DNA from: an uncultured Chryseobacterium sp.
GTDB taxonomy: Bacteria > Bacteroidota > Bacteroidia > UBA10329
Direction of reading: 5' to 3'
Assembly: GCA_964500205.1 (NCBI GenBank)
Contig: CAZCNS010000012.1
Coordinates: forward strand, 5,626-69,625
Length of the DNA stretch: 64,000 nucleotides
Notes under the pieces: generated by a model
What the model saw: only the letters and a program-made list of their open reading frames with translations
Database searches by the model: none
Told to the model about the DNA's origin: nothing
Translations under genes and position numbers: made by a program
Shown here: positions 1 to 64,000 of the stretch, piece by piece
Position numbering within the stretch: the first letter of the stretch is position 1
Layout of the letters: each line of letters opens with the position of its first letter

Positions 1-864
1 TTTCACGGCCATGTAGATTCCATGCTGGTCAAGGCGGGCAGCGGACTGGTCACGTTCGGCAACTCGTCATCGGCAGGCGTGCCAGAGAGTTTCGTCAATG
101 AGACCATTGTGTTGCCACTCAACGACCCAGAGGCTTTGCGTCAAGCCTTCACGCAATGTGGCGGTAACATCGCTGCGGTCATCATCGAGCCTGTGCCTGC
201 CAACAATGGACTGTTGCTGCAGAACGGGGAGTTCCTAAGATTGCTCCGCGAGGTGTGCTCTGACAGCGGTGCGCTGCTCATTTTCGATGAAGTGATCAGC
301 GGTTTCCGTGTAGGGTTCGAGGGCGCGGCCGGACTTTACGGCATCCGTCCCGATATCATCACCTTCGGTAAGATCATTGGTGGGGGAATGCCCGTTGGAG
401 CCTATGGGGCATCGGAGGCCATCATGTCGAAGGTGTCACCGCTTGGCCCTGTCTATCAGGCGGGCACACTTTCGGGCAACCCCGTGGCCATGGCAGCTGG
501 CGCGGCCCAGCTCAAGGCCTTGCTTCGTGATGGCTTCTATCAGCGATTGGAGAAAAAGACAAGAAAAGTGGTCAACGGAGTGCTGGAACATGCCGAGGAG
601 AAGGGCCATCCCGTCAAGATGTTCTCCATCGGCTCCATTTTTTGGCTGGCATTCAGCAACCGACCGAGCATTCGTTCGGCTGCGGAGATCGACCCGGAGA
701 GTATGAACATTTTCCGCACTTTCTACCACGCCCTGCTTGAGGAGGGCATCTACATCGGCCCGAGTGGATACGAGGTGGGTTTCATCAGCGATGCTCACTC
801 CGATGCAGATCTCGACTTGGTGGTGAAAGGAATCTGCAACGCCCTCGACAAGGCTTTGAGCTGA
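1..864 (+). CDS. hemL: Glutamate-1-semialdehyde 2,1-aminomutase, 5'-truncated by the window edge
   Basis: The frame is open from nt 1 (FHGHVDSMLVKAGSG...). Class-III aminotransferase signatures are present (IIEPVPANNG, LIFDEVISGFR, GKIIGGGMPVGAYG, YQAGTLSGNP). Confidence 0.9.
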   Translation, partial: FHGHVDSMLVKAGSGLVTFGNSSSAGVPESFVNETIVLPLNDPEALRQAFTQCGGNIAAVIIEPVPANNGLLLQNGEFLRLLREVCSDSGALLIFDEVISGFRVGFEGAAGLYGIRPDIITFGKIIGGGMPVGAYGASEAIMSKVSPLGPVYQAGTLSGNPVAMAAGAAQLKALLRDGFYQRLEKKTRKVVNGVLEHAEEKGHPVKMFSIGSIFWLAFSNRPSIRSAAEIDPESMNIFRTFYHALLEEGIYIGPSGYEVGFISDAHSDADLDLVVKGICNALDKALS

Positions 865-1655
865 TGCCCTACGAATCGCACCGCATAGCCATCATAGGCA
901 CAGGCAATGTAGCTCATGTGTTGGGCCGCGTGCTCAAGCGGTCGGGCAACAAGCTCACAATGGTGGTCGGTAGGGCAGGGGAGAAGGCCGAGAGGCTGGC
1001 TTTCGAGCTGGGCTGCAAGTGGTCAGACCGTGCGCAAGACATACCGGAGGAGACCGAGGTCATCTTGATAGCAGTGATGGACGATGCCATAGTTGAGGTG
1101 GCCTCGGAACTGTACCGCCCCGGCACAGTGGTGGCCCACACCAGTGGTTCCGTGCCGATGGAGGCACTGGGCGATTGCTCAGACCGTCTGGGCGTTTTCT
1201 ACCCTTTGCAGACCCTGCATCGCGATGCGATGGTCGATTTCCGTCAGGTGCCGCTCTGTATCGAAGGCAATGGAAATTGGAATGAGGGACTGCTCATGGA
1301 GATAGCCCGCTCCATCTCCGACAACGTGCAGATCATCAACTCCGGGCAGCGCAAGATGGTGCATCTGGCGGCCGTGTTCGCCTGCAATTTCAGCAACCAC
1401 TGCTATGCCATGGCCGATGAGATACTCGCGGCCAATGGGGTTTCACTCGACATCCTGCGCCCGCTCATTCGGCAGACGGCAGAGAACATACGCCACAGCC
1501 GCCCGGCCGATGTCCAGACCGGCCCTGCGAAGCGAAGAGACCACCAAGTGATGGCAGCCCATCAGGGTTTACTAGCAGGCCTCGACCCCGACCTCACGGC
1601 CGTTTATCAGCAGATGAGCACTGGCATTATGAAGAAAAGTCACAAGGAGTATTGA
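864..1655 (+). CDS. Rossmann-fold oxidoreductase-like protein (DUF2520-type)
   Basis: N-terminal IAIIGTGNVAH dinucleotide-binding motif. C-terminal QTGPAKRRD...HQGLL resembles the DUF2520 signature. Its ATG overlaps the hemL stop (TGATG). Confidence 0.6.
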   Translation: MPYESHRIAIIGTGNVAHVLGRVLKRSGNKLTMVVGRAGEKAERLAFELGCKWSDRAQDIPEETEVILIAVMDDAIVEVASELYRPGTVVAHTSGSVPMEALGDCSDRLGVFYPLQTLHRDAMVDFRQVPLCIEGNGNWNEGLLMEIARSISDNVQIINSGQRKMVHLAAVFACNFSNHCYAMADEILAANGVSLDILRPLIRQTAENIRHSRPADVQTGPAKRRDHQVMAAHQGLLAGLDPDLTAVYQQMSTGIMKKSHKEY

Positions 1656-1733
1656 CGCATCACGAGGCCATTTTTCGCACCCGTGACCGAAAGGATGCAA
1701 TAGCTACTTTTGCCGACCGATTTTCAAGACATC

Positions 1734-2426
1734 ATGGCCAAGAAAAAGAATCAGAACGAAGAAGAGGAAATCCTTGTTGACGTGGAGGAGGTCTATTCCA
1801 AGACCGAGGAATTCATCAATGCCAATCAGGTTCAGATACTCGGTGGAGTAGCTGTTGTAGCGTTCATAATACTGGGTTATTTCTCTTACGTCCGGTTCTA
1901 TCTCGGCCCGTTGGAGGAGGAGGCCAGCAGCCAGATGTTCGTGGCAGAGCAGTATTTCGAGAAGGACAGCTTCAACATTGCGCTCAATGGTGATGCCACT
2001 TACCTCGGCTTTCTCGACATTGCTGACGACTACGGTTCCACCAAATCAGGCAACCTTGCCCGCTACTACGCAGGAATCAGCCACCTGAGTTTGGGGCAGT
2101 ATGAGGATGCGATCTACCAGTTGGGCAAGTTCAAGGGGCAGGACGTGGTGCTCAGTGCCATTGCATATGGAGCCACTGGTGACGCTCACATGGAACTGGG
2201 AGATGCGGACAAGGCACTTGCGGCCTACGAGAAGGCGGTGAAGACCAACGAGAACGAATTCACCACGCCCATCTATCTGATGAAGGCCGGGGTGGCTGCC
2301 GAGAAGCTCGGTAAATTCGATAAGGCCATTTCATACTATGGCAGACTTAGGAGCGACTTTCCCAACACTAACGAGGGCCGCAGCGCAGAGAAGTATCTTT
2401 CGCGTGCCCAGACAAGCATGAAGTGA
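1734..2426 (+). CDS. Membrane-anchored TPR-like protein (YfgM/YbgF-like)
   Basis: ATG at 1734 is preferred over the TTG at 1710. It has one TM helix (ILGGVAVVAFIILGYF) and TPR-like A/Y/G-rich helices. It lies immediately upstream of ribH. Confidence 0.55.
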   Translation: MAKKKNQNEEEEILVDVEEVYSKTEEFINANQVQILGGVAVVAFIILGYFSYVRFYLGPLEEEASSQMFVAEQYFEKDSFNIALNGDATYLGFLDIADDYGSTKSGNLARYYAGISHLSLGQYEDAIYQLGKFKGQDVVLSAIAYGATGDAHMELGDADKALAAYEKAVKTNENEFTTPIYLMKAGVAAEKLGKFDKAISYYGRLRSDFPNTNEGRSAEKYLSRAQTSMK

Positions 2427-2427
2427 T

Positions 2428-3000
2428 TTGGCAACGTATCTGAAGAATCTCTCAAAGCATGACGCATCCAAGGTCCCGGCTGTGGATGACATGCGTTTTG
2501 TCATTCTTGTCAGCGAATGGAACCCTGAGATCACGGAGGCTCTCAAGGAAGGTGCGGTGAGCACACTTCGGAAGTATGGAGTTTCCAAGGACGATATTGT
2601 GGTGCGCTATGTGCCGGGCACTTTCGAATTGACCGTGGCAGCCAAATGGATGGCAGAGCGGTGCGAGTTTGATGCTGTCATCTGTCTCGGATGCGTGATT
2701 CGTGGCGAGACACCACATTTTGATTACGTGTGTCAAGCGGTTACTCAGGGCCTTACTGACCTCACTGTTCAGTTAGGTATTCCGTTCGTCTTCGGAGTGC
2801 TCACCACTGATGACCTTCAACAGGCACTGGACAGGGCCGGGGGCAAGCACGGCAACAAGGGAGATGAGGCGGCCATAACTGCGATCAAAATGGCAGCTCT
2901 TCAGCGTGAGGTCGATGTGATCGATGCTGAGTTCATGGAGGATCTTTTGAGCGAGTTCGGTGATGACGAACCGTTCCGAGGGCCGGAGCTGCTCAACTGA
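2428..3000 (+). CDS. ribH: 6,7-dimethyl-8-ribityllumazine synthase with an acidic C-terminal tail
   Basis: Matches VPGTFELTVAAK, CLGCVIRGETPHFDYV, FGVLTTD and GNKGDEAA. The start is TTG. Confidence 0.9.
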   Translation: MATYLKNLSKHDASKVPAVDDMRFVILVSEWNPEITEALKEGAVSTLRKYGVSKDDIVVRYVPGTFELTVAAKWMAERCEFDAVICLGCVIRGETPHFDYVCQAVTQGLTDLTVQLGIPFVFGVLTTDDLQQALDRAGGKHGNKGDEAAITAIKMAALQREVDVIDAEFMEDLLSEFGDDEPFRGPELLN

Positions 3001-3113
3001 GACTGCCAGCGGCCTGAGTGGCTGAGCTATATCGGTGTGATATATTCATTCTCCTCACCATGCGCTTTTTCAAACCGTAGAAAAAGCTGAGGTTGTTTCT
3101 ACGAAAGAGGTGG

Positions 3114-3824
3114 TCATTTCCTCACCGTCACATGCACACAGTTGCCCTCCGGGGTAAGAAGGATCCGTCCGGCCTGTTGAAATTCCAGCAGCACCTCCCC
3201 TAATGCCTTTTGGGCAGCCACGCAGTCGTATGCGTTGGCGAAACGGTAGATGTCGAAGGAGGCCCCGTAGCTGTGTGTGGATACATTGGGCGTTGCATTC
3301 ACCCCCTTTGCCGATTTTCTGAGTTTCTCCTGCTGCTCGGAGGTGCGTGTGAGTGAGCTGATGCGGAAGTCGCTGCCCTCGGCTTCCGTGCCTTTGATCC
3401 GCTCCACATAGGACGCTCCCATCTCCCGTAGCACCTGATAAGCATCTGGATGAAGGTATGGGACGCTGTGGGTCAATTGTCGGTGGTCGATGCGATAGCC
3501 CTTGCCGTCCTCCACCCTTGTTAGCACCCGTTGCGCTGCGACTAATGCTTCTGTTACGATGACTCCTTTGTTAAGCTCATGGGCATGCTGTCGGTGCAGG
3601 TCGTACGGGTCGCGTTTGAAACGCACGGAGTGCCGGGTGCAGCCGCAGAATGCTGCCGGTTCTGCGGTTGCCTCTGTAGTTGCCGGCTCATCTTTCCAGA
3701 CCACATCTTTGATGAAAAGGAAAGTGCCGCGAACAATCCATGCGACCCCGGCAATAAAGACAAGGGCGCAGATGATGAGAAAGGCGATCTTCAGTTTTCG
3801 CTTGAGTCTCGGACGGATCTTCAT
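3114..3824 (-). CDS. Membrane-anchored LAS-superfamily (VanY/peptidase M15-like) protein, function unknown
   Basis: N-terminal TM anchor. STHSYGASFDI fits the S-x-H-x-x-G-x-x-x-D motif of VanY-type metallopeptidases. The rest is not recognised. Confidence 0.45.
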   Translation of the reverse strand: MKIRPRLKRKLKIAFLIICALVFIAGVAWIVRGTFLFIKDVVWKDEPATTEATAEPAAFCGCTRHSVRFKRDPYDLHRQHAHELNKGVIVTEALVAAQRVLTRVEDGKGYRIDHRQLTHSVPYLHPDAYQVLREMGASYVERIKGTEAEGSDFRISSLTRTSEQQEKLRKSAKGVNATPNVSTHSYGASFDIYRFANAYDCVAAQKALGEVLLEFQQAGRILLTPEGNCVHVTVRK

Positions 3825-3919
3825 TCACTGCAAAGAAGAGACCGAAGCACTTTCAGAATAATCTTTAACGCGAGTAGTTGTGAAAAGCCGGATGTTGACT
3901 TCTCGCGCCAAGCGGTCAA

Positions 3920-5023
3920 TTATAGTTGATCGACAATCTGCTTAAACACGTTGCGCCACTGCATTCGCTCCGCCTTAAGGGCATTTTCGCGGTCGCAGAG
4001 CAGCACGATGATGATATTCTTGTCTGGATGAACATAGACGTGCTGCTTGTCCATGCCATCGGCCATAAAGTCACCATATTCGGCTTCACCGATGTGCCAA
4101 CCGTAGTTGTAGCCAAAGCTACTGCCCTCAGTGGTGTCGCGGGCCAATGAACGGCTTACCCATTCCTCTGGGACAAGCTGCCGCCCTTCCCAGTTGCCAT
4201 TTCTGAGATAAAGTCTGCCGAATTTGGCGTAGTCCAAGGCCGTGGCACCCATGCAGCAAAAGGTGAGGTTGTTGCCTTTGCGGTCGATGGTCCAGAGGGC
4301 GTCACTGCACATGCCAAGCGGTTTCCAAAGTTTCTGAGTCATGTACGCGGCCGGGGTCATGTCTGTGGCCCGTTGAAGGATGATGCCCAGCAGTTGCACG
4401 TTGATATTCACGTACTCTTGAAAAGTTCCTGGTCTGTGTGCGAATTGCACATGCCCGAGTGCCTTTGTTACATCTCTTCCGTAATAGATCACCGCATCAT
4501 TCCTCAGTCTGTAGCGAATGCCCGAGGTCATGTTCAGCAGATGCTCGATGCGAAGGTCATCCGCATGTTCCATGCCTTTCAGCTCAGGGATGTGGTCGGT
4601 CACAAGGTCGCGAACACTGCCAATGTGGCCCTCAGAGATTGCGATTCCGATGAGGGCCGAGGTGAATGACTTGGCGATGGAGTAGGAGGCATGTACATCT
4701 GATGCGGTTTTACCCATCCCATATCCTTCATAAAGAATAGTGTCGTTCCGAATTACTGTAAGGCTGCGCACCTTGTGTTTGTTTTTCAGTGCTTCGAGTG
4801 AGACCAGAAAGGGTTTTCCATCGCCCCAGTCGTTCACCCTGACGCGCCTACCGATTCCATTTTCCTCCCTGAAAAACTCAAAGCAGTTCTCGCTGGATGC
4901 AATGCGCTCGGATGGGGAACGATTGATATCCTTCCCGTCTGGCCTGCCAAAGAAGATAGCCTTCATGGGAATACATCCCGAAATAAGCATTGCGAATATT
5001 AAGAAAAGGCCCGGACGACACAT
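3920..5023 (-). CDS. Serine hydrolase (beta-lactamase/PBP4* family) lipoprotein
   Basis: S-x-x-K motif (YSIAKSF). The start is moved to ATG 5023, giving the lipobox MCRPGLFLIFAMLISG|C. The 5125 start would overlap the divergent promoter region. Confidence 0.8.
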   Translation of the reverse strand: MCRPGLFLIFAMLISGCIPMKAIFFGRPDGKDINRSPSERIASSENCFEFFREENGIGRRVRVNDWGDGKPFLVSLEALKNKHKVRSLTVIRNDTILYEGYGMGKTASDVHASYSIAKSFTSALIGIAISEGHIGSVRDLVTDHIPELKGMEHADDLRIEHLLNMTSGIRYRLRNDAVIYYGRDVTKALGHVQFAHRPGTFQEYVNINVQLLGIILQRATDMTPAAYMTQKLWKPLGMCSDALWTIDRKGNNLTFCCMGATALDYAKFGRLYLRNGNWEGRQLVPEEWVSRSLARDTTEGSSFGYNYGWHIGEAEYGDFMADGMDKQHVYVHPDKNIIIVLLCDRENALKAERMQWRNVFKQIVDQL

Positions 5024-5146
5024 GCTGCAAAGGAACCACCATTCTGAGAACATCGTTGATGGTGCCATGTTATGTATCGGAAGGCACATTGGAGCCTGGT
5101 TAAAAAAAGCAACTTTGCATTCCAACCAAAACTCAAACCAAAAGAG

Positions 5147-6220
5147 ATGAACAGATACTTGATTCCTTTAGCTGTTGCGGCAGCAATCTTTACGGGCTGT
5201 GGACAGAGTCCTGAAGATGTTGAGAAAGCCAGACTCGCAGCAGAAAAGGCTGAGAGCGAGAAGCTGGAGGCCGAGATCGGTGACATGGCACGCGGCATGT
5301 TCAAGCCGCTCCGGGCCGATGCAGACATCAATCCTGACAACCCGGTAACTAAGGAAAAAGTGAAGCTGGGTCATGTGCTGTACTATGACAAGCGTCTATC
5401 TTTCGGGGGCACACAGAGTTGCAACACTTGCCACGACCTAAGCACTTTCGGGGTGGACAACCTGCCCACATCTCCCGGTGACAAGGGCGAGAACGGTGAC
5501 CGTAATTCCCCCACAGTGCTCAATGCCGCGCTGCACACAGCCCAGTTCTGGGATGGTCGTGCCAAGAATGTGGAAGAGCAGGCCGGTATGCCCATAACCA
5601 ACCCTGTAGAAATGGCCATCCCCAGCGAGGATTTCCTCATGAAACGGCTCAAGGACATCGAGTTGTACCAAGAGCTTTTCGCTGCAGCCTATCCGGACGA
5701 TAAGAACCCAATTACTTACAAGAATCTTGAGAAGGCCATTGGTGCATTTGAGCGCACACTGCTGACTCCGTCCAAGTGGGACAGCTATCTCGGTGGGCAG
5801 TCATGGGCGCTGTCGCTGGAGGAGAAGAAGGGCCTGCAGACATTCATCAACGTAGGGTGTACCTCGTGTCATGGAGGAGAACTGCTTGGGGGCAACATGT
5901 TCCAGAAGTTCGGTGTGCACCACGACTATTGGGAATACACCAAGAGCGAGAAGGTTGACAAGGGCCGTTTTGAGGTTACAGGTCAGGAGGCCGACATGTA
6001 TGTGTTCAAGGTACCTTCTCTGCGTAACGTGACGAAAACAGCACCGTATTTCCATGACGGAAGCGTAGCCGAGCTTTCAGATGCAGTGCGCATCATTGCG
6101 AAGGTGAATCTCAATAAGGATCTCAGCGATGAGCAGGTGAAGAGCATCGTCACCTTCCTTGACGCATTGACAGGCGAGGTGCCCGTAGAGGCTACTGAAG
6201 AGCCGCTGGAATTGCTTTAA
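5147..6220 (+). CDS. Di-haem cytochrome c peroxidase (CCP/MauG family) lipoprotein
   Basis: Two CxxCH motifs (CNTCHD, CTSCHGG), plus FWDGRA, PSLRNV and APYFHDGS. Start at ATG 5147 (MNRYLIPLAVAAAIFTGC). Confidence 0.9.
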   Translation: MNRYLIPLAVAAAIFTGCGQSPEDVEKARLAAEKAESEKLEAEIGDMARGMFKPLRADADINPDNPVTKEKVKLGHVLYYDKRLSFGGTQSCNTCHDLSTFGVDNLPTSPGDKGENGDRNSPTVLNAALHTAQFWDGRAKNVEEQAGMPITNPVEMAIPSEDFLMKRLKDIELYQELFAAAYPDDKNPITYKNLEKAIGAFERTLLTPSKWDSYLGGQSWALSLEEKKGLQTFINVGCTSCHGGELLGGNMFQKFGVHHDYWEYTKSEKVDKGRFEVTGQEADMYVFKVPSLRNVTKTAPYFHDGSVAELSDAVRIIAKVNLNKDLSDEQVKSIVTFLDALTGEVPVEATEEPLELL

Positions 6221-6244
6221 TAGTAAAGCCTTTGTGCAATGAAA

Positions 6245-6274
6245 AAGCCCGGGGTCGTGAGACCTCGGGCTTTT
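6245..6274. terminator. Bidirectional rho-independent terminator between convergent genes
   Basis: AAGCCCGGGGTC-gtga-GACCTCGGGCTT hairpin with one G:U pair. It is flanked by an A-run upstream and TTTT downstream. Confidence 0.6.
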
Positions 6275-6293
6275 CTGTTATTGGTGGGCAATA

Positions 6294-6902
6294 TCACTTG
6301 ATAGGTAGTACGATACTGGTCCCATTGAACTGCAGCTGACCGAAGATTCCTTTCATATTGCGGTTCCAATGGGTTCGATGAATGGCGAAGCTCACTGCAT
6401 CGAACAATAACAGAAAGCCCCCTTGCATCATGATGGAATTCCCCATTCCCTTGAGCAGTGCACGCTGATTAGCTGGCCTACTGTTGCCGAACTCCTGCAT
6501 CCAAAGCCCCGTTCCGATATAGAGCCCGTCCAGCGCGATGTTGATGAGGTAGCTGGTCTCCATCTTCCGCTGCTCCTTGAAAGTGGTAGGGATGTCGTAG
6601 CTGCGGCTCATTCGCTTGCGGGCCGCCAGAAAACCTGGCACGGCAATGCCTACATTCACCACGTTCCAGTAGATGTTCATCTGATGGAAATAGTTGGCCT
6701 CCGTGCCTTTGGGCGTGGTGAGCACACCTGCCAACCCACCCGCCATGTTGCCCAGTCCCCAACCGCCCAGCACAAGCATGTTGGTGCGGGTGATGGCGTT
6801 GCGCTCGCGGTTGTAGGTGTCAAAAACGCTCATGTCGGCCTCTTGGGCCAAAGCCATGAGCGATGAGCATAGTGTCAGCGCAAGTAACAGAAGAGATTTC
6901 AT
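6294..6902 (-). CDS. Hypothetical secreted/membrane protein
   Basis: Signal peptide MKSLLLLALTLCSSLMALAQ and several hydrophobic segments. No recognisable family. Confidence 0.5.
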   Translation of the reverse strand: MKSLLLLALTLCSSLMALAQEADMSVFDTYNRERNAITRTNMLVLGGWGLGNMAGGLAGVLTTPKGTEANYFHQMNIYWNVVNVGIAVPGFLAARKRMSRSYDIPTTFKEQRKMETSYLINIALDGLYIGTGLWMQEFGNSRPANQRALLKGMGNSIMMQGGFLLLFDAVSFAIHRTHWNRNMKGIFGQLQFNGTSIVLPIK

Positions 6903-7039
6903 TTTATTTCTTGTTTGGAGCTAAGGTAACAGCCACGGCCACGTTTGGTTGCACTACAGGTTTCCCACACAAACATGAAGGAAACCGTAAATACTCTTTT
7001 CCGCTACTTTCGCATCTGATTTTCAATCTATAAGTACTT

Positions 7040-7906
7040 ATGACCCGTTGTTTCCTGTTGTGCTTATCCCTTTTTCTGCTGGTCACTGCCTGCGGCAAGG
7101 ATGAGATTATAGTGCCTGACAATACTGCACCGCCCGATGGCACCATCCCCGCCTTGGTGATGGAGACCTATGTCAACAAGTGTTACATCAGCCTTCTGGG
7201 ACGAAAGCCGACAGCTCAGGAGGAGGCAGGAGCAATAGCAATGCTCATCGATGGTGGACTCGGCATGGACAGTCGTATGGCCGTGCTCACACCGATACTT
7301 GCCAGTGTGGAGTATCGCAACAAGATGCTTGACACTGAGACTCTTCGGCTGCTCACGGTGCCCTACGATGCCGAGGAGGTCGCCTTTTGGATTTACATTT
7401 TCACTGAGCAGTTGAGTGAGCCAACGCTGCAGCCCTTTCTCAACATCATTCAATATGAAATAGATAGACTGGAGGAACTGCAGCAGCTACCTGCGCTTGT
7501 TGCACAGGGAGAAATAGACCGTGCCGAGATGCACCAAAGGTTGGTGAACAACTATTTCTACGACCAGTTGAACATGGGGTCGTTCAACCTTGTGGTAAGC
7601 CTATACAACCACTTCTTATTCCGCGACCCCACCGAGGAGGAGACTCAGGCTGGGATTACCATGGTCGATGGGTTCACTGCTGTCACCTTCTTTCAGAATG
7701 GAAGCTCGAAGGACGAATTCATCAGTAACCTCTTCAATAGCTATGACTACCGAGAAGGGGCAGTTCGCGAGCTGTATCTCCGACATCTCTTCCGCGAACC
7801 CACCACTGAGGAGCTGAATTATCACACCCTGCGCTACCTCAACACAGAAAGCTTCGAGGAGGTGCAGAAAGGGATTTTGACACTGGATGAATACGTGGGT
7901 CTTTGA
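7040..7906 (+). CDS. Lipoprotein with about three DUF4214-like helical repeats
   Basis: Lipobox LLVTAC. Repeated pattern Y-x-x-(L/F)-(L/F)-(G/F)-R-x-P-T-x-x-E ... S-x-E-Y (YISLLGRKPTAQEE...SVEYRNK; LYNHFLFRDPTEEE; LYLRHLFREPTTEE...TLDEY). Confidence 0.55.
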   Translation: MTRCFLLCLSLFLLVTACGKDEIIVPDNTAPPDGTIPALVMETYVNKCYISLLGRKPTAQEEAGAIAMLIDGGLGMDSRMAVLTPILASVEYRNKMLDTETLRLLTVPYDAEEVAFWIYIFTEQLSEPTLQPFLNIIQYEIDRLEELQQLPALVAQGEIDRAEMHQRLVNNYFYDQLNMGSFNLVVSLYNHFLFRDPTEEETQAGITMVDGFTAVTFFQNGSSKDEFISNLFNSYDYREGAVRELYLRHLFREPTTEELNYHTLRYLNTESFEEVQKGILTLDEYVGL

Positions 7907-7964
7907 CCCAAATGTGAAAGTTGAAACATGAAGGATGAAAAACAGAACTGAACACGATCGAGGA

Positions 7965-8486
7965 ATGAGCAATCTGAGATGTAGACTTCGTAAGGCCGGC
8001 AGCTTTTTTCAAATTTCCACTATCCTCTTTCTGCTTTTCACAGCCATCGGCTGTAGACCCGACCCCGATGTAATCTACGAGGTCAACGATGTGCAGGTGG
8101 TGCGGCCAACGGGGCAGAAGGGCAGTCAGAAGAGCCTCACTGAGTTCATCAGCATAGCTTACGCAGACATCTTCGAGCAGAACATCACACAGAGCGACCT
8201 CATCGCCCTCAGTCTGCCCTATCAGAGCTTCGGTGACCTGAAGTACATCGAGGATCTCATCATCCGTAATTTTCTCAATCAGCCCGATGCACTTGTGCCC
8301 AGCGAAACGGAGATGCGGGCCAATGTTGACGTCTTTGTCACAGCCACTTATCAGCGGTTCTTTAATCGTACTCCGAATGAATTTGAGGTTTGGTATGTAA
8401 AGAATCTGATCGATGACAACCCCGACATCACCCCCGAACTGGTGTATTACAGCATCATGACGAGTGATGAGTATCGATACTATTGA
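7965..8486 (+). CDS. Lipoprotein with a DUF4214-like C-terminal repeat
   Basis: ATG 7965 gives MSNLRCRLRKAGSFFQISTILFLLFTAIGC (lipobox). YQRFFNRTPNEFE...TSDEYRYY resembles the upstream gene's repeats. Confidence 0.5.
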   Translation: MSNLRCRLRKAGSFFQISTILFLLFTAIGCRPDPDVIYEVNDVQVVRPTGQKGSQKSLTEFISIAYADIFEQNITQSDLIALSLPYQSFGDLKYIEDLIIRNFLNQPDALVPSETEMRANVDVFVTATYQRFFNRTPNEFEVWYVKNLIDDNPDITPELVYYSIMTSDEYRYY

Positions 8487-8524
8487 TTTTTGAGCGCAGC
8501 GAAATCCCGGGAATGCGGGAATGA

Positions 8525-9721
8525 TTGAATGAAACGTGTATAGTGGCAGAACTGAACGGACATGGCGATTTTGACGGTGTCGTCCGCCTCATAGAGGAGG
8601 CGCGGGGCCGTGCGCTGCGCAAGGTGAACGAGGAGCTGGTGCTGCTCTACTTCCGTGTGGGCTGCATCGTTTCCGAGCGGGTGGCTGCCGGTGAATGGGG
8701 CGACAAGACCGTGGGGGCACTGGCCGATCACATCAGCGCGAGGCTGCCCGCATCCAGCGGCTTCACGCGCAGGGGGCTGTACAGGATGAAGCAGTTCTAT
8801 GAGGTCTATTCATCGGATGCATTCATGACGGCCATCAGCCCACAGCTGCAGACTTTCCTAACTGGTAGCCAACAAGCTTCAATTGTGTCGGCAGTGCCGA
8901 CACAATCTGAAAAGCAGTCCGAAAGTGAATTTGTGTCGGTACTGCCGACACAAATTGAGAGCCTTAAAAACCAATTCGTTACATCAATACTTTGCAAGGT
9001 CACATGGACTAACCACCTTGAGATCCTGTCGCAGACCAAATCATCTGAGGAGAAGTTCTTCTACCTGCTGCACTGTGTCAATGGGAAATGGACGATGAGG
9101 GAACTGAGGCGGCAGTTAAGCTCTGGCTATTTTGAACGCTCGATGCTCTCGGAGAAAATGTCAACAGTGTTGACACAATTGCCGCAAGGGTTTTTCAAAG
9201 ACCCGTACATCTTCGAATTCCTCGACCTGCCAGAGGGCCACACGGAGAAAGACCTTGAATCGGCACTGGTGCGGAACCTTCAGAAATTCATCCTTGAGAT
9301 CGGGCAGGGGTTCACCTACATGGGGAGGCAGTTCAGGATACAGGTGGGAAACAAGGACTATCGAACCGACCTGCTGTTCTTCCACCGCGACCTGCAATGC
9401 CTCGTATTGTTTGAGCTGAAAATCAAGGAGTTCGAGCCTGAGTTCCTCGGCAAGCTCAACTTCTACCTTGAGGCACTGGACCGCGATGTGAAACGCCCTC
9501 ACGAGCATCCGAGCATAGGTGTTCTCCTCTGCAAGGGCAAGGACACCGAGGTGGTGGAGTACTCCATGGCACGCAGCCTCTCGCCCGCCATGATAGCCGA
9601 TTACGAGACACGACTCATTCCCAAGAAACTGCTTGCCGCCAAGCTGCACCAGTTGGCGAAGGAGTTGACTGTGTATGAATCAGAAAGGAAGACAGCAGAA
9701 ATCAACGATACCATCAAGTGA
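8525..9721 (+). CDS. PD-(D/E)xK nuclease-family protein, YhcG/DUF1016-like
   Basis: N-terminal LIEEARGRALRKVNEELVLLYFRVG. C-terminal core DLLFFHRDLQCLVLFELKIKEF...KLNFYL...IGVLLC. TTG start at 8525, with a GTG alternative at 8543. Confidence 0.8.
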   Translation: MNETCIVAELNGHGDFDGVVRLIEEARGRALRKVNEELVLLYFRVGCIVSERVAAGEWGDKTVGALADHISARLPASSGFTRRGLYRMKQFYEVYSSDAFMTAISPQLQTFLTGSQQASIVSAVPTQSEKQSESEFVSVLPTQIESLKNQFVTSILCKVTWTNHLEILSQTKSSEEKFFYLLHCVNGKWTMRELRRQLSSGYFERSMLSEKMSTVLTQLPQGFFKDPYIFEFLDLPEGHTEKDLESALVRNLQKFILEIGQGFTYMGRQFRIQVGNKDYRTDLLFFHRDLQCLVLFELKIKEFEPEFLGKLNFYLEALDRDVKRPHEHPSIGVLLCKGKDTEVVEYSMARSLSPAMIADYETRLIPKKLLAAKLHQLAKELTVYESERKTAEINDTIK

Positions 9722-10221
9722 AAGTTCTTCTGACACCAGTTCTATTCTCAACTGTGCTTTTCTGCATGGCTCAGACGAGCGAGTCTGATTTGGATGATTC
9801 GGAATCAGGATGGACAAGACCGTTGGAAAATGTGGACATGTCTGAGGGAAAATGTTGGGGAATCACGCTGACAGAAATTTACAACATCGGTGGGGCACAT
9901 CCCCGTGAGAAAAGGAAGTTAGGAGGGAATCGGCATTTGGAAAGGCTTGATAAGAAGTGGGTGATCGGGAGGCTTCAAGAATTGGCACATCTTAAGGATG
10001 AGTTCAGAGTACGAATGGATGAGCAGATTGACGGTTTTCATGAGTTCGTAATCACATTAAGGGGTAAGGACTGCAAGACCCAAGAGATCGTTTTTGATAG
10101 CAAGGCCAATTTTGATTTCGGTCAGCTTGAAAGTCACTTTAAGAGAACTGAGACAGTATACCACTACTCGAAAGGCAACTACCGAAAAACCGTAAATTGG
10201 GTTGTTAAAAAGCGCAATTGA
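9718..10221 (+). CDS. Hypothetical secreted protein (orphan)
   Basis: Its GTG start overlaps the yhcG-like stop (GTGA). Signal peptide MKVLLTPVLFSTVLFCMAQ. Visibly more AT-rich than its neighbours. Confidence 0.45.
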   Translation: MKVLLTPVLFSTVLFCMAQTSESDLDDSESGWTRPLENVDMSEGKCWGITLTEIYNIGGAHPREKRKLGGNRHLERLDKKWVIGRLQELAHLKDEFRVRMDEQIDGFHEFVITLRGKDCKTQEIVFDSKANFDFGQLESHFKRTETVYHYSKGNYRKTVNWVVKKRN

Positions 10222-10302
10222 TAGAATCATTGATGTGAAAATTCTTCGGAATCCCTTCCGAGTAATGCATTCGCATATTCGTAGTTCGTATCAGCCATTT
10301 CC

Positions 10303-11598
10303 ATGAAAAGAAGAAACTTCCTCCGAAAAACAGCCACCGCCACTGCTGGCGCATTGACCCTGCCTTACATCCTGCCTAGCGGTCGGCTGTTCGCGGCCAC
10401 GGGCAGCAGGGTGGTGGACCACGTGGTGTTCTGCCTCTTCGCGGGCGGGGTGCGCAACTTGGAATCCGTCCACAAGGCTGATGGCAACCTGATGCGCAAC
10501 ACCTTCACGGGCAGCGAGAGCGTCAGCAGCGACATTGCAGGTGCGGTGCCGAACATGCCGATCATAGGGTCGCAGCGATTGCAGCAGCAGGGCACGCTGT
10601 TTAGTGAGTTCCGCTTTGCGCAAGGGCCAACGGGACATTTCAACGGCCACAACACGGCCATTACTGGCGTATACAGCCAGCAGGATATCAATATCCGCAT
10701 GAGGCCGCAGACGCCCACGGTGTTCGAGATGTACCGTAAGCATACCGAGCCGAGCAAGAGCGCGCTCAACGCATGGTGGGTGAGCAATGCGCTGGGTCCT
10801 TATCCTGCGCTCAACTTCAGTTCGCATCCGAGCTACGGGGCGGCTTACGGGGCCAACTTCATCCAGCCTACAAGCATCATCAGCCAGTCGAGCTATGATG
10901 TGCTGGGCAACCCTAAGGCGTTTAATGAGGTGCAGCGCGAAAAGGTGGGCGGAATGCGTGGCTTTTTCGATGACAACTTCAGTGGCACAGTGAACCTCGG
11001 TGATGCGGGCGTGACCAACCCCACAACCGATGCCGCACAGATAGACGATTTCCTGCAGACCACTTTCTCGGAGGCCGCTGCAGGGCAGTACAACAACCCT
11101 TGGGGCACTGGTTTCATGACTGGCGACATGTTCAATGTGTTCGCTGCGGAGAAGATCATTGAACGGTTCAAACCGGAACTGCTGGTGGTGAACATGCAGG
11201 ATGTGGACATCTGCCATAGCAATTTCACGCAGTATGCCGCAGGTCTCCGCGCTGCGGATTACGCACTGGCGCATCTCTGGCAAACTATACAGAGCATGCC
11301 CGGCATGGCGAACAACACCATCCTCATAGCGGCACCCGAACATGGTCGGAACCAAGAACCGAACACTGTGATTGATGCCTTCGGACGCTATGCAATCGAC
11401 CACACTAGCGATGCTATGTCGCGGGAGATATTCTGTCTTGTTGTCGGTCCAGCAGGAAAGGTGGTGCAGAACCAGACCATCACGCAGCAGGTGGGGCAAA
11501 GCATTGACATCGTGCCGACCATTGCGCACATCCTTGGATTCCATGGCGATGTAGCGGCCATGTTGCCCGGGCAGGTTTTGAATCAGGCGTTGGCGTAG
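10303..11598 (+). CDS. Tat-exported DUF1501-like (sulfatase/alkaline-phosphatase fold) protein
   Basis: Twin-arginine leader MKRRNFLRKTATATAGAL. FAGGVRNLES near the N-terminus and APEHGRNQEPN...IDHT near the C-terminus resemble DUF1501 metal-site motifs. Confidence 0.65.
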   Translation: MKRRNFLRKTATATAGALTLPYILPSGRLFAATGSRVVDHVVFCLFAGGVRNLESVHKADGNLMRNTFTGSESVSSDIAGAVPNMPIIGSQRLQQQGTLFSEFRFAQGPTGHFNGHNTAITGVYSQQDINIRMRPQTPTVFEMYRKHTEPSKSALNAWWVSNALGPYPALNFSSHPSYGAAYGANFIQPTSIISQSSYDVLGNPKAFNEVQREKVGGMRGFFDDNFSGTVNLGDAGVTNPTTDAAQIDDFLQTTFSEAAAGQYNNPWGTGFMTGDMFNVFAAEKIIERFKPELLVVNMQDVDICHSNFTQYAAGLRAADYALAHLWQTIQSMPGMANNTILIAAPEHGRNQEPNTVIDAFGRYAIDHTSDAMSREIFCLVVGPAGKVVQNQTITQQVGQSIDIVPTIAHILGFHGDVAAMLPGQVLNQALA

Positions 11599-11662
11599 TA
11601 GTCAGCTCATCAGGTAGCATCATATCTGGCATCCGTTTTTGATTGTTCATATCCCACTGACC

Positions 11663-12616
11663 ATGAAACGATTCTCCATTTTCCTATTTATTTCTGCGCT
11701 GCTGGCAGTGGCTTTCCACGCCTGCAACTCGGACTTCGAGATGCCGCCCAACCCCTATGACCAAGTGGATTACGTGACACCGCCACCACCCGTGGACACG
11801 TTGAACCCAATCACCCTTGCAGTCATCCATCGCGACATACTGCAACCCAAGTGCGCAGTGCCGGGCTGCCATGACGGCCATTTCGAGCCTGACTTCCGCA
11901 CCATTCAGAGCAGCTTTTCCACGAATGTCTATGCTAGGGTGAAGAAGAACAATGCCGACAGCACCTTCACCTTCCGAGTGGTGCCATTCGATAAGAACAT
12001 GTCGGTGCTGCATGAGCGCATCACCAATTGCTGCTTCGTGAACCAGAACGACCGCATGCCGCAGGATAACATCGGCACCGGACTGCCCGAGGCCGACATC
12101 CAGCGCATTGCCGATTGGATCCAGGACGGGGCGCGGGACATGATGGGCAATGTGGGCACCTTTCCCAATCAAGCTCCGAACATTCAGTTCTATTTGGCCA
12201 TCAATGAGATAAGTCTCAATTTCCAGATTCTGTCGGGCGAGGAGAACCGCATTGACGGGGTGTTCTACAACCCTTTCATCATGCCTGCCGATACTCCTTT
12301 TGTGATGGCGTTGATAGTGGAGGACGATAGCACAGCCACCAATCAGCTGCAATTCAACAAACTGAGAATGAGCTATGACCCAGATGACTTCAGCCCTTCT
12401 GCACCCGGCTATCGCGAATACACCGCCACGTATTTCAACAACCCGTTCAGTGAGGATGAGTTCTGGACAGCTAACGTGAACACGGGCCATTTTCTGCCTG
12501 GGAGCGTGGTCTATATGCGCTACTACGTGAGCGATGGAGAGCAAATGACCGAGATGCCGAGAAACGACCTCGCGATTTTCTACAAGACGTTCTGGGCTTT
12601 CTATATCGAGGAGTGA
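11663..12616 (+). CDS. Lipoprotein with an N-terminal PSCyt1-like (Planctomycete cytochrome c-like) domain and a C-terminal beta-rich domain
   Basis: ATG 11663 gives MKRFSIFLFISALLAVAFHAC (lipobox). ILQPKCAVPGCHDGH...VVPFDKNMSVLHERI...NDRMPQDN...LPEADIQRIADWIQDGA parallels the PSCyt1 pattern. Confidence 0.5.
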   Translation: MKRFSIFLFISALLAVAFHACNSDFEMPPNPYDQVDYVTPPPPVDTLNPITLAVIHRDILQPKCAVPGCHDGHFEPDFRTIQSSFSTNVYARVKKNNADSTFTFRVVPFDKNMSVLHERITNCCFVNQNDRMPQDNIGTGLPEADIQRIADWIQDGARDMMGNVGTFPNQAPNIQFYLAINEISLNFQILSGEENRIDGVFYNPFIMPADTPFVMALIVEDDSTATNQLQFNKLRMSYDPDDFSPSAPGYREYTATYFNNPFSEDEFWTANVNTGHFLPGSVVYMRYYVSDGEQMTEMPRNDLAIFYKTFWAFYIEE

Positions 12617-12750
12617 TAAACTGCGATAATCGAATATTTATCAATGAATTACGACTACGGGAATATGGTGGTTTAAGACGAGTATAATGTCTCCGTATCG
12701 CAGTTGCTGACACCAACCATTTTCGATTTTCTAAGAAAACGTTTGACCAA

Positions 12751-13188
12751 ATGAAAAGAACTTTCCTCTGCCTCCTTCCGATGCTGACACTGATAGTGGG
12801 CTGCGCCAAGGACGAGCCAATCAGCCCTGTGCCGGAGATATCGTTTGTCAGTGCCAATCCTCAAACGGTCGCGGCCTACTCCACACCGTTGGTTGTTACT
12901 ATCAGCTATCTTGATGGAGATGGCGACCTTGGGCAGAACAACACGGATGCAAACAACCTCTTCATGGCCGATTCACGCAATGGGGTGGTCTATAGTTTTC
13001 GTGTCCGCCAGCTGGCACCCGATGATGCGGATATTGCCATCACGGGCAATCTGAATGTGGAGGTGCCGAGCGTTCCCATCGTTGGCAGCGGTGATAGTGA
13101 GACATTCAGCTACACGATCCACGTGGTTGACAGGGCAGGCAACGAGAGCAACCGCGTGGTTACTGCTCCGATCACAGTCAACGGGTGA
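12751..13188 (+). CDS. Small lipoprotein, beta-sandwich-like, function unknown
   Basis: Lipobox LTLIVGC. Contains a D-G-D-G-D-L-G motif. Last gene of the same-strand cluster. Confidence 0.45.
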   Translation: MKRTFLCLLPMLTLIVGCAKDEPISPVPEISFVSANPQTVAAYSTPLVVTISYLDGDGDLGQNNTDANNLFMADSRNGVVYSFRVRQLAPDDADIAITGNLNVEVPSVPIVGSGDSETFSYTIHVVDRAGNESNRVVTAPITVNG

Positions 13189-13202
13189 CCGGTGTTGTTA
13201 CT

Positions 13203-14426
13203 TCAGAGGTTGAAACGCTTTTCTGCCATATTCCTTATCTCCTCTCCTATGGCAAGGCTTGCAGTGGCAGCTGGACTGGGAGCGTTGAGCACATGAAGGG
13301 CATTGCCTCGATGCTCGATTCGGAAGTCGTCTATCGTGTCACCGTCAGGCCCAAGTGCCATGGCACGCACACCTGCTCTACCGGGAACGAGGTCGTCCAT
13401 GGTCAGTGAGGGCACAAGCCGTTGCAGTGTGCCGAGAAAAAGCCGTTTGCTGAAAGCTCTCCGGTACTCATTCACCCCGAATCGCCAGTGCTTGCGGAGA
13501 AGATTCCAAGTGCCTTTGAAGGCAAGTGCCTCTGATGTATCGCGGAGGCTGAAGTCGGTCTTGCCGTAGCCTTCGCGCTTAAAGGTGAATACCGCGTTGG
13601 GGCCGCATTCCACGCTGCCGTCTGTCATACGGGTAAAGTGCACACCGAGAAAAGGAAACTCAGGATTGGGCACCGGGTAGATGAGATTGCGCACCAGATG
13701 CTTGGCATGTTCTGCCAGTTCATAGTAGTCACCACGGAAGCCCACGATGCGCATCTCCGGATTAAGGCCGTCACGGAGGGCCATCCGGTCCGATTGGAGG
13801 CCAGCACAGAAAACGGTGAAGCGGGCAAGGTGCGTTCCACGGTCAGTGTGTACAAGTCGCTTGCCGCCCTCATCTGTGCATTTTATCACCTGCTCGTTAA
13901 AGCGTACCTCACTTTCGGGATTGATGCCCTTCATCACTTCGAGCATCTTTGCCGTGGCCCCAACGAAGTCGATGATGCCTGTGTAAGGCACCCAGATGCC
14001 TTTGATACCGACACAATGCGGCTCTATCTCATGGATGCGTTCAGGGCCGATGTACTCTATGCCGCTGAGGCCATTGGCCTTGCCGTTATTGAACACCTTT
14101 TCCATTTGAGGCAACTCGCTTTGGTCAGTGGCTACGATGACCTTACCGCATACATCGTGTTTCACCCCATGTTCCCTCGCGAATTCGATGAGCATATCCT
14201 TGCCCTGAACGCAATTGCGGGCCTTGTAGGAGCCGGGCTTGTAATAGATGCCAGAGTGGATCACTCCGCTGTTGTGCCCCGTCTGATGCGGTGCGGGTCG
14301 GTCTTCTTTCTCGATGAGAAGAACACGAAGCTGCGGGTGCGCCTTCTGAAGGCGATAGGCCGTGGCCGCACCCACAATACCTCCTCCTATGACGCAGATG
14401 TCAAAAATATTCGTCCTGTCAGCCAC
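13203..14426 (-). CDS. lhgO: L-2-hydroxyglutarate oxidase (FAD-dependent)
   Basis: DICVIGGGIVGAATAY FAD motif, HQTGHNSGVIHSGIYYKPGS, and LHVLNAPSPAATASL at the C-terminus. Confidence 0.85.
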   Translation of the reverse strand: MADRTNIFDICVIGGGIVGAATAYRLQKAHPQLRVLLIEKEDRPAPHQTGHNSGVIHSGIYYKPGSYKARNCVQGKDMLIEFAREHGVKHDVCGKVIVATDQSELPQMEKVFNNGKANGLSGIEYIGPERIHEIEPHCVGIKGIWVPYTGIIDFVGATAKMLEVMKGINPESEVRFNEQVIKCTDEGGKRLVHTDRGTHLARFTVFCAGLQSDRMALRDGLNPEMRIVGFRGDYYELAEHAKHLVRNLIYPVPNPEFPFLGVHFTRMTDGSVECGPNAVFTFKREGYGKTDFSLRDTSEALAFKGTWNLLRKHWRFGVNEYRRAFSKRLFLGTLQRLVPSLTMDDLVPGRAGVRAMALGPDGDTIDDFRIEHRGNALHVLNAPSPAATASLAIGEEIRNMAEKRFNL

Positions 14427-14436
14427 GAGCGCGAAG

Positions 14437-15600
14437 TTAACCGAACAGCGCGTGGAAAAGGTTGGCCAGGCCGATACCCAGGTAGTTGGCTATCGCGTAG
14501 CCGACCAGTCCGGTGGTCAGGCCACTGACCACGATGTCGCGGTTCTTGAGCACGCTGGCCACAGGGCCAATGAATGCTGGGCCGAAGATGCCCGCCACTG
14601 AAGTGATCAACGTGGTGTCGGCATCCATCTTGAACATCCATGAAAAGAGGAAATGGAGGGATATGGTCCCTACGAAAACACAGGTCACATAGTAGAACAT
14701 AAGCGGACTGCTTTGCAATAGGTCGTTCATATTGGACATGGATCCAATGCCCAGACAGAAGATCAGCAGGAAGTACTCTCCGAACTCGTAGGTGCGCGGC
14801 AGGAAACGGATCTTTCGGACGAATGACGCCCCAAGGCTAAGCGTGGTCACTCCAAGAATGACGTTGGGTGCAGTGATGGCACCATCGGCCACCAACATGG
14901 AAAAGCCGACACTCGCTCCGAGAATACCAAGTGCCAGCAGCAGGGCCAGACCAAGGTAGCGCGCCACTACCATTTTAGGCAGCATCCGCTGATAGCGCTG
15001 ATAATGGAAGGTCTCGTCACGGTCGGTCTCCTCCACGCGAACAAATGAAGGCAGGAATTTCAGAGCGATGCGCTGCGCAATGGTGAGCAGGAGCAGCAGG
15101 TAGGCACTGCTGAGCACAAGGTCGCAGGCGTTCATGATGATGAAGGTCTCGTGGCCCGCGCCCAATGCCGTACCGATGGCCGATAGGTTGGGTGTGCCGC
15201 CAGTATAAACACCTACCACCATTCCTGAGAGCTTCCAGAATTCCAGACGGTCGCCATAGACGTTCTGAAAAAGCAGCGTCACCGTGAAAGAGGTGATGAT
15301 CACAGCAAGCACCGCAAGCCCGAAGGACATGGCTGCTTTTTTGGCGTACCTGATCCAGCTCACAAACCTCGTGGAGAGCAGCATGAGCGAAATGGCGATA
15401 GGCACGGCTGCGGAGCCTACTTCTTCGCTCACCTTCACATCGACCGGAGAGTTGGGCAGATTGCCAAGCACCAGACCGAGTGCGTAACAGAGAATCACAG
15501 GGCCGACCATTCCTGCCATGCGGTTGCGCTTCACCAGTTCCACCACCAGCGCAGGGAAGATGATCATCACAATGAGCTGCACAATGGCTGTTCCCGACAT
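14437..15600 (-). CDS. DUF819-family polytopic membrane protein
   Basis: About 10-12 TM helices. N-terminal IFPALVVELVKRN...GPVILCYALGLVLGNL is typical of DUF819/YjcL. Confidence 0.65.
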   Translation of the reverse strand: MSGTAIVQLIVMIIFPALVVELVKRNRMAGMVGPVILCYALGLVLGNLPNSPVDVKVSEEVGSAAVPIAISLMLLSTRFVSWIRYAKKAAMSFGLAVLAVIITSFTVTLLFQNVYGDRLEFWKLSGMVVGVYTGGTPNLSAIGTALGAGHETFIIMNACDLVLSSAYLLLLLTIAQRIALKFLPSFVRVEETDRDETFHYQRYQRMLPKMVVARYLGLALLLALGILGASVGFSMLVADGAITAPNVILGVTTLSLGASFVRKIRFLPRTYEFGEYFLLIFCLGIGSMSNMNDLLQSSPLMFYYVTCVFVGTISLHFLFSWMFKMDADTTLITSVAGIFGPAFIGPVASVLKNRDIVVSGLTTGLVGYAIANYLGIGLANLFHALFG

Positions 15601-15679
15601 GACAACTTTCGTAGGCCGCTAAAGTACTGCCGCTATCTTATCGAGCTATTTGACTTACTTGGCGCATTATTCTGGATTC

Positions 15680-16993
15680 ATGGCACTTCAACGTAACATC
15701 GGACTGCTGGGAGGGGTCGCTATTGTGGTGGGAAGTGTGATAGGCATGGGAGCCTTCGTGTTGCTGCCGATTGTCTGTTCGCTTGCTGGCACTGCGGCTT
15801 GGTTGGCCATCGTGCTGGCAGTCTCAGTCAGCGTGGTGAGCATGATTCCACTGATACAGCTTGGCATGGCCCTGCCAGTGGCGGGTGGGGGGTATGAGTA
15901 TGGCCGCAGACTGCTTTCGCAAGGGTGGGGCGTGATGCTCAGCTGGTGGGGCATTCTTGGTGGCACGGGCGCACTTGCACTTGTGTCTTACGGCCTTGTG
16001 GAAAGCTTCTCCGCATTCATTCCTGATGGTGTTTCTCTCCATCTGGCTGCATTGCTGGTAGTTCTGGGCTTTTTCTTTTTGCAGCGCATCGGACTGCGCA
16101 TGCTTGCTGCCGTGCAGGTGGCTCTTGTGCTTCAGATGTTTGCGGCTCTGCTCATTTATGCCTTGGGAGGACTGACCGCTGCCGGTCACGGCTTTGAGCC
16201 CTCTTTGCCTATTGATGCTTCCTTCGGACTTGCATTGGCGGTGGCTTTCAATGTCTGTCTGGGCTTTCAGGTGGTGGTGGAGCTGGGCGAGGAGATGCGC
16301 TCGCCTGAGAGGAATATGCTCCGAACATTGCTCATCTCAGCATTGGCCGTGGTACTGATGTATCTGCTGCTGGTGGCGGCCTACACGCATCTTGTGGGGG
16401 CAGACCGGCTTTCGGTCAGGCCAGATATCGCAGTGACCGCTGCATCGTTCCTGCCTCCGTCTTTGGTGGCCTTCATGCGCTTCGGCATTATCGGGGCTGC
16501 GCTTACCTCTTTCAACGGAACAGCCATTGCAATACCACGCGAGATCTTCGCGCAGGGCAGGGGCGGGGCACTACCTTCGTTTCTGGCCAAGGTGGACGTG
16601 AGTGGCAATCCGCGTAATGCGGTCTCGCTCTACTTCGCGCTGGTGATAGCCTTGTTGGCCCTCGGTGCGGCACTTGATGCGGTCGGAGTTTTGACCGCTG
16701 TCTTTGGCAGTGATGTGATCGAGTTCTACGGGTTCATTACCGTCAGCGGCATACTGATGCTCACCATTGGACTCAGTATCGCTGCGTGGCGGCTGCCGAA
16801 GCGCATGACAGAATTGTACCGGAATGCCTCCATCCTTTTCAACCCGGGGTTGCTCCGATCGGCCATCGTGTTCTCATCTGTCTTCAATGTTGGGCTTGTC
16901 CTCGTGATGTTCTCCAAGTGGCCTGTTCCCCTGTTCATGCTGTTGGCCAGTGCAGTGGTGTACCTTAGGGTCATTCGCGTAGCGGGGAAATGA
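15680..16993 (+). CDS. APC-superfamily amino-acid/polyamine permease
   Basis: ATG 15680 (MALQRNIGLLGGVAIVVGSVIGMGAF, the classic APC N-terminal motif). About 12 TM helices. Confidence 0.75.
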   Translation: MALQRNIGLLGGVAIVVGSVIGMGAFVLLPIVCSLAGTAAWLAIVLAVSVSVVSMIPLIQLGMALPVAGGGYEYGRRLLSQGWGVMLSWWGILGGTGALALVSYGLVESFSAFIPDGVSLHLAALLVVLGFFFLQRIGLRMLAAVQVALVLQMFAALLIYALGGLTAAGHGFEPSLPIDASFGLALAVAFNVCLGFQVVVELGEEMRSPERNMLRTLLISALAVVLMYLLLVAAYTHLVGADRLSVRPDIAVTAASFLPPSLVAFMRFGIIGAALTSFNGTAIAIPREIFAQGRGGALPSFLAKVDVSGNPRNAVSLYFALVIALLALGAALDAVGVLTAVFGSDVIEFYGFITVSGILMLTIGLSIAAWRLPKRMTELYRNASILFNPGLLRSAIVFSSVFNVGLVLVMFSKWPVPLFMLLASAVVYLRVIRVAGK

Positions 16994-16997
16994 AAAA

Positions 16998-17026
16998 AGC
17001 CCACTGTGAACGGATCACAGCGGGCT
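16998..17026. terminator. Bidirectional terminator hairpin between convergent genes
   Basis: AGCCCACTGTGA-acgga-TCACAGCGGGCT with one mismatch. It is preceded by AAAAAA and followed by TTTCC. Confidence 0.6.
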
Positions 17027-17048
17027 TTCCTCTCAATAACGGTGGCGA

Positions 17049-18128
17049 TCAACGCACAACCTCCATGCGCTTGGCAATGCGGCTGTTGTCAGCAGTGATG
17101 GCGTAGATGTAAGAACCTGAGGAAAGCATTCCGGCAGGGACGTTCACAGTGTGCACACCCGCGATGCGGCTGCCTTCCTCAAAACGCTGAACCAGACGAC
17201 CGTTCATGTCGAAGATGGTCACCTCAACAGCCTTGGCGTTGTTCTCAAGCGTGTAGTCGATGCGCACATTGTCGCTGGTGAGGGCAGGATTAGGGTAGGT
17301 GTTGAGTTTCACACCGTTGATGAAACCGGCCTCTTCGATGCCTACGCTCTCCTCTACGATAGCGAAGATGGCGATCTGTACAGAGATGTCGAACACATTG
17401 AGGTTCACCCAGAAGTTCTGAGCAGGAAGGGGAAGATTCTGAGGAGCTGCATTCAAACGAAGCCAACCGTACTCAGGACTATTGTTCGGGCTTGGCTCAT
17501 TCACGAAAAGGGCAACAGTATCGACAGTACCAGTGTAAAGAGGTCCGAGGTCTACCGCAATGGCAAAATCGGTCGGGCTGAACACAGGCTGATCGAGCAG
17601 GATGATAGTGGATAGGATAGCCGCATCATCAACTTGAATGTCACTGAAAGGGAAAGCCTGTGTGCGAAGTGCAGTTACCGGACCCTCTGCGTCTGCAGCT
17701 TCAGACTGCGCAGAACCCAACGCGGCATTCTCGCCCAAACTATAAACTTTCAGGTTCAGGTTGCGGTCTTCGCCTGAGGGATTGGATTTCTCCCCAACGA
17801 GCATCAGGGCACCTTTGACGCTATAACCGCTGTTAACGAGGAAACCGGCAGCCACCTCAAATGTGCTTTGCTTGACCTCCAACGGTCCAAGAGGGCTATC
17901 AACGGTCTCAGTCAAGGATGAGGTACCGAAGATGTAGCCACTTCCTCCGATGTCAGTATAAAGTACCGCCTGCTCTCCGAACTCAAGCAGTCCGAGTGTG
18001 TCAGATTCGTTCGCAACTGAGTGCATGGGCAGCTGCTTCACGACCTGCATGTTCTGATAGGTCTGAACCTGTGCTTTGGCACCAAGTCCAGCGATGAGCA
18101 TGGCACCTACGAGGTAAACTTTTTTCAT
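17049..18128 (-). CDS. Secreted protein with a T9SS C-terminal sorting domain
   Basis: Signal peptide MKKVYLVGAMLIAGLGAKAQ. The C-terminal ~80 aa (LNTYPNPALTSDNVRIDYTL...GSYIYAITADN...) fits a type-A Por secretion tail. Confidence 0.7.
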   Translation of the reverse strand: MKKVYLVGAMLIAGLGAKAQVQTYQNMQVVKQLPMHSVANESDTLGLLEFGEQAVLYTDIGGSGYIFGTSSLTETVDSPLGPLEVKQSTFEVAAGFLVNSGYSVKGALMLVGEKSNPSGEDRNLNLKVYSLGENAALGSAQSEAADAEGPVTALRTQAFPFSDIQVDDAAILSTIILLDQPVFSPTDFAIAVDLGPLYTGTVDTVALFVNEPSPNNSPEYGWLRLNAAPQNLPLPAQNFWVNLNVFDISVQIAIFAIVEESVGIEEAGFINGVKLNTYPNPALTSDNVRIDYTLENNAKAVEVTIFDMNGRLVQRFEEGSRIAGVHTVNVPAGMLSSGSYIYAITADNSRIAKRMEVVR

Positions 18129-18203
18129 TTGAAGATGATTTTATGGGTGTGAAAATGATGGGGTGAAAATAGAAACTCTTGTGAAAGAGAGGTTAAGCGA
18201 AAA

Positions 18204-19193
18204 TCATCTGTGAATTTCTTTCCAGATGATGTCCTTCAGTTCTTGAATACCGCTCTGCGCCTGCGCGCTGATGAACACCACAGGGATGTCGAGGTCGATG
18301 GTGGCCTTCAGTTCTTGCATGAGTTCTTCATCGAGCATGTCGCACTTGCTCACAGCGAGGATACGCCCCTTGTCCAGCAGCTCAGGGTTGAACTGCTCCA
18401 GTTCGTTCAGCAGGATGCGGTATTGACCTACCACGTCATCGGCATCGGCAGGAACCATGAAGAGCAGTACTGAGTTTCTCTCTATGTGACGTAGGAACCG
18501 CAATCCGAGCCCTTTGCCCTCGTGGGCCCCTTCGATGATGCCCGGTATGTCGGCCATCACGAACGAGCGGTGGTCGCGGTAGGCCACTATGCCGAGGTTG
18601 GGTACCAACGTGGTGAAGGGATAGTCAGCTATCTCAGGCTTCGCAGCGGATAGTACAGAGAGCAGAGTTGATTTGCCAGCATTGGGAAATCCCACAAGAC
18701 CCACATCGGCCAGTAGCTTCAGTTCGAGGGTTACCCAGAGTTCGATGCCCTCTTCGCCCGGCTGCGCAAAACGCGGGGTCTGGAAGGTGGAAGACTTGAA
18801 ATGGTCATTACCCAGCCCCCCTCTTCCTCCGGGAATGATGATGCGTTCCTCTCCGTCCTCGGTTATCTCGCAGAGCACTTCGCCCGTGTCGCGGTCGCGG
18901 GCCACGGTGCCGAGAGGCACATCCAGCACCTCGTCCTTGCCTCGTGCCCCGGTACTGGTGCTCTTGCCACCGCTCTCCCCATGCTCGGCCATGATATGCT
19001 TGCGGTAGCGCAGGTGCAGCAGCGTCCACATCTGAGTGTTCCCACGCAGGATGACATGCCCTCCCCGGCCACCGTCACCCCCGTCAGGCCCTCCCTTGGA
19101 GGTGATCTTCGACCGCTCCAAGTGGGCAGACCCCGGCCCTCCATTGCCGCTGCGGCAACGGATGTAAACGTGGTCTATGAAGTTGGATTTCAT
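18204..19193 (-). CDS. obg: GTPase Obg/CgtA
   Basis: Glycine-rich Obg fold ([10 protein letters not shown]), G1 [12 protein letters not shown]3 DIPGIIEGA. Confidence 0.95.
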
Positions 19194-19270
19194 GGGGGAA
19201 TGGGTTTCAGGTTTCAGGTCTAAGGTATAAGGTCGGGTGACATTCGTTCCCTTTACCTGGCTCCCGGCAC

Positions 19271-19843
19271 CTATCCCTTGTCTATTGCCTCGCAGATTCG
19301 TGCGAAGATGGTGTCGATGGCACCTATGCCATCCACAAGGCGGAGTTTTCCCTGCTGTTCGTAGAAATCGGCCACGGGAGCGGTCTGTTCCTTATACACA
19401 GCGATGCGGTTGGCGATGACCTCCGGATCGGCATCATCGGCACGGCCACTGGTCTCGGCACGTCCTTTTAGGCGCGACTTCAACTCATCATCTGCCACAT
19501 TAAGGGCTACCATCATGCTGATGGACATGCCTTTTTGCTTCAGAAGCGCATCCAATGCTTCGGCCTGCACCGATGTGCGTGGGAAACCATCGAAAATGAA
19601 GCCCTTGGCGCCAGGAGTCTTGTCCACCTCAGCCGCCAACATGTCGATGGTCACGGCATCTGGAACCAGTTCGCCCTTATCCATGTAGCTTTTGGCGAGA
19701 TTTCCCAGCTCAGTGCCGTTCTTGATATTGAAGCGGAAAACATCACCGGTCGAGATGTGCTTCAGCCCGTAATGGGTGATCAGCTTCTCTGCCTGGGTTC
19801 CTTTGCCTGCGCCCGGAGGGCCGAAGAGTACGATGTTCAGCAT
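19271..19843 (-). CDS. adk: Adenylate kinase
   Basis: P-loop [25 protein letters not shown]. Confidence 0.95.
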
Positions 19844-19867
19844 TTGGTGAATTTTGAACGTTAAAAC

Positions 19868-20410
19868 TTAAACTTTCAGTTGATAGATAGCGGGAATGTT
19901 CCTTCCCAGTCCATCGTAGTCCAGTCCGTAGCCGACCACAAAACGGTCGGGGATCTCGATGCCGATGTATTTCAGATCATACATGCCCCGAAACGCATCT
20001 GGCTTAAAAAGCATTGTGCATAGAGAAACGGACTTGGCGCCTGCCGCTGTCATGCGTTGCCGGAGATTGTCCATGGTAAGGCCGCTGTCCACGATGTCTT
20101 CCACTATGATCACATCTCGGTCTGTAACATTCGCGCCCAGCGGCATTTCCTCTTTTACTTCGCCTGTACTGGCCGTGCCTCGATAAGAACTCACACGGAT
20201 GAACGCCACTTCACAATCGATCGTGAGCCGCTTGAACAGTTCGGCACCGAACACGAACGCTCCGTTCAGCACCACCAAAACGATAGGACACTTCCCTTCG
20301 TAGTCGGCATTCATCTGCTTCGCGATGGATTCCACGGCAATCTGCACCTCCGCTTCGCCCAGATAAGGGACGAAGATCTTGTCATGCAAACGAATCTCTT
20401 GTGAAGCCAA
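19868..20410 (-). CDS. hpt: Hypoxanthine(-guanine) phosphoribosyltransferase
   Basis: PRPP motif VIIVEDIVDSGLT, plus SSYRGTASTG and VGYGLDYD. Confidence 0.9.
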   Translation of the reverse strand: MASQEIRLHDKIFVPYLGEAEVQIAVESIAKQMNADYEGKCPIVLVVLNGAFVFGAELFKRLTIDCEVAFIRVSSYRGTASTGEVKEEMPLGANVTDRDVIIVEDIVDSGLTMDNLRQRMTAAGAKSVSLCTMLFKPDAFRGMYDLKYIGIEIPDRFVVGYGLDYDGLGRNIPAIYQLKV

Positions 20411-20580
20411 TGTTTCGCGAAACGGGCTGCGAAGATAAGGGCTGAGGCCGAGGGTACTTCACCTTCATTTGTATGATGGCCATGTGTCACGTATCACAGA
20501 GCTGCGGACAAAAGACGTAGCATGGCAGAGATGAATCGTTGATGATCCTTTTCCGTTCCCAGATGCCGACTTTTGCGCCC

Positions 20581-21714
20581 ATGAGTTACCGACCTAAGAC
20601 GCGCCTCGGAATCCTTGGCGGAGGCCAACTGGGCCGCATGCTGATCCGTGAGACCATCAACCTTGATGTGGACGTTCATGTCCTCGACCCTGACCCCGAT
20701 GCCCCCTGCCGCAATATCTGTCACAGCTTCACGCAGGGCAGTTTCAAGGATTTTGATGCGGTGATGGCCTTTGGGCAGGAGGTGGATATCATTACCATAG
20801 AGATCGAGCATGTGAATGTTGACGCCTTGGAAAAACTTGAGGCGCAAGGCAAGAAGGTTTTCCCGCAACCCAGAGTCATCCGACTCATTCAAGACAAGGG
20901 CGCACAGAAGGAGTTTTATCGCGAGCATGACATACCCACGCCTGACTATCGGCTGGTGGAAGCTGGCAGGGTAGGGGAGCACACCGATTTCTTCCCTGCA
21001 TTCCAAAAGCTGCGCAAAGGCGGATATGACGGCAAGGGGGTGCAATCGCTCCGTTCGGCAGACGACCTTGACAAAGCGTTCACTGAGCCATCGGTGCTGG
21101 AAAAGGCCGTTGACCTGGATAAGGAGCTTTCTGTCATCGTTTCAAGGAATGAAAAAGGCGAGATGGCGACCTTTCCTTTGGTTGAACTGGAATTCAACCC
21201 CAAGGCCAATCTGGTGGAATTCCTGTTCAGTCCCGCGAGTGTGAGTGCAGCGGTGGAGGCCACTTCGCAGCGCATTGCCAAAGATGTGGCTGAAAAATTG
21301 GGTATTGTGGGTCTCTTGGCCGTAGAGTTGTTTCTCGACAAGGAAGGGAATGTGCTGGTGAATGAGATCGCTCCACGCCCCCACAACAGCGGTCATCAAA
21401 GCATCGAGGGCAACATTACCTCCCAGTTCATGCAGCACCTGAGGGCGGTGATGGGCCTTGCTCCTGGCGACACGTCCATGTTGCTCCCATCCGTGATGGT
21501 CAATCTTCTGGGCGAGGAAGGTCACACTGGCGAAGCGCGTTACGAGGGTCTGGAAGAAATCCTTTCGTGGAAAGGTGTGAATGTGCATCTTTATGGCAAG
21601 CGGTTCACCAAGCCCTTCCGCAAGATGGGCCACGTGACCATCATCGCAGAAACACTTATCGAGGCGAAGAACATCGCCAAGAAAGTTCAACAAACCTTAA
21701 AAGTGAAAGCATGA
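20581..21714 (+). CDS. purK: N5-carboxyaminoimidazole ribonucleotide synthase
   Basis: ATG 20581 ([20 protein letters not shown]). ATP-grasp motifs, [17 protein letters not shown]. Confidence 0.9.
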
Positions 21715-22211
21715 GCAAGGCATTGGTTGGCATCATCATGGGTAGCAGCTCGGATCTCAGCGTGATGAAAGATGCTGCGGACGTTTTGAATGAACTCGGT
21801 GTGGAGTATGAGATGACGGTCGTCTCGGCTCACCGCACCCCGGAGCGCATGTTCGACTATGCGAAGACCGCTACCGATAGAGGTCTGAAAGTGATCATTG
21901 CAGGTGCTGGTGGCGCAGCACATCTTCCTGGCATGGTGGCATCACTCACGCCACTTCCCGTTATTGGTGTTCCCGTGAAAAGCAGTAATTCCATTGACGG
22001 CTGGGACAGTATTCTCTCCATCTTGCAAATGCCCAATGGTGTTCCTGTGGCTACCGTGGCTCTTAATGCCGCCAAGAACGCGGGCATCCTCGCAGCACAG
22101 ATCATCGGGGCTGGCGATGCGGCCGTGCTTCAGCGCGTTGCATCCTTCAAAGAGCGATTGAAGCAGAAGGTGCTGGACGCCAAAGGTGAGGTCGAGAACT
22201 ACGGATCGTAG
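21711..22211 (+). CDS. purE: N5-CAIR mutase
   Basis: [26 protein letters not shown]. Its ATG overlaps the purK stop (ATGA). Confidence 0.95.
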
Positions 22212-22267
22212 GTTCTTTCGAAGGATTCGCTGGCTTCTTTCAGTCTTAAGTTGTTATTAGAAAAACG

Positions 22268-22309
22268 TATGCACGCATAATTGTTTTCAACAAATGGTAT
22301 GCGTGCATA
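22268..22309. promoter_or_regulatory. Two 12-bp palindromes, TATGC-N2-GCATA; candidate MarR operator pair
   Basis: TATGCACGCATA at 22268-22279 and TATGCGTGCATA at 22298-22309. They are 30 bp apart centre to centre. The second ends 25 nt upstream of the MarR ATG. Confidence 0.45.
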
Positions 22310-22334
22310 ATAAACTTCGTAGTATTGCCCCGCA

Positions 22335-22823
22335 ATGGGAATGAAGCGCAGTCTGAAGCCGGAGGAGTCGGTGTGTTTTTGCACGAAGACCACGTGGCAC
22401 GCCATTTCCAGACTTTACAACACCACGGGCGCACAGCACGACATCAGTGCGTCCACTGGGTTCGTGCTGCTGAATATCGATCTGGAGAACGGCAGTCCCG
22501 CCACACGCATTGCACCGCAGCTTGGCATGGAAGCCCGTAGTCTAACGCGAATGCTAAAAAGCTTGGAAGAGAAGGGCTACATATATAAGCAGGCCGACCC
22601 GAAGGACGGACGTGTTATGCGCATCTTCCTTACCGAAGAGGGAAAGAAAAAGCGGGAATTGGCGAAAATCGGTGTGGTAGCGTTCAACAAAGCTGTGCGT
22701 GAAGTTGTTGCTTCCGAGAAATTGGACATCTACTTCGAGGTTGCGAACACAATTAACGAAATCATCGACAAGCGAAGCATTTACGACAAGGTGAACACGG
22801 ATCAATTAAGAATCAAGAATTAA
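22335..22823 (+). CDS. MarR-family transcriptional regulator
   Basis: Winged-helix pattern: ATRIAPQLGMEARSLTRMLKSLEEKGYIYKQADPKDGRVMRIFLTEEGKK. Confidence 0.85.
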   Translation: MGMKRSLKPEESVCFCTKTTWHAISRLYNTTGAQHDISASTGFVLLNIDLENGSPATRIAPQLGMEARSLTRMLKSLEEKGYIYKQADPKDGRVMRIFLTEEGKKKRELAKIGVVAFNKAVREVVASEKLDIYFEVANTINEIIDKRSIYDKVNTDQLRIKN

Positions 22824-22884
22824 CAATTAAAAATGAGCAAGTTGAGTTGAAAACTCATCGCTCGTCATTCAATCACTTCAAAAC

Positions 22885-25281
22885 ATGAAAAGAACCATCA
22901 AGAAAGTAGCGGTCCTCGGTTCGGGGGTCATGGGTTCGCGCATCGCGTGCCATTTTGCCAACATCGGTGTGGAGGTGCTCCTGCTGGATATCGTTCCACG
23001 CGAGCCCAATGATGCTGAGAAGGCCAAAGGGCTCACCACCGAGCACAAGGCTGTACGCAATCGTATCGTGAACGATGCGCTCGCATTTGCTATCAAGTCG
23101 AACCCTGCACCGCTCTACAAGAAGTCTTTCGCAGACCGCGTGACCACAGGCAATTTTGACGATGACATGAAGCTCATCGCCAATTGTGACTGGGTGATCG
23201 AGGTGGTTGTAGAAAGGCTCGATATCAAGCAGCAGGTGTTTGCCAATGTGGAGAAATACCGTAAGCCTGGCACGCTCATCACGTCCAACACATCGGGCAT
23301 TCCCATCCACATGATGTTGGAGGGCCGCAGCGAGGACTTCCAGAAGCACTTCGCGGGAACACACTTCTTCAACCCGCCACGTTACCTGAAACTGCTGGAG
23401 ATCATTCCAACACCGAAGACTGATCAGGCCGTCACTGATTTCCTTATGGATTATGGAGACCGTTTTCTTGGCAAGACCACGGTGCTCTGCAAGGACACAC
23501 CAGCGTTCATCGCCAACCGTGTGGGGGTTTACAGCATTCAGGCACTTTTCCACATTGTGCAGGAAATGGGGCTCAGTGTCACCGAGGTGGACAAGATGAC
23601 CGGTCCGATTCTTGGACGTGCCAAGTCGGCCACATTCCGCACCTGTGACGTTGTGGGTCTGGACACGCTTGTTCTGGTGTCGAAAGGTCTTCACGCAAAT
23701 TGCCCTGATGACGAGGCGCGTCACCTTTTCGAGATTCCTTCCTATATCACCAAGATGGTAGAGAACGGATGGCTGGGTTCAAAAACCGGTCAGGGCTTCT
23801 TCAAGAAGGTCGGTAAGGACATTCTCGAGCTGAACCTCCAGACATTGGAGTACCAACCAGCTCCAAAGGTTGATTTCCCAACCTTGAAAGCCGCTAAAGC
23901 CGAGGATAATCTCGCGAAACGGATGAAAATCCTTCTGGGCGGAACCGACAAGGCAGGTGAATTCTACCGCAAAGCGTTCTACGGTCTGTTCGAGTACGCC
24001 AGCAACCGCATCCCTGAGATTTCTGATGACCTCTACAAGATCGATGATGCCATCGGTGCTGGTTTCGGCTGGAAGATGGGGCCATTCGCAGCTTGGGATG
24101 CCCTCGGAGTAGAGGAGACCATCAATGCGATGGAGGCCGCTGGCCGCAAGCCTGCGAAGTGGGTGCACGACATGGTGGCGAAAGGCGTCAAGTCGTTCTA
24201 CAGCACCGACAAGGGCAAGAAACTGTATTACGACATCCCAAGCGGTGCGTACAAAGTGATTCCAGGAACGGAGAACCTCATCATCCTCGATGCGCTCCGC
24301 GAGACCAATGTTGTTTGGAGCAATAGTGGCTCAACACTCTTTGATATTGGAGACGGTGTGCTGAACTTGGAGTTCCACACCAAGATGAACACTATTGGTA
24401 GTGAGATTCTGCAAGGCTTGAACAAGGCCATTGACATCGCAGAGAGCGACCCTAAATGGAAAGGTCTTGTCCTGGCGAATGATGGCGACAACTTCAGTGC
24501 GGGCGCAAACCTCGGTATGATCTTCATGCTCGCTGCCAACCAAGAGATAGATGAGCTGGACATGGCCGTGCGTCAGTTCCAGAACACTGTGATGCGCCTG
24601 CGTACATCGGCCATCCCTGTGGTGGCTGCGCCTCATGGCCTTACCCTAGGTGGTGGTTGCGAGATCTGCATGCACTCTGATAAGGTGATTGCTGCGGCAG
24701 AGACCTACATCGGCCTTGTGGAGTTTGGTGCAGGGGTGATTCCTGCGGGCTGCGGCTCGAAGGAGATGGCCCTTCGTGCCTCGGACGATTTTCAAGAGGG
24801 CAACCTGCAACTGCCCGCATTGCGCGAGCGTTTCCTCACGGTGGGCATGGCGAAAGTCGCCACCAGTGCAGAGGAGGCATTTGACCTCGGCATTCTCAGA
24901 AAAGGTGTTGATGAAGTGAGCGTTAGTGCAGAGCATCGCATTTCCCGCGCCAAGCGTGCCGTGCTTGAACTGGATGCTGCTGGCTACACACCTGCCGCAG
25001 AGCGCAAGGACATCCTCGTGCTCGGCAAGAAGGGCCTCGGCATCTTCGTGGCCGGTGCGCGGAGCATGGAAGCAGGCAAGTTCATCAGCGAGCACGACCG
25101 CATTATTAGCGAGGAGTTCGGCTATGTGATGGCAGGTGGCGACCTTTCAGATGCGACCAAGGTGTCTGAGCGTTACCTACTAGACCTTGAGCGCAAAGCA
25201 TTTCTGAAACTGGCCATGACCCGAAAGTCGATGGAACGCATGCAGAGTCTTGTCACATCTGGTAAGCCATTGAGAAACTAA
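22885..25281 (+). CDS. Bifunctional 3-hydroxyacyl-CoA dehydrogenase / enoyl-CoA hydratase (HADH N-terminal, ECH C-terminal)
   Basis: VAVLGSGVMGSRIA NAD motif, NTSGIP, FFNPPRY. Crotonase-type GDNFSAGANL and GGGCEI in the C-terminal half. Confidence 0.9.
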   Translation: MKRTIKKVAVLGSGVMGSRIACHFANIGVEVLLLDIVPREPNDAEKAKGLTTEHKAVRNRIVNDALAFAIKSNPAPLYKKSFADRVTTGNFDDDMKLIANCDWVIEVVVERLDIKQQVFANVEKYRKPGTLITSNTSGIPIHMMLEGRSEDFQKHFAGTHFFNPPRYLKLLEIIPTPKTDQAVTDFLMDYGDRFLGKTTVLCKDTPAFIANRVGVYSIQALFHIVQEMGLSVTEVDKMTGPILGRAKSATFRTCDVVGLDTLVLVSKGLHANCPDDEARHLFEIPSYITKMVENGWLGSKTGQGFFKKVGKDILELNLQTLEYQPAPKVDFPTLKAAKAEDNLAKRMKILLGGTDKAGEFYRKAFYGLFEYASNRIPEISDDLYKIDDAIGAGFGWKMGPFAAWDALGVEETINAMEAAGRKPAKWVHDMVAKGVKSFYSTDKGKKLYYDIPSGAYKVIPGTENLIILDALRETNVVWSNSGSTLFDIGDGVLNLEFHTKMNTIGSEILQGLNKAIDIAESDPKWKGLVLANDGDNFSAGANLGMIFMLAANQEIDELDMAVRQFQNTVMRLRTSAIPVVAAPHGLTLGGGCEICMHSDKVIAAAETYIGLVEFGAGVIPAGCGSKEMALRASDDFQEGNLQLPALRERFLTVGMAKVATSAEEAFDLGILRKGVDEVSVSAEHRISRAKRAVLELDAAGYTPAAERKDILVLGKKGLGIFVAGARSMEAGKFISEHDRIISEEFGYVMAGGDLSDATKVSERYLLDLERKAFLKLAMTRKSMERMQSLVTSGKPLRN

Positions 25282-25311
25282 CTTCGTCCTTTCCCCTTGA
25301 GGACGTGCCAC

Positions 25312-25902
25312 ATGATTCGTTCATTTCAAAACCATGCCCTTGTTGCGGTGTTCATGTTCTGGCCTTTGTTCCTTTCGGGGCAAAGCTTCCAACGGCCCAA
25401 GTATGCACCGCGCAAGGTCAATCACCAGAATGAAAAGGATCAGTACGACCGCAAACAGGGTCTTTGGATGCAGTATTCTGCCTCTCGAATCCTTATCGCG
25501 GAAATCAACTACCTCAATGACCGTAAGCATGGACTTTCGACACGGTACTACCCTCACAGTGGAGCCGTCATGGAGCAAGCAGAATATTTCGATGGTAAGC
25601 GGCATGGGCCTTTCAAGAAATACTTCTACACGGGCAGTCTCAAGACCGAGGGCGAGTATGAGGTCAACAGGAAATCCGGTTACTGGGTCAACTATTACCA
25701 CAACACGGGCGAGGTCAGCTCCGAGGGCAACTATGTCAAGGGAAAAAAGGACGGTGACTGGAAATTCTACGATTCACGCGGCCAACTCAAGTACACCTAC
25801 ACTTACAAGAATGGGGTGCTGGTTGCTCAGAACGGGGTCTCTCTTGAAGAGTTGAAGAAACAGGAGCAGGATAAAAGCAGGTCTATCTCTACACCTAAAT
25901 GA
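25312..25902 (+). CDS. Secreted MORN-variant/YwqK-like repeat protein
   Basis: Repeats of the form (K/R)xGxxxxYYxxG (DRKHGLSTRYY, GKRHGPFKKYFYTG, NRKSGYWVNYYHNTG, GKKDGDWKFYDSRG). ATG 25312 with a hydrophobic leader. Confidence 0.6.
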   Translation: MIRSFQNHALVAVFMFWPLFLSGQSFQRPKYAPRKVNHQNEKDQYDRKQGLWMQYSASRILIAEINYLNDRKHGLSTRYYPHSGAVMEQAEYFDGKRHGPFKKYFYTGSLKTEGEYEVNRKSGYWVNYYHNTGEVSSEGNYVKGKKDGDWKFYDSRGQLKYTYTYKNGVLVAQNGVSLEELKKQEQDKSRSISTPK

Positions 25903-25962
25903 GCATCAGCATAAGTCTCAAGTACATCGAACTTTAACATTGAACCTTAAACCTTTTAAGAA

Positions 25963-27138
25963 ATGAACGCATACATCGTAGCAGGATTCCGCACCGCAGT
26001 GGGCAAGGCCCCAAGGGGTGTTTTCAAGTTCACTCGCCCGGATGACTTGGCAGCTGATGTCATCAAGCATCTGGTGAAATCAGTACCGAGCCTAGACCCT
26101 GAGACCATTGATGACGTGATCGCAGGCTGCGCCACTCCTGAGGCGGAACTCGGTCTTAACATCGGTCGGATGGTATCACTCATGGGACTCGACACCGTGA
26201 AGGTGCCAGGGATGACCGTGAATCGTTACTGTTCTTCAGGTTTGGAGACCATCGCCATTGCCGCTGCCAAGATCAATAGCGGTATGGCTGATTGCATCAT
26301 CGCTGGTGGGGTGGAGAGCATGAGTCCGATGCCGTTCGGTGGTTGGACAGTGACTCCCAACTACACCGTTGCCAAGTATCACAGCGATTGGTATTGGGGT
26401 ATGGGTCTCACTGCTGAGGAGGTGGCCGAGAAGTACAACGTAAGCCGCGAAGACCAAGACGCATTCTCCATCAAGTCGCATGAGAAGGCTCTGGCGGCCA
26501 TCAAGGAAGGCCGTTTTAAGGATGATATCGTTCCCATCACCGTGAACCATGTTTTCTTGGACGGGAATGAGAAGCGTCAGGAGAAATCCTACGTGGTGGA
26601 TACGGACGAAGGGCCGCGCGCAGGCAGCACCATGGAAGCTTTGGCGAAGCTCCGTCCCGTGTTCAAGACAGGAGGTAGCGTCACTGCGGCCAATAGCTCG
26701 CAGACCTCTGACGGTGCGGCTTTCGTGATGGTCGTATCCGAGAAGAAGTTGAAGGAACTTGGTGTGCAGCCCATCGCCCGCGTGGTCACCTACGCTGTAA
26801 GCGGCCTTGAGCCAAGCATCATGGGTGTGGGCCCTATCTATGCCATTCCACAGGCGTTAAAGCAGGCAGGTCTTAAGCAGAGTGACATCGACCTCATCGA
26901 ATTGAACGAAGCATTCGCATCACAGTCATTGGCGGTTATCCGTGAGTTGGGCCTCGATGAGAACCGTGTGAACGTGAACGGTGGCGCCATCGCTCTCGGT
27001 CACCCGCTCGGTTGCACAGGCGGCAAGCTCACCGTGCAGATCATGAATGAGCTGAAAAGGCGCAATGGCAAGTACGGTATGGTGACCATGTGTGTAGGAA
27101 CTGGTCAGGGTGCTGCTGGAATCTTTGAAATGATGTGA
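25963..27138 (+). CDS. Acetyl-CoA C-acyltransferase (thiolase)
   Basis: Active-site Cys context [34 protein letters not shown]. Confidence 0.95.
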
Positions 27139-27204
27139 AACAGTTGTAAGTCATTGGCTTGAAGTTCAATCAATAATAATCATTCATCAATAATCAATCG
27201 TAAA

Positions 27205-28995
27205 ATGGCAACTTTAGAGAAGAAAGCCCTGCAAGGAGGCGAATGGATCGTCCGTGAAACGGATGCCCAGAACGTGTTCATCCCTGAGGAATGGACCGAG
27301 GAACAACTGATGATCGCGCAGACCTGCCGCGAGTTCATCGAGAAGGAAGTGACCCCGAACCTTGACCGCATCGATGCGATGGAGGAGGGACTGATGGTCG
27401 ATTTGTTGAACAAGGCTGGTGAATTGGGTCTGTTGTCAATCACAGTTCCAGAGGAATTCGGTGGCATGGGCGCATCGTTCAACACCAGCTGTCTGACTGC
27501 CGAGGTCACTGGCAGCGGTCATTCGTTCTCTGTGGCGATTTCCGCGCACACTGGTATCGGAACGCTTCCGATTCAGTATTACGGCAATGCTGAACAGAAG
27601 GCGAAGTACCTTCCGGGTCTCTCCTCTGGCGAACTGAAGGCATCTTACGCCCTTACTGAGCCGAGCAGTGGTTCTGACGCCAACAGCGGCAAGACAAAAG
27701 CCACGCTGAGTGAGGACGGCAAGCATTACCTCATCAACGGACAGAAGATGTGGATCACCAACGCGGGCTTCGCGGACGTATTCATTGTCTTCGCCAAGAT
27801 CGATGACGACAAGAACCTCAGTGCGTTCATTGTAGACGGAACGACTGAAGGTCTCAGCCTCAACGCAGAGGAGAAGAAGCTGGGCATCAAGGGTTCATCC
27901 ACCCGTCAGGTATTCTTCAATAACTGCCTTGTGCCTGTGGAGAACCTCCTAAGTGATCGCGGCAACGGTTTCAAGATTGCGGTCAATATCCTGAACATCG
28001 GCCGTATCAAGCTCGGTGCTGCTGCCATCGGTGGAGCCAAAGTTGCCATCGGTCAGGCGGTGAATTACGCCAACGAGCGTGAGCAGTTCGGTCGTCCCAT
28101 CAGCAAGTACGGGGCCATCCGCCATAAGATCGCGGAGCAGACCATTCGCACGTGGGTGCTGGAGTCCGCCACTTACCGTGCTGGTCAGGACATCGAGGAC
28201 TGCATCAATGCCTTTATAGCGGACGGTGTGGAGCCGGAGCAGGCGAAGATCAATGGCGTGGCATCCTACGCCATCGAGTGTGCCATACTGAAAGTGTTCG
28301 GCTCTGAAGTAATTGACTTCGTAATTGATGAGGGCTTGCAGATCTATGGCGGAATGGGCTTCAGTGCCGAGGCACCGATGGAGCGCGCCTACCGCGATGC
28401 GCGCATCAACCGCATCTTCGAAGGCACTAACGAGATCAACCGTATGCTTACCGTGGACATGATCCTCAAGAAGGGCATGAAGGGCGAGATCGACCTTATG
28501 GGCCCTGCACAGAAGGTGGCTGGCGAACTCCTCAGCATCCCCGAAATGGAGGACGCTGGCGAGGGTGTTTTCGCCAACGAGCGCAAGTACATCCGCAATT
28601 TCAAGAAGGCTGGACTGATGGTGGCCGGTGCTGCCGTGCAGAAGCTGATGGCTACCCTTAGCAAGGAGCAGGAGATCCTGATGAACATCGCGGACATCCT
28701 CATCGCTATCTACACTGCCGAGTCTGCTCTGCTGCGTGCCGAGAAACTCATCTCGCTCCGTGGCGAGGAGGCTACCAGCCTGCAGATCGACATGGTGAAG
28801 ACCTACTTCAACGATGCGGCTGACAACATCAACAAGTTCGGAAAGGATGCCATTACCTCGTTTGCCGAGGGCGATGAGCTCCGTGCCATGCTGATGGGCC
28901 TCAAGCGCTTCACCAAGACCGAGCCGTTCAACGCTAAGAACGCTCGTCAGCGCATTGCGCAAGCGGTGATTGATGAGAACAAGTATCCTTTCTGA
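27205..28995 (+). CDS. Long acyl-CoA dehydrogenase
   Basis: ALTEPSSGSDA, WITNAG, QIYGGMGF, IFEGTNEI. It carries the extra C-terminal helical domain typical of ~600-aa ACADs. Confidence 0.9.
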   Translation: MATLEKKALQGGEWIVRETDAQNVFIPEEWTEEQLMIAQTCREFIEKEVTPNLDRIDAMEEGLMVDLLNKAGELGLLSITVPEEFGGMGASFNTSCLTAEVTGSGHSFSVAISAHTGIGTLPIQYYGNAEQKAKYLPGLSSGELKASYALTEPSSGSDANSGKTKATLSEDGKHYLINGQKMWITNAGFADVFIVFAKIDDDKNLSAFIVDGTTEGLSLNAEEKKLGIKGSSTRQVFFNNCLVPVENLLSDRGNGFKIAVNILNIGRIKLGAAAIGGAKVAIGQAVNYANEREQFGRPISKYGAIRHKIAEQTIRTWVLESATYRAGQDIEDCINAFIADGVEPEQAKINGVASYAIECAILKVFGSEVIDFVIDEGLQIYGGMGFSAEAPMERAYRDARINRIFEGTNEINRMLTVDMILKKGMKGEIDLMGPAQKVAGELLSIPEMEDAGEGVFANERKYIRNFKKAGLMVAGAAVQKLMATLSKEQEILMNIADILIAIYTAESALLRAEKLISLRGEEATSLQIDMVKTYFNDAADNINKFGKDAITSFAEGDELRAMLMGLKRFTKTEPFNAKNARQRIAQAVIDENKYPF

Positions 28996-29051
28996 GGATG
29001 CGCAAGAGCTTCGGCAAACTTTTGAAGTTTGACGAAGCTGGAAAAATGAAA

Positions 29052-29086
29052 GCCGCCCTTCCCGGTTGTGGGGAGGGCGGTTTTTT
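29052..29086 (+). terminator. Rho-independent terminator of the beta-oxidation operon
   Basis: GCCGCCCTTCCC-ggttgt-GGGGAGGGCGG followed by TTTTTT. Confidence 0.7.
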
Positions 29087-29168
29087 GATGCTCTAAGACT
29101 CATGGAAGAAACCACGGTTCGTGAGAGTTCATAGTTCCGTTCAAGTAGATTTGTACTTGCCAGATGCT

Positions 29169-29183
29169 CTGTTTTTGGGGAAG
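29169..29183 (+). repeat. 15-bp direct repeat CTGTTTTTGGGGAAG, copy 1
   Basis: Identical 15-mer at 29957-29971. The reverse complement, CTTCCCCAAAAACAG, resembles IS3-family terminal sequences. Confidence 0.6.
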
Positions 29184-29203
29184 GCCTATCGAAGGCTTTA
29201 GTG

Positions 29204-29326
29204 TTACCCAAACTCCACCACCAAGTCATCTGCCTCCACCAGCGTTCCCGCTTCCAGCACCGTTTTCCGTATCATACCATCAGCAGGCGCTGTGACGGTC
29301 GTCTCCATCTTCATCGCCTCGATGAC
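29204..29326 (-). pseudogene. Displaced copy of the pyruvate carboxylase 3' end (biotinyl-domain C-terminus)
   Basis: Translates as SVIEAMKMETTVTAPADGMIRKTVLEAGTLVEADDLVVEFG*. The real pyc end is FVIEAMKMETTVTAPSDGVIRKTVLEAGTLVEADDLVVGFEGD*. There are 6 mismatches in the central 94 nt. No upstream gene body. Confidence 0.75.
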
Positions 29327-29350
29327 TGACAGGGAAGGTCTCTGCGTAGG

Positions 29351-29674
29351 TCAGGCAAGGTTCAGGGAGTTGTCCATAAGACTCACTTGAAAATTGACCT
29401 TGGCACCCAATGCTTTGAATACTTTGAGGATGGTCTCGAAGCGGGCATCCGTCAGGCTGTTCTCAATCTTAGATATTTGCGCCTTCTGCACTCCTACCAG
29501 TTTGCCCAATTCCTGTTGTGTCAGGTTACGTTGTAGGCGCGCTTGTTTGATGGCCTCTCCAATGAAATCCATCCTCAGTTCGTTCTCGAATGCCTCACGA
29601 TCGGGCGTGCCCAATTTGCCGATGTGCCTGTCAATCATTGCGTCAAGCGGCACGGTCTTAAGTTTCTTTTCCAT
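29351..29674 (-). CDS. XRE-family HTH protein, HigA-like antitoxin without a recognisable toxin partner
   Basis: QARLQRNLTQQELGKLVGVQKAQISKIENS is a classic Cro/C1 HTH. The length and N-terminal extension fit HigA-type antitoxins. Confidence 0.7.
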   Translation of the reverse strand: MEKKLKTVPLDAMIDRHIGKLGTPDREAFENELRMDFIGEAIKQARLQRNLTQQELGKLVGVQKAQISKIENSLTDARFETILKVFKALGAKVNFQVSLMDNSLNLA

Positions 29675-29688
29675 GATTGTGGTCTTTT

Positions 29689-29910
29689 CTATAACTGACT
29701 CAGGTACTGTTTCCGAATCTCTTCGGCCTTCTCAATTTCCTTGATGCGCTTGAGTTCCGTGGCATCAAGACCACCGTACTTCTTGCGCCAGCTGTACAGT
29801 GTGGCCGTGCTGATGCCCTTGGCGCGGCACACCTCCTCGGCAGTCTTCCCGTTCACATACTCCTTGAGTATGCTCACGATCTGTGTGGAACTGAATTTGC
29901 TCTTTCTCAT
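29689..29910 (-). mobile_element. IS3-family transposase OrfA (HTH) fragment with no OrfB; decayed IS
   Basis: MRKSKFSSTQIVSILKEYVNGKTAEEVCRAKGISTATLYSWRKKYGG matches the IS3/IS911 OrfA N-terminus. The leucine-zipper part and the catalytic ORF are missing. Confidence 0.7.
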
Positions 29911-29956
29911 CGTTCAACAGTTTGTGGTTAAAGTAAATCTCTAATTTCAAACTGTC

Positions 29957-29971
29957 CTGTTTTTGGGGAAG
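29957..29971 (+). repeat. 15-bp direct repeat CTGTTTTTGGGGAAG, copy 2 (candidate IS3 left end)
   Basis: Lies 47 nt upstream (on the minus strand) of the OrfA fragment's ATG. The minus strand reads TGAAAGCTTCCCCAAAAACAGGACAG. Confidence 0.55.
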
Positions 29972-30172
29972 CTTTCAGCTCCAAGAACTCCTCCGCCTCT
30001 GGCAACAGCTCTACGGCAAATTTCTGCTCCAACATTTCCGTCTGTCAAAGTTAGGGTTTCTTTTTTAGGAAACTAACGATGGTTGATGTTCACTGACCTC
30101 CCCTGACCCCTCCTTGTCAGGAGGGGAAATTCGCAGCCACCGCATTCGCTAATCGGCTAATTCGCTCAGTGC

Positions 30173-33100
30173 TCAATCACCCTCAAACCCCACCACCAGA
30201 TCATCCGCCTCCACCAGCGTTCCCGCTTCCAGCACCGTTTTCCGTATCACACCATCGGAAGGCGCGGTCACGGTCGTCTCCATCTTCATGGCCTCGATGA
30301 CGAACAGCGGCTGGTTCTGCTTCACCTTCTGACCCTCCTTCACCAGCACGCTGCTGAGCATCCCCTGTAGCGGTGCGCCCACGTGGAGCGGGTTGCTGCG
30401 GTCGGCCTTCACGTGCTCTTTGCGCACGATGTTGAGGCTGCGGTCGGTCACCTTGATGTTGCGCGTCTGGCCGTTCACGCGGAAGAAGAGCGTCCTGCGC
30501 CCGTCCTCGTCCGCTGGGCCTATGCTCTGCAGTTCGCACACCATGTTCTTGCCCTCGCCCAGCTCGATCATCGTCTCCTCGCGCAGCTTCATGCCGAAGA
30601 AGAAGTTCTTGGTGGGCACCTTGCTCAGGTCTCCGAACTCACGCACCTTCTTCCAGTATTCCTCAAAGACCTTGGGATACATCAGGTAGCTCAGGTAGTC
30701 GGTGTATTTCACCGCACCCTCGAATTTCCGCTTGAACTCCTCGAAGCCCTCCGCGAGGTCGATGGCCGGCAGGTGGCTGTTGGGGCGGTCGGTAAAGGGT
30801 TCCTCGCCCTTGAGGATGATGCGCTGCAGATCCTGCGGGAAACCGCCCACGGGCTGGCCCAGATGGCCCTTGAAGAACTCCACCACGCTCTCGGGGAAGC
30901 TGATGGTCGCGCCCCGCTCCATCACGTCCTGCACCGTGAGGCCGTTGCTGACAAGGAACAGCGACATATCGCCCACCACCTTGCTCGATGGCGTCACCTT
31001 CACCACGTCACCGAACAGCGCGTTCACCTCCGCGAACATCAGTTTGATGTCCTCAAACTTCTCCGCCAGGCCCAGCGCGTAGGCCTGCGGCTTGAGGTTG
31101 CTGTACTGCCCGCCAGGGATCTCGTGCTCGAACACGCTGGCCGTGCTGGCCTTCATGCCGCTCTCGAACGGATAATAGAGGTCGCGCACATTCTCCCAGT
31201 AGTTGGAGAAGCGGTTGAGGCTCTTGACATCCATAGGGTTCTCGCGTTCCTGGAAGCGCATCATCTCCACAATGCTGTTGAAGTTGGGCTGCGAGGTGAG
31301 GCCGCTCATGCTCGCCAGCGACACATCCACCACATCGACTCCCGCCTCGATGGCCTTGAGGTAGGTGGCGGCCTGCAGCCCGCTGGTGTCGTGCGTGTGC
31401 AGGTGGATGGGAATGCGCACCGTGGCCTTTAGCGCGCTGACGAGTTCCGAGGCCGCGTAGGGTTTCAGCAGGCCCGCCATGTCTTTGATGGCGATGATGT
31501 GGCTGCCCGCGTTCTCCAGGTCCTTAGCCAGCTGCACGTAGTATTCCAGCGTGTATTTGCTGCGCGATGGGTCGAGGATGTCGCCCGTGTAGCAGATGGT
31601 GCCCTCTGCTATGGCCTCGGTGCGGTTGCGCACATGGCCGATGCAAGGGGCGAGGCCCTTCATCCAGTTCAGCGAGTCGAAGATGCGGAAGATGTCCACG
31701 CCCGTCTCCCATGATTTCTCCACGAATTCGGCCACCACATTGTCGGGATACGCCTTGTAGCCCACACCGTTGCTGCCACGGATGAGCATTTGGAGCAGTG
31801 AGTTGGGGATGGCCTTGCGGAGCTGTGCCAGTCGGTCCCACGGATCCTCATGCAGGAATCGCAGGGCCACATCGAAGGTGGCACCGCCCCACACTTCATG
31901 GCTGAATATCTCGGGATGATGCTTCGCGTAACTCTCGGCCACAGCCAGCATGTCGAAGCTGCGCATGCGCGTTGCGAGTAGACTCTGGTGGGCATCGCGC
32001 ATGGTGGTATCAGTGTAGTGCACCACCTTTTCTTTCAGCAGCCAATCGCAGAAACGCTCAGGCCCCTGCTCGTTCAGCAGGTCTTTTGTACCCTTCGGGA
32101 ATGGCGCGTAACGGCCGAATTCGGGCACTACTGGCCGCACGAACTTCCTGTCGTGGTCGATGACCTTCACATCGGGATTGCCGTTCACCGTCACCTCGCC
32201 CAGATACTTGGCGATGCGCGTGGCACGATCACGTCCCTTCACCCATTTGAAAAGCTCAGGGTGCTCTGCGATGAAATTCACCGTGGCATTGCCCGATTTG
32301 AAAACGGGGTGGTTGACGATGTTCTCCAAGAACCGCATGTTGGTCTTCACCCCACGGATGCGGTACTCCTGCAGGCAGCGGGTCATCTTGCGGGCGGCCC
32401 CGTCCAGCGTGCGCGAGTGGGCGCAGACCTTCACCAACAATGAATCGAAGAATGGGCTGATGCGCACCCCGCTGTAGATGCTGCCGGGGTCGAGGCGGAT
32501 GCCGAAACCCTCCGCTGCGCGGTAGGCGATGATGGTGCCGTGGTCGGGCTTGAAGTCGTTCTCAGGATCTTCGGCCGTGATGCGGCATTGGATGGCGAAT
32601 CCGTTGACGCTGATGGCACTCTGGTCGGGGATGGCGATCTCGTCCTCGTCAAGTCGGTAGCCCATCGCGATGCGGATCTGCAGCTTCACGATGTCGATGC
32701 CAGTCACCATCTCCGTCACCGTGTGCTCCACCTGGATGCGGGGGTTCACTTCGATGAAATAGATGCTGCCATCCGCATCCACAAGGAATTCGACCGTACC
32801 CACGTTGTTATAGTTCACCGCCTTCGTGATGGCGATGGCGTGGTCGAAAAGCTGCTGTCGCACGGTGTCGTCCAGCCCTTTGGCAGGGGCCACTTCCACC
32901 ACTTTTTGAAACCTGCGCTGCACCGAGCAGTCGCGCTCGTGCAGGTGGACGATGTTGCCGTGGTTGTCAGCCACGATCTGCACCTCGATGTGTCGCGGAT
33001 TCTCGATGTATTTCTCAAGAAAAACAGTGTCATCTCCAAAGGAACGGGACGCTTCGCGCTTGGCCTCGTTGAAGGAGTTCTCCAACGATTGGCCGTCACG

Positions 33101-33619
33101 GATGACGCGCATCCCGCGTCCGCCACCGCCCGATGCGGCCTTCAGCATCACTGGGAAACCGATACGCTCGGCCTCTTTCAGCGCAATGGCGGCATCGGTG
33201 AGTAGCACATCGCTGCTCTGGATGATGGGTACATTGCATTGCTGCGCCACGAGTTTGGCGGCCACCTTGTCGCCCAATTGGGCCATCACCTCTGGCTCAG
33301 GGCCGATGAAGATGATGCCGTTATCCTTGCATTTCTGAGCGAAGTCCTTGTTCTCGGAGAGGAAACCGTAGCCAGGGTGGATGGCGTCAACGTTCTTCTG
33401 CCGTGCCAGCATGATGATCTCGTCCATGTCGAGGTATGGGTGCAGCGGCTCGTTCTCCTTGCCCAGCTGGTAGCTTTCATCGGCCTTGTAGCGGTGCAGC
33501 GAGTAGCGATCCTCATAGGTATAGACGGCCACAGTGCGCAGCTTAAGTTCCACACAGGCACGCAGGATGCGGATGGCGATCTCGCCCCGGTTGGCGACAA
33601 GGACCTTTCTGATCTTCAT
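30173..33619 (-). CDS. pyc: Pyruvate carboxylase, single-chain (BC + CT + biotinyl domains)
   Basis: Biotin carboxylase N-terminus (KVLVANRGEIAIR), carboxyltransferase (TTMRDAHQSL; HTHDTSG), biotinyl motif EAMKMET. Confidence 0.95.
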   Translation of the reverse strand: MKIRKVLVANRGEIAIRILRACVELKLRTVAVYTYEDRYSLHRYKADESYQLGKENEPLHPYLDMDEIIMLARQKNVDAIHPGYGFLSENKDFAQKCKDNGIIFIGPEPEVMAQLGDKVAAKLVAQQCNVPIIQSSDVLLTDAAIALKEAERIGFPVMLKAASGGGGRGMRVIRDGQSLENSFNEAKREASRSFGDDTVFLEKYIENPRHIEVQIVADNHGNIVHLHERDCSVQRRFQKVVEVAPAKGLDDTVRQQLFDHAIAITKAVNYNNVGTVEFLVDADGSIYFIEVNPRIQVEHTVTEMVTGIDIVKLQIRIAMGYRLDEDEIAIPDQSAISVNGFAIQCRITAEDPENDFKPDHGTIIAYRAAEGFGIRLDPGSIYSGVRISPFFDSLLVKVCAHSRTLDGAARKMTRCLQEYRIRGVKTNMRFLENIVNHPVFKSGNATVNFIAEHPELFKWVKGRDRATRIAKYLGEVTVNGNPDVKVIDHDRKFVRPVVPEFGRYAPFPKGTKDLLNEQGPERFCDWLLKEKVVHYTDTTMRDAHQSLLATRMRSFDMLAVAESYAKHHPEIFSHEVWGGATFDVALRFLHEDPWDRLAQLRKAIPNSLLQMLIRGSNGVGYKAYPDNVVAEFVEKSWETGVDIFRIFDSLNWMKGLAPCIGHVRNRTEAIAEGTICYTGDILDPSRSKYTLEYYVQLAKDLENAGSHIIAIKDMAGLLKPYAASELVSALKATVRIPIHLHTHDTSGLQAATYLKAIEAGVDVVDVSLASMSGLTSQPNFNSIVEMMRFQERENPMDVKSLNRFSNYWENVRDLYYPFESGMKASTASVFEHEIPGGQYSNLKPQAYALGLAEKFEDIKLMFAEVNALFGDVVKVTPSSKVVGDMSLFLVSNGLTVQDVMERGATISFPESVVEFFKGHLGQPVGGFPQDLQRIILKGEEPFTDRPNSHLPAIDLAEGFEEFKRKFEGAVKYTDYLSYLMYPKVFEEYWKKVREFGDLSKVPTKNFFFGMKLREETMIELGEGKNMVCELQSIGPADEDGRRTLFFRVNGQTRNIKVTDRSLNIVRKEHVKADRSNPLHVGAPLQGMLSSVLVKEGQKVKQNQPLFVIEAMKMETTVTAPSDGVIRKTVLEAGTLVEADDLVVGFEGD

Positions 33620-33743
33620 TTTTGAGAGGTTTATATAGAACTCTAAAAATAGAATGGCGCCCCGCAGATGGGTAACGGCAGGGTAGGGGATTGTTCACAG
33701 AGGATCAACAGTCATTCAGTGTTGACCTTCCTGAAATAGTTAC

Positions 33744-33781
33744 CAAAAAGAAACCCTGCTTGAAAGGCTCAAGCAGGGTTT
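33744..33781 (-). terminator. Rho-independent terminator of the nqr operon
   Basis: AAACCCTGCTTGA-gcctt-TCAAGCAGGGTTT on the minus strand, followed by CTTTTTGG. Confidence 0.75.
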
Positions 33782-33804
33782 ATTTGGGTTAGAGGCATTA
33801 TCGA

Positions 33805-35124
33805 TTAACCTCCGAAGTCATCAAACGAGACGTTTTCATTGGGAACACCCCAGTCATCACACATTTTGAGCACGGCCTGATTCATCATTGGAGGGCCACA
33901 GAAATAGAATTCGATGTCCTCCGGGCTGTCATGATGCTTGAGGTACTGTTCAATTACAGCATTGTGAACGAATCCCACGAAACCATCTGGTTCTGTGTCA
34001 TGAATGTCTTTTTTTACCGTCCAGTTGTCCTCAGGCTTGGCATCGGAAAGCACCATGTAGAACTTGAAGTTCGGGAATTGGGCCTCAATCTCACGGAAGT
34101 AATGGATGTAAAACAGTTCTGCCCGCGAACGGCCGCCATACCAGTAGGTCACCTTGCGTCCAGTTTTGAGGGTCTTGAACAGGTGGTAGATGTGCGACCT
34201 CATGGGTGCCATACCTGCACCACCACCGATGTAAAGCATTTCCGCCTCGGTTTCTTTAATAAAGAATTCACCGTAGGGACCTGATATAACAGCCTTATCG
34301 CCAGGTTTAAGATTGAAGATGTAGGATGACGCAATACCAGGATTGATGTCAGCCCACTTATTGTTGGCACGGTCAAATGGCGGTGCGGCCACACGCACGT
34401 TGAGCATGATGTGACGTCCTTCTGCAGGGTAAGAGGCCATGGAGTAGGCACGTACCACTTCCTCATCGTTCTTCATCACCAGACCGCGCATTGCGAACGG
34501 ACCCTCACTCCAGTCCTTTTCAAACTTGTCAGGCTCGCCAGGGTGGTCTTTGGGGTGTGCCGAGATATCCATGTCTGAGAACTTCACCACGCACTTCGGG
34601 ATCTTGATCTGGATGTATCCTCCGGCTTCATAGTGCATCTCCTCTGGGATCTCCACAACGAACTCTTTGATGTAAGTGGCCACGTTGTAGTTGGAGACCA
34701 CCACCGCTTCCCATTCTTTGATACCGAAGATCTCTTCCGGAATGCCGATCTTCATATCCTGCTTGACCTTCACCTGACAACCTAATCTCCAGTTGTCCTT
34801 GATCTCCTTCCTACTGAAGTACGGGACTTCCGTTGGGAGAATCTCACCACCTCCTTCGAATACCTGACACTTACACATGGCGCAGGTTCCGCCACCGCCA
34901 CAAGCGGATGGAAGAAAGATCTTGTTGTTGCCAAGGGTGGAGAGAATGGTGCCTCCTGACTCCACCTCTATTTCATCCTGCCCATTGATAACGAGCTTTA
35001 CAGGGCCAGATGGAGATAGCTTGGATTTCGCGAAGAGCAAGATGGCCACCAACAGCAGTACCATCACAAGGAAGGCGATGACGCTGAAGATGATGATGGT
35101 AGGATTGACGCTTAGTAGTACCAT
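33805..35124 (-). CDS. nqrF: Na+-translocating NADH:quinone reductase subunit F
   Basis: N-terminal TM helix, 2Fe-2S motif SACGGGGTCAMCKC, FAD motif RAYSMASYP, NAD domain GGGAGMAP. Confidence 0.95.
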   Translation of the reverse strand: MVLLSVNPTIIIFSVIAFLVMVLLLVAILLFAKSKLSPSGPVKLVINGQDEIEVESGGTILSTLGNNKIFLPSACGGGGTCAMCKCQVFEGGGEILPTEVPYFSRKEIKDNWRLGCQVKVKQDMKIGIPEEIFGIKEWEAVVVSNYNVATYIKEFVVEIPEEMHYEAGGYIQIKIPKCVVKFSDMDISAHPKDHPGEPDKFEKDWSEGPFAMRGLVMKNDEEVVRAYSMASYPAEGRHIMLNVRVAAPPFDRANNKWADINPGIASSYIFNLKPGDKAVISGPYGEFFIKETEAEMLYIGGGAGMAPMRSHIYHLFKTLKTGRKVTYWYGGRSRAELFYIHYFREIEAQFPNFKFYMVLSDAKPEDNWTVKKDIHDTEPDGFVGFVHNAVIEQYLKHHDSPEDIEFYFCGPPMMNQAVLKMCDDWGVPNENVSFDDFGG

Positions 35125-35179
35125 TGCTTTGGATTGAATGATGTCAGTTGTAGCGGACGCCTTTGAGTCTTGCTCTCTT

Positions 35180-35794
35180 TCAGAGCTCGATGCCCATGAA
35201 GCTCATGAAACCGATGCCCATCAGCCCGGTGATGATGAACGTGATACCAAGACCTCTCAAGGGCGCGGGAACGGATGAATAACGGATTTTCTCACGGATT
35301 GCTGCGATGGCGACAATGGCGAGAAACCAACCCACACCGCTACCCAGTCCGAACACAGTAGCTTCGGCAATGTTCGCGTACTGCCTCTCCTGCATGAACA
35401 GCGACCCACCGAGGATGGCGCAGTTTACAGCGATCAGTGGCAGGAAGATGCCCAACGAAGCGTAGAGTGCAGGGGCGAATTTCTCAACGGTCATCTCCAC
35501 GAGTTGAACCATTGATGCAATAATGGCGATGAACATGATGAAGCTCAGGAAGCTCAGGTCAAGGCTGGCATATTGTGGGCTTACCCATGATAGCGCCCCT
35601 TCCTTCAGTACATAGTTCTCAAGAAGGTAGTTCACGGGCACAGTGAATCCGAGTACAAAGATCACCGCGAGACCAAGGCCAACACCGGTCTTCACCGTCT
35701 TGGAGACCGCTAGGTAAGAGCACATGCCGAGGAAATAGGCAAAAATCATGTTCTCGATGAAGATGCCCTTGACAAAAATGTTTACATATTCCAT
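35180..35794 (-). CDS. nqrE: Na+-NQR subunit E
   Basis: ATG 35794 ([31 protein letters not shown]). The 31-codon extension in the ORF track is rejected. Confidence 0.95.
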
Positions 35795-35841
35795 GGTAAG
35801 ACTTTGTTTCTCAGGAGATGAACAGTGATTATAAATGCAGA

Positions 35842-36546
35842 TCAGTTGGCTTCTACAAGCGAAGTGTTCCGTGACCGCTGAACCCAAATGATGACCCCGA
35901 CAACGATGAGTGCCATCGGTGGCAGGATCATCAGTCCGTTATCCACGTATCCGAGTGCGTAGAGTCCGGTTGACTCCGCGAGGATATCTCCGTTTGCTGT
36001 CAACGCACCGGCCTTCTGACCGAGCACGGGGAAGCCCCATAGCGTTCCAGAACCGAGCAGCTCGCGGAAGAAGGACACGATAATGAGGATAAGACCGTAG
36101 GATAAGCCATTGCCTACACCGTCAAGGAAAGCTGGCCAAGGTTTGTTTCCAAGAGCGAAAGCCTCCAATCGGCCCATGATGATGCAATTGGTGATGATAA
36201 GTCCAACGAAGACCGACAAGGCCTTGCTCACATCATAGACGTACGCCTTCAGCACCTGGTCTACCAGAATAACTAGTGACGCCACAATTACCAGCTGCAC
36301 GATGATACGGATACGGTTAGGCACCAGATTACGGATGAGTGACACAAGGACGTTGCCTGCTGCCAATACGAATAGCACTGACAGGGTCATCACTACAGCC
36401 TGTTTCAGCTGCACGGTGATGGCAAGGGCAGAGCAGATGCCGAGTACCTGCACGGTGATCGGGTTGCTGTCGTCAAGCGGATTGGTGATGAGTTCCTTGT
36501 TCTTCTTGGAGAACAATGGTTCAGATGCTGTTGCTGTTGCGCTCAT
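35842..36546 (-). CDS. nqrD: Na+-NQR subunit D
   Basis: [17 protein letters not shown] and [12 protein letters not shown] are conserved NqrD/RnfE motifs. Confidence 0.95.
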
Positions 36547-36605
36547 TTCCTTATTGTGATAAAATGAAACCGGGGTTAGTCCTGTTCAGGCTGAAGTGGG
36601 GGAGG

Positions 36606-37490
36606 TCAAACGTTTTCCTCTTCAATGATCTGTTCGCTTTCCTCCTCGACCTGATTCTCCATGTCTTCCTCGTACTCTTCTTTCTCAACATCAAAGGGCA
36701 TGGTGCTGCTCATTGAAGCAAAGAAAGGAGCGTAGATCTGCAGCGTGCGCTGAAGCATTTCGGTCACCCCGTTGCTTGTGATGGTGCCGCCACTTATGGC
36801 ATCAACCCCATGCACACTACCTTGAGCACCGCCTTTCATGACCGTTATACCCTTGAATTCACCATTGCTGTCCATCAGTTGCTTGCCAATGAACGGACGT
36901 TGAAATGACGCCTGATTTATTTCCGCTCCAAGACCCGGAGTCTCGGTCTTATGGTCGAAGCTTGCACCAAGCACGGTGCTTCCATCTTCACCCACAGCCA
37001 CATATCCCCAGATAGGCCCCCACAGTCCGGTTCCTACCATGGGAATCACGAATGCGATATCGCCTTTTGCAGTTTCCATCTTATAGAGTGGAAAGGACGC
37101 ACCCATTTCAGTCAGTTCAGCTCGCATCTCATCCCAGTTCCAGCTTGCCATCCCTGTACGATTTCGGGAATAAGCCTTAGACAGACCGCCACGGTAGTCT
37201 TTTTGAACATCCACCGAGAAGGCACCGTCATTGTCCTCAGAGACTACCTCGCCCTTGCCGTTGAGCACATAACCCTTCTTCAGCTTTGCATCGTAGGTGG
37301 TTTGGGCGTCATCGGCTGTAACGCTGAAGCCGACAGACGTAAGGATGTTCTGCTTCTTCTCGATGGCGACATTTGCCTTCTGCCTGTCCTTCAGACTTTC
37401 CGAAGCGAAAGCGAGAATACTCGCCACAACAATCACCATTACGGCAGCAAAGCCGAATGTGTATTTGTTACTGTTTACGTCAATAGCCAT
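36606..37490 (-). CDS. nqrC: Na+-NQR subunit C with an acidic C-terminal extension
   Basis: N-terminal TM helix. Covalent-FMN site VDAISGGTITS. About 35 extra E/D-rich C-terminal residues. Confidence 0.9.
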   Translation of the reverse strand: MAIDVNSNKYTFGFAAVMVIVVASILAFASESLKDRQKANVAIEKKQNILTSVGFSVTADDAQTTYDAKLKKGYVLNGKGEVVSEDNDGAFSVDVQKDYRGGLSKAYSRNRTGMASWNWDEMRAELTEMGASFPLYKMETAKGDIAFVIPMVGTGLWGPIWGYVAVGEDGSTVLGASFDHKTETPGLGAEINQASFQRPFIGKQLMDSNGEFKGITVMKGGAQGSVHGVDAISGGTITSNGVTEMLQRTLQIYAPFFASMSSTMPFDVEKEEYEEDMENQVEEESEQIIEEENV

Positions 37491-37558
37491 CTTGATGATG
37501 ATGAATTACAGATGAGTGAGTTGAGTCTGTGCGATGGTTCAGCTTGATGCGTCCGTTT

Positions 37559-38743
37559 TCAGGCAGCTACAGCTGTGCGTTTCAGTCTACGATTGATGTT
37601 TGCCTCTACCACGTAGTGGTCTATCAGCGGAGCCATGATGTTCATGAACAGAATGGCGAGCATGATGCCTTCAGGGTAGGCAGGGTTGAAAACACGGATT
37701 ATTATGGCAAGCAGTCCGATAAGGAATCCATAGATGTACTTGCCCGTGTTGGTCTGCGCGGCTGTAACGGGGTCTGTGGCCATGAATACTACCCCGAAGG
37801 CAAATCCGCCAACAATGAGGTGTTGCCACCAAGGGAATGCCATCAAAGCACCTCCGATGCCTGCATCAGAGAGGCTGTTGAAAATCAGACCCATGACCGC
37901 ACCGCCCACGACCGCACTCAACATCACACGCCAGCTTCCAATTCCGGTCCAAAGAAGAATGAATGCACCGATGAGGATCGCAAATGTGCTGGTCTCACCT
38001 ATTGATCCGGGAATGAATCCGAGGAACATGTCCTGTGCCGTGTAGGCCAGTTCGGCAGAGCCGCTCTTAACAGCGGACAGGTCTCCGAGGATGGTCGCAC
38101 CGCTGATGGCATCGTTACTGATACCGCCATGCACCCATATCTTATCACCGCTCATGTAGGTAGGATAAGCGAAGAACAGGAATGCACGCGCGGTTAAGGC
38201 CACGTTGACGATGTTCATGCCTGTTCCACCGAAGACCTCCTTGCCGAAAACAACAGCAAATGCAGTAGCCACGGCCACCATCCATAGTGGTATGTCGACA
38301 GGGAGAACAAGCGGTATGAGCATTCCGGTGACCAGGAAACCCTCTTCCACCGAGTGTCCTTTCTTCATGGCAAAGCCGAACTCGATGCCAAGGCCCACGG
38401 CATAGCTCACCACCACGATAGGCAGAACATTCCATGCACCGATGGCAAGCATGTCCATCAAGGTGGCAGTGTCCAGCTCGCCCAGTGCACGGAAATGCTG
38501 ATATCCAGCATTGTACAGCCCAAAGAGCAGGCAAGGGATCATTGCCATGATGACGGTGCTCATGGTCCGCTTCAGGTCGATGCCATCTTTGATATGTGTT
38601 CCCTTAGATGTTACCTCTTTAGGCGTGAACATGAGGGTCTCAAAGGCATCGATGGCCACAAGGAAACTACCGTACTTCTCGTACTTGCCTCCTTTTTCAA
38701 ACGGCTCCTTCACTGAATGGAAGAAATTCTCAAGAAATTTCAT
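37559..38743 (-). CDS. nqrB: Na+-NQR subunit B
   Basis: Polytopic. Covalent-FMN site DAISGATILG. Conserved YPEGIMLAILFMN. Confidence 0.95.
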   Translation of the reverse strand: MKFLENFFHSVKEPFEKGGKYEKYGSFLVAIDAFETLMFTPKEVTSKGTHIKDGIDLKRTMSTVIMAMIPCLLFGLYNAGYQHFRALGELDTATLMDMLAIGAWNVLPIVVVSYAVGLGIEFGFAMKKGHSVEEGFLVTGMLIPLVLPVDIPLWMVAVATAFAVVFGKEVFGGTGMNIVNVALTARAFLFFAYPTYMSGDKIWVHGGISNDAISGATILGDLSAVKSGSAELAYTAQDMFLGFIPGSIGETSTFAILIGAFILLWTGIGSWRVMLSAVVGGAVMGLIFNSLSDAGIGGALMAFPWWQHLIVGGFAFGVVFMATDPVTAAQTNTGKYIYGFLIGLLAIIIRVFNPAYPEGIMLAILFMNIMAPLIDHYVVEANINRRLKRTAVAA

Positions 38744-38844
38744 AATCTATGCTTCTATTAAGGCGTGAGACGAGGGAAGTGCTTCTCTCAACCTCTGACT
38801 GGTGCCGGTGACCTTAAACTTTCAACTTTGAACGTAAACCTTTA

Positions 38845-40206
38845 CTATCCGCACTCTTTCTCGATGAGCGTCAGACCGTCACGGATGATCTGCTGCACCG
38901 GGCTCTTCGATGTGCATACGTACTCGCAAAGCGCGAAGTCTTCTTCAACAACCTCATAGATGCCGAGGTTCTCCATGAGCTCAATGTCACCGATAAGAAT
39001 GGCCTTCACCAAATGCTGAGGAAGGATGTCCATCGGCACCACGTTCTCGTATTCGCCCGTGGTTACATAGGCTCTTCGCTCCCCGTTAGTGTTGGTGTCC
39101 AGCGCGTACTTCTTGCTCGGCATGAGCCAAGAGAAATAGCTGCGATTGGCCGAATGCTTGTTCAAGCCGGCACTTGCCCAACCCTCTGTGACGAAGAACT
39201 TAGGATGGTCGCCCTCCGGTATCACGGTGACGCTGTTGTGGTAGAAACCCAGATACCCCCCCTCGCCTGCATTCGACCCGGTGAGGACATCTCCACTGAT
39301 GAAGCGCAGGTTGCCACCCTTCACATTGCCTTTGGTGATGGAAGATATGGTTGCGCCTTGCACCGTTTTGAAGTACTTGGCTGCCGCCACTTCAGAGCCA
39401 GCGAGGGCCACGATGCGGCTCGCATCATATTTACCAGATGTGAATGAACGTCCAATCAGGGCGACATCATCAGCGTTCACAGTCCAAACCACCTCGCCCT
39501 TGCTTACTGGACTGATGTGATGGATCTGTACGCCAACGTTGCCAGCAGGGTGGGGGCCTTTGAATTTGTGAATCTGAACCCCTTTGGCATTTTTCAGCAC
39601 CTCTGAGGTGGTGTGGTCACTGTGCAGGCTCAGGTGAACTTTGCCAGTAGTCAGTTTGCCGAGAATGGTCAGGCCGGCCTGAAAGTCCTTCTCCCGACCA
39701 TGCAGCACATAATCGAGGTCGGCTGCCAAGGGAGCACTGTTGAAACCGGAAATGAAGATGGCCTTCGGCTTGTCATCAGGGCGAGCAGGGGTGCCATACG
39801 GCCTTCTCGTAACGAACGCGAGCAGGCACTGGTCCAACATTCGCTTCAGAACCTGTTCACTGCTCATTGAAGCAGGGTTGGCAGGGGCGAACTCCGCATG
39901 ACGCGTCTCCTTGTCCGCAAGTATCTTGACACCCAGAATCTTCCGTTTATCACCACGGAGAATCTCTATCACTTCTCCACTTACGGGAGACGCCACTTTC
40001 AGGTCGGGATAATCCTTGCTGAAGAAGAGCGGGGCCCCTGCGAGCACTTCATCTCCCTGCTTCACAAGCATCTTCGGGGTGAGATTTTTAAAGTCGGAGG
40101 GTGCTATTTGAAAGGTCTCCGAGCGTGCCGCTGTGGCGGTCACTTTCTCGGCCTCGCCCAACAAGGGAATGTCGAGGCCACGCTTGATACTGATGTCGTT
40201 TGACAT
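38845..40206 (-). CDS. nqrA: Na+-NQR subunit A
   Basis: ATG 40206 (MSNDISIKRGLDIPLLGEAEK, the typical NqrA start). The 28-codon extension in the ORF track is rejected. Confidence 0.9.
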   Translation of the reverse strand: MSNDISIKRGLDIPLLGEAEKVTATAARSETFQIAPSDFKNLTPKMLVKQGDEVLAGAPLFFSKDYPDLKVASPVSGEVIEILRGDKRKILGVKILADKETRHAEFAPANPASMSSEQVLKRMLDQCLLAFVTRRPYGTPARPDDKPKAIFISGFNSAPLAADLDYVLHGREKDFQAGLTILGKLTTGKVHLSLHSDHTTSEVLKNAKGVQIHKFKGPHPAGNVGVQIHHISPVSKGEVVWTVNADDVALIGRSFTSGKYDASRIVALAGSEVAAAKYFKTVQGATISSITKGNVKGGNLRFISGDVLTGSNAGEGGYLGFYHNSVTVIPEGDHPKFFVTEGWASAGLNKHSANRSYFSWLMPSKKYALDTNTNGERRAYVTTGEYENVVPMDILPQHLVKAILIGDIELMENLGIYEVVEEDFALCEYVCTSKSPVQQIIRDGLTLIEKECG

Positions 40207-40243
40207 AGTTGTTATCGGGATATCGGTCCTGAAAAATCGCGGG

Positions 40244-40251
40244 CAAAAATA
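40244..40251 (-). promoter_or_regulatory. Candidate Bacteroidota sigma-A -7 box for the nqr operon
   Basis: The minus strand reads TATTTTTG, an exact TAnnTTTG consensus, about 37 nt upstream of the nqrA ATG. It is a single motif match only. Confidence 0.25.
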
Positions 40252-40375
40252 GCAGAAAGCCAATGCCCCGTTGGGATCGTGGCTGACCAATCTAATTTAG
40301 AACTAATCTAAATAGAGGCGAGTGTTTGGCGGACTACAAGTATTTGTGCATCAGGGTATTGATGTTGTTTTTTGA

Positions 40376-40470
40376 TTACCTGCTCAGATACAGGTTCCGC
40401 TCCGAGTACATCTCTGGAAGAACTCGTCCTGAAAATCGTCTATGAAGCGGATGGCATCTCTGTCTTGAAA
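40376..40470 (-). pseudogene. Displaced, frameshifted copy of the carB 3' end
   Basis: ACCTGCTCAGATACAGGTTCC is identical to 40920-40940. It encodes AIRFIDDFQDEFFQ against EAIRFIDDLQDEFFQ in carB. A 1-nt deletion relative to carB shifts the frame before the end. Confidence 0.75.
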
Positions 40471-40479
40471 CCGGATATC

Positions 40480-40815
40480 GGGATTACATGTCGCGATAAT
40501 GGGACTTAAAATCCCGAAGACGGGACTTAGAGTCCCGATATTGGGACTTCCTGTCCCGGAAATAGGACTCTGTATCCCATTAACGGGACTATATATCCCG
40601 ATGATGGGACTTAAAATCCCGAAAACGGGCCTTTGAGTCCCGTTAATGGGACTTAGAGTCCCGAAGATGGGACTTAGAGTCCCGATATTGGGACTTCCTG
40701 TCCCGAAAATAGGACTCCGTATCCCATTAACGGGACTACATATCCCGATTATGGGACTTAAAATCCCGAAAACGGGCCTTCGTGTCCCGTTAATGGGACT
40801 TAGAATCCCGAAATC
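40480..40815. repeat. Tandem array of 16 x 21-bp dyad-symmetric units (GGGACT-N3-AGTCCC plus a 6-nt spacer) with a 147-bp higher-order repeat
   Basis: Unit starts: 40480 (degenerate), 40501, 40522, 40543, 40565, 40585, 40606, 40627, 40648, 40669, 40690, 40712, 40732, 40753, 40774, 40795. Block 40522-40668 nearly equals block 40669-40815. Confidence 0.9.
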
Positions 40816-40917
40816 CATGCATTGAACTGGTGGCACGGTCAAGTGTTCCGAGGGATTCTTGCAAAGCATTGGCCCCAAACGGATGACCTATAAGGAAGAC
40901 GCACCCAACACTCCCAA

Positions 40918-43734
40918 TCACCTGCTCAGATACAGGTTCCTCTCCGAGTACACCTCTTGGAAGAACTCGTCCTGGAGGTCGTCTATGAAGCGGATGGCCT
41001 CGCCTGTGGATTTCATCTCGGGGCCGAGTTCCTTGCTCAACTCTGGGAATTTTTCGTAGCTGAACACGGGTATCTTGATGGCATAGCCCTTCTTCGTTGG
41101 GTTGAAGTTGAAGTCCTTCACCTTCTTCTCGCGCATCATCACCTTGACGGCATAGTTCACATACGGCTCATCATACGCCTTAGCGATGAAAGGAACGGTG
41201 CGCGATGCACGCGGGTTGGCCTCGATGATATAGACCACCTCGTCCTTGACCGCGAACTGGATGTTGATGAGGCCCACGGTCTTGAGCGCAACCGCGATGG
41301 TCTTGGTGTGCTCCTCTATCTGGCGCATCACGTTGTCGCTGAGGTCGAAGGGTGGGAGCACCGCGTAGGAGTCGCCCGAGTGGATGCCCGCAGGTTCGAT
41401 GTGCTCCATGATGCCGATGATGTAAACGTCCTCGCCATCGCAAATGGAGTCGGACTCGGCCTCAATGGCGTTCTCCAGGAAATGGTCGAGCAGGATGCGG
41501 TTGCCAGGCAGGTCTTTCAGCAGGTTGACCACATGCTCCTCCAGCTCGCGCTCGTTGATCACGATCTTCATGCTCTGCCCGCCAAGCACGTAGCTGGGGC
41601 GCACCAGAAGAGGGAACCCGAGCTCTTTGCTCAGTTTCACGGCAGTGTCTGCATCTTCGGCCACCCCGAATTTAGGGTAGGGGATGCCATGCTCCTGCAG
41701 CAGCTTGGAGAATCGGCCACGGTCTTCTGCGAGGTCGAGGCTCTCGAAGTCGGTGCCGATGATCTTGATGCCGTAGCGTTCCAGCTTCTCGGCCAGTTTG
41801 AGGGCGGTCTGTCCTCCCAGTTGGACGATGACGCCCTCTGGCTTCTCGTGCAGGATGATGTCGTAGATGTGTTCCCAGAACACCGGCTCAAAATAGAGCT
41901 TGTCGGCAGTGTCGAAGTCGGTGCTTACCGTCTCGGGGTTGCAGTTGATCATGATGGTCTCGTAGCCGCACTCCTTCGCGGCCAGCACGCCATGCACGCA
42001 ACTGTAGTCGAACTCGATGCCCTGCCCGATGCGGTTCGGGCCGCTGCCGAGCACCACGATCTTCTTCTTTTCGGAACGGACGCTCTCGTTCTCATCCTCA
42101 AATGTGGAGTAGTAATAAGGTGTCTGAGCGGGGAACTCTGCCGCACAGGTGTCCACCAGCTTATAGACCCGTTGGATGCCCATCTCCTGCCTGCGGTTGA
42201 ACACCTGGCTCTCCAAGCAGTTGAGCAGATGCGCCACCTGGCGGTCGGCATAGCCCTTCTGTTTGGCCTCGTAAAGCAGCTCGCGGGGCAGGGTCTCCAG
42301 TTTGAACTTAGAGATCTCATCTTCCAGCGCGATCAGTTCCTGAATCTGTTCGAGGAACCATTTGTCGATGCGGGTGATGCTCTGGATGGTCTTGAGCGGG
42401 ATGCCCATCTTGAAGGCATCATAGATGTGGAAGATACGGTTCCAGCTGGCATTGCCGAGGCTGTGGAGGATCTGCTGCTGGTCGCGGAGCTCCTTGCCAT
42501 CGGCACCAAGGCCGTTGCGTTTTATCTCCAACGACTGACAAGCCTTCTGCAACGCCTCCTGAAACGTGCGCCCGATGCCCATCACCTCGCCCACGCTCTT
42601 CATCTGCAGGCCCAATCTGCGGTCAGCACCCTTGAACTTGTCGAAGTTCCAGCGCGGTATCTTGACGATAACGTAGTCCAATGTAGGCTCGAAGAAGGCC
42701 GAGGTGGTCTTGGTGATCTGGTTCTCCAGCTCGTCCAGATGGTAGCCGATGGCCAGCTTCGATGCGATCTTGGCGATGGGATAGCCCGTGGCTTTCGATG
42801 CCAGCGCGGACGAGCGGCTTACACGGGGGTTGATCTCGATGGCGATGATGTCCTCCTTCTCATCATCACTTACAGCGAACTGCACGTTGCAGCCGCCCGC
42901 GAAGTTCCCGATGGAGCGCATCATCTTGATGGCCATGTCTCTCATCCGCTGGTAGGTCTTGTCGCTCAGCGTCATGGCCGGGGCCACGGTGATGCTGTCG
43001 CCCGTGTGAATGCCCATCGGGTCGAAATTCTCGATGGAGCAGATGATGACCACATTGTCGTTGGCATCGCGCAGCAGTTCCAGTTCGAACTCCTTCCAGC
43101 CCAGCACGGCTTTATCGATCATCACCTCGTGGATGGGGGAGAGCTGTAGGCCGCGGTTCAGCAGCTTGTCGAACTCCGTAGGATCGTGCACTATGCTGGC
43201 ACCCGCACCACCCAGCGTGTATGATGCTCGGATGCAAAGCGGGAAACCGAACTCCTGCGCCACCTCCTTGCCTTCGAGGAAAGACTTGGCGGTCGTCTGA
43301 GGAGCCATCGCCACGCCTATCTTTAACATCAGCTTGCGGAACTTCTCGCGGTCCTCGGTGATTTCGATGGCCTCTACATCCACTCCGATCATCCGCACTC
43401 CGTATTTCGCCCAGATACCAAGGTCTTTGCACTTGATGGCGAGGTTGAGGGCCGTCTGTCCACCCATGGTCGGAAGCACGCAGTCGATCTTGTGTTTCTC
43501 CAGTATCTTGACGATGCTCTTGGGTTCCAGCGGCAACAGATAGATGTTGTCGGCCGTGACCTTATCGGTCATGATGGTTGCGGGGTTGGGGTTGATGATG
43601 GTGACCTCGATACCTTCCTCGCGCAACGACCTTGCTGCCTGCGAACCTGAATAATCGAACTCGCAGGCCTGACCGATTACGATGGGGCCGCTGCCGATGA
43701 TGAGCACGGACTTGATAGATGGGTCTTTGGGCAT
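40918..43734 (-). CDS. carB: Carbamoyl-phosphate synthase large subunit
   Basis: ATG 43734 (MPKDPSIKSVLIIGSGPIVIGQACEFDYSG). Duplicated ATP-grasp halves, the second starting KKIVVLGSGPNRIGQGIEFDY. The 86-codon extension in the ORF track is rejected. Confidence 0.95.
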   Translation of the reverse strand: MPKDPSIKSVLIIGSGPIVIGQACEFDYSGSQAARSLREEGIEVTIINPNPATIMTDKVTADNIYLLPLEPKSIVKILEKHKIDCVLPTMGGQTALNLAIKCKDLGIWAKYGVRMIGVDVEAIEITEDREKFRKLMLKIGVAMAPQTTAKSFLEGKEVAQEFGFPLCIRASYTLGGAGASIVHDPTEFDKLLNRGLQLSPIHEVMIDKAVLGWKEFELELLRDANDNVVIICSIENFDPMGIHTGDSITVAPAMTLSDKTYQRMRDMAIKMMRSIGNFAGGCNVQFAVSDDEKEDIIAIEINPRVSRSSALASKATGYPIAKIASKLAIGYHLDELENQITKTTSAFFEPTLDYVIVKIPRWNFDKFKGADRRLGLQMKSVGEVMGIGRTFQEALQKACQSLEIKRNGLGADGKELRDQQQILHSLGNASWNRIFHIYDAFKMGIPLKTIQSITRIDKWFLEQIQELIALEDEISKFKLETLPRELLYEAKQKGYADRQVAHLLNCLESQVFNRRQEMGIQRVYKLVDTCAAEFPAQTPYYYSTFEDENESVRSEKKKIVVLGSGPNRIGQGIEFDYSCVHGVLAAKECGYETIMINCNPETVSTDFDTADKLYFEPVFWEHIYDIILHEKPEGVIVQLGGQTALKLAEKLERYGIKIIGTDFESLDLAEDRGRFSKLLQEHGIPYPKFGVAEDADTAVKLSKELGFPLLVRPSYVLGGQSMKIVINERELEEHVVNLLKDLPGNRILLDHFLENAIEAESDSICDGEDVYIIGIMEHIEPAGIHSGDSYAVLPPFDLSDNVMRQIEEHTKTIAVALKTVGLINIQFAVKDEVVYIIEANPRASRTVPFIAKAYDEPYVNYAVKVMMREKKVKDFNFNPTKKGYAIKIPVFSYEKFPELSKELGPEMKSTGEAIRFIDDLQDEFFQEVYSERNLYLSR

Positions 43735-43980
43735 GCTTATTTCTGTTTGATTGCTGTGAATGAATCTGTTACAGGAAAAGGATTGAGGCGACTCAAACCG
43801 CGCCAAGGTAGGTGGTGACCGACAAGTAGTGCCATTTGTCAACTCATACTTTGCTAACAGTTCATTCACAATTATCTGCACATGCAGCCGAAACCGTCTA
43901 CCTCGATGTTCTTTCATGTCATTGCATCTTTGTCGAGGCGGAGAGCTGAGGATTCGTGTCCCTTCGTTTCTCGTGTTTCC

Positions 43981-44442
43981 ATGATGTCTCACCCTTCCCT
44001 AAACCTGCCAATAGATGCGTTCCGAGTAGAACTGCGTGACGGATGCGAGCAGGTGTTTTGCCAGGTTCGCAGAAAGTGGGTCGTTCTCACGCCCGAGGAG
44101 TGGGTGCGTCAGCATGTGGTCGCCTACCTGCATCGATCGCTTGGGTATCCGCTCTCACTGATGCGCCTGGAGAAACGGGTGGACGGAGGTAAGCGCCTTC
44201 AACGTTCGGACGTCACGGCCCATGCAAGTGATGGCCGTCCGCTGCTGCTCGTGGAATGCAAGGCCCCTGATGAACCCATCGACCGGGAGACCTTGTTCCA
44301 AGCATCGCGCTACAACAGGCACATCGGTGCAGGACACATCCTGCTCAGCAATGGAATGGTGCATCAATGCTGTCGAATTGACGGGGGCGAGGTCAACTTT
44401 CTGGATGCTATTCCGTTTTACACAGACCTGATCAACATTTGA
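43981..44442 (+). CDS. Stand-alone HsdR_N-like (type I restriction enzyme R N-terminal, PD-(D/E)xK-like) domain protein
   Basis: ATG 43981. Pattern LTPEEWVRQHVVAYL...YP...EK...R.D......PLLLVECKAP is typical of the HsdR_N family common in Bacteroidota. Confidence 0.65.
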   Translation: MMSHPSLNLPIDAFRVELRDGCEQVFCQVRRKWVVLTPEEWVRQHVVAYLHRSLGYPLSLMRLEKRVDGGKRLQRSDVTAHASDGRPLLLVECKAPDEPIDRETLFQASRYNRHIGAGHILLSNGMVHQCCRIDGGEVNFLDAIPFYTDLINI

Positions 44443-44472
44443 AGTAATTTCATAGCCCCGAAACTGAAAGTC

Positions 44473-46068
44473 ATGAAAGCACTGTCCGCCTGCCTGCTGT
44501 TGCTCCCTTTTCTCACCATGGCTCAGGATGCCGCTGTTCCGGGCATCCTCATCGCCAAGGTCAATGAGTCCTCGAAGTCAGAAATTCTTGCTGAAAGTGC
44601 CGACTGGGGTGCATTCAAAGGTTTGGAGGTATTGTCGGTGAGGCAGATGTTCCCCAATGCAGAGGATCCGAAGGGACGAACGGACCGATTCGGGAATCCA
44701 TTCGTTGATCTTAGCCGCACTTTCCGGTTGCATCTGTCAGAGAATACCGATCTGAACGAGGCCATCCGATTGCTGATGAGCACGGGTCTGTTTGAATGGG
44801 TTGAGCACACCACCCGCTCCGAGACCTTCAGCACCCCCAACGACCCCAATCTCCCATCTCAGAACCACCTGACCCAGATCGATGTGTTTAATGCGTGGAC
44901 TGTCACCACGGGCGATACCAACACTGTCATCGGGGTAACGGACACCAGCTTTGACATCTTTCACCAGGATCTTCAAGGAAATCTTAAGTACAACTACGAT
45001 GATCCCGTCAACGGGGCGGATGATGATGGTGACGGTTTTGTGGACAACTACGCGGGGTGGGATATTGCCGATAACAACAACACACTTTTTGTGGCCAACA
45101 ACTTCCATGGCACTGGCGTACTGGCCGTGTCATCTGCCACCACGGACAATGGTGTTGGCATCGCAGGCGTAGGTTATCATTGCAAGTACTTGCCAGTGAA
45201 GATCGGCAACAGTGCAGGCAGCATCCTTACTGCCGATGGCTATGAGTCGATCACCTACTGTGCTGATCGCGACTGCAAGGTAATCAATTGTTCTTGGGGC
45301 ACCACCACTTTTAGCCAGTTGGGGCAGGATGTGGTCGATTATGCCACCATCAACAAGGACGCTCTGGTGGTGGCCGCGGCTGGTAACCTTGCTGTGGAGG
45401 AGTATCGCTATCCGGCCTCTTTTCACCGTGCGCTCAGTGTCACAGGTGTTCACAACAATGATGTGTTCGACAACGGCTCCAACCCCACCTTCACTTGGGC
45501 AGACAGTGTGGACCTCTGCGCCCAGGGCTTCAATGTGTACAGCACAGCAACAGTAGGCGGCACGCAGGGTGCAGGTCCGGTTTATACCACTACCGGTGGC
45601 ACGAGCTATGCCGCACCTCAGGTGTCCGGTGCTGCCGCGCTCATCCGGTCTCATTTCAGCTGTCTCACTGCCATAGAGACGGCCGCTTTACTTCTTGATT
45701 ATGCCGTTGATATTGAGGGAGTAGGTACCAACTCCAACTACGCAGGCAAGATCGGAAAGCGGCTCGACATCGGGGCGGTGTTCAACATGCCGATGAATCC
45801 GTGCGAGATAACGGGCTTGGACGAGCAGTCTGCCCGCAATGGCCTGTTGCTCTTCCCCAACCCGTCCTCAGATGAGTTCACTGTTCGGACCAATGACTCT
45901 GGCAGATGGACACTGACGATTACAGATATGCAAGGGCGCGCAGTGATGCACAGCAGTTTCGTTGGCGACAGGGAAACCGTTAGCGGGCTGGCTCCCGGCC
46001 TTTACGCGGTGCAGGCCGAGAGTGCCACCAAGCGCTTTACTGCAAGGGTCATCGTGGTCGCGCAGTGA
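44473..46068 (+). CDS. S8 (subtilisin) serine peptidase with a T9SS C-terminal sorting domain
   Basis: Catalytic D (GVTDTSFD), H (HGTGVLAV) and S (GGTSYAAPQVSGAAAL). C-terminal LLLFPNPSSDEFTV...GLYAVQAES tail. Confidence 0.85.
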   Translation: MKALSACLLLLPFLTMAQDAAVPGILIAKVNESSKSEILAESADWGAFKGLEVLSVRQMFPNAEDPKGRTDRFGNPFVDLSRTFRLHLSENTDLNEAIRLLMSTGLFEWVEHTTRSETFSTPNDPNLPSQNHLTQIDVFNAWTVTTGDTNTVIGVTDTSFDIFHQDLQGNLKYNYDDPVNGADDDGDGFVDNYAGWDIADNNNTLFVANNFHGTGVLAVSSATTDNGVGIAGVGYHCKYLPVKIGNSAGSILTADGYESITYCADRDCKVINCSWGTTTFSQLGQDVVDYATINKDALVVAAAGNLAVEEYRYPASFHRALSVTGVHNNDVFDNGSNPTFTWADSVDLCAQGFNVYSTATVGGTQGAGPVYTTTGGTSYAAPQVSGAAALIRSHFSCLTAIETAALLLDYAVDIEGVGTNSNYAGKIGKRLDIGAVFNMPMNPCEITGLDEQSARNGLLLFPNPSSDEFTVRTNDSGRWTLTITDMQGRAVMHSSFVGDRETVSGLAPGLYAVQAESATKRFTARVIVVAQ

Positions 46069-46156
46069 GTTGTATGGACCTCTGGTCGAAGATGAGGGTT
46101 CGCAGGGCGTAAAAAGCTACTTTTGGCCCTGCCCAAACTAACCTTTACTGTACTCA

Positions 46157-47179
46157 ATGACAAAGGAAGCCCAAGGGGGCATGGACTTTAATTCGTCCAA
46201 CCTCCTGCTTTTTGTGGTGCGGTGGCGAAAGCCACTTTCCTTGGTCACCGTGCTTGCCGCGGTGGCCTCGGTCATTTTCTCCGCGCCTGTTTTCGTCCCG
46301 CCCAAGTATCTGAGTACGGTGATCATGTTCCCTACTTCGACCGCATCGGTATCGAAGTCGCTACTTGCGCAGAATCCCCAAGGTAAGCAGGATCTGCTCC
46401 AGTTCGGGGAGGAAGAGCAGGCAGAGCAGCTCCTGCAGATACTCAACTCAGATGAGATCAGGAATCGCATCGTACAGAAGTACGACCTGATGAACCATTA
46501 CAGGATAGACACCAGTGCTCAGTACAAATTCACCCAGCTTTTCAAGGAATACGAGTCGAACATCAAGTTCAAGCGCACGGAGTTCCAGTCGGTACGGGTC
46601 GATGTGCTTGACACAGACCCCTACATCGGTGCGGCCATCGCCAATGACATAGCCGCGTTGGTGGATTCCGTGAAGAACAGGATGCAGCAGGAGCGTGCCT
46701 TCAAGGCGATGCAAATTGCCGAAGTCGAGTATTTCGGCATGAGAGACTATGTTCAGGAACTGGAGGACTCACTCAGCACCCTTCGTTCGATGGGCATCAA
46801 CGACTATGAGTCGATGGCAGAGCGTTTCACAGAGTATTACGCCAAGGCAATCCTTGAAGGCAACCAGCGGGCCATGTCCAAGCTTGAGGAGCAACTGGCC
46901 ACCTTGTCGAAGTATGGGGGTGCCTATGTCTCCATTCGTGACATCCTTGAGCACGAGAAGAAACAGTTGAGCCACCTTCGCGTGAAGTACAAGGAGGCCC
47001 GTGTAGATGCCGAACAGACACTGCCGCACAAGTTCATCGTGAACAATGCGGTTCCGGCCGAGAAAAAATCATATCCGATAAGATGGCTCATTGTTTTGGT
47101 GAGCACCATATCCGCTTTCCTCTTTACACTGCTGGTCATCATCGCAATGGAGAATTTCAGGAACATAGCAAAAAGCTAA
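46157..47179 (+). CDS. Wzz/PCP-like polysaccharide chain-length determinant, paralogue 1
   Basis: N-terminal TM helix plus PPKY motif, a coiled-coil middle, and a C-terminal P-x-x-KKSYPIRW motif plus TM helix. Confidence 0.6.
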   Translation: MTKEAQGGMDFNSSNLLLFVVRWRKPLSLVTVLAAVASVIFSAPVFVPPKYLSTVIMFPTSTASVSKSLLAQNPQGKQDLLQFGEEEQAEQLLQILNSDEIRNRIVQKYDLMNHYRIDTSAQYKFTQLFKEYESNIKFKRTEFQSVRVDVLDTDPYIGAAIANDIAALVDSVKNRMQQERAFKAMQIAEVEYFGMRDYVQELEDSLSTLRSMGINDYESMAERFTEYYAKAILEGNQRAMSKLEEQLATLSKYGGAYVSIRDILEHEKKQLSHLRVKYKEARVDAEQTLPHKFIVNNAVPAEKKSYPIRWLIVLVSTISAFLFTLLVIIAMENFRNIAKS

Positions 47180-47196
47180 GAATTTTATGAGTCATC

Positions 47197-48156
47197 ATGG
47201 CTGAATATGTGAATAACGCATCGCTTTGGAATCTTATCATCAGCAGGTGGCGACAGCTTATCATGTTGGCTGCGGTTGCGACTTTGCTCTCGATTGTGTT
47301 CTCGAGTCCGTTCATAATAGAACCACGCTACCGGTCTAATGCGGTGCTATATCCTGCCAACATCATCCCCATGGGCACTGAGACGCCTACGGAGCAGATG
47401 ATGCAGGTTCTGGAGTCCGATCAGATCAGGGACTCCATCGTGAAGGACTTCGACCTCTTCAACGTCTATCGCATGGACCATGCAGATGACGGTGCCAAAA
47501 GTGCCATGGTGAGGAAGTACAAGTCGCTGGTCAGTGTGCGGAAGACGGAATACGAATCAGTGGTGGTAGAGGTGGAGGACCCCGACCCCGTAAGGGCGCG
47601 CGATATGGTGAATGCCATCATCCATTATTTCAACAGAAAGACCAAGTTGATGCAGAAGGAGAAGTCCATTGAAGTGGTGGAGATCCTGTCTCGCGAGGTG
47701 GTGGAGAAGCGGCATGAGATGGACAGCATGGAGGCAGTGCTTACGACTCTACGAACCGACTATGGCCTGCTGGACTATGGCCTGCAGACCGAGTACGCCA
47801 CTGAGCGGTATCTCGATGTGATCACCACACCTTCGCGAAAATCGTCTGCCAAGGAGATCGAGCCGCTATTGGCAGCGTTGAAGGAGAAGGGGGGTGAATT
47901 CGTGGCCTTGAACGAGCACCTTTGGAGAACCCGTGGCAAGTACAACGACCTGAAGGAGCAGCTGGAACGTGCCCGATTCGATGTTGACAAGCAGCTCACA
48001 TATAGCAATATCATCACTCATCCTGAGGTGGCCGACCGTAAATCATACCCGATTCGGTGGCTCATAGTTTTGGCATCGGTCATAGGCACGCTGCTTATGG
48101 CCGTAGTGGTCATCTCTGTGATTGAGAATATCCGGTCATCAGTTTTCTCAAAGTGA
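47197..48156 (+). CDS. Wzz/PCP-like polysaccharide chain-length determinant, paralogue 2
   Basis: Same architecture (EPRY...; RKSYPIRWLIVLASVIG). Clearly paralogous to 46157-47179. Confidence 0.6.
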   Translation: MAEYVNNASLWNLIISRWRQLIMLAAVATLLSIVFSSPFIIEPRYRSNAVLYPANIIPMGTETPTEQMMQVLESDQIRDSIVKDFDLFNVYRMDHADDGAKSAMVRKYKSLVSVRKTEYESVVVEVEDPDPVRARDMVNAIIHYFNRKTKLMQKEKSIEVVEILSREVVEKRHEMDSMEAVLTTLRTDYGLLDYGLQTEYATERYLDVITTPSRKSSAKEIEPLLAALKEKGGEFVALNEHLWRTRGKYNDLKEQLERARFDVDKQLTYSNIITHPEVADRKSYPIRWLIVLASVIGTLLMAVVVISVIENIRSSVFSK

Positions 48157-49619
48157 CCAATGCATTGACAAACAGCATCTCAGGTATAGGCAAGTGGGCC
48201 TTGGCCGCTGGCGTGGTTTTCGCCCTGCTCAATGCCGTCTTCGTGGCCATGGAGTTCTACTACCTGCCGTTGCTGCCAGTGATGCTGGCCGTGGCAATGT
48301 TAGGACTGTTCGCGTTGGACAAGCTGGTGCTGTTCATCGTCTTTCTCACCCCGCTCTCGGTTAACATCACGGACATCGGTGGGGGTGTAGGCATGACCCT
48401 GCCCACGGACCCGCTGATGTTCGGAGTGATGCTCATCTTTTTCTTGAAGCTCTTTGTTGAGCGGGGTTTCCCGAAGGAGGTTACTTCGCATCCTGTTACG
48501 CTTGCCATCATCATTCACCTGGTTTGGTTGGCCATCACTACTGTGACCAGTGAGATGCCTATGGTATCGCTCAAATTCCTGACGTCAAGAATTTGGTACT
48601 TGGTAACATTCTACTTCGTAACCACGCAGGTCTTCAGGGATTTCAGCAAGGTAAAACTCTTTGCGGGACTGTATATCGCCACTTTTTCTATCATCATCTG
48701 CTACACGATCATCCGCCATGCCATGTGGGATTTTGGTGAGCAGCCCGCGCACTGGGTGATGGAGCCTTTCTTCACGGATCACACGTCCTACGGTGCGGCC
48801 TTGGCTTTCTTTTATCCGCTCATCATCGGACTCACGTTCATGAGTCCTTACAGCCGCAGTTGGAAACTGCTTTTCGCGGGGCTGCTTATTCTCTTCTCCA
48901 TCGCTTTGATACTCAGCTATACACGGGCCGCGTGGATCAGCCTTGCAGGTGCGCTTGGTGTTTTCATCATCATGTGGTTCAGGATAAGGTTCGTCACGGT
49001 TGCCAGCATTGCGGTGGTCGGTCTGAGCGTACTCGCGTTGTCTTGGAGTACGATCATCATGGAACTGGAGAAGAACAGACAGGATTCCTCCGCTGAGTTC
49101 ACGGAACACATACAGTCGGTGACCAACATCAGCACGGATGCCTCCAATCTGGAGCGTTTGAACCGGTGGGGATCCGCCTGGCGCATGTTCAAGGAACGTC
49201 CAGCGGTGGGTTTCGGTCCCGGTACCTACGCTTTTCAGTATGCACCTTTTCAGCTTGCCAGCGATAAGACCATCATAAGTACCAATGCAGGCGATGCGGG
49301 CAATGCTCACAGCGAATATATCGGCCCGTTGAGCGAGCAGGGACTGTTCGGGATGGTGGCTTTTGTGATGATCGTTGTCTGTGTGGTCTATTTTTCGGTG
49401 CGGCTCTATGTGCGCATTGAAAATCGGGAGCATCGGTTATATATGGTCTGTATGTTCCTCGGACTGGTGACGTACATGCTTCACGCTTTCCTCAACAATT
49501 TCCTCGACACGGACAAGATCTCGGCTCCGTTCTGGGGATTCATTGCTGCCATAGTTGCCATAGATGTTTATCACACAAAGGGTGTGACAGGTCAGAAGCA
49601 GATTGAGAAGGTCAGCTGA
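48153..49619 (+). CDS. O-antigen ligase/polymerase (Wzy_C) family membrane protein
   Basis: Polytopic. SYTRAAWISLAGAL and NAHSEYIGPLSEQGLFG match the Wzy_C loop. Its GTG start overlaps the upstream stop. Confidence 0.75.
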   Translation: MTNALTNSISGIGKWALAAGVVFALLNAVFVAMEFYYLPLLPVMLAVAMLGLFALDKLVLFIVFLTPLSVNITDIGGGVGMTLPTDPLMFGVMLIFFLKLFVERGFPKEVTSHPVTLAIIIHLVWLAITTVTSEMPMVSLKFLTSRIWYLVTFYFVTTQVFRDFSKVKLFAGLYIATFSIIICYTIIRHAMWDFGEQPAHWVMEPFFTDHTSYGAALAFFYPLIIGLTFMSPYSRSWKLLFAGLLILFSIALILSYTRAAWISLAGALGVFIIMWFRIRFVTVASIAVVGLSVLALSWSTIIMELEKNRQDSSAEFTEHIQSVTNISTDASNLERLNRWGSAWRMFKERPAVGFGPGTYAFQYAPFQLASDKTIISTNAGDAGNAHSEYIGPLSEQGLFGMVAFVMIVVCVVYFSVRLYVRIENREHRLYMVCMFLGLVTYMLHAFLNNFLDTDKISAPFWGFIAAIVAIDVYHTKGVTGQKQIEKVS

Positions 49620-50517
49620 ATCTGCGTTCGAGCATCCGTTTGATATCGAGCCAGGTAAAGTATGCCTCACTCTCGTATTCACCGCTCCTCTGGGTGAGAA
49701 GGTGGTCAAGCAGGGTTCCTGCGGGCACAAACCATCCTCCTTTGGCCGCGAGGTATTCAAGATTGGCTTGGAAGGCCGGGTCAACCTGCCCATTCCCGTC
49801 CACAAAGCCTGATGCGAAATGTGTGTAGACGATGCAGCATCCGCCTTCCGCTTCAAGTCTGTCGACACTCTCAGGGGATATCAGTGATGTGAAAGCACGA
49901 ACATTCGCACCATCTGACGAGCTGAACCAGAAATTGCTTGAAGCCTCCTTGTCGCGGTCACGATAAGGCATTCTCGGGTCGTGCTTCAGCGTATTGATGT
50001 CCTTGAAGGAGCGCGACCGCATGTACTTCACGTGTTTCTTGGCAAAGTCGCCCCAATAACAGTCGCTGCTCGGGTCATGACCGAAGAACCTGTCATTGGG
50101 ACTCCTCCAACGGGCGTAAGCCTGAAGGAATTTACTGCATGCGCTGTTGCCCCAGTGTATGTTGTGTGGGCTTTGTGCATGGTTGATGTGCATGGAAGGA
50201 TAGGTGCCCAAACACTCCTTGTAGAACTCAAGTCCCGCAAAGATCTCACTTCGGCCGAATGCTCCACTACCTACTCCGTGCAATCCGATTTCGAAGCCTT
50301 TTTGGCGCAGCGAGAGAATGAATTCGACATGATGTCGGTCCTGCAAGGTCTCGCCAGTGAATCGGTCTCGGGAGGGGTATACCCAAACGGTCTTGGTCGT
50401 GCGCATACCAAGCTTCGTCAGCAGGTCATACACCGGTGCTATGTTCTGCACCGTGGCATTATCGGTGTCATCAACTACGGTGAAAGCAAATCGTTTATTG
50501 TCAGGCCATCTCATCAT
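49612..50517 (-). CDS. Hypothetical protein, possibly with a polysaccharide-deacetylase-like fold
   Basis: ATG 50517 (MMRWPDNKRFAFTVVDDTDN...). D-D and H...H spacing is weakly reminiscent of the CE4/DUF2334 fold. It sits in a surface-polysaccharide context. This is a low-certainty call. Confidence 0.35.
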   Translation of the reverse strand: MMRWPDNKRFAFTVVDDTDNATVQNIAPVYDLLTKLGMRTTKTVWVYPSRDRFTGETLQDRHHVEFILSLRQKGFEIGLHGVGSGAFGRSEIFAGLEFYKECLGTYPSMHINHAQSPHNIHWGNSACSKFLQAYARWRSPNDRFFGHDPSSDCYWGDFAKKHVKYMRSRSFKDINTLKHDPRMPYRDRDKEASSNFWFSSSDGANVRAFTSLISPESVDRLEAEGGCCIVYTHFASGFVDGNGQVDPAFQANLEYLAAKGGWFVPAGTLLDHLLTQRSGEYESEAYFTWLDIKRMLERRFS

Positions 50518-50607
50518 TAGCAGGTAATAAGGCAAAGGAATGAAAATAGGGACAGACCCCCGCCATGAATTGAGGATGTGCAGAATCTGCAGGGCTATCT
50601 TTGCCCC

Positions 50608-51438
50608 ATGACCGATGATGTGCCAGAGGATGACGTAATGGAGCAGGGCGAGATGTCCTTCCTTGAGCATCTGGAGGTGCTCCGTTGGCATCTGGTCCGC
50701 TCAGTTGCGGTCATCGCAGCTTTTGCACTGGTGGCTTTTCTGATGAAGAGCTTCATCTTCGACACCATTCTGCTCGGCCCCAAGAATCCAGACTTCTTGA
50801 CCTACAGGCTGTTATGTGAAGCTTCCGATCGGTTCGGCCTTAGCGACCTGCTCTGCTTCGGTGAGATGAAATTCCAGCTGATCAACATCAGTATGGCGGG
50901 GCAATTCACCACCCACATTTTCGTGTCGCTTATCGCAGGGCTGGTGGTCGCCTTCCCATTTGTGGTCTTTGAGCTTTGGAGATTTATTCGACCGGGGCTT
51001 TACTCACATGAACGCAAGTATGCCAACGGGATGGTGTTTTACACCTCGGTGTTGTTCATCCTCGGTGTGCTTTTCGGTTACTACGTCATCGCGCCTCTAT
51101 CCGTCAATTTCCTCGGCAATTATCAGGTCAGCGAGGAGGTGGTCAACCAGATAGACCTCAACTCGTACTTCACCACGCTTGCCACGCTTGTGTTGGCGAG
51201 CGGATTGGTATTTGAGCTGCCTATACTGGTCTATTTCCTCACCAAGATCGGTATCATCACCCCTCAATGGTTGCGTACTTATCGAAAGCACTCCATCGTG
51301 GCCATTCTCATTTTGTCTGCAGTGATCACACCTCCCGATGTGGCCAGTCAGATCCTGGTCTTCATCCCATTGGCGATATTGTACGAGATCAGCATCTTCG
51401 TCTCTGCTGCGGTTTTGCGAAACGATGCATTGAAGTGA
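50608..51438 (+). CDS. tatC: Twin-arginine translocase subunit TatC
   Basis: MSFLEHLEVLRWHL, six TM helices, FQLPIL-like ELPILVYFL. The start is ambiguous (50608, 50638 or 50653). Confidence 0.85.
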   Translation: MTDDVPEDDVMEQGEMSFLEHLEVLRWHLVRSVAVIAAFALVAFLMKSFIFDTILLGPKNPDFLTYRLLCEASDRFGLSDLLCFGEMKFQLINISMAGQFTTHIFVSLIAGLVVAFPFVVFELWRFIRPGLYSHERKYANGMVFYTSVLFILGVLFGYYVIAPLSVNFLGNYQVSEEVVNQIDLNSYFTTLATLVLASGLVFELPILVYFLTKIGIITPQWLRTYRKHSIVAILILSAVITPPDVASQILVFIPLAILYEISIFVSAAVLRNDALK

Positions 51439-51526
51439 CGCAGCAACAGCCTGCGAACACTCCGAACAGAGATGAATGGTTTTCTGATGAGGTCAATGTG
51501 ACCAACGACACCAGCAAAACGAGCTG

Positions 51527-53194
51527 CTATGGGGCCAGTTTATTCTTCAGAGCTTTAGCCCAAGAATTCGGGATCTTATCCAAAGTGTTCAGCAGATAGG
51601 GCAATGCTTTCAGCTTGAAACCCTCGTACTCGCTTGGCACAACGGCATCTATCAAGTGCGGTCCCGGTTCGCGGAGAGCGTTCTCTAACGCCTTATTGAA
51701 TTCCTCGGCTGTTCGCGTCCGTTCGGCCGGCATCCCCATCCCCTTGGCAATACTCACGAAATCGATCGGAGGCTGCGAGATATCCAATTGCGCTTTGGCT
51801 TTCGGACCGGCTTTCTCCGCACCCGTTCTTTCCAGTTCGATATTGAGGATGGCGTACGACCCGTTGTTCAGAATGACCGTGGTCACATCCAGCTTCTCGG
51901 CAACGATCGTCCATAGTGCTTGAATCGTGTACATGGAAGCGCCATCACCGATCAGCGCAATGACGGGGCGGTTAGGTGCTGCCACCGCTGCGCCCAGCGC
52001 CACTGGCAAACCTTGACCAATTGCACCGCCAGTCAAGGCCAGCAAGTCGTGTTTCGGGGCTCCTGCCGTGTGAAACGGAATCTTGAGCCCCGATGTCTGC
52101 GATTCATCGGAAATGATGGCATTCTCTGGAAGCATGGCCCCGACTGCACGGGCCACCTTCTCTGCGTTCAAACTTCCGGTTCCCAATTTCGGGCGGTTGG
52201 CCTCTTGCAATTTGGGTGGTGTGTCGGTTGCGCCAACTGCAGCGACCAAAGCTTCCAGACTGTTCATGGCATCCTGCTCTTTTTTGACCAGGTCATGCAC
52301 TTTGCAATCGTCTGGCACGAGATAGCTCTTCTTGCCAGGGTAGGCGAAGAACGATACAGGTGCTTTGGCATCAATAAGAACGAGATGATCGTAGCCACTG
52401 AGCTGCACGGAGGCCATTTCTGCCAAGTAAGCGATGCGCTCTACATTCGGCAAACCTGCTCCACGCTGCAATCGTGTTGGGAATACTTCCGTAAAGAGTT
52501 TCGCTCCGGTTTTCTCAGAGATCTTAGAAGCGAGCATCAATCCGTCTTCCAATATCACTCTTCTGCCGAGCAGAATGGCGGTCTTCTTTCCTGAACCTTT
52601 CAGCACTTCCGCAATGCTATTAATTTCTTCATCAGAAGCTGTATCTGGCGCAGGCTGCGTGAAATCGTTGATGGCAGTTCCACCTTCACCCCAAGAAACA
52701 TCGGCAGGGAGAATGAGCGTGGAAATCTGATTGGGTGAACCTGTGGCCACTTTGATCGCCTCAGCTGCATCCTCACCTATTTTGCCTGTCTCCTGCGTGG
52801 TACGCACCCAACTTGAAACATTCTTCGCTACGGTCTCAATATCTGATTGCAGCTGAGCATCGTACTGCGTGTGGTACGTGGCATGGTCGCCAACGATATT
52901 GATCATCGGCACACGCGCTTTTCTGGCGTTGTGCAGGTTGGCAAGGCCGTTTCCGAGACCACAACCCAAATGGAGCAATGTGGCGGCAGGCTTTCCTGCT
53001 ATCCGTGCATAACCATCGGCTGCACCGGTTGCCACACCCTCGAAAAGTGTGAGCACCGCTCGCATATCGCTATCATCCAGTGCAGCAACAAAATGCATCT
53101 CTGAGGTTCCCGGATTGGTGAAACAGGTGTCGATACCTGCATTTACAAGCGTGTTTATCAGTGCCTTTGCGCCCGTGGTGTTGTCCCTGCTCAT
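51527..53194 (-). CDS. Thiamine-diphosphate-dependent enzyme (acetolactate synthase large-subunit-like)
   Basis: N-terminal Pyr domain (GIDTCFTNPGTSEMH...EGVATGAADGYAR). ThDP-binding motif GDGASMYTIQALWT...NNGSY. Confidence 0.8.
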   Translation of the reverse strand: MSRDNTTGAKALINTLVNAGIDTCFTNPGTSEMHFVAALDDSDMRAVLTLFEGVATGAADGYARIAGKPAATLLHLGCGLGNGLANLHNARKARVPMINIVGDHATYHTQYDAQLQSDIETVAKNVSSWVRTTQETGKIGEDAAEAIKVATGSPNQISTLILPADVSWGEGGTAINDFTQPAPDTASDEEINSIAEVLKGSGKKTAILLGRRVILEDGLMLASKISEKTGAKLFTEVFPTRLQRGAGLPNVERIAYLAEMASVQLSGYDHLVLIDAKAPVSFFAYPGKKSYLVPDDCKVHDLVKKEQDAMNSLEALVAAVGATDTPPKLQEANRPKLGTGSLNAEKVARAVGAMLPENAIISDESQTSGLKIPFHTAGAPKHDLLALTGGAIGQGLPVALGAAVAAPNRPVIALIGDGASMYTIQALWTIVAEKLDVTTVILNNGSYAILNIELERTGAEKAGPKAKAQLDISQPPIDFVSIAKGMGMPAERTRTAEEFNKALENALREPGPHLIDAVVPSEYEGFKLKALPYLLNTLDKIPNSWAKALKNKLAP

Positions 53195-53440
53195 GTCGTT
53201 TGTTTATTGGAGGCACGAGTTTACAGAAAATACTTGACCGATTTCTTCACTTACTTTTCCTGATTTAGCGATGGAGATCGGTTCCTCTGTGCGGATAAGA
53301 CCTGTTAATTGGACCTTTAATCAGGTGAGTGGGTTAGACATCATTTAGGTAATACTGAGCCAGTGAGTAAGAGTCAAGGACAGGTGTGATGAAATCAATA
53401 CTTTCGCGCTGCCCTATGGGTTCACCCATCTTCTAAGTTG

Positions 53441-56050
53441 ATGCGTCTTCTGCTTATTGTGTTTTGGCTGCTCTCATCCCTTCAGATGTCGGCACAGGAG
53501 AAGACCCGGGTCAAAGGCACGGTGACAGACTTGGAGACGGGAGAGCCCCTGCCATTTGTGAACATCAGTTTCGTGGGCAAGGCCGTGGGCACCACCACCG
53601 ATTTCAAAGGCAAGTACAGCATTGAGACCAACTGGGCCAGCGATGAGCTTCAGGCATCTTTTATGGGGTATGAGGCCATGACGAAAGCCGTGGTCATCGG
53701 AGTCAATCAGACCATCGACTTTGCCCTCGGCAGCGGTGCGATCAAGCTGCAGGAAGTGACTGTAAAGGCTGGTCGGCAGCGCTATCGCAACAAGGAGAAC
53801 CCTGCTGTGGCATTGATCCAGAAGGTAATCGACAACCGCTCTCAGAACCGGAGGTCGGGCTTTGACCACTACCAGTTCGGTAAGTACGAGAAGTTGCGCC
53901 TCGACCTTAACAATATCACCGAGGAATTCACTCAGCGCAAGTGGCTCAAGAAGTTCGATTTCATGTGGGCCTACATCGATACTTCAAAAGTGAACGGCAA
54001 GCCTTTCCTACCGCTGTATTTCACTGAGAAGAAGACCAAGGTGTTCATGCGGAACTCGCCCGCCTCCATGAAAGAGTTTGAAATGGCTCGCAAGACCGTG
54101 GGATTTCAGGAGTTCATGGACGAGGAGGGCATCGGGTACTTTCTCGACAAGATTTATCAGGACATCGACATTTATGACAACTCCATTCAGTTGATGGAGA
54201 AGGAGTTCGTAAGCCCCATTTCGGTCATAGCCCCGGCCACCTACAAATACTTCATCATGGACACGGTGGATGTGGACGGGGTCACGTGCATCAAGCTCGC
54301 TTTTCAGGGAAGGAGTCCTGCCGACCTTGCCTTCCGGGGCGACCTTTGGGTGGCCATGGATTCCAGCTATGCGGTGAAGCAGGTGAAGATGGGCATTACG
54401 CGCGAGGCCAATATCAACTTCGTGAGCGATCTTGAGATAGAACAGGTCTTCGACCACAGCGACTCGCTCGGTTGGTTCATCGTTAGAGACCAGATGACCA
54501 TTGACTACAACCTCCTGAGCAGCAGCATGGGGATGTTCGGTCAGCGCACCGTCTCGTACGACAGCATAGTGGTCAACACCCCCGCGCCCGATAGCGTCTG
54601 GAGCCAAGCAGGGAGCTATATCATCCTGGAAGGGGCCGAAAAGCGGGATGATTCCTTTTGGCAGGATGCGCGTACCGAGGAGCTCACGGGCAATGAGCAG
54701 GGTGTCTATGAGATGACCGCCAAGATGAAGGAGGTCCCTGCATTCAAACGTGCCATGAACATCATGTTCCTGCTGATCTCTGGCTACTACGAGGTGGGCA
54801 AGTTTGATGTCGGACCGTTGTATTCGATGGTGAGTTTCAATGAGGTGGAGAAATGGCGATTCAGGGCCGCGCTGCGCACCAACCGCAAGATGAGCGAGAA
54901 GTGGATGGCAGAGGGCTATGTGGCCTACGGTCTCGATCAGCGCATCGACAGAAGGTTCAAGTTCGGGGGTGGGTTCACTTACTTCTTTGATCGGAGACCC
55001 TACCATCAGCTGGATATCGAGTTTCAGCGTGACATCAAGATGCCTGGGCAGGACCTGCTCATCGCTTCAGACGATAACATCTTCCTCTCTTTCCGCACAG
55101 GACTGGCCAATCTGATGATCTACTACGACTCCTACCGGGTCAATTATCTCAAGGAATGGGATTTCGGCCTCGCTGCGGGGCTCCAGTTAGAACACAGGCG
55201 CATACAGCCTGCCGGTGCACTCACATTCACCCCGGTCGATTCCATGGTCTCAGTGCCTCGCGAGGTGGTCACCAACGAGGTGGGCCTCTCATTCCGTTAC
55301 GCACCCCGAACCAAGTTTTATGAAGGCAGGTCGAGGCGTGTTCCGATCAAGACCAAGTATCCGATCTTCGAGGCCAGCTACACTTATGGTATCCCCGACC
55401 TGTTGGGCAGCAGGTACACTTTTCACAAGTTCGGCCTCAGGATTTTCAAGCGATTCTTCATAGCACCCATCGGATTCGGTGACATGCAGTTCGAGGGGGG
55501 ATATATGATTGGTGAGGTTCCCTTTCCGCTGTTGTTCGTGCATCGGGGCAACCAGACCTTCTTTCAAGACCCCAATACCTTCAACCTGATGAACTGGTTC
55601 GAGTTCGTGAGCGATAGGTATGTGGCACTCGACTATTACCATCATTTCAACGGTGCTCTGTTCAACAAGATTCCTTTCCTCCGAAAGCTCAAGTGGCGGG
55701 AGACGATCGGGGTAAAGGGTGTGTGGGGAAGTGTTAGCACACGCAACAATTCTATGGCGCCCGGATTCAACGGTGACACCGAGCGTATCTTCGGCTTCCC
55801 CGAGCGGCCCATGCTTGACAAGGAGGGCGACCCCATCATAGATAACGATGGCAATGTGATGACCGAGCAGGTGACTCACACCCTGGAGACCATGCCCTAT
55901 GTGGAGGCGAGTTTCGGCATCGAGAACATTTTCAAGATCATCAGCATCGATGCCGTAAAGCGGTTTACCCATCTCAACAATCCCAATGTGCCGAGCATCG
56001 GCCCGGGCAGAGGTTGGGGAATACGCGTGCGTTTTGCCGTGAGATTCTAA
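53441..56050 (+). CDS. CarboxypepD_reg-like plus DUF5686-type large outer-membrane-associated protein
   Basis: Signal peptide, then VKGTVTDLETGEPLPFVNISFVG...TTDFKGKYSI (carboxypeptidase-regulatory-like fold). The long C-terminal region ends in an aromatic residue (RF). Confidence 0.65.
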   Translation: MRLLLIVFWLLSSLQMSAQEKTRVKGTVTDLETGEPLPFVNISFVGKAVGTTTDFKGKYSIETNWASDELQASFMGYEAMTKAVVIGVNQTIDFALGSGAIKLQEVTVKAGRQRYRNKENPAVALIQKVIDNRSQNRRSGFDHYQFGKYEKLRLDLNNITEEFTQRKWLKKFDFMWAYIDTSKVNGKPFLPLYFTEKKTKVFMRNSPASMKEFEMARKTVGFQEFMDEEGIGYFLDKIYQDIDIYDNSIQLMEKEFVSPISVIAPATYKYFIMDTVDVDGVTCIKLAFQGRSPADLAFRGDLWVAMDSSYAVKQVKMGITREANINFVSDLEIEQVFDHSDSLGWFIVRDQMTIDYNLLSSSMGMFGQRTVSYDSIVVNTPAPDSVWSQAGSYIILEGAEKRDDSFWQDARTEELTGNEQGVYEMTAKMKEVPAFKRAMNIMFLLISGYYEVGKFDVGPLYSMVSFNEVEKWRFRAALRTNRKMSEKWMAEGYVAYGLDQRIDRRFKFGGGFTYFFDRRPYHQLDIEFQRDIKMPGQDLLIASDDNIFLSFRTGLANLMIYYDSYRVNYLKEWDFGLAAGLQLEHRRIQPAGALTFTPVDSMVSVPREVVTNEVGLSFRYAPRTKFYEGRSRRVPIKTKYPIFEASYTYGIPDLLGSRYTFHKFGLRIFKRFFIAPIGFGDMQFEGGYMIGEVPFPLLFVHRGNQTFFQDPNTFNLMNWFEFVSDRYVALDYYHHFNGALFNKIPFLRKLKWRETIGVKGVWGSVSTRNNSMAPGFNGDTERIFGFPERPMLDKEGDPIIDNDGNVMTEQVTHTLETMPYVEASFGIENIFKIISIDAVKRFTHLNNPNVPSIGPGRGWGIRVRFAVRF

Positions 56051-56053
56051 CCA

Positions 56054-56776
56054 ATGAGGCTACGCGCAGAGAATATCGTCAAGAAATACGGCAACCGCAT
56101 CGTGGTGCGAGGGGTCGATATAGAAGTGAGCCAAGGTGAGGTGGTAGGGCTGCTCGGTCCCAATGGTGCGGGCAAGACCACATCGTTCTACATGATCGTG
56201 GGCCTCATCCGTCCCAACAGTGGCCGTGTTTACCTCGATGACCGCGACATCACAGATCTGCCCATGTACAAGCGGGCCCAGCTGGGCATAGGATACCTCG
56301 CTCAAGAGGCCAGCGTGTTCCGCAAACTCAGTGTCGAGGACAACATCCTCGCTGTGCTCGAAATGAAAGGTGCATCAAAAAAGGAACAGGAAGAAAAGCT
56401 CGAAGAGCTGCTTTCAGAGTTCGGCCTCAACCACGTGCGTACCAATCGTGGCGACCTGCTTTCGGGCGGTGAGAGGCGAAGGACGGAGATAGCCCGCGCC
56501 TTGGCAGTGGACCCCAGTTTCATCCTGCTCGATGAACCATTCGCAGGCGTGGATCCCATAGCGGTAGAGGACATTCAAGAGATTGTCGCAAAGCTCAGGC
56601 TCCGCAACATCGGCATCCTCATCACCGACCACAATGTGCATGAGACCCTCACCATTACCGACCGCTCCTACCTGCTCTTCGAGGGCAGCATACTTAAGGC
56701 GGGCACAGCGGAGGAACTGGCCAATGACGAGCAGGTGCGAAGGGTTTACCTCGGTCAGAACTTCGTGTTGCGATGA
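56054..56776 (+). CDS. lptB: LPS export ABC transporter ATP-binding protein
   Basis: Walker [10 protein letters not shown], signature LSGGERRR, Walker [13 protein letters not shown]. LptB-type C-terminus VRRVYLG. Confidence 0.9.
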
Positions 56777-57852
56777 GGCTGTTCTTTTCTGAAAAGCGAA
56801 AGGAAATTCTCTGAGTTGCTTTTTACGGAGTAACGGCTCACCACTGTGTCCCTTGCTGCTGCCGACCTTTTGGCAAGACGCTCTGTCGATGAGAGAATGC
56901 TGCGTAGGCAGGTCTCCCACTCAGCCTCGGTGGCGCATACCCAGCCGTTGATCCCATGGCTCACTATCTCGGTGTTCACGCCCACTGGCGACACGATGGC
57001 CGGAATGCCCAAGGCCATGTACTGCAATGCTTTGAATCCGCACTTTCCTCTTGCCCAGCGGTCATCCTCCAGCGGCATGATTCCCACATCCATCCGCAGG
57101 AGGTCTTCGATCTCGGTGGCCTTGTTCCAAGGCACGAACGAGAGCGACCGCAATGCGAAGTCGGGAGCGCGGTCGGCTATCACCAGAAAAGTGAAATCGA
57201 ACTCTTGTTCCAATCGTTGGAGTGCAGGTACCACATGGTCGAGGTATCGGATGGTGGAGTGCGTGCCCGTCCACCCTATCACTGGCTTTCCTGAACAGAA
57301 CGCCTTGGTGCGGTTGTGCAGCCCATTGGTGTCGATGGTTGTAGGATTGATCACCGCGTTGGAGTTGAACCGCGTTGCGTGGTCGCGCAGATAGGCGTTG
57401 CCGCAGCTCACCACGTTGGCATACCCGCTGGTGGTCTCCGCGTTGCCGTATCGCTTGAAGTGGGTGATGATGCTGTTCGATGTCGAGGCGTTCGGAATCC
57501 AGATGGCATCGTCAAAATCGAAGATGACGCGCTTGCGAAGTATTTTCGAAACGATAAACTCGAACACTGGCGGCCCCACTGGCGCTGCCTCCCGATGAAT
57601 GAACACCATGTCGCATTGGGCCGCGGTCACCATGTCCCGCACCCGCTTACACAGGCCCCAGATCACTTTACCTGTCTTTTTGAGGAAAAAACCAGGACGG
57701 TACAGGATCAGCATCGCCTCGTCATCGAGAAATGGACGGGTCACTACCTCATGCTCATGCTCCCTCAGCAGTCCGAAATACTGCTCGAACCTGAAACGCT
57801 GACTGGGCGCGACACCAAGAGGATAGGGTACGAGGAAAAGGATGCGGGCCAT
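56755..57852 (-). CDS. GT-B fold glycosyltransferase (GT1/GT4-like)
   Basis: C-terminal half [11 protein letters not shown]...[20 protein letters not shown] fits the E-x7-E-type GT4 region. Its 3' end overlaps lptB by 22 nt (convergent). Confidence 0.7.
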
Positions 57853-57903
57853 GGCTCAGGGACAAATGTAGCCTTGGCAGGTCACGTGTTCACCAAGGCC
57901 ATC

Positions 57904-58836
57904 TCAGGCTCGCAGGGAGTGGAAGTCCACATCCCACAGCGATACCGTGCGGTCGTCCGATACGGAGATGAGTGTGCGGTCGTCTTTCCACAGCAGACGG
58001 TTGACTGATGTGCCGTGTCCGGCATGGCTTCCTCGGTCTATGGTCTTCAGGCTGCGCGGCCCATCCGGGTCCCAGATGCGGATGCTCTTGTCCTTGCTGC
58101 ACGTGGCGAACACATCGCCCGAGGGGCGGAAGAGAATGTCGTTCACCGTGTACATGTGCGGGATGATGTCGGTGGCAGGCGCGTAGCCCTCGCTCACGTC
58201 ATACGTTCGTAAGTGTGCATCACGGCCTGATGTGTACAGCAGTTTTCCGTCTGGGGAATAGTTCACCGTGAAAACCGAGTTGCTGGCATCTGTAATGGTG
58301 AGCAGGACGCGCAGATCCTCTGTGCTGAGGATGCGCACCGTGTGGTCGGAGCTGCCGATGGCCAATTCGGTGCGCGCAGGGTTCAGTGCCATTGCGCGCA
58401 GCGATTTATCAGACACCTTCACTTTCGATATCGTTCTCCACTCACGGAGGTTCACCACGTGAAGCACACCGTCCCCGCAGGCCACGAAGAGGAGGTCGTC
58501 CATGGCCTGCATGGCGAATATGGCCGATGATGTGAGCGAGAGGCTTCGCACTTGTCTGCGCTCCTTCGGATCGATGAGGTGAATGCCGTCAAAGTTCTGC
58601 CCTACGATCAGCAGGCCGTCCATCGGCAGATGGTGAAGCGCATAGACGGTGGCATTCATCTTGGCCACCACCTCACCGTTGTCGGGGTCGGAGGTGCGCC
58701 ATTGCACCACCATGCCATCGGCCCCGGCCGTCCAGAAAAGGTCGCTCCCCTCATCTCCTGCAATGGTGTAGATGCAGTCTTGATGCCCTTGGCACGTGGC
58801 GATCTTGGTCACTTCCGGTATCGCGATGTTGCCCAT
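57904..58836 (-). CDS. WD40-repeat protein
   Basis: Repeated ...GSSDHTVRI / SGRDAHLRTYD / CSKDKSIRIWD / VSDDRTVSLWD blades. Confidence 0.75.
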   Translation of the reverse strand: MGNIAIPEVTKIATCQGHQDCIYTIAGDEGSDLFWTAGADGMVVQWRTSDPDNGEVVAKMNATVYALHHLPMDGLLIVGQNFDGIHLIDPKERRQVRSLSLTSSAIFAMQAMDDLLFVACGDGVLHVVNLREWRTISKVKVSDKSLRAMALNPARTELAIGSSDHTVRILSTEDLRVLLTITDASNSVFTVNYSPDGKLLYTSGRDAHLRTYDVSEGYAPATDIIPHMYTVNDILFRPSGDVFATCSKDKSIRIWDPDGPRSLKTIDRGSHAGHGTSVNRLLWKDDRTLISVSDDRTVSLWDVDFHSLRA

Positions 58837-58955
58837 GGCGCAAAATTCATCGATCGGAACGCTTCCCCGACACGCACTCGCGACATCCTTCCATCATTAC
58901 ACCGGGCCATCCCGACTTCGCATCGCACCTTTGCATTTCTCAAAAATGACCACTG

Positions 58956-60242
58956 GTGAAAAGACATCTTTTTCCTGATAGAAACGAATGGGACGGCCTT
59001 CTGAAACGTCCCATACACAAGGCCGCAGACCTCGATGTCATTGTGCGTGAGGTGTTTGAGGCGGTGAGCAGCAATGGCGATGAGGCGGTGCTGCGCTACA
59101 CAGAGAAGTTCGACAAAGTGGTTCCCTATGCGCTTCGGGTGACTGAGGATGCGGTCGCTGATGCCGCACTTGATGTGCCAAAAGGGTTGCAGGATGCCAT
59201 TCGCATGGCCGCAGGCAACATTGAGCGCTTCCATGCCTCGCAACGATTGGAGAGCACGGTGGTCGAGACCACTCCTGGTGTGCAATGCTGGCGCGAAGAG
59301 CGGCCTATCGAGCGGGTCGGCATCTACATTCCGGGAGGCACTGCACCGCTTTTCTCTACCGTGCTGATGCTGGGAATTCCCGCAAAACTGGCAGGATGCT
59401 CAGAGGTTGTGCTATGCACGCCTCCCGACCGCGAGGGCCGCATCCATCCTGCTATCCTGTTCTGTGCGCATCTCTTGGGCATAACGAAGGTGTTCGCAGT
59501 GGGTGGCATTCAAGCCATAGCCGCGATGACTTTGGGTACCGAAACCATTCCCTCAGTTTACAAGATTTTCGGGCCGGGCAATCAATTCGTCACAGCCGCC
59601 AAGCAGCACGCACAGCGCATGGGCGTGGCCATCGACATGCCTGCTGGCCCTTCGGAGTTGCTTGTCATGGCCGATGACACGGCCGACCCCGCCTTCGTGG
59701 CCGCAGACCTGCTCTCTCAGGCCGAGCATGGCGCTGATAGTCAGGTGATCCTTGTCAGCACCTCACAGCGGCTGGTCGATAGGGTGGAGGAGGAGCTCTC
59801 CGTACAGCTGGAGGCGCTTCCCCGGAAGGAGATGGCCCGCGAGGCATTGACCCACTCCAAGGCCATCATACTCGCTACAGACCGCGAATGTCTTGATCTC
59901 ATTAACTCCTATGGCCCTGAGCATTTCATCCTCTGTTGCGAGCAGGAGGAGTTGTTCATTTCCGGTATTGTGAATGCAGGCTCGGTGTTCATCGGCAACT
60001 ACACGCCCGAAAGTGCTGGCGACTATGCATCTGGCACCAATCATACACTGCCAACCAATGGATTCGCCAAGGCTTATAGCGGGGTCAACTTGCAGTCGTT
60101 CACGCGGTCGGTCACTTTTCAGCGCATCAGTGCCGAAGGCATTGTGAATATTGGCCCCGCCATCGAGCAAATGGCAGCTGCCGAGGGTTTGCAAGCGCAT
60201 CGCAATGCGGTGACCTTGCGACTGGCCGCGTTGAAAGCGTAG
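58956..60242 (+). CDS. hisD: Histidinol dehydrogenase
   Basis: GIYIPGGTAPLFSTVLM, AGPSELLV, LSQAEHG, DYASGTNHTLPT. The start is GTG. Confidence 0.9.
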   Translation: MKRHLFPDRNEWDGLLKRPIHKAADLDVIVREVFEAVSSNGDEAVLRYTEKFDKVVPYALRVTEDAVADAALDVPKGLQDAIRMAAGNIERFHASQRLESTVVETTPGVQCWREERPIERVGIYIPGGTAPLFSTVLMLGIPAKLAGCSEVVLCTPPDREGRIHPAILFCAHLLGITKVFAVGGIQAIAAMTLGTETIPSVYKIFGPGNQFVTAAKQHAQRMGVAIDMPAGPSELLVMADDTADPAFVAADLLSQAEHGADSQVILVSTSQRLVDRVEEELSVQLEALPRKEMAREALTHSKAIILATDRECLDLINSYGPEHFILCCEQEELFISGIVNAGSVFIGNYTPESAGDYASGTNHTLPTNGFAKAYSGVNLQSFTRSVTFQRISAEGIVNIGPAIEQMAAAEGLQAHRNAVTLRLAALKA

Positions 60243-60340
60243 AGGATGCTTCGCTCCTCCATGAATCCGAAGTGAGCGCTTTATCCAAAGGGCTGAACCT
60301 ATTGCGGTGGGTTTGATGAGCACTTCTACTACCCCCACAG

Positions 60341-60361
60341 CCTGTCCCGCAATGGCGGGAG
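60341..60361 (+). repeat. Second REP-like hairpin type (CCTGYCCCGCAAWRGCGGGRAG)
   Basis: TCCCGC-aatg-GCGGGA abuts the left REP of RAYT unit 1. A variant, CCCCGC-aaaa-GCGGGG, occurs at 62444-62465. Confidence 0.55.
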
Positions 60362-60364
60362 ACC

Positions 60365-61048
60365 CCGCCCGCGCGAGGCTGCGCCTCGTGCGTACTATTC
60401 GGAACCGTCCTCGGTTCCAAATCCCAATAGCCGTATTTTCACGCCATGTCCACACGCTACAAGACATGGCCAGGCCAGCTTTACTACACTACCACAACGG
60501 TGGTCGGTTGGATAGACGTTTTCACACGGCAACAGTATGTGGACATCCTTTATGACAGCATCCGCTATTGCCAGCAGCACAAAGAGTTGGAACTGTACGC
60601 CTATGTCATCATGCCCAATCACTTCCACCTCATCTGCCGCACACAGGAGAATGCGCTCAACTTTGTGATGCGCGACCTCAAGAGCTTCACGGCCCGCACC
60701 ATTGTCAAGACCGTGGACACCAACCTGCATGAAAGCCGCAGGGAATGGCTCATGCACATGTTCAGATACTATGGCCGTGGCAGTGCCAACAACAGGGACT
60801 ATCAGTTCTGGCAGCACGGCAATCATCCCATCGAACTGCGCAGCAATGCGGTTTTCTGGCAGAAACTGCGCTACCTGCACAATAACCCCGTGAAGGCAGG
60901 CATCGTTACCGAGCCGCATCATTACCTTCACAGCAGTGCCCACCCCGACCGGAGACTTGATGTACTTGACATTGTTTGAAATGATGAATAAAATGCTGAC
61001 GAGGACGTCAGCCAATAGAACGCACGAGGCGCAGCCTCGCGCGGGCGG
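60365..61048 (+). mobile_element. REP-flanked Y1/HUH transposase (RAYT-like) unit, copy 1
   Basis: Perfect 28-bp terminal inverted repeats: CCGCCCGCGCGAGGCTGCGCCTCGTGCG at 60365-60392 and its reverse complement at 61021-61048. Each is itself hairpin-forming. Inner hairpins GGAACCG-tcct-CGGTTCC (60401-60418) and GCTGACG-agga-CGTCAGC (60995-61012). Confidence 0.8.
60446..60979 (+). CDS. IS200/IS605-type Y1 (HUH) transposase, RAYT-like
   Basis: HUH motif in YVIMPNHFHLI. Catalytic Tyr context KLRYLHNNPVKAG. 177 aa. Confidence 0.9.
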   Translation: MSTRYKTWPGQLYYTTTTVVGWIDVFTRQQYVDILYDSIRYCQQHKELELYAYVIMPNHFHLICRTQENALNFVMRDLKSFTARTIVKTVDTNLHESRREWLMHMFRYYGRGSANNRDYQFWQHGNHPIELRSNAVFWQKLRYLHNNPVKAGIVTEPHHYLHSSAHPDRRLDVLDIV

Positions 61049-61106
61049 ATTCTTCAGTGTATCAAATTTATCAATGGAATCAGCCGCTGCATTAAAGTTA
61101 AGTGAA

Positions 61107-61574
61107 ATGAACACTTACAAATTGACTTCATGGTCAGTCGTAATTATACTGATTGCAATTTACAGTTGCAATCCGCCTGAAACCATGCGTATTAGCCATC
61201 AAAATGCAATTGGCACGTACGTGTGTAATGCGAGGCACGGAGTAGAAATCCTTGTGTTAGAACAGGACTCAACATATATTTATGAAATTAGAGATATTAA
61301 TGGCGAGTACTATATTTTCGATGGAAGGTGGTGCGGCCCAGTCAAATACACCAGATCGAATGTCCCCGGACTCGCCTTTGTATTTTATGAATGGCCGATA
61401 GACTACATGCTATATCAAAAATCATTTTCTGACTATGAAGAGAATCGTAGGAAAGGAAGAAAGATAGATTACCAAATCCAGATGGTTATCAAGCGAGTGG
61501 ATTCAGAGTGGACATATGTACTTGAAAGAAGCCCTGAATTTACAGGTACTGATTTTATAAAGCAACGACAATAA
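61107..61574 (+). CDS. AT-rich orphan lipoprotein
   Basis: MNTYKLTSWSVVIILIAIYSC lipobox. Composition is much more AT-rich than the backbone. No recognisable family. Confidence 0.45.
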   Translation: MNTYKLTSWSVVIILIAIYSCNPPETMRISHQNAIGTYVCNARHGVEILVLEQDSTYIYEIRDINGEYYIFDGRWCGPVKYTRSNVPGLAFVFYEWPIDYMLYQKSFSDYEENRRKGRKIDYQIQMVIKRVDSEWTYVLERSPEFTGTDFIKQRQ

Positions 61575-61617
61575 TCGTGTTTCGGATTAAATATTTATTG
61601 CGTGCCAAGCCAAAGGT

Positions 61618-61778
61618 GATGGCGCAAGTTTGAAACTTGTGTCGGTGGTTTTTGCTCGGAGATTGTGAAAAATAAAGTTGGTAAATGCTTTTGATACCAT
61701 TTAAATGTCTTAATGCCGCATGGGTATTCCCTTGAGGTATCATGCCGTTATAGGTTTCAACGAGCGTGAAACGCGACA
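61618..61778 (+). repeat. ~161-bp hairpin-rich repeat R, copy 1
   Basis: About 95% identical to 63028-63188. Contains GGCGCAAGTT-tga-AACTTGTGTC (with G:T pairs), GCATGgGTAT...GTATCATGC and GTTTCA-acgagcg-TGAAAC hairpins. It ends exactly at the left REP of RAYT copy 2. Confidence 0.8.
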
Positions 61779-61780
61779 CC

Positions 61781-62485
61781 CCGCCCGCGCGAGGCTGCGC
61801 CTCGTGCGTACTATTCGGAACCGTCCTCGGTTCCAAATCCCAATAGCCGTATTTTCACGCCATGTCCACACGCTACAAGACATGGCCAGGCCAGCTTTAC
61901 TACACTACCACAACGGTGGTCGGTTGGATAGACGTTTTCACACGGCAACAGTATGTGGACATCCTTTATGACAGCATCCGCTATTGCCAGCAGCACAAAG
62001 AGTTGGAACTGTACGCCTATGTCATCATGCCCAATCACTTCCACCTCATCTGCCGCACACAGGAGAATGCGCTCAACTTTGTGATGCGCGACCTCAAGAG
62101 CTTCACGGCCCGCACCATTGTCAAGACCGTGGACACCAACCTGCATGAAAGCCGCAGGGAATGGCTCATGCACATGTTCAGATACTATGGCCGTGGCAGT
62201 GCCAACAACAGGGACTATCAGTTCTGGCAGCACGGCAATCATCCCATCGAACTGCGCAGCAATGCGGTTTTCTGGCAGAAACTGCGCTACCTGCACAATA
62301 ACCCCGTGAAGGCAGGCATCGTTACCGAGCCGCATCATTACCTTCACAGCAGTGCCCACCCCGACCGGAGACTTGATGTACTTGACATTGTTTGAAATGA
62401 TGAATAAAATGCTGACGAGGACGTCAGCCAATAGAACGCACTGCCTGCCCCGCAAAAGCGGGGAGGCGCAGCCTCGCGCGGGCGG
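61781..62485 (+). mobile_element. REP-flanked RAYT-like unit, copy 2; right REP interrupted by a 21-nt nested hairpin
   Basis: Left TIR at 61781-61808 is identical to copy 1. Right TIR is split: CGCAC (62437-62441), a 21-nt insert (62442-62462), then GAGGCGCAGCCTCGCGCGGGCGG (62463-62485). Confidence 0.8.
61862..62395 (+). CDS. IS200/IS605-type Y1 (HUH) transposase, RAYT-like, copy 2
   Basis: Translation is identical to 60446-60979. Confidence 0.9.
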   Translation: MSTRYKTWPGQLYYTTTTVVGWIDVFTRQQYVDILYDSIRYCQQHKELELYAYVIMPNHFHLICRTQENALNFVMRDLKSFTARTIVKTVDTNLHESRREWLMHMFRYYGRGSANNRDYQFWQHGNHPIELRSNAVFWQKLRYLHNNPVKAGIVTEPHHYLHSSAHPDRRLDVLDIV

Positions 62486-62560
62486 ACCGCTCATTCTTCC
62501 TATTGCACCCCCAGTTAGTACTCACGTGTTTATGCCCGTATTAATGATAAATAAAAAGTA

Positions 62561-62974
62561 ATGATGAAAAAGTTCACATTTAACAATAAGAGATCAAGTA
62601 TTACACATACATTAATGAATATAATGGTTGCAGTATTTGCTAGTACACTCATGTTTGATGTAGAATTTGTTGTCGACAAGTATTTGTTGTTTTTATCATC
62701 TGCAATTTGCGTATTTATTTACACGATATTTTTGATTAATGAATCGAATAAGACTATTAAAGAAATTATACTGGATGAAAAAACAGCTGTATTTACTTTC
62801 TTTAATAAAAAGAAAAAAAAATACCCGATTGAAAGAAAAGAACTACAAATAAAGATAGAAAGCGGAAAAATCGCATTGTCCCACAAAACGAGAAGTGACT
62901 TTAATGGGGTGGCTTATAGGAAAATGATGGACAACCCTTCTGAATGGGATGACTTGGTTAGCAGCATTCAGTGA
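62561..62974 (+). CDS. Very AT-rich orphan membrane protein
   Basis: Two predicted TM helices (IMVAVFASTLMF; LLFLSSAICVFIYTIFLI). The first 60 nt contain only 14 G+C. No recognisable family. Confidence 0.4.
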   Translation: MMKKFTFNNKRSSITHTLMNIMVAVFASTLMFDVEFVVDKYLLFLSSAICVFIYTIFLINESNKTIKEIILDEKTAVFTFFNKKKKKYPIERKELQIKIESGKIALSHKTRSDFNGVAYRKMMDNPSEWDDLVSSIQ

Positions 62975-62976
62975 GG

Positions 62977-63188
62977 GGCTTTAGCGATGGCGCAAGTTTG
63001 CAACTTGTGCCCGTGGTTGGCTTTAGCGATGGCGCAAGTTTGAAGCTTGTGTCCTTGGTTTTTGCTCGGAGATTGTGAAAAATAAAGTTGGCAAACGCTT
63101 TTGACACCATTTAAATATCTTAATGCCGCATGGGTATTCCCTTGAGGTATCATGCCGTTATAGGTTTCAACGAGCGTGAAACGCGACA
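62977..63188 (+). repeat. Repeat R, copy 2, with an internal 42-bp tandem duplication of the first hairpin
   Basis: GGCTTTAGCGATGGCGCAAGTTTG(C/A)A(A/G)CTTGTG..GGTT occurs at 62977-63018 and again at 63019-63060. The core 63028-63188 aligns with 61618-61778. Confidence 0.8.
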
Positions 63189-63351
63189 TTTGAAACCATA
63201 AACGGTATGAGAAGGACGCTGCTGAAAGATCTCCAAAGTGTTCGACTTGTCGCAGTGATCAATCTGCAATCGATATTGTGCAACCGATCGGCCTGATGCG
63301 GGTAGCTTCCCACGCGTGCGGGACTTTTTGCAGTAATCACCATGGGGACGG

Positions 63352-63619
63352 TCACTTCCCCTTCCGCATCCCCTCCGCCAGCCGCACCAGTTCTGCGATC
63401 TGTTCCGGGGCCAGTCCCTCCAGCATGTCATCCGTCCGCAACTCCTCCACCTCGTTCAGCCCGTTCAGATGGCTCCTTCCGCTCCCATCATAGGCGAACA
63501 GCTCGTTCGGATAGACATCGAACAGCTCGCATAGCCGCGTCATGATGCTGAAGCGCACCATCCGCAGCCGAGGGTTCAGGATGCTTCGCGCCTCGTCCCT
63601 CGTGAATCCGTGCGTCACC
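63352..63619 (-). pseudogene. 5'-truncated XRE-family HTH gene, cut by RAYT unit 3
   Basis: Only the distal HTH part remains (ILNPRLRMVRFSIMTRLCELFDVYPNELF) plus a C-terminal tail. The apparent N-terminus MEPRTVPNSTHEAQPRAGG is REP sequence read in reverse. Confidence 0.55.
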
Positions 63620-64000
63620 CCGCCCGCGCGAGGCTGTGCCTCGTGCGTACTATTCGGAACCGTCCTCGGTTCCAAATCCCAATAGCCGTATTTTCACGCC
63701 ATGTCCACACGCTACAAGACATGGCCAGGCCAGCTTTACTACACTACCACAACGGTGGTCGGTTGGATAGACGTTTTCACACGGCAACAGTATGTGGACA
63801 TCCTTTATGACAGCATCCGCTATTGCCAGCAGCACAAAGAGTTGGAACTGTACGCCTATGTCATCATGCCCAATCACTTCCACCTCATCTGCCGCACACA
63901 GGAGAATGCGCTCAACTTTGTGATGCGCGACCTCAAGAGCTTCACGGCCCGCACCATTGTCAAGACCGTGGACACCAACCTGCATGAAAGCCGCAGGGAA
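63620..64000 (+). mobile_element. REP-flanked RAYT-like unit, copy 3 (runs off the window)
   Basis: Left TIR at 63620-63647 has one substitution (CTGTGCC). The same 83-nt leader precedes the ATG. Confidence 0.8.
63701..64000 (+). CDS. IS200/IS605-type Y1 (HUH) transposase, RAYT-like, copy 3 (3' partial)
   Basis: The first 100 codons are identical to the other two copies. Confidence 0.9.
   Translation, partial: MSTRYKTWPGQLYYTTTTVVGWIDVFTRQQYVDILYDSIRYCQQHKELELYAYVIMPNHFHLICRTQENALNFVMRDLKSFTARTIVKTVDTNLHESRRE

What the first reader, a model, noticed from the sequence alone, without database searches (positions are those of the whole stretch)
40480..40815. Phased array of sixteen 21-bp dyad-symmetric units with a 147-bp higher-order repeat between carB and the nqr operon
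Units start at 40480 (degenerate), 40501, 40522, 40543, 40565, 40585, 40606, 40627, 40648, 40669, 40690, 40712, 40732, 40753, 40774 and 40795. The best copies (40522, 40648, 40669) read GGGACTTAGAGTCCC plus a 6-nt spacer, which is a perfect 6-bp dyad around a 3-nt centre. The other units keep at least GGGA...TCCC. Seven-unit blocks 40522-40668 and 40669-40815 repeat each other with roughly ten substitutions. A 22-nt unit is always followed by a 20-nt unit, so the 21-bp phase (two helical turns, all dyads on one DNA face) is preserved. There are no spacers, so this is not CRISPR, and I do not recognise it as a known REP, BIME or iteron family. Phased dyad sites look like arrays for a dimeric DNA-binding protein (iterons, partition centromeres, nucleoid or silencer loading sites). 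If transcribed, the array would form 16 consecutive short hairpins in the carB 3' region and nqr leader, 270-610 nt upstream of nqrA. No cognate binding-protein gene is evident nearby.
Basis: seen in the sequence. Interest (0 to 1): 0.75.

Follow-up and report, generated by a model that had tools for sequence, protein, structure and literature searches.

The report
Orphan iteron-like repeat array beside carB
A real, strictly phased run of fifteen 21-bp binding-site-like repeats sits in a 0.5-kb insertion behind the carB gene of a Bacteroidota bacterium; it has the sequence grammar of phage replication-origin iterons but no replication gene next to it, so it is most likely a leftover of a mobile element.

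Summary
The array is real: 15 good units and one degenerate unit in exact 21-bp register (40480-40815), with two 147-bp blocks that differ at 10 positions. The 22/20-nt alternation is an anchoring artefact.

It is bounded by about 85-bp direct repeats of the carB 3' end (40375-40458, frameshifted; 40917-41001, functional). Relatives with 89-95% identical CarB have neither the array nor the duplicate. One other genome (L004) has the same duplicate-array junction.

GGGACT and TCCCG are almost invariant, the centre and spacer vary freely, and no compensatory changes keep a hairpin. GC/AT content alternates every 10.5 bp. This points to recognition of double-stranded DNA, not to RNA or a neutral minisatellite.

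In viral contigs, three phased GGGA-N7-TCCC units occur in 52 contigs. In 49 of them the array lies inside a replication-initiator gene, as in the lambda O origin.

The window has no initiator gene, no AT-rich unwinding tract, no integrase and no other copy of the motif.

Best reading (confidence about 0.45): an orphan, expanded iteron block left by an integrative element at an att-like site in carB. Present function is unproven. ORF 40384..40878 has no real homologues.

The parts
40480..40815 (.). Array of 16 units in exact 21-bp register (15 good units from 40501, and a degenerate first unit at 40480). Unit consensus is (G/A)GGGACT-N5-TCCCG-N5. The higher-order structure is a partial block at 40480-40521 plus two 147-bp (7-unit) blocks at 40522-40668 and 40669-40815.
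   Evidence: TRF periods 21 and 147. Motif count against shuffles. Register, per-column conservation and the 10 block differences. PWM scores. 10.5-bp GC/AT periodicity with power 11.7, against a background maximum of 2.26.
40459..40479 (.). 21-bp junction (J) between the displaced carB tail and the first unit. It is conserved in the second genome, L004.
   Evidence: The L004 alignment covers 162 bp at 96.3% identity across tail, junction and the first units.
40375..40458 (-). O2: a displaced duplicate of the last ~26 codons and stop codon of carB. It reads DAIRFIDDFQDEFFQ and then a 1-nt deletion shifts the frame. Homology to the real tail ends at the stop codon.
   Evidence: Direct-repeat families D2 and D3, 91-93% identity, spacing 543/542. 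Translations. Tail alignment with relatives. The junction to the nqrA upstream DNA is confirmed by an independent Logan contig, L002, which is identical up to 40407.
40816..40916 (.). U: about 100 bp of unique sequence between the carB stop codon and the array. No similarity to the carB 3' flanks of relatives, or to plasmid or phage records.
   Evidence: Direct reading. BLAST against relatives. No match in plasmids or phages.
40917..41001 (-). O1: the functional 3' end of carB (...EAIRFIDDLQDEFFQEVYSERNLYLSR*) and partner of the direct repeat.
40918..43734 (-). carB (carbamoyl-phosphate synthase large subunit, 938 aa, ATG at 43734). The insertion sits at its 3' end.
   Evidence: Pfam CPSase_L domains. 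Start codon. Homologues are all 938 aa.
38845..40206 (-). nqrA, the first gene of nqrA-F, downstream of the insertion.
   Evidence: Pfam NQRA domains. An identical protein is on Logan contig L002.
40244..40251 (-). TATTTTTG, a match to the Bacteroidetes -7 promoter consensus TAnnTTTG, 38 nt upstream of the nqrA ATG. It lies downstream of the array and of O2.
   Evidence: Pattern search: 12 matches in the window, against 17.8 expected from shuffles, so the motif is not enriched. The consensus itself is taken from prior knowledge, and promoter use is inferred.

Best explanation
The array is a block of iteron-type binding sites. Each unit is a two-helical-turn dyad (YGGGACT...TCCCG) of the kind bound by dimeric winged-helix replication initiators at lambda-O-type origins. 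It was brought to this position by an integrative mobile element (prophage-, plasmid- or island-like) that recombined with the last ~85 bp of carB.

The insertion left one tail joined to carB (O1) and one displaced, now frameshifted tail (O2). All that remains between these att-like repeats is ~100 bp of unique DNA, a 7-unit iteron block and a 21-bp junction. The 7-unit block was later duplicated by unequal recombination into the present 2.2 x 147-bp structure.

Shown: the anatomy, the insertion status, site-specific conservation of the half-sites, and the match of the grammar to phage origin iterons.

Inferred: that a winged-helix initiator is the ligand, that the flanking repeats are att sites, and the direction of decay.

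The window has no initiator gene and no AT-rich unwinding tract. The array therefore probably cannot fire as an origin and is idle unless a related element supplies its initiator, which it would then bind.
For: 1. Real, strictly phased array.
2. Selective constraint on sequence, not on pairing. Columns 2, 3, 5, 6 and 12-15 are invariant in 15 units, while columns 7-11 and 17-21 are near-saturated. All 10 differences between the two 147-bp copies fall in variable columns. Taking the 13 columns that vary within copy 1 as the variable set, P is about (13/21)^10 = 0.008. C5/T6 have no compensating partners, and the A4-to-C change is uncompensated.
3. GC-rich half-sites alternate with AT-rich spacers every 10.5 bp, so all sites lie on one face of the helix.
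4. Insertion status. About 85-bp direct repeats of the carB tail bracket it. Relatives with 89-95% CarB identity (L037, L038/39, L040, L095-L100) have a single tail and no array. A second genome (L004) has the same O2-junction-array structure, at the position where the ancestral carB tail sits before DUF4834-YfhO.
5. Analogy. Three phased GGGA-N7-TCCC units occur in 52 viral contigs. By my own estimate from 24 specified bases, essentially no chance matches are expected. In 49 contigs the array lies inside an ORF whose N-terminal part matches an initiator N-terminal domain. Examples are Phage_rep_O followed by lambda P in L046, and L043 between SSB and DnaB.
6. The only viral hit to the strict two-unit GGGACT motif (L001) overlaps a 'replication initiation protein' gene. 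L094 carries GGGACAGAGAGTCCCGATGAC inside an ORF upstream of DnaB.
7. The junction TCCCGAAAACGGGAC is shared by the window array, L053 and the lambdoid arrays.
8. Literature. Lambda and Stx phage origins have 4-6 iterons, each a 19-bp imperfect inverted repeat, in the middle of gene O (PMC7466680). Decayed elements that keep attL and attR at the 3' end of a target gene are a recognised class, the CIMEs (PMC5704250).
Against: - No initiator, integrase or other mobile-element gene is in the 64-kb window or in 8 kb of L004.
- No AT-rich tract adjoins the array (direct reading).
- No phage, plasmid or viral contig carries these exact units or a carB-tail attP.
- Sixteen units is far more than the 3-7 of known origins.
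- The link to initiators rests on resemblance of a short motif, and about 45 of the 52 viral hits are one lambdoid family, so there are only 4-5 independent lineages.
- Arrays with GGGACT-N5-TCCC at 21-bp phase also occur in unrelated genomes with no link to replication genes, for example at gene ends in Kutzneria and in frame in housekeeping genes.
- L004 may be a close relative, so the two occurrences may reflect one ancestral event and not mobility.
Confidence: 0.45

Rival explanations
1. Plain palindromic minisatellite. A hairpin-forming 21-bp unit (for example an old terminator stem) was amplified by replication slippage and unequal crossing-over. It has no protein ligand and no function.
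For: The higher-order 147-bp duplication and the unit-level difference between the window and L004 are typical minisatellite dynamics. The array is absent from close relatives, and there is no other copy of the motif in 64 kb. Translated 21-bp repeats with similar heptads are common in public data.
Against: A neutral array should mutate evenly. Here 8 columns are invariant in 15 units while 10 are near-saturated, and the recent block differences avoid the conserved columns. Hairpin pairing is not preserved. This model does not explain the 85-bp duplication of the carB tail.
Confidence: 0.2
2. Host-encoded protein array. The units are phased operator or loading sites for a chromosomal regulator, nucleoid protein or partition protein that acts on carB or the nqr operon.
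For: Same conservation and phasing evidence as the main explanation. The position is upstream of the respiratory nqr operon.
Against: The array is missing in relatives that have the same genes. In L004 the same module lies next to different genes: ParE toxin, DUF4834 and YfhO. No isolated site occurs anywhere else in the window. The likely nqrA promoter is separated from the array by the displaced tail. No par genes or candidate regulator are adjacent.
Confidence: 0.1
3. RNA-level element. Read-through from carB makes a long, very stable hairpin that terminates or stabilises the carB mRNA, or is processed.
For: On the carB strand the RNA folds to -182 kcal/mol, z = -12.7. No canonical intrinsic terminator follows carB.
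Against: The stability follows automatically from quasi-palindromic repeats pairing with each other. No covariation supports any stem. No Rfam family reaches its threshold; the only hits are sub-threshold miRNA-like hairpins. Relatives manage without it.
Confidence: 0.08
4. Active miniature element or decoy. The att-flanked 0.5-kb unit is kept because its iterons are used. It either replicates and moves as a gene-less satellite with a helper element's initiator and integrase, or it titrates an invading element's initiator.
For: Ectopic lambda origin copies block lambda replication (PMC4488673, PMC3349717). The half-sites remain conserved after the block duplication. The same module occurs in two genomes next to different genes. 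The att-like repeats are retained.
Against: No helper, initiator or integrase has been identified anywhere. A single chromosomal copy titrates weakly compared with multicopy plasmids. O2 carries a frameshift and several substitutions, as a decaying site would. The neighbours are not a defence island.
Confidence: 0.1
5. Protein-coding heptad repeat. Either ORF 40384..40878 on the minus strand (heptad G-T/I-x-S-P-I/V-x) or a plus-strand reading (I/V-P-x-x-G-L-x) is translated.
For: The minus frame is open across the whole array and is in frame with the displaced tail. The plus frame mimics the iteron-encoded heptads of phage initiators: phmmer E = 5e-7 in a 949-sequence database. It also has the highest synonymous fraction, 0.44 against 0.27.
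Against: Searches of 5.8 billion proteins found only one hit, which is a chance match on an AT-rich, eukaryote-like contig, and none for the plus frame. The minus-strand ORF starts with TTG in unique DNA and ends in a frameshifted pseudo-tail. The plus frame has a TGA stop at unit 40627 and no flanking domains. The codon-phase signal is not significant, P about 0.12. Representative-library hits are translated minisatellites.
Confidence: 0.04

Closest known systems
Origin iterons of lambda-type phages (O-like initiator, 'O-some')
   Same: Several imperfect inverted-repeat units of about 19 bp are repeated head to tail at about two helical turns. GGGA/TCCC half-sites are separated by A/T-rich segments, and TCCCGAAAACGGGA-type junctions are shared. 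Unit number varies between relatives (4 in lambda, 6 in Stx phages; PMC7466680). Read in the initiator's frame, the units give (I/F/V)P-x-x-G heptads.
   Different: In phages the array lies inside the initiator gene, next to an AT-rich unwinding tract and a helicase or loader gene. Here it has no initiator, no AT-rich tract and no replication genes. It has 15-16 units with a 147-bp higher-order repeat, and it sits between chromosomal housekeeping genes.
Cis-mobilizable elements (CIMEs) and decayed integrative islands at gene 3' ends
   Same: The insert is bounded by direct repeats that contain the 3' end of the target gene. The gene stays intact, the displaced copy decays, and there are no recombination or transfer genes inside. 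Empty sites exist in relatives (definition in PMC5704250).
   Different: It is only about 0.46 kb long with no gene at all. No cognate integrase or intact element using a carB att site was found. The repeats are about 85 bp at about 92% identity, and their role as att sites is inferred.
Plasmid iterons and incompatibility/copy-control arrays (for example P1 incA, F incB/C, R6K, RK2; recalled from prior knowledge)
   Same: Phased repeats of about 20-22 bp bind one initiator each. Arrays detached from the origin can titrate or 'handcuff' the initiator.
   Different: Plasmid iterons are usually direct repeats without strong dyad symmetry and lie next to rep. No rep gene is present here, and there is no match in 72,556 plasmids.
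Centromere-like parC/parS repeat arrays (ParR/ParG/omega type; recalled from prior knowledge)
   Same: Contiguous short repeats, phased with the helix, are coated cooperatively by small dimeric proteins.
   Different: Such arrays lie directly upstream of a par operon. No par genes are present in the window.
REP/BIME elements and bacterial minisatellites (VNTRs)
   Same: Short palindromic units in tandem in an intergenic region after a gene, with copy number that is variable between relatives.
   Different: No other copy was found in 64 kb. All units have one orientation at a fixed 21-bp phase. Conservation is column-specific, and a long duplication of the target gene end flanks the array.

Membership tests
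Lambda-type (O-like initiator) replication origin | Three or more imperfect inverted-repeat iterons at about two-helical-turn spacing | tested here: met
   15 units plus 1 degenerate unit at exactly 21 bp. The dyad is GGGA(CT)-N-(AG)TCCC.
Lambda-type (O-like initiator) replication origin | Half-site grammar shared with arrays that lie inside verified initiator genes | tested here: met
   Phased GGGA-N7-TCCC units occur in 52 viral contigs, 49 of them inside initiator-like ORFs. TCCCGAAAACGGGAC junctions are shared. This is a resemblance of a short motif, not homology.
Lambda-type (O-like initiator) replication origin | The array lies within or next to the cognate initiator gene, with a helicase or loader gene nearby | tested here: not met
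   Pfam and PHROG scans of the neighbours show carB, nqrA-F, a HSDR_N_2 protein and a subtilase. phmmer with 8 phage initiators against the six-frame window hits only the repeat itself.
Lambda-type (O-like initiator) replication origin | Adjacent AT-rich DNA-unwinding tract | tested here: not met
   Both flanks (40459-40479 and 40816-40917) have ordinary composition. The lowest GC nearby is 0.44, beyond the displaced tail (direct reading).
Lambda-type (O-like initiator) replication origin | Specific binding by the initiator and origin firing | not testable with these tools
   Needs EMSA or footprinting and a replication assay.
CIME / decayed integrative element at a gene 3' end | Insert bounded by direct repeats that include the 3' end of the target gene, with the gene kept intact | tested here: met
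   40375-40458 against 40917-41001, 91-93% identity. Homology ends at the stop codon. carB is intact at 938 aa.
CIME / decayed integrative element at a gene 3' end | Empty target sites in related genomes | tested here: met
   L037, L038/39, L040 and L095-L100 have one tail and no array. Caveat: short-read contigs that span carB are biased towards genomes without an array.
CIME / decayed integrative element at a gene 3' end | An intact element or integrase that uses the same att site exists | tested here: inconclusive
   No viral contig carries the carB-tail sequence. There is no plasmid or phage match to the insert.
REP/BIME | Many dispersed intergenic copies in the same genome | tested here: inconclusive
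   No unit-like site lies outside the array in 64 kb (PWM at 12 bits or more: 0 hits, against 2.1 expected). The rest of the genome is not available.
CRISPR array | Repeats of 23-50 bp separated by unique spacers of similar length | tested here: not met
   The conserved parts are 6 and 5 bp long and are separated by 5-bp variable segments. The units repeat as a 7-unit block.
Partition centromere (parC/parS repeat type) | Repeat array directly adjacent to a par operon | tested here: not met
   No ParA/ParM/ParR-like genes in the window.
Structured RNA or intrinsic terminator | Covariation-supported stems, or a GC stem followed by a U tract | tested here: not met
   No compensatory changes. No terminator-like sites. 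No Rfam family reaches its gathering score.
Protein-coding heptad repeat | Homologous proteins with the repeat exist and the reading frame is intact | tested here: not met
   One chance hit for ORF 40384..40878 and none for the plus frame. There is a stop or frameshift in each frame. Representative-library hits are translated minisatellites.

The most novel reading that the evidence does not exclude
The 0.5-kb unit bounded by att-like repeats is a functional gene-less element. It would be an orphan iteron array kept in the chromosome either as a decoy that soaks up the replication initiator of an invading phage or plasmid (origin-titration immunity), or as a minimal satellite made only of an origin and att sites that is excised and replicated by a helper element.
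Probability: 0.1. Interest if true: 0.8.

Novelty: new variant of a known kind. Interest (0 to 1): 0.4.

Why it matters
If the reading is right, this is a chromosomal, gene-less block of origin-type binding sites, expanded to 15 units and parked at an att-like site in an essential gene. It would mark carB as an integration site in this uncultured Bacteroidota clade. It would also give the iteron sequence of a phage or plasmid not yet seen in public collections, which can then be searched for.

Laboratory experiments show that ectopic origin copies block phage lambda. A natural chromosomal decoy has not, to my knowledge, been documented, and this array offers a concrete candidate to test. If it is only a relic, it is still a clean example of selection-shaped repeats surviving after their element has gone. 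It is also a practical warning, because such arrays break short-read assemblies at this locus (L002 and L004 both end there).

Tried and rejected
- Coding reading of ORF 40384..40878. The protein search gave one hit, P0001, which lies on an AT-rich, eukaryote-like contig and is a chance heptad match.
- Plus-frame heptads as a query. There were no hits in the word-indexed database. The exhaustive search gave 422 hits, but the top ones are translated 21-bp minisatellites, so it was uninformative.
- Codon-phase test. The plus frame is best but not significant, P about 0.12. The first version of the script timed out.
- BLAST of the insert against plasmids and phages found no match.
- Viral scan for the carB tail as an attP found nothing. 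The viral scan for near-exact units returned one chance coding hit, L036.
- The metagenome scan for the best unit returned only phage operator-like sites in a 60% GC lineage and one chance hit. The window itself is not in that collection.
- The genome scan with the two-unit motif returned, besides L004, 21-bp arrays in unrelated phyla. None has flanking duplications, and their contexts are heterogeneous. I did not treat them as the same family.
- Rfam, tRNA and terminator scans found nothing relevant.
- The defence-system scan of the neighbours gave only generic domain matches.
- The exact window CarB is not on record, so no further DNA of the source genome could be fetched.

Full report
**Observation.** The region 40480-40815 is a genuine tandem array. 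Tandem Repeats Finder reports a 21-bp period (15.1 copies) and a 147-bp period (2.2 copies, 93% matches). The dyad GGGACTNNNAGTCCC with up to 2 mismatches occurs 13 times inside the array. The whole 64-kb window holds 17 such matches, against 2.4 expected, and none of 100 shuffles reached 17.

Printed in register, the units are exactly 21 bp apart. The blocks 40522-40668 and 40669-40815 differ at exactly 10 positions. The unit at 40480 is degenerate.

The neighbours are carB (40918-43734, minus strand, 938 aa) and nqrA-F (33805-40206, minus strand). A T9SS-tailed subtilase marks the organism as Bacteroidota.

The array is bracketed by a direct repeat of about 85 bp: 40375-40458 and 40917-41001, at 91-93% identity with one 1-nt indel. 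The right copy is the true 3' end of carB (...EAIRFIDDLQDEFFQEVYSERNLYLSR*). The left copy reads DAIRFIDDFQDEFFQ and then shifts frame. Homology between the two copies ends at the stop codon.

In carB orientation the order is: carB, tail O1, ~100 bp of unique DNA, the array, a 21-bp junction, the displaced tail O2, then the nqrA upstream region.

**Comparison with relatives.**
- Contigs encoding CarB proteins 89-95% identical to the window's have one tail and no array (L037, L038/39, L040, L095-L100).
- Most of them keep the order abhydrolase | carB - DUF4834 - YfhO, with only 12-13 bp after the carB stop codon.
- One genome in the GTDB species set, L004, shares 162 bp with the window at 96% identity: O2, the junction and the first units. 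Its contig then ends inside the array. Its O2 has no frameshift and sits where the ancestral tail should be, before a ParE toxin-antitoxin pair, DUF4834 and YfhO.
- An independent Logan contig, L002, confirms the O2-nqrA junction of the window.

The array with its duplicated tail is therefore a lineage-restricted insertion at the carB 3' end. This is the signature of site-specific integration into a gene end. A decayed element that keeps only attL and attR is known as a CIME (PMC5704250).

I could not decide whether the window and L004 inherited one event or were colonised separately. L004's tail is 95% identical to that of L037, so L004 belongs to the same subclade.

**Nature of the units.**
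- Columns 2, 3, 5, 6 and 12-15 never vary in 15 units. Columns 1, 4 and 16 vary in two units each. Columns 7-11 and 17-21 are close to saturation.
- All 10 differences between the two recent 147-bp copies fall in variable columns.
- The mirror partners of C5 and T6 vary without compensation, and the A4-to-C change is uncompensated. A hairpin is therefore not what is conserved.
- GC-rich half-sites alternate with AT-rich segments every 10.5 bp (power 11.7, against a background maximum of 2.26). All sites therefore lie on one face of the helix.
- No unit-like site exists elsewhere in the window.

This pattern argues for sequence-specific recognition of double-stranded DNA. It argues against a neutral minisatellite and against an RNA structure. 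The large folding energy (z = -12.7) is the trivial result of palindromic repeats pairing with each other. Rfam and terminator scans are empty.

**Coding.** ORF 40384..40878 is open through the array, but its only database hit is a chance match on a eukaryote-like contig.

On the plus strand one frame reads (I/V)P-x-x-GL-x heptads with a single TGA stop. This frame resembles the iteron-encoded heptads of phage initiators and has the highest synonymous fraction, but the signal is not significant (P about 0.12).

Neither frame is flanked by protein domains. Exhaustive searches return only translated minisatellites. I regard present-day coding as unlikely. A past life inside an initiator gene is possible but unproven.

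**What such arrays are elsewhere.**
- A scan of IMG/VR for three phased GGGA-N7-TCCC units found 52 contigs. With 24 specified bases I estimate that essentially no chance matches are expected.
- In 49 of them the array lies inside an ORF whose N-terminal part matches an initiator N-terminal domain.
- The large lambdoid group has Phage_rep_O followed by lambda P.
- L043/L053 carry GGGACACGATATCCCGAAAAC x5 inside a small ORF between SSB and DnaB.
- L055 carries its array in an HTH protein between DnaB-like and DnaC-like genes.
- The only viral hit to the strict two-unit GGGACT motif, L001, overlaps a 'replication initiation protein' gene.
- L094 has GGGACAGAGAGTCCCGATGAC inside an ORF upstream of DnaB.

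This is the lambda arrangement: 4-6 imperfect inverted-repeat iterons in the middle of gene O, next to an AT-rich tract (PMC7466680). The window's units share the phase, the half-sites and even the junction TCCCGAAAACGGGAC.

Caveats: most viral hits are one family. Arrays with GGGACT-N5-TCCC at 21-bp phase also occur in unrelated bacterial genomes in other contexts, and none of those has flanking duplications.

**Membership against mechanism.** The array works like an iteron block, but it is not an origin by definition. The window has no initiator or helicase-loader gene and no AT-rich unwinding tract. It also has far more units than known origins. No integrase, plasmid, phage or viral contig with these units or a carB-tail attP was found.

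The probable nqrA promoter motif, TAnnTTTG, lies at 40244-40251, downstream of O2. The array is therefore not in the nqr leader.

**Verdict.** The most likely reading (about 0.45) is an orphan iteron block left by an integrative element at an att-like site in carB. A 7-unit block was later duplicated to give the 147-bp repeat. The array is probably idle today.

The rivals are:
- a neutral palindromic minisatellite (about 0.2);
- a host regulator or nucleoid protein array (about 0.1);
- an RNA element (about 0.08);
- an active decoy or minimal satellite (about 0.1, the most novel reading; ectopic lambda origins do block lambda, PMC4488673 and PMC3349717);
- current coding (about 0.04).

It is best filed as a new variant of a known kind, and interest is moderate (0.4).

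Noticed in passing
window 60395-61114 (-) and 61811-62494 (-): Two paralogous ORFs without Pfam hits lie about 1.4 kb apart and share identical 15-mers (GGGACTATCAGTTCT at 60795 and 62211). This looks like a local gene duplication of unknown function.
   Followed up: no
window 40918-46068: carB in this genome has lost both ancestral neighbours. Relatives keep abhydrolase upstream and DUF4834-YfhO downstream. Here upstream are a 186-aa HSDR_N_2 protein (43882-44442) and a T9SS subtilase, and downstream is nqr. The locus has been rearranged on both sides.
   Followed up: partly
L037 about 9860-9905: The closest relative (95% CarB identity) has its own unrelated 22-bp tandem duplication (AAGTTTTAGCTCCGCTCCAAAA x2) just after the carB stop codon.
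   Followed up: no
L005, L006, L010, L011, L016, L026 (Kutzneria viridogrisea DSM 43850): At least six loci in one actinomycete genome carry 21-bp arrays of CGGGACTCGCGCTCCCCAGAG, some directly after stop codons. This is a dispersed tandem-repeat family that I did not characterise.
   Followed up: no
L003 5340-5430; L028 1340-1400; L015 6860-6925 and L023: Arrays of 21-bp GGGGACTnnnAGTCCCC units lie inside or at the ends of housekeeping genes. One is an in-frame GTSSPGT heptad insertion in a Kbl/BioF-like aminotransferase (Phycisphaeraceae). One spans the kdsA 3' end and kpsF 5' end (Spirochaetota). One lies in a long IspG-like ORF (Prosthecobacter).
   Followed up: partly
L031-L033, L035 (JGI metagenome contigs, GC about 0.6): A promoter-like TTGACA overlaps GGGACT-type dyads (AAGTCCCGATCTTGGGACTTAGAGTCCCG). 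It lies downstream of a small HTH gene and near a 335-aa ORF that I take, from its sequence alone, to be a tyrosine integrase. This looks like a phage operator that uses the same dyad.
   Followed up: no
L054 50-130 (viral contig, GC 0.26): Four units of GGGATTTAAACTCCCTTTTTC lie at a contig end next to a 447-aa ORF that I take, from its sequence alone, to be a portal protein. Not every phased GGGA-N7-TCCC array in phages is inside an initiator gene.
   Followed up: no
L002 (Logan SRR14492188) and L004 (MAG CAZATP010000050.1): Both independent short-read assemblies stop at this locus: L002 inside the displaced tail at window 40407, and L004 inside the array. Such arrays are probably under-represented in public assemblies.
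   Followed up: partly

What the first reader, a model, noticed from the sequence alone, without database searches (positions are those of the whole stretch)
60341..64000. Three identical REP-flanked Y1/HUH (RAYT-like) transposase units within 3.7 kb
The CDSs 60446-60979, 61862-62395 and 63701-64000 (running off the window) translate identically and appear nucleotide-identical. Each has the same 83-nt leader. Unit 1 has perfect 28-bp terminal inverted repeats (60365-60392 and 61021-61048), each an imperfect palindrome (CGCGAGGC-tg-GCCTCGTG). It also has inner hairpins at 60401-60418 and 60995-61012. This is the classic RAYT-between-inverted-REPs layout. In the REP/RAYT systems I know, however, the transposase is a single-copy domesticated gene. 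Three identical tandemly dispersed copies point instead to a currently active element or very recent segmental amplification. Copy 3 has truncated an XRE gene, which shows real insertion activity.
Basis: partly seen in the sequence, partly recalled or inferred. Interest (0 to 1): 0.7.

Follow-up and report, generated by a model that had tools for sequence, protein, structure and literature searches.

The report
Multi-copy REP-flanked RAYT transposase array
Three near-identical copies of a small hairpin-flanked tyrosine (RAYT-type) transposase gene sit head-to-tail within 3.7 kb of a Bacteroidota genome, separated by unrelated small genes; this family is normally single-copy and immobile, so these copies look like one that still moves or moved very recently.

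Summary
Three 177-aa ORFs are nucleotide-identical. Each lies in a ~686-bp unit bounded by 35-bp inverted repeats that fold into a 10-bp REP hairpin plus a second 7-bp hairpin.

The protein is a class-2 Y1 HUH "REP-associated tyrosine transposase". It scores 105 bits against NCBIfam NF047646 (cut-off 80), has intact HxH and Y---NP motifs, and its best fold match is E. coli TnpA-REP (4ER8).

Its behaviour is IS-like rather than domesticated:
- unit boundaries are sharp and the flanks differ;
- copy 3 cuts an HTH gene that lacks about 23 N-terminal codons;
- proteins ≥90% identical sit in at least 6 different genomic contexts;
- three independent internally deleted (MITE/REPIN-like) derivatives exist in relatives;
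- three independent short-read assemblies break exactly where the sequence becomes repeated.

The array is more than scattered insertions. The units alternate with unrelated AT-rich cargo ORFs, and each cargo ends in a REP-variant hairpin. The same tandem layout recurs in another metagenome. No other REP copy lies in the remaining 60 kb, and the exact protein is recorded on one contig only, so the amplification looks local. Copy 2's right REP is split by a 21-nt mini-hairpin.

Verdict: a new variant of a known kind, of moderate interest. Genome-wide counts and the right-hand extension could not be obtained.

The parts
60363..61049 (+). RAYT unit 1. Left end: REP hairpin 60370-60392 and inner hairpin 60401-60418. 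CDS 60446-60979. Right end: inner hairpin 60995-61012 and REP 61021-61043 on the minus strand.
61074..61574 (+). Cargo ORF A, 166 aa from the ATG at 61074. Lipoprotein-like N-terminus, 35-43% GC, no homologue found.
61609..61778 (+). Repeat module copy 1: 42-nt unit with REP-variant hairpin GGCGCAAGTT-TGA-AACTTGTGTC (61620-61644), then a 161-nt repeat that ends exactly at the left end of unit 2.
61779..62486 (+). RAYT unit 2. Left end and CDS (61862-62395) are identical to unit 1. The right REP is split by a 21-nt mini-hairpin insertion at 62442-62462.
62561..62974 (+). Cargo ORF B, 137 aa. Two predicted hydrophobic segments, 27-30% GC, unrelated to ORF A.
62977..63188 (+). Repeat module copy 2: two 42-nt units with REP-variant hairpins (62988-63012, 63031-63053), then the 161-nt repeat (96% identical to copy 1). 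No RAYT unit follows at 63188/63189, so this copy serves as a paralogous 'empty' comparator.
63352..63617 (-). 5'-truncated HTH (Cro/C1-like, weak HTH_26) gene. It lacks about 23 N-terminal codons and is cut at the left end of unit 3.
63618..64000 (+). RAYT unit 3, which runs off the window. Left REP 63625-63647 carries a C->T at 63637. Inner hairpin 63656-63673. CDS starts at 63701.
60342..60362 (+). Free copy of the mini-hairpin (CTGTCCCGCAATGGCGGGAGA), abutting the left end of unit 1.

Best explanation
Each ~686-bp unit is a self-contained, IS-like mobile element of the RAYT / TnpA-REP clade of Y1 HUH transposases, probably Quentin subclass 2.6 (Bertels group 5), which is typical of Bacteroidota. 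Inferred mechanism, by analogy with E. coli TnpA-REP and IS608/ISDra2: the 177-aa enzyme (HUH His59/His61, Tyr143) binds the imperfect REP hairpin on single-stranded DNA. Recognition would use the conserved G.T mismatch and the adjacent second hairpin. The enzyme cuts next to the hairpin through a 5'-phosphotyrosine link and rejoins strands, without target-site duplication. In this genome the element has multiplied very recently to at least 3 direct copies (0-1 substitutions), apparently by local reinsertion next to REP-like hairpins, and one insertion destroyed an HTH gene. Shown here: the family assignment, the intact catalytic motifs, the conserved covarying hairpins, the sharp boundaries, the interrupted gene, the presence of near-identical relatives at many loci, and the deletion derivatives. 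Inferred only: the chemistry, the strand used, the cleavage positions, and whether the copies are still active.
For: Family and catalytic site:
- NF047646 REP_Tyr_transpos scores 105.4 bits against a cut-off of 80, and Pfam Y1_Tnp matches.
- H59, H61 and W122 are invariant, and Q123, Y143 and P148 conserved, across 26 homologues.
- The AlphaFold model has pLDDT 87.7, and its best PDB match is 4ER8, TnpA-REP bound to a REP.

Conserved end structure:
- The ends fold far better than shuffled sequence.
- Across 11 distinct REPs, 100% of cells pair, 6 of 10 pairs show compensatory changes, and the G.T is kept in 10 of 11.
- The inner hairpin is kept with at least 10 different stems and a TCCT-like loop.

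Evidence of movement in this window:
- The units are 99.7-100% identical, whereas the adjacent 161-nt repeat is only 96% identical.
- The flanks differ right at the inverted repeats, and there are no direct repeats.
- The HTH gene is cut at the left end of unit 3.
- The second copy of the 161-nt repeat lacks an insertion at the homologous point.

Evidence from other data sets:
- Proteins at least 90% identical sit in at least 6 contexts.
- Internally deleted derivatives that keep both ends occur in L006, L073 and L153.
- Short-read contigs break at the REP.
Against: - All copies lie in one orientation within 3.7 kb and are interleaved with cargo plus a repeated module. Recombination could build this pattern too.
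- The same tandem layout in L049 suggests a systematic array-forming process rather than random hops.
- The exact protein is recorded on only one contig of the source assembly.
- No REP copy lies in the other 60 kb.
- Unit 2's right REP is destroyed.
- No empty site or excision junction from the same species was found.
- More distant relatives (58-67% identity) are single-copy at fixed loci.
Confidence: 0.55

Rival explanations
1. The array was built by recombination rather than element-by-element transposition. Circles or segments carrying one RAYT unit plus adjacent cargo integrate at a resident copy, or unequal crossing-over and gene conversion act between copies. The result is direct identical copies alternating with different cargo, as in IS26 pseudo-compound arrays. 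The RAYT itself might be inactive, or might act only at the junctions.
For: The copies are in direct orientation with unrelated cargo between them. Each cargo ends in the same module. Another metagenome shows an equivalent layout of unit, ~1-kb cargo, LE-like (left-end-like) module and next unit. In relatives at 58% identity, three strains diverge exactly after the right end and carry different cargo. The exact protein is on one contig only.
Against: Gene conversion would have to stop exactly at the inverted repeats on both sides. The truncated HTH gene and the many unrelated contexts of close relatives point to genuine insertion events. Deletion derivatives that keep both ends are typical of transposable elements.
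Confidence: 0.27
2. This is an ordinary domesticated REP/RAYT system. The RAYT serves a genome-wide REP/REPIN population, and the triplication is an incidental local duplication with no bearing on mobility.
For: The protein belongs to the RAYT equivalog. More distant relatives are single-copy at conserved loci with a few solo REPs nearby. One relative genome shows REP clusters without a RAYT (L096).
Against: There are no REPs in 60 kb outside the array. No genome in the representative-genome scan holds more than 3 exact REP-core matches. Most metagenome matches are chance hits in GC-rich DNA, and the true family hits are element ends. Close relatives occupy many different loci.
Confidence: 0.12
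3. The triplication is an assembly artefact, an expanded repeat.
For: Identical repeats of about 0.7 kb are a classic source of misassembly. I could not inspect read coverage.
Against: Each copy has private features: a SNP in unit 3, a 21-nt insertion in unit 2, and unique spacers and flanks. Independent assemblies from three runs break exactly at the start of the repeat, as expected for a true multi-copy sequence. An independent metagenome contig spans two tandem copies of a 93%-identical element.
Confidence: 0.03

Closest known systems
REPtron / RAYT (TnpA-REP) systems, e.g. E. coli yafM (PDB 4ER8); Quentin et al. 2018 class 2, subclass 2.6 (= Bertels group 5, Bacteroidetes)
   Same: A Y1 HUH protein with the Y---NP motif and a length of 177 aa (subclass median 179). 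The gene is bracketed by inverted imperfect palindromes carrying a conserved mismatch. The best fold match is 4ER8, and the protein passes the NCBIfam RAYT equivalog.
   Different: There are at least 3 identical copies instead of 1-2 divergent ones. There is no GTAG foot. The ends are bipartite, a REP plus a second hairpin. No dispersed REP population is visible. [quoted passage not shown]
IS200/IS605-family insertion sequences (IS200, IS608, ISDra2)
   Same: A small Y1 HUH transposase, hairpin ends, no target duplication, multi-copy near-identical behaviour, and deletion (MITE-like) derivatives.
   Different: The protein fails the IS200 equivalog (21.8 bits against a cut-off of 55) and has Y---NP rather than Y---Q. 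The ends are inverted 35-bp repeats, not same-strand subterminal hairpins. There is no tnpB.
IS26-type arrays of translocatable units (pseudo-compound transposons)
   Same: Directly oriented identical transposase units alternate with unrelated cargo segments.
   Different: The enzyme class is entirely different (DDE versus HUH). The resemblance is in layout only and the mechanism was not tested.
REPINs (Bertels and Rainey)
   Same: Relatives carry 216-320-bp derivatives made of the two inverted REP ends with a short spacer.
   Different: These derivatives are visibly internal deletions of the RAYT unit. They are few, and none lies in the window.

Membership tests
RAYT / TnpA-REP (class 2 Y1 HUH) | HUH motif and catalytic Tyr in a Y---NP motif | tested here: met
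   NHFH at 58-61 and YLHNNP at 143-148. H59 and H61 are invariant; Y143 and P148 are at least 90% conserved in 26 homologues.
RAYT / TnpA-REP (class 2 Y1 HUH) | Passes a curated family model | tested here: met
   NF047646 scores 105.4 bits against a cut-off of 80. Pfam PF01797 scores 30.6 against 23.
RAYT / TnpA-REP (class 2 Y1 HUH) | Fold closest to TnpA-REP | tested here: met
   Foldseek top hit is 4ER8_A (E = 6e-6, TM 0.63/0.67), ahead of ISDra2, IS200 and IS608 TnpA.
RAYT / TnpA-REP (class 2 Y1 HUH) | Gene flanked by inverted REP hairpins with a conserved mismatch | tested here: met
RAYT / TnpA-REP (class 2 Y1 HUH) | Conserved 5' GTAG-type tetranucleotide at the hairpin foot (canonical REPs) | tested here: not met
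   The foot is CCGCC/CCCG in all family ends. Quentin 2018 describes subclass 2.6 structures as 'atypical'.
RAYT / TnpA-REP (class 2 Y1 HUH) | Single (or few, divergent) copies; vertically inherited at a fixed locus | tested here: not met
   Three identical copies in the window. Proteins at least 90% identical sit in at least 6 contexts.
RAYT / TnpA-REP (class 2 Y1 HUH) | Cognate REP/REPIN population dispersed over the genome | tested here: inconclusive
   None in 60 kb outside the array. At most 3 exact matches per representative genome.
IS200/IS605 | TnpA of the IS200 type (Y---Q motif; IS200 equivalog) | tested here: not met
   NF033573 scores 21.8 bits against a cut-off of 55. The Y motif is Y---NP.
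IS200/IS605 | Left and right hairpins on the same strand, with no terminal inverted repeats | tested here: not met
   The unit has 35-bp inverted repeats. However, a same-strand REP-variant hairpin follows each cargo.
IS200/IS605 | Multi-copy, near-identical, no target-site duplication | tested here: met
IS26-like translocatable-unit arrays | Direct identical copies alternating with cargo, formed by targeted conservative integration | not testable with these tools
   The layout matches. The mechanism is unknown.

The most novel reading that the evidence does not exclude
The real unit is a composite made of the RAYT unit, variable cargo gene(s), and a terminal LE-like (left-end-like) REP-variant module. 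These composites stack head-to-tail. That would make it a HUH/REP-driven gene-cassette array in Bacteroidota, functionally analogous to integron or IS26 arrays, that collects small secreted, lipoprotein, toxin-antitoxin and orphan-toxin-type genes. The recurrent mini-hairpin that splits the REP at one fixed position would mark the enzyme's cleavage/joining site.
Probability: 0.17. Interest if true: 0.8.

Novelty: new variant of a known kind. Interest (0 to 1): 0.55.

Why it matters
RAYTs are the textbook example of a domesticated bacterial transposase, and their in-vivo activity on REPs has never been pinned down. The E. coli REPtron does not move as a unit. A RAYT-clade element would be a natural candidate for an active, autonomous RAYT if it is present in identical copies, interrupts a gene, sits at many loci in close relatives and sheds deletion derivatives. 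It could serve as an experimental handle on how REP hairpins are cut and pasted, and it may represent an intermediate between IS200-like insertion sequences and domesticated REP systems. If the cargo-array reading holds, it would also add a new way for Bacteroidota to assemble variable islands of small genes.

Tried and rejected
Attempts to extend the window or count copies genome-wide failed:
- The exact RAYT, ORF A and ORF B look-ups returned nothing.
- The cluster look-up shows only that the exact protein is on one 131,773-bp NCBI contig.

Collection scans gave limited returns:
- The single representative-genome scan with the REP core gave 13 stretches. None is from the source genome and no genome has more than 3 matches.
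- The viral contig scan gave 0 matches. The phage collection gave no match, and plasmids gave only 5 distant matches.

Other negative results:
- Rfam found nothing credible in 58000-64000.
- Pfam found nothing for ORF A or ORF B, and ORF A is an ORFan.
- I considered that the 161-nt repeat encodes a peptide on the minus strand. I rejected this because all 7 differences between the two copies are non-synonymous.
- I considered that the cargo ORFs are diverged duplicates, and rejected it.
- I looked for a common target motif at the left flanks (GGGAGA, GCGACA, GCGTCA, CCTTTT) and found none convincing.
- The sigma-70-type promoter and terminator hits carry little weight, because Bacteroidota promoters differ from that consensus.
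Full report
OBSERVATION. The three ORFs are real. CDS 60446-60979 and 61862-62395 are nucleotide-identical, and 63701-64000 equals their first 300 nt. Units 1 and 2 are identical from 60362/61778 through 61025/62441, and again over the last 24 nt up to 61049/62486. The only difference is a 21-nt insertion in unit 2 (62442-62462). Unit 3 matches unit 1 over 384 nt with one change, a C->T at 63637. As single-stranded DNA, each end folds into a 10-bp outer stem (CGCGCGAGGC-TGC-GCCTCGTGCG, one G.T) followed 8 nt later by a 7-bp hairpin. The inner stems are GGAACCG-TCCT-CGGTTCC on the left and GCTGACG-TCCT-CGTCAGC on the right: the same loop on different stems. The folds have z-scores of -4.5 and -5.6. 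In the 64-kb window the REP 23-mer occurs only at unit ends, against 0 expected, and a looser 13-mer search adds nothing credible.

NOT AN ARTEFACT. The neighbouring WD40 protein led to three short-read assemblies from different runs. All three are 100% identical to the window and all end at 60391. That is the first 31-mer shared among the copies, which is the expected behaviour at a true repeat. The copies also carry private differences and have unique spacers. A contig from an unrelated metagenome (L049) spans two tandem copies of a 93%-identical element.

WHAT THE PROTEIN IS. The protein scores 105.4 bits against NCBIfam NF047646 'REP-associated tyrosine transposase' (cut-off 80). It fails the IS200 equivalog (21.8 against 55), and Pfam Y1_Tnp is a modest hit. 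In an alignment of 26 homologues at 46-90% identity, H59 and H61 (NHFH) and W122 are invariant, Q123 is conserved with one exception, and Y143 and P148 of YLHNNP are at least 90% conserved. This is the Y---NP signature of class-2 TnpA-REP in Quentin et al. 2018 (PMC6006769). The motifs, the 177-aa length and the host phylum fit their subclass 2.6 (= Bertels group 5) best. I did not test that placement against reference sets. The AlphaFold model (pLDDT 87.7) matches E. coli TnpA-REP bound to a REP (4ER8) best, followed by ISDra2, IS200 and IS608 transposases. Homologues come from Bacteroidota MAGs and isolates such as Saprospiraceae, Hymenobacter and Adhaeribacter.

THE ENDS ARE CONSERVED STRUCTURES. 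I collected ends from relatives. Across 11 distinct REP sequences, all 110 cells pair, 6 of 10 pairs show compensatory double changes, and the G.T at pair 4 is kept in 10 of 11. Slid controls drop to 24-63% pairing. These sequences were hand-picked, so the numbers are descriptive only. The second hairpin always lies 5-13 nt (usually 8-12) after the REP. It has at least 10 different stems and a pyrimidine-rich loop, mostly TCCT. E. coli TnpA-REP needs the mismatch in its REP for binding (PMC3333891), and the conserved G.T here is the parallel feature. The canonical GTAG foot is absent.

SIGNS OF MOBILITY.
- The flanks change exactly at the inverted repeats, and there is no target duplication.
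- The ORF left of unit 3 (63352-63617, minus strand) has 108-112-aa homologues that begin 23-27 residues earlier. The best is P0121, where query residues 2-88 align to residues 24-110. The break is at the left end of the unit. The family is a weak Cro/C1-type HTH_26 match.
- The 161-nt repeat ends exactly at the left end of unit 2. Its 96%-identical second copy continues into unrelated DNA at 63188/63189.
- The units are 99.7-100% identical while that neighbouring repeat has 7 differences in 161 nt. The units are therefore younger, or have been homogenised.
- Proteins in the same 90% cluster sit in different contexts: next to hisD (this window); between small ORFs and dnaE2 (L153); between a restriction-modification HNH gene and a TonB_C gene (L156-L158); beside a second, 45%-identical RAYT (L079, L155); in tandem (L049); and with other flanks (L069/L089, L125, L129).
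- Three independent internal-deletion derivatives keep both ends: L006 (285 bp), L073 (320 bp) and L153 8273-8488 (216 bp). The L153 derivative is 97-100% identical to the window units over its three aligned segments.
- Many close homologues lie on contigs of about 1 kb, the usual fate of repeats in metagenome assemblies.

By contrast, relatives at 67% and 58% identity are single-copy at fixed loci across samples.

THE ARRAY IS STRUCTURED. Between the units lie unrelated AT-rich ORFs. ORF A is 166 aa, lipoprotein-like and an ORFan. ORF B is 137 aa with two hydrophobic segments. Each ORF is followed by a 42-nt unit carrying a hairpin, GGCGCAAGTT-TGC-AACTTGTGCC. This keeps the REP's outer pairs, loop and G.T while swapping three inner pairs compensatorily. 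The hairpins also look like terminators.

Hairpins of the form GCGCAAG-NN..NN-CTTGTG, in the same orientation as the left REP, lie about 400-800 nt downstream of the right end in the window and in L049, L069, L089, L121 and L125. There are none in 554 kb of unrelated loci. In the sister lineage this module is visibly left-end-like. It has the CCCCGCCCGC flank, a second hairpin and a leader ending in ATG. In L049 the next unit follows it. In L125 it is followed, in frame, by an RHS-core-like fragment, and a ParE-type toxin-antitoxin pair is inserted within it.

In the 58% relatives, three strains diverge exactly after the right end and carry different cargo. A 198-nt REP-bearing segment is present in some strains and absent in others. 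Another genome shows 7 REPs in 3 kb alternating with small lipoprotein ORFs. The recurring layout is thus RAYT unit, cargo, REP-like module, next unit. This is why a recombination or 'translocatable unit' origin of the array remains a serious rival to simple repeated transposition.

LIMITS. I could not extend the window or count copies in the source genome. The exact protein is recorded on a single 131,773-bp contig. That argues for a local amplification rather than a dispersed one, although collapsed or unbinned copies cannot be excluded. No dispersed REPs were seen. No genome in the representative-genome scan has more than 3 exact REP-core matches. Unit 2's right REP is destroyed by the insertion, so that copy may be immobile.

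COMPARISON AND VERDICT. By sequence, fold and end layout this is a RAYT/REPtron. It departs from the family's defining lifestyle, which is single-copy or divergent copies at a fixed locus serving a dispersed REP population (PMC5581495, PMC6006769, PMC3333891). Instead it behaves like an insertion sequence and forms cargo-interleaved tandem arrays. Near-identical RAYT duplicates are documented but rare (0.8-6.3% depending on group). The novelty therefore lies in the combination and in the array architecture, not in the gene. I rate it a new variant of a known kind, with interest 0.55.

Noticed in passing
window 62442-62462; L153 ~9903-9924 (also L154); window 60342-60362: A ~21-nt mini-hairpin (CCCGCTTTTGCGGGGCAGGCA) splits the REP of unit 2's right end between GCCTC and GTGCG. 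A near-identical insert (CCCGCAAAATACGGGGCAGGCA) sits at the very same REP position in the LEFT end of a 93%-identical single-copy element in another organism. A third, free copy abuts unit 1. It may be a site-specific event or a footprint of the cleavage site; it remains unexplained.
   Followed up: partly
window 60236-60270 vs 63570-63610: About 40 nt just after the hisD stop are homologous to the 5' part of the truncated HTH gene next to unit 3: a 17-mer with one degenerate position matches, plus a further 8-mer. So both unit 1 and unit 3 have an HTH-gene fragment on their left side.
   Followed up: partly
window 60966-60994 and 62382-62410: An outward-facing sigma-70-like promoter (TTGACA-17-TAAAAT, 11/12) spans the end of the RAYT CDS and points into the cargo ORFs. 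Its relevance in Bacteroidota is doubtful.
   Followed up: no
L079 and L155: Two different RAYT genes (about 92% and about 45% identical to the window protein) lie directly adjacent in the same orientation, each with its own REP type (GGCGCGCGTT-TGC-AACGCGTGCC for the second).
   Followed up: partly
L125 (from ~60 nt into the locus): A left-end-like module supplies an in-frame ATG to an RHS-core-like orphan fragment (..YDFGSRMYSSRLGRWSATDP..). A ParE-type toxin-antitoxin pair is inserted in the module, flanked by 19-nt direct repeats.
   Followed up: partly
L024 / L026 / L028: In a 58%-identical single-copy RAYT locus, three strains diverge exactly after the right end and carry different Por_Secre_tail cargo genes. 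A 198-nt REP-bearing segment flanked by a 10-nt direct repeat (TTAATTCTGC) is present in two strains and absent in one.
   Followed up: partly
L096 730-3800; L003 3296-3370: L096 has seven REPs of a sister subfamily within 3 kb, alternating with small lipoprotein ORFs and followed by a VapC-like gene, with no RAYT in the stretch. L003 has a tandem array of REPs with a 27-nt period.
   Followed up: no
window 40468-40824: A 21-nt tandem repeat with at least 11 copies at 60-87% identity, presumably a 7-residue protein repeat.
   Followed up: no
window 29139-30320: Two pairs of direct repeats (137 nt at 87% identity; 45 nt at 76% identity) spaced about 0.8-1 kb apart.
   Followed up: no
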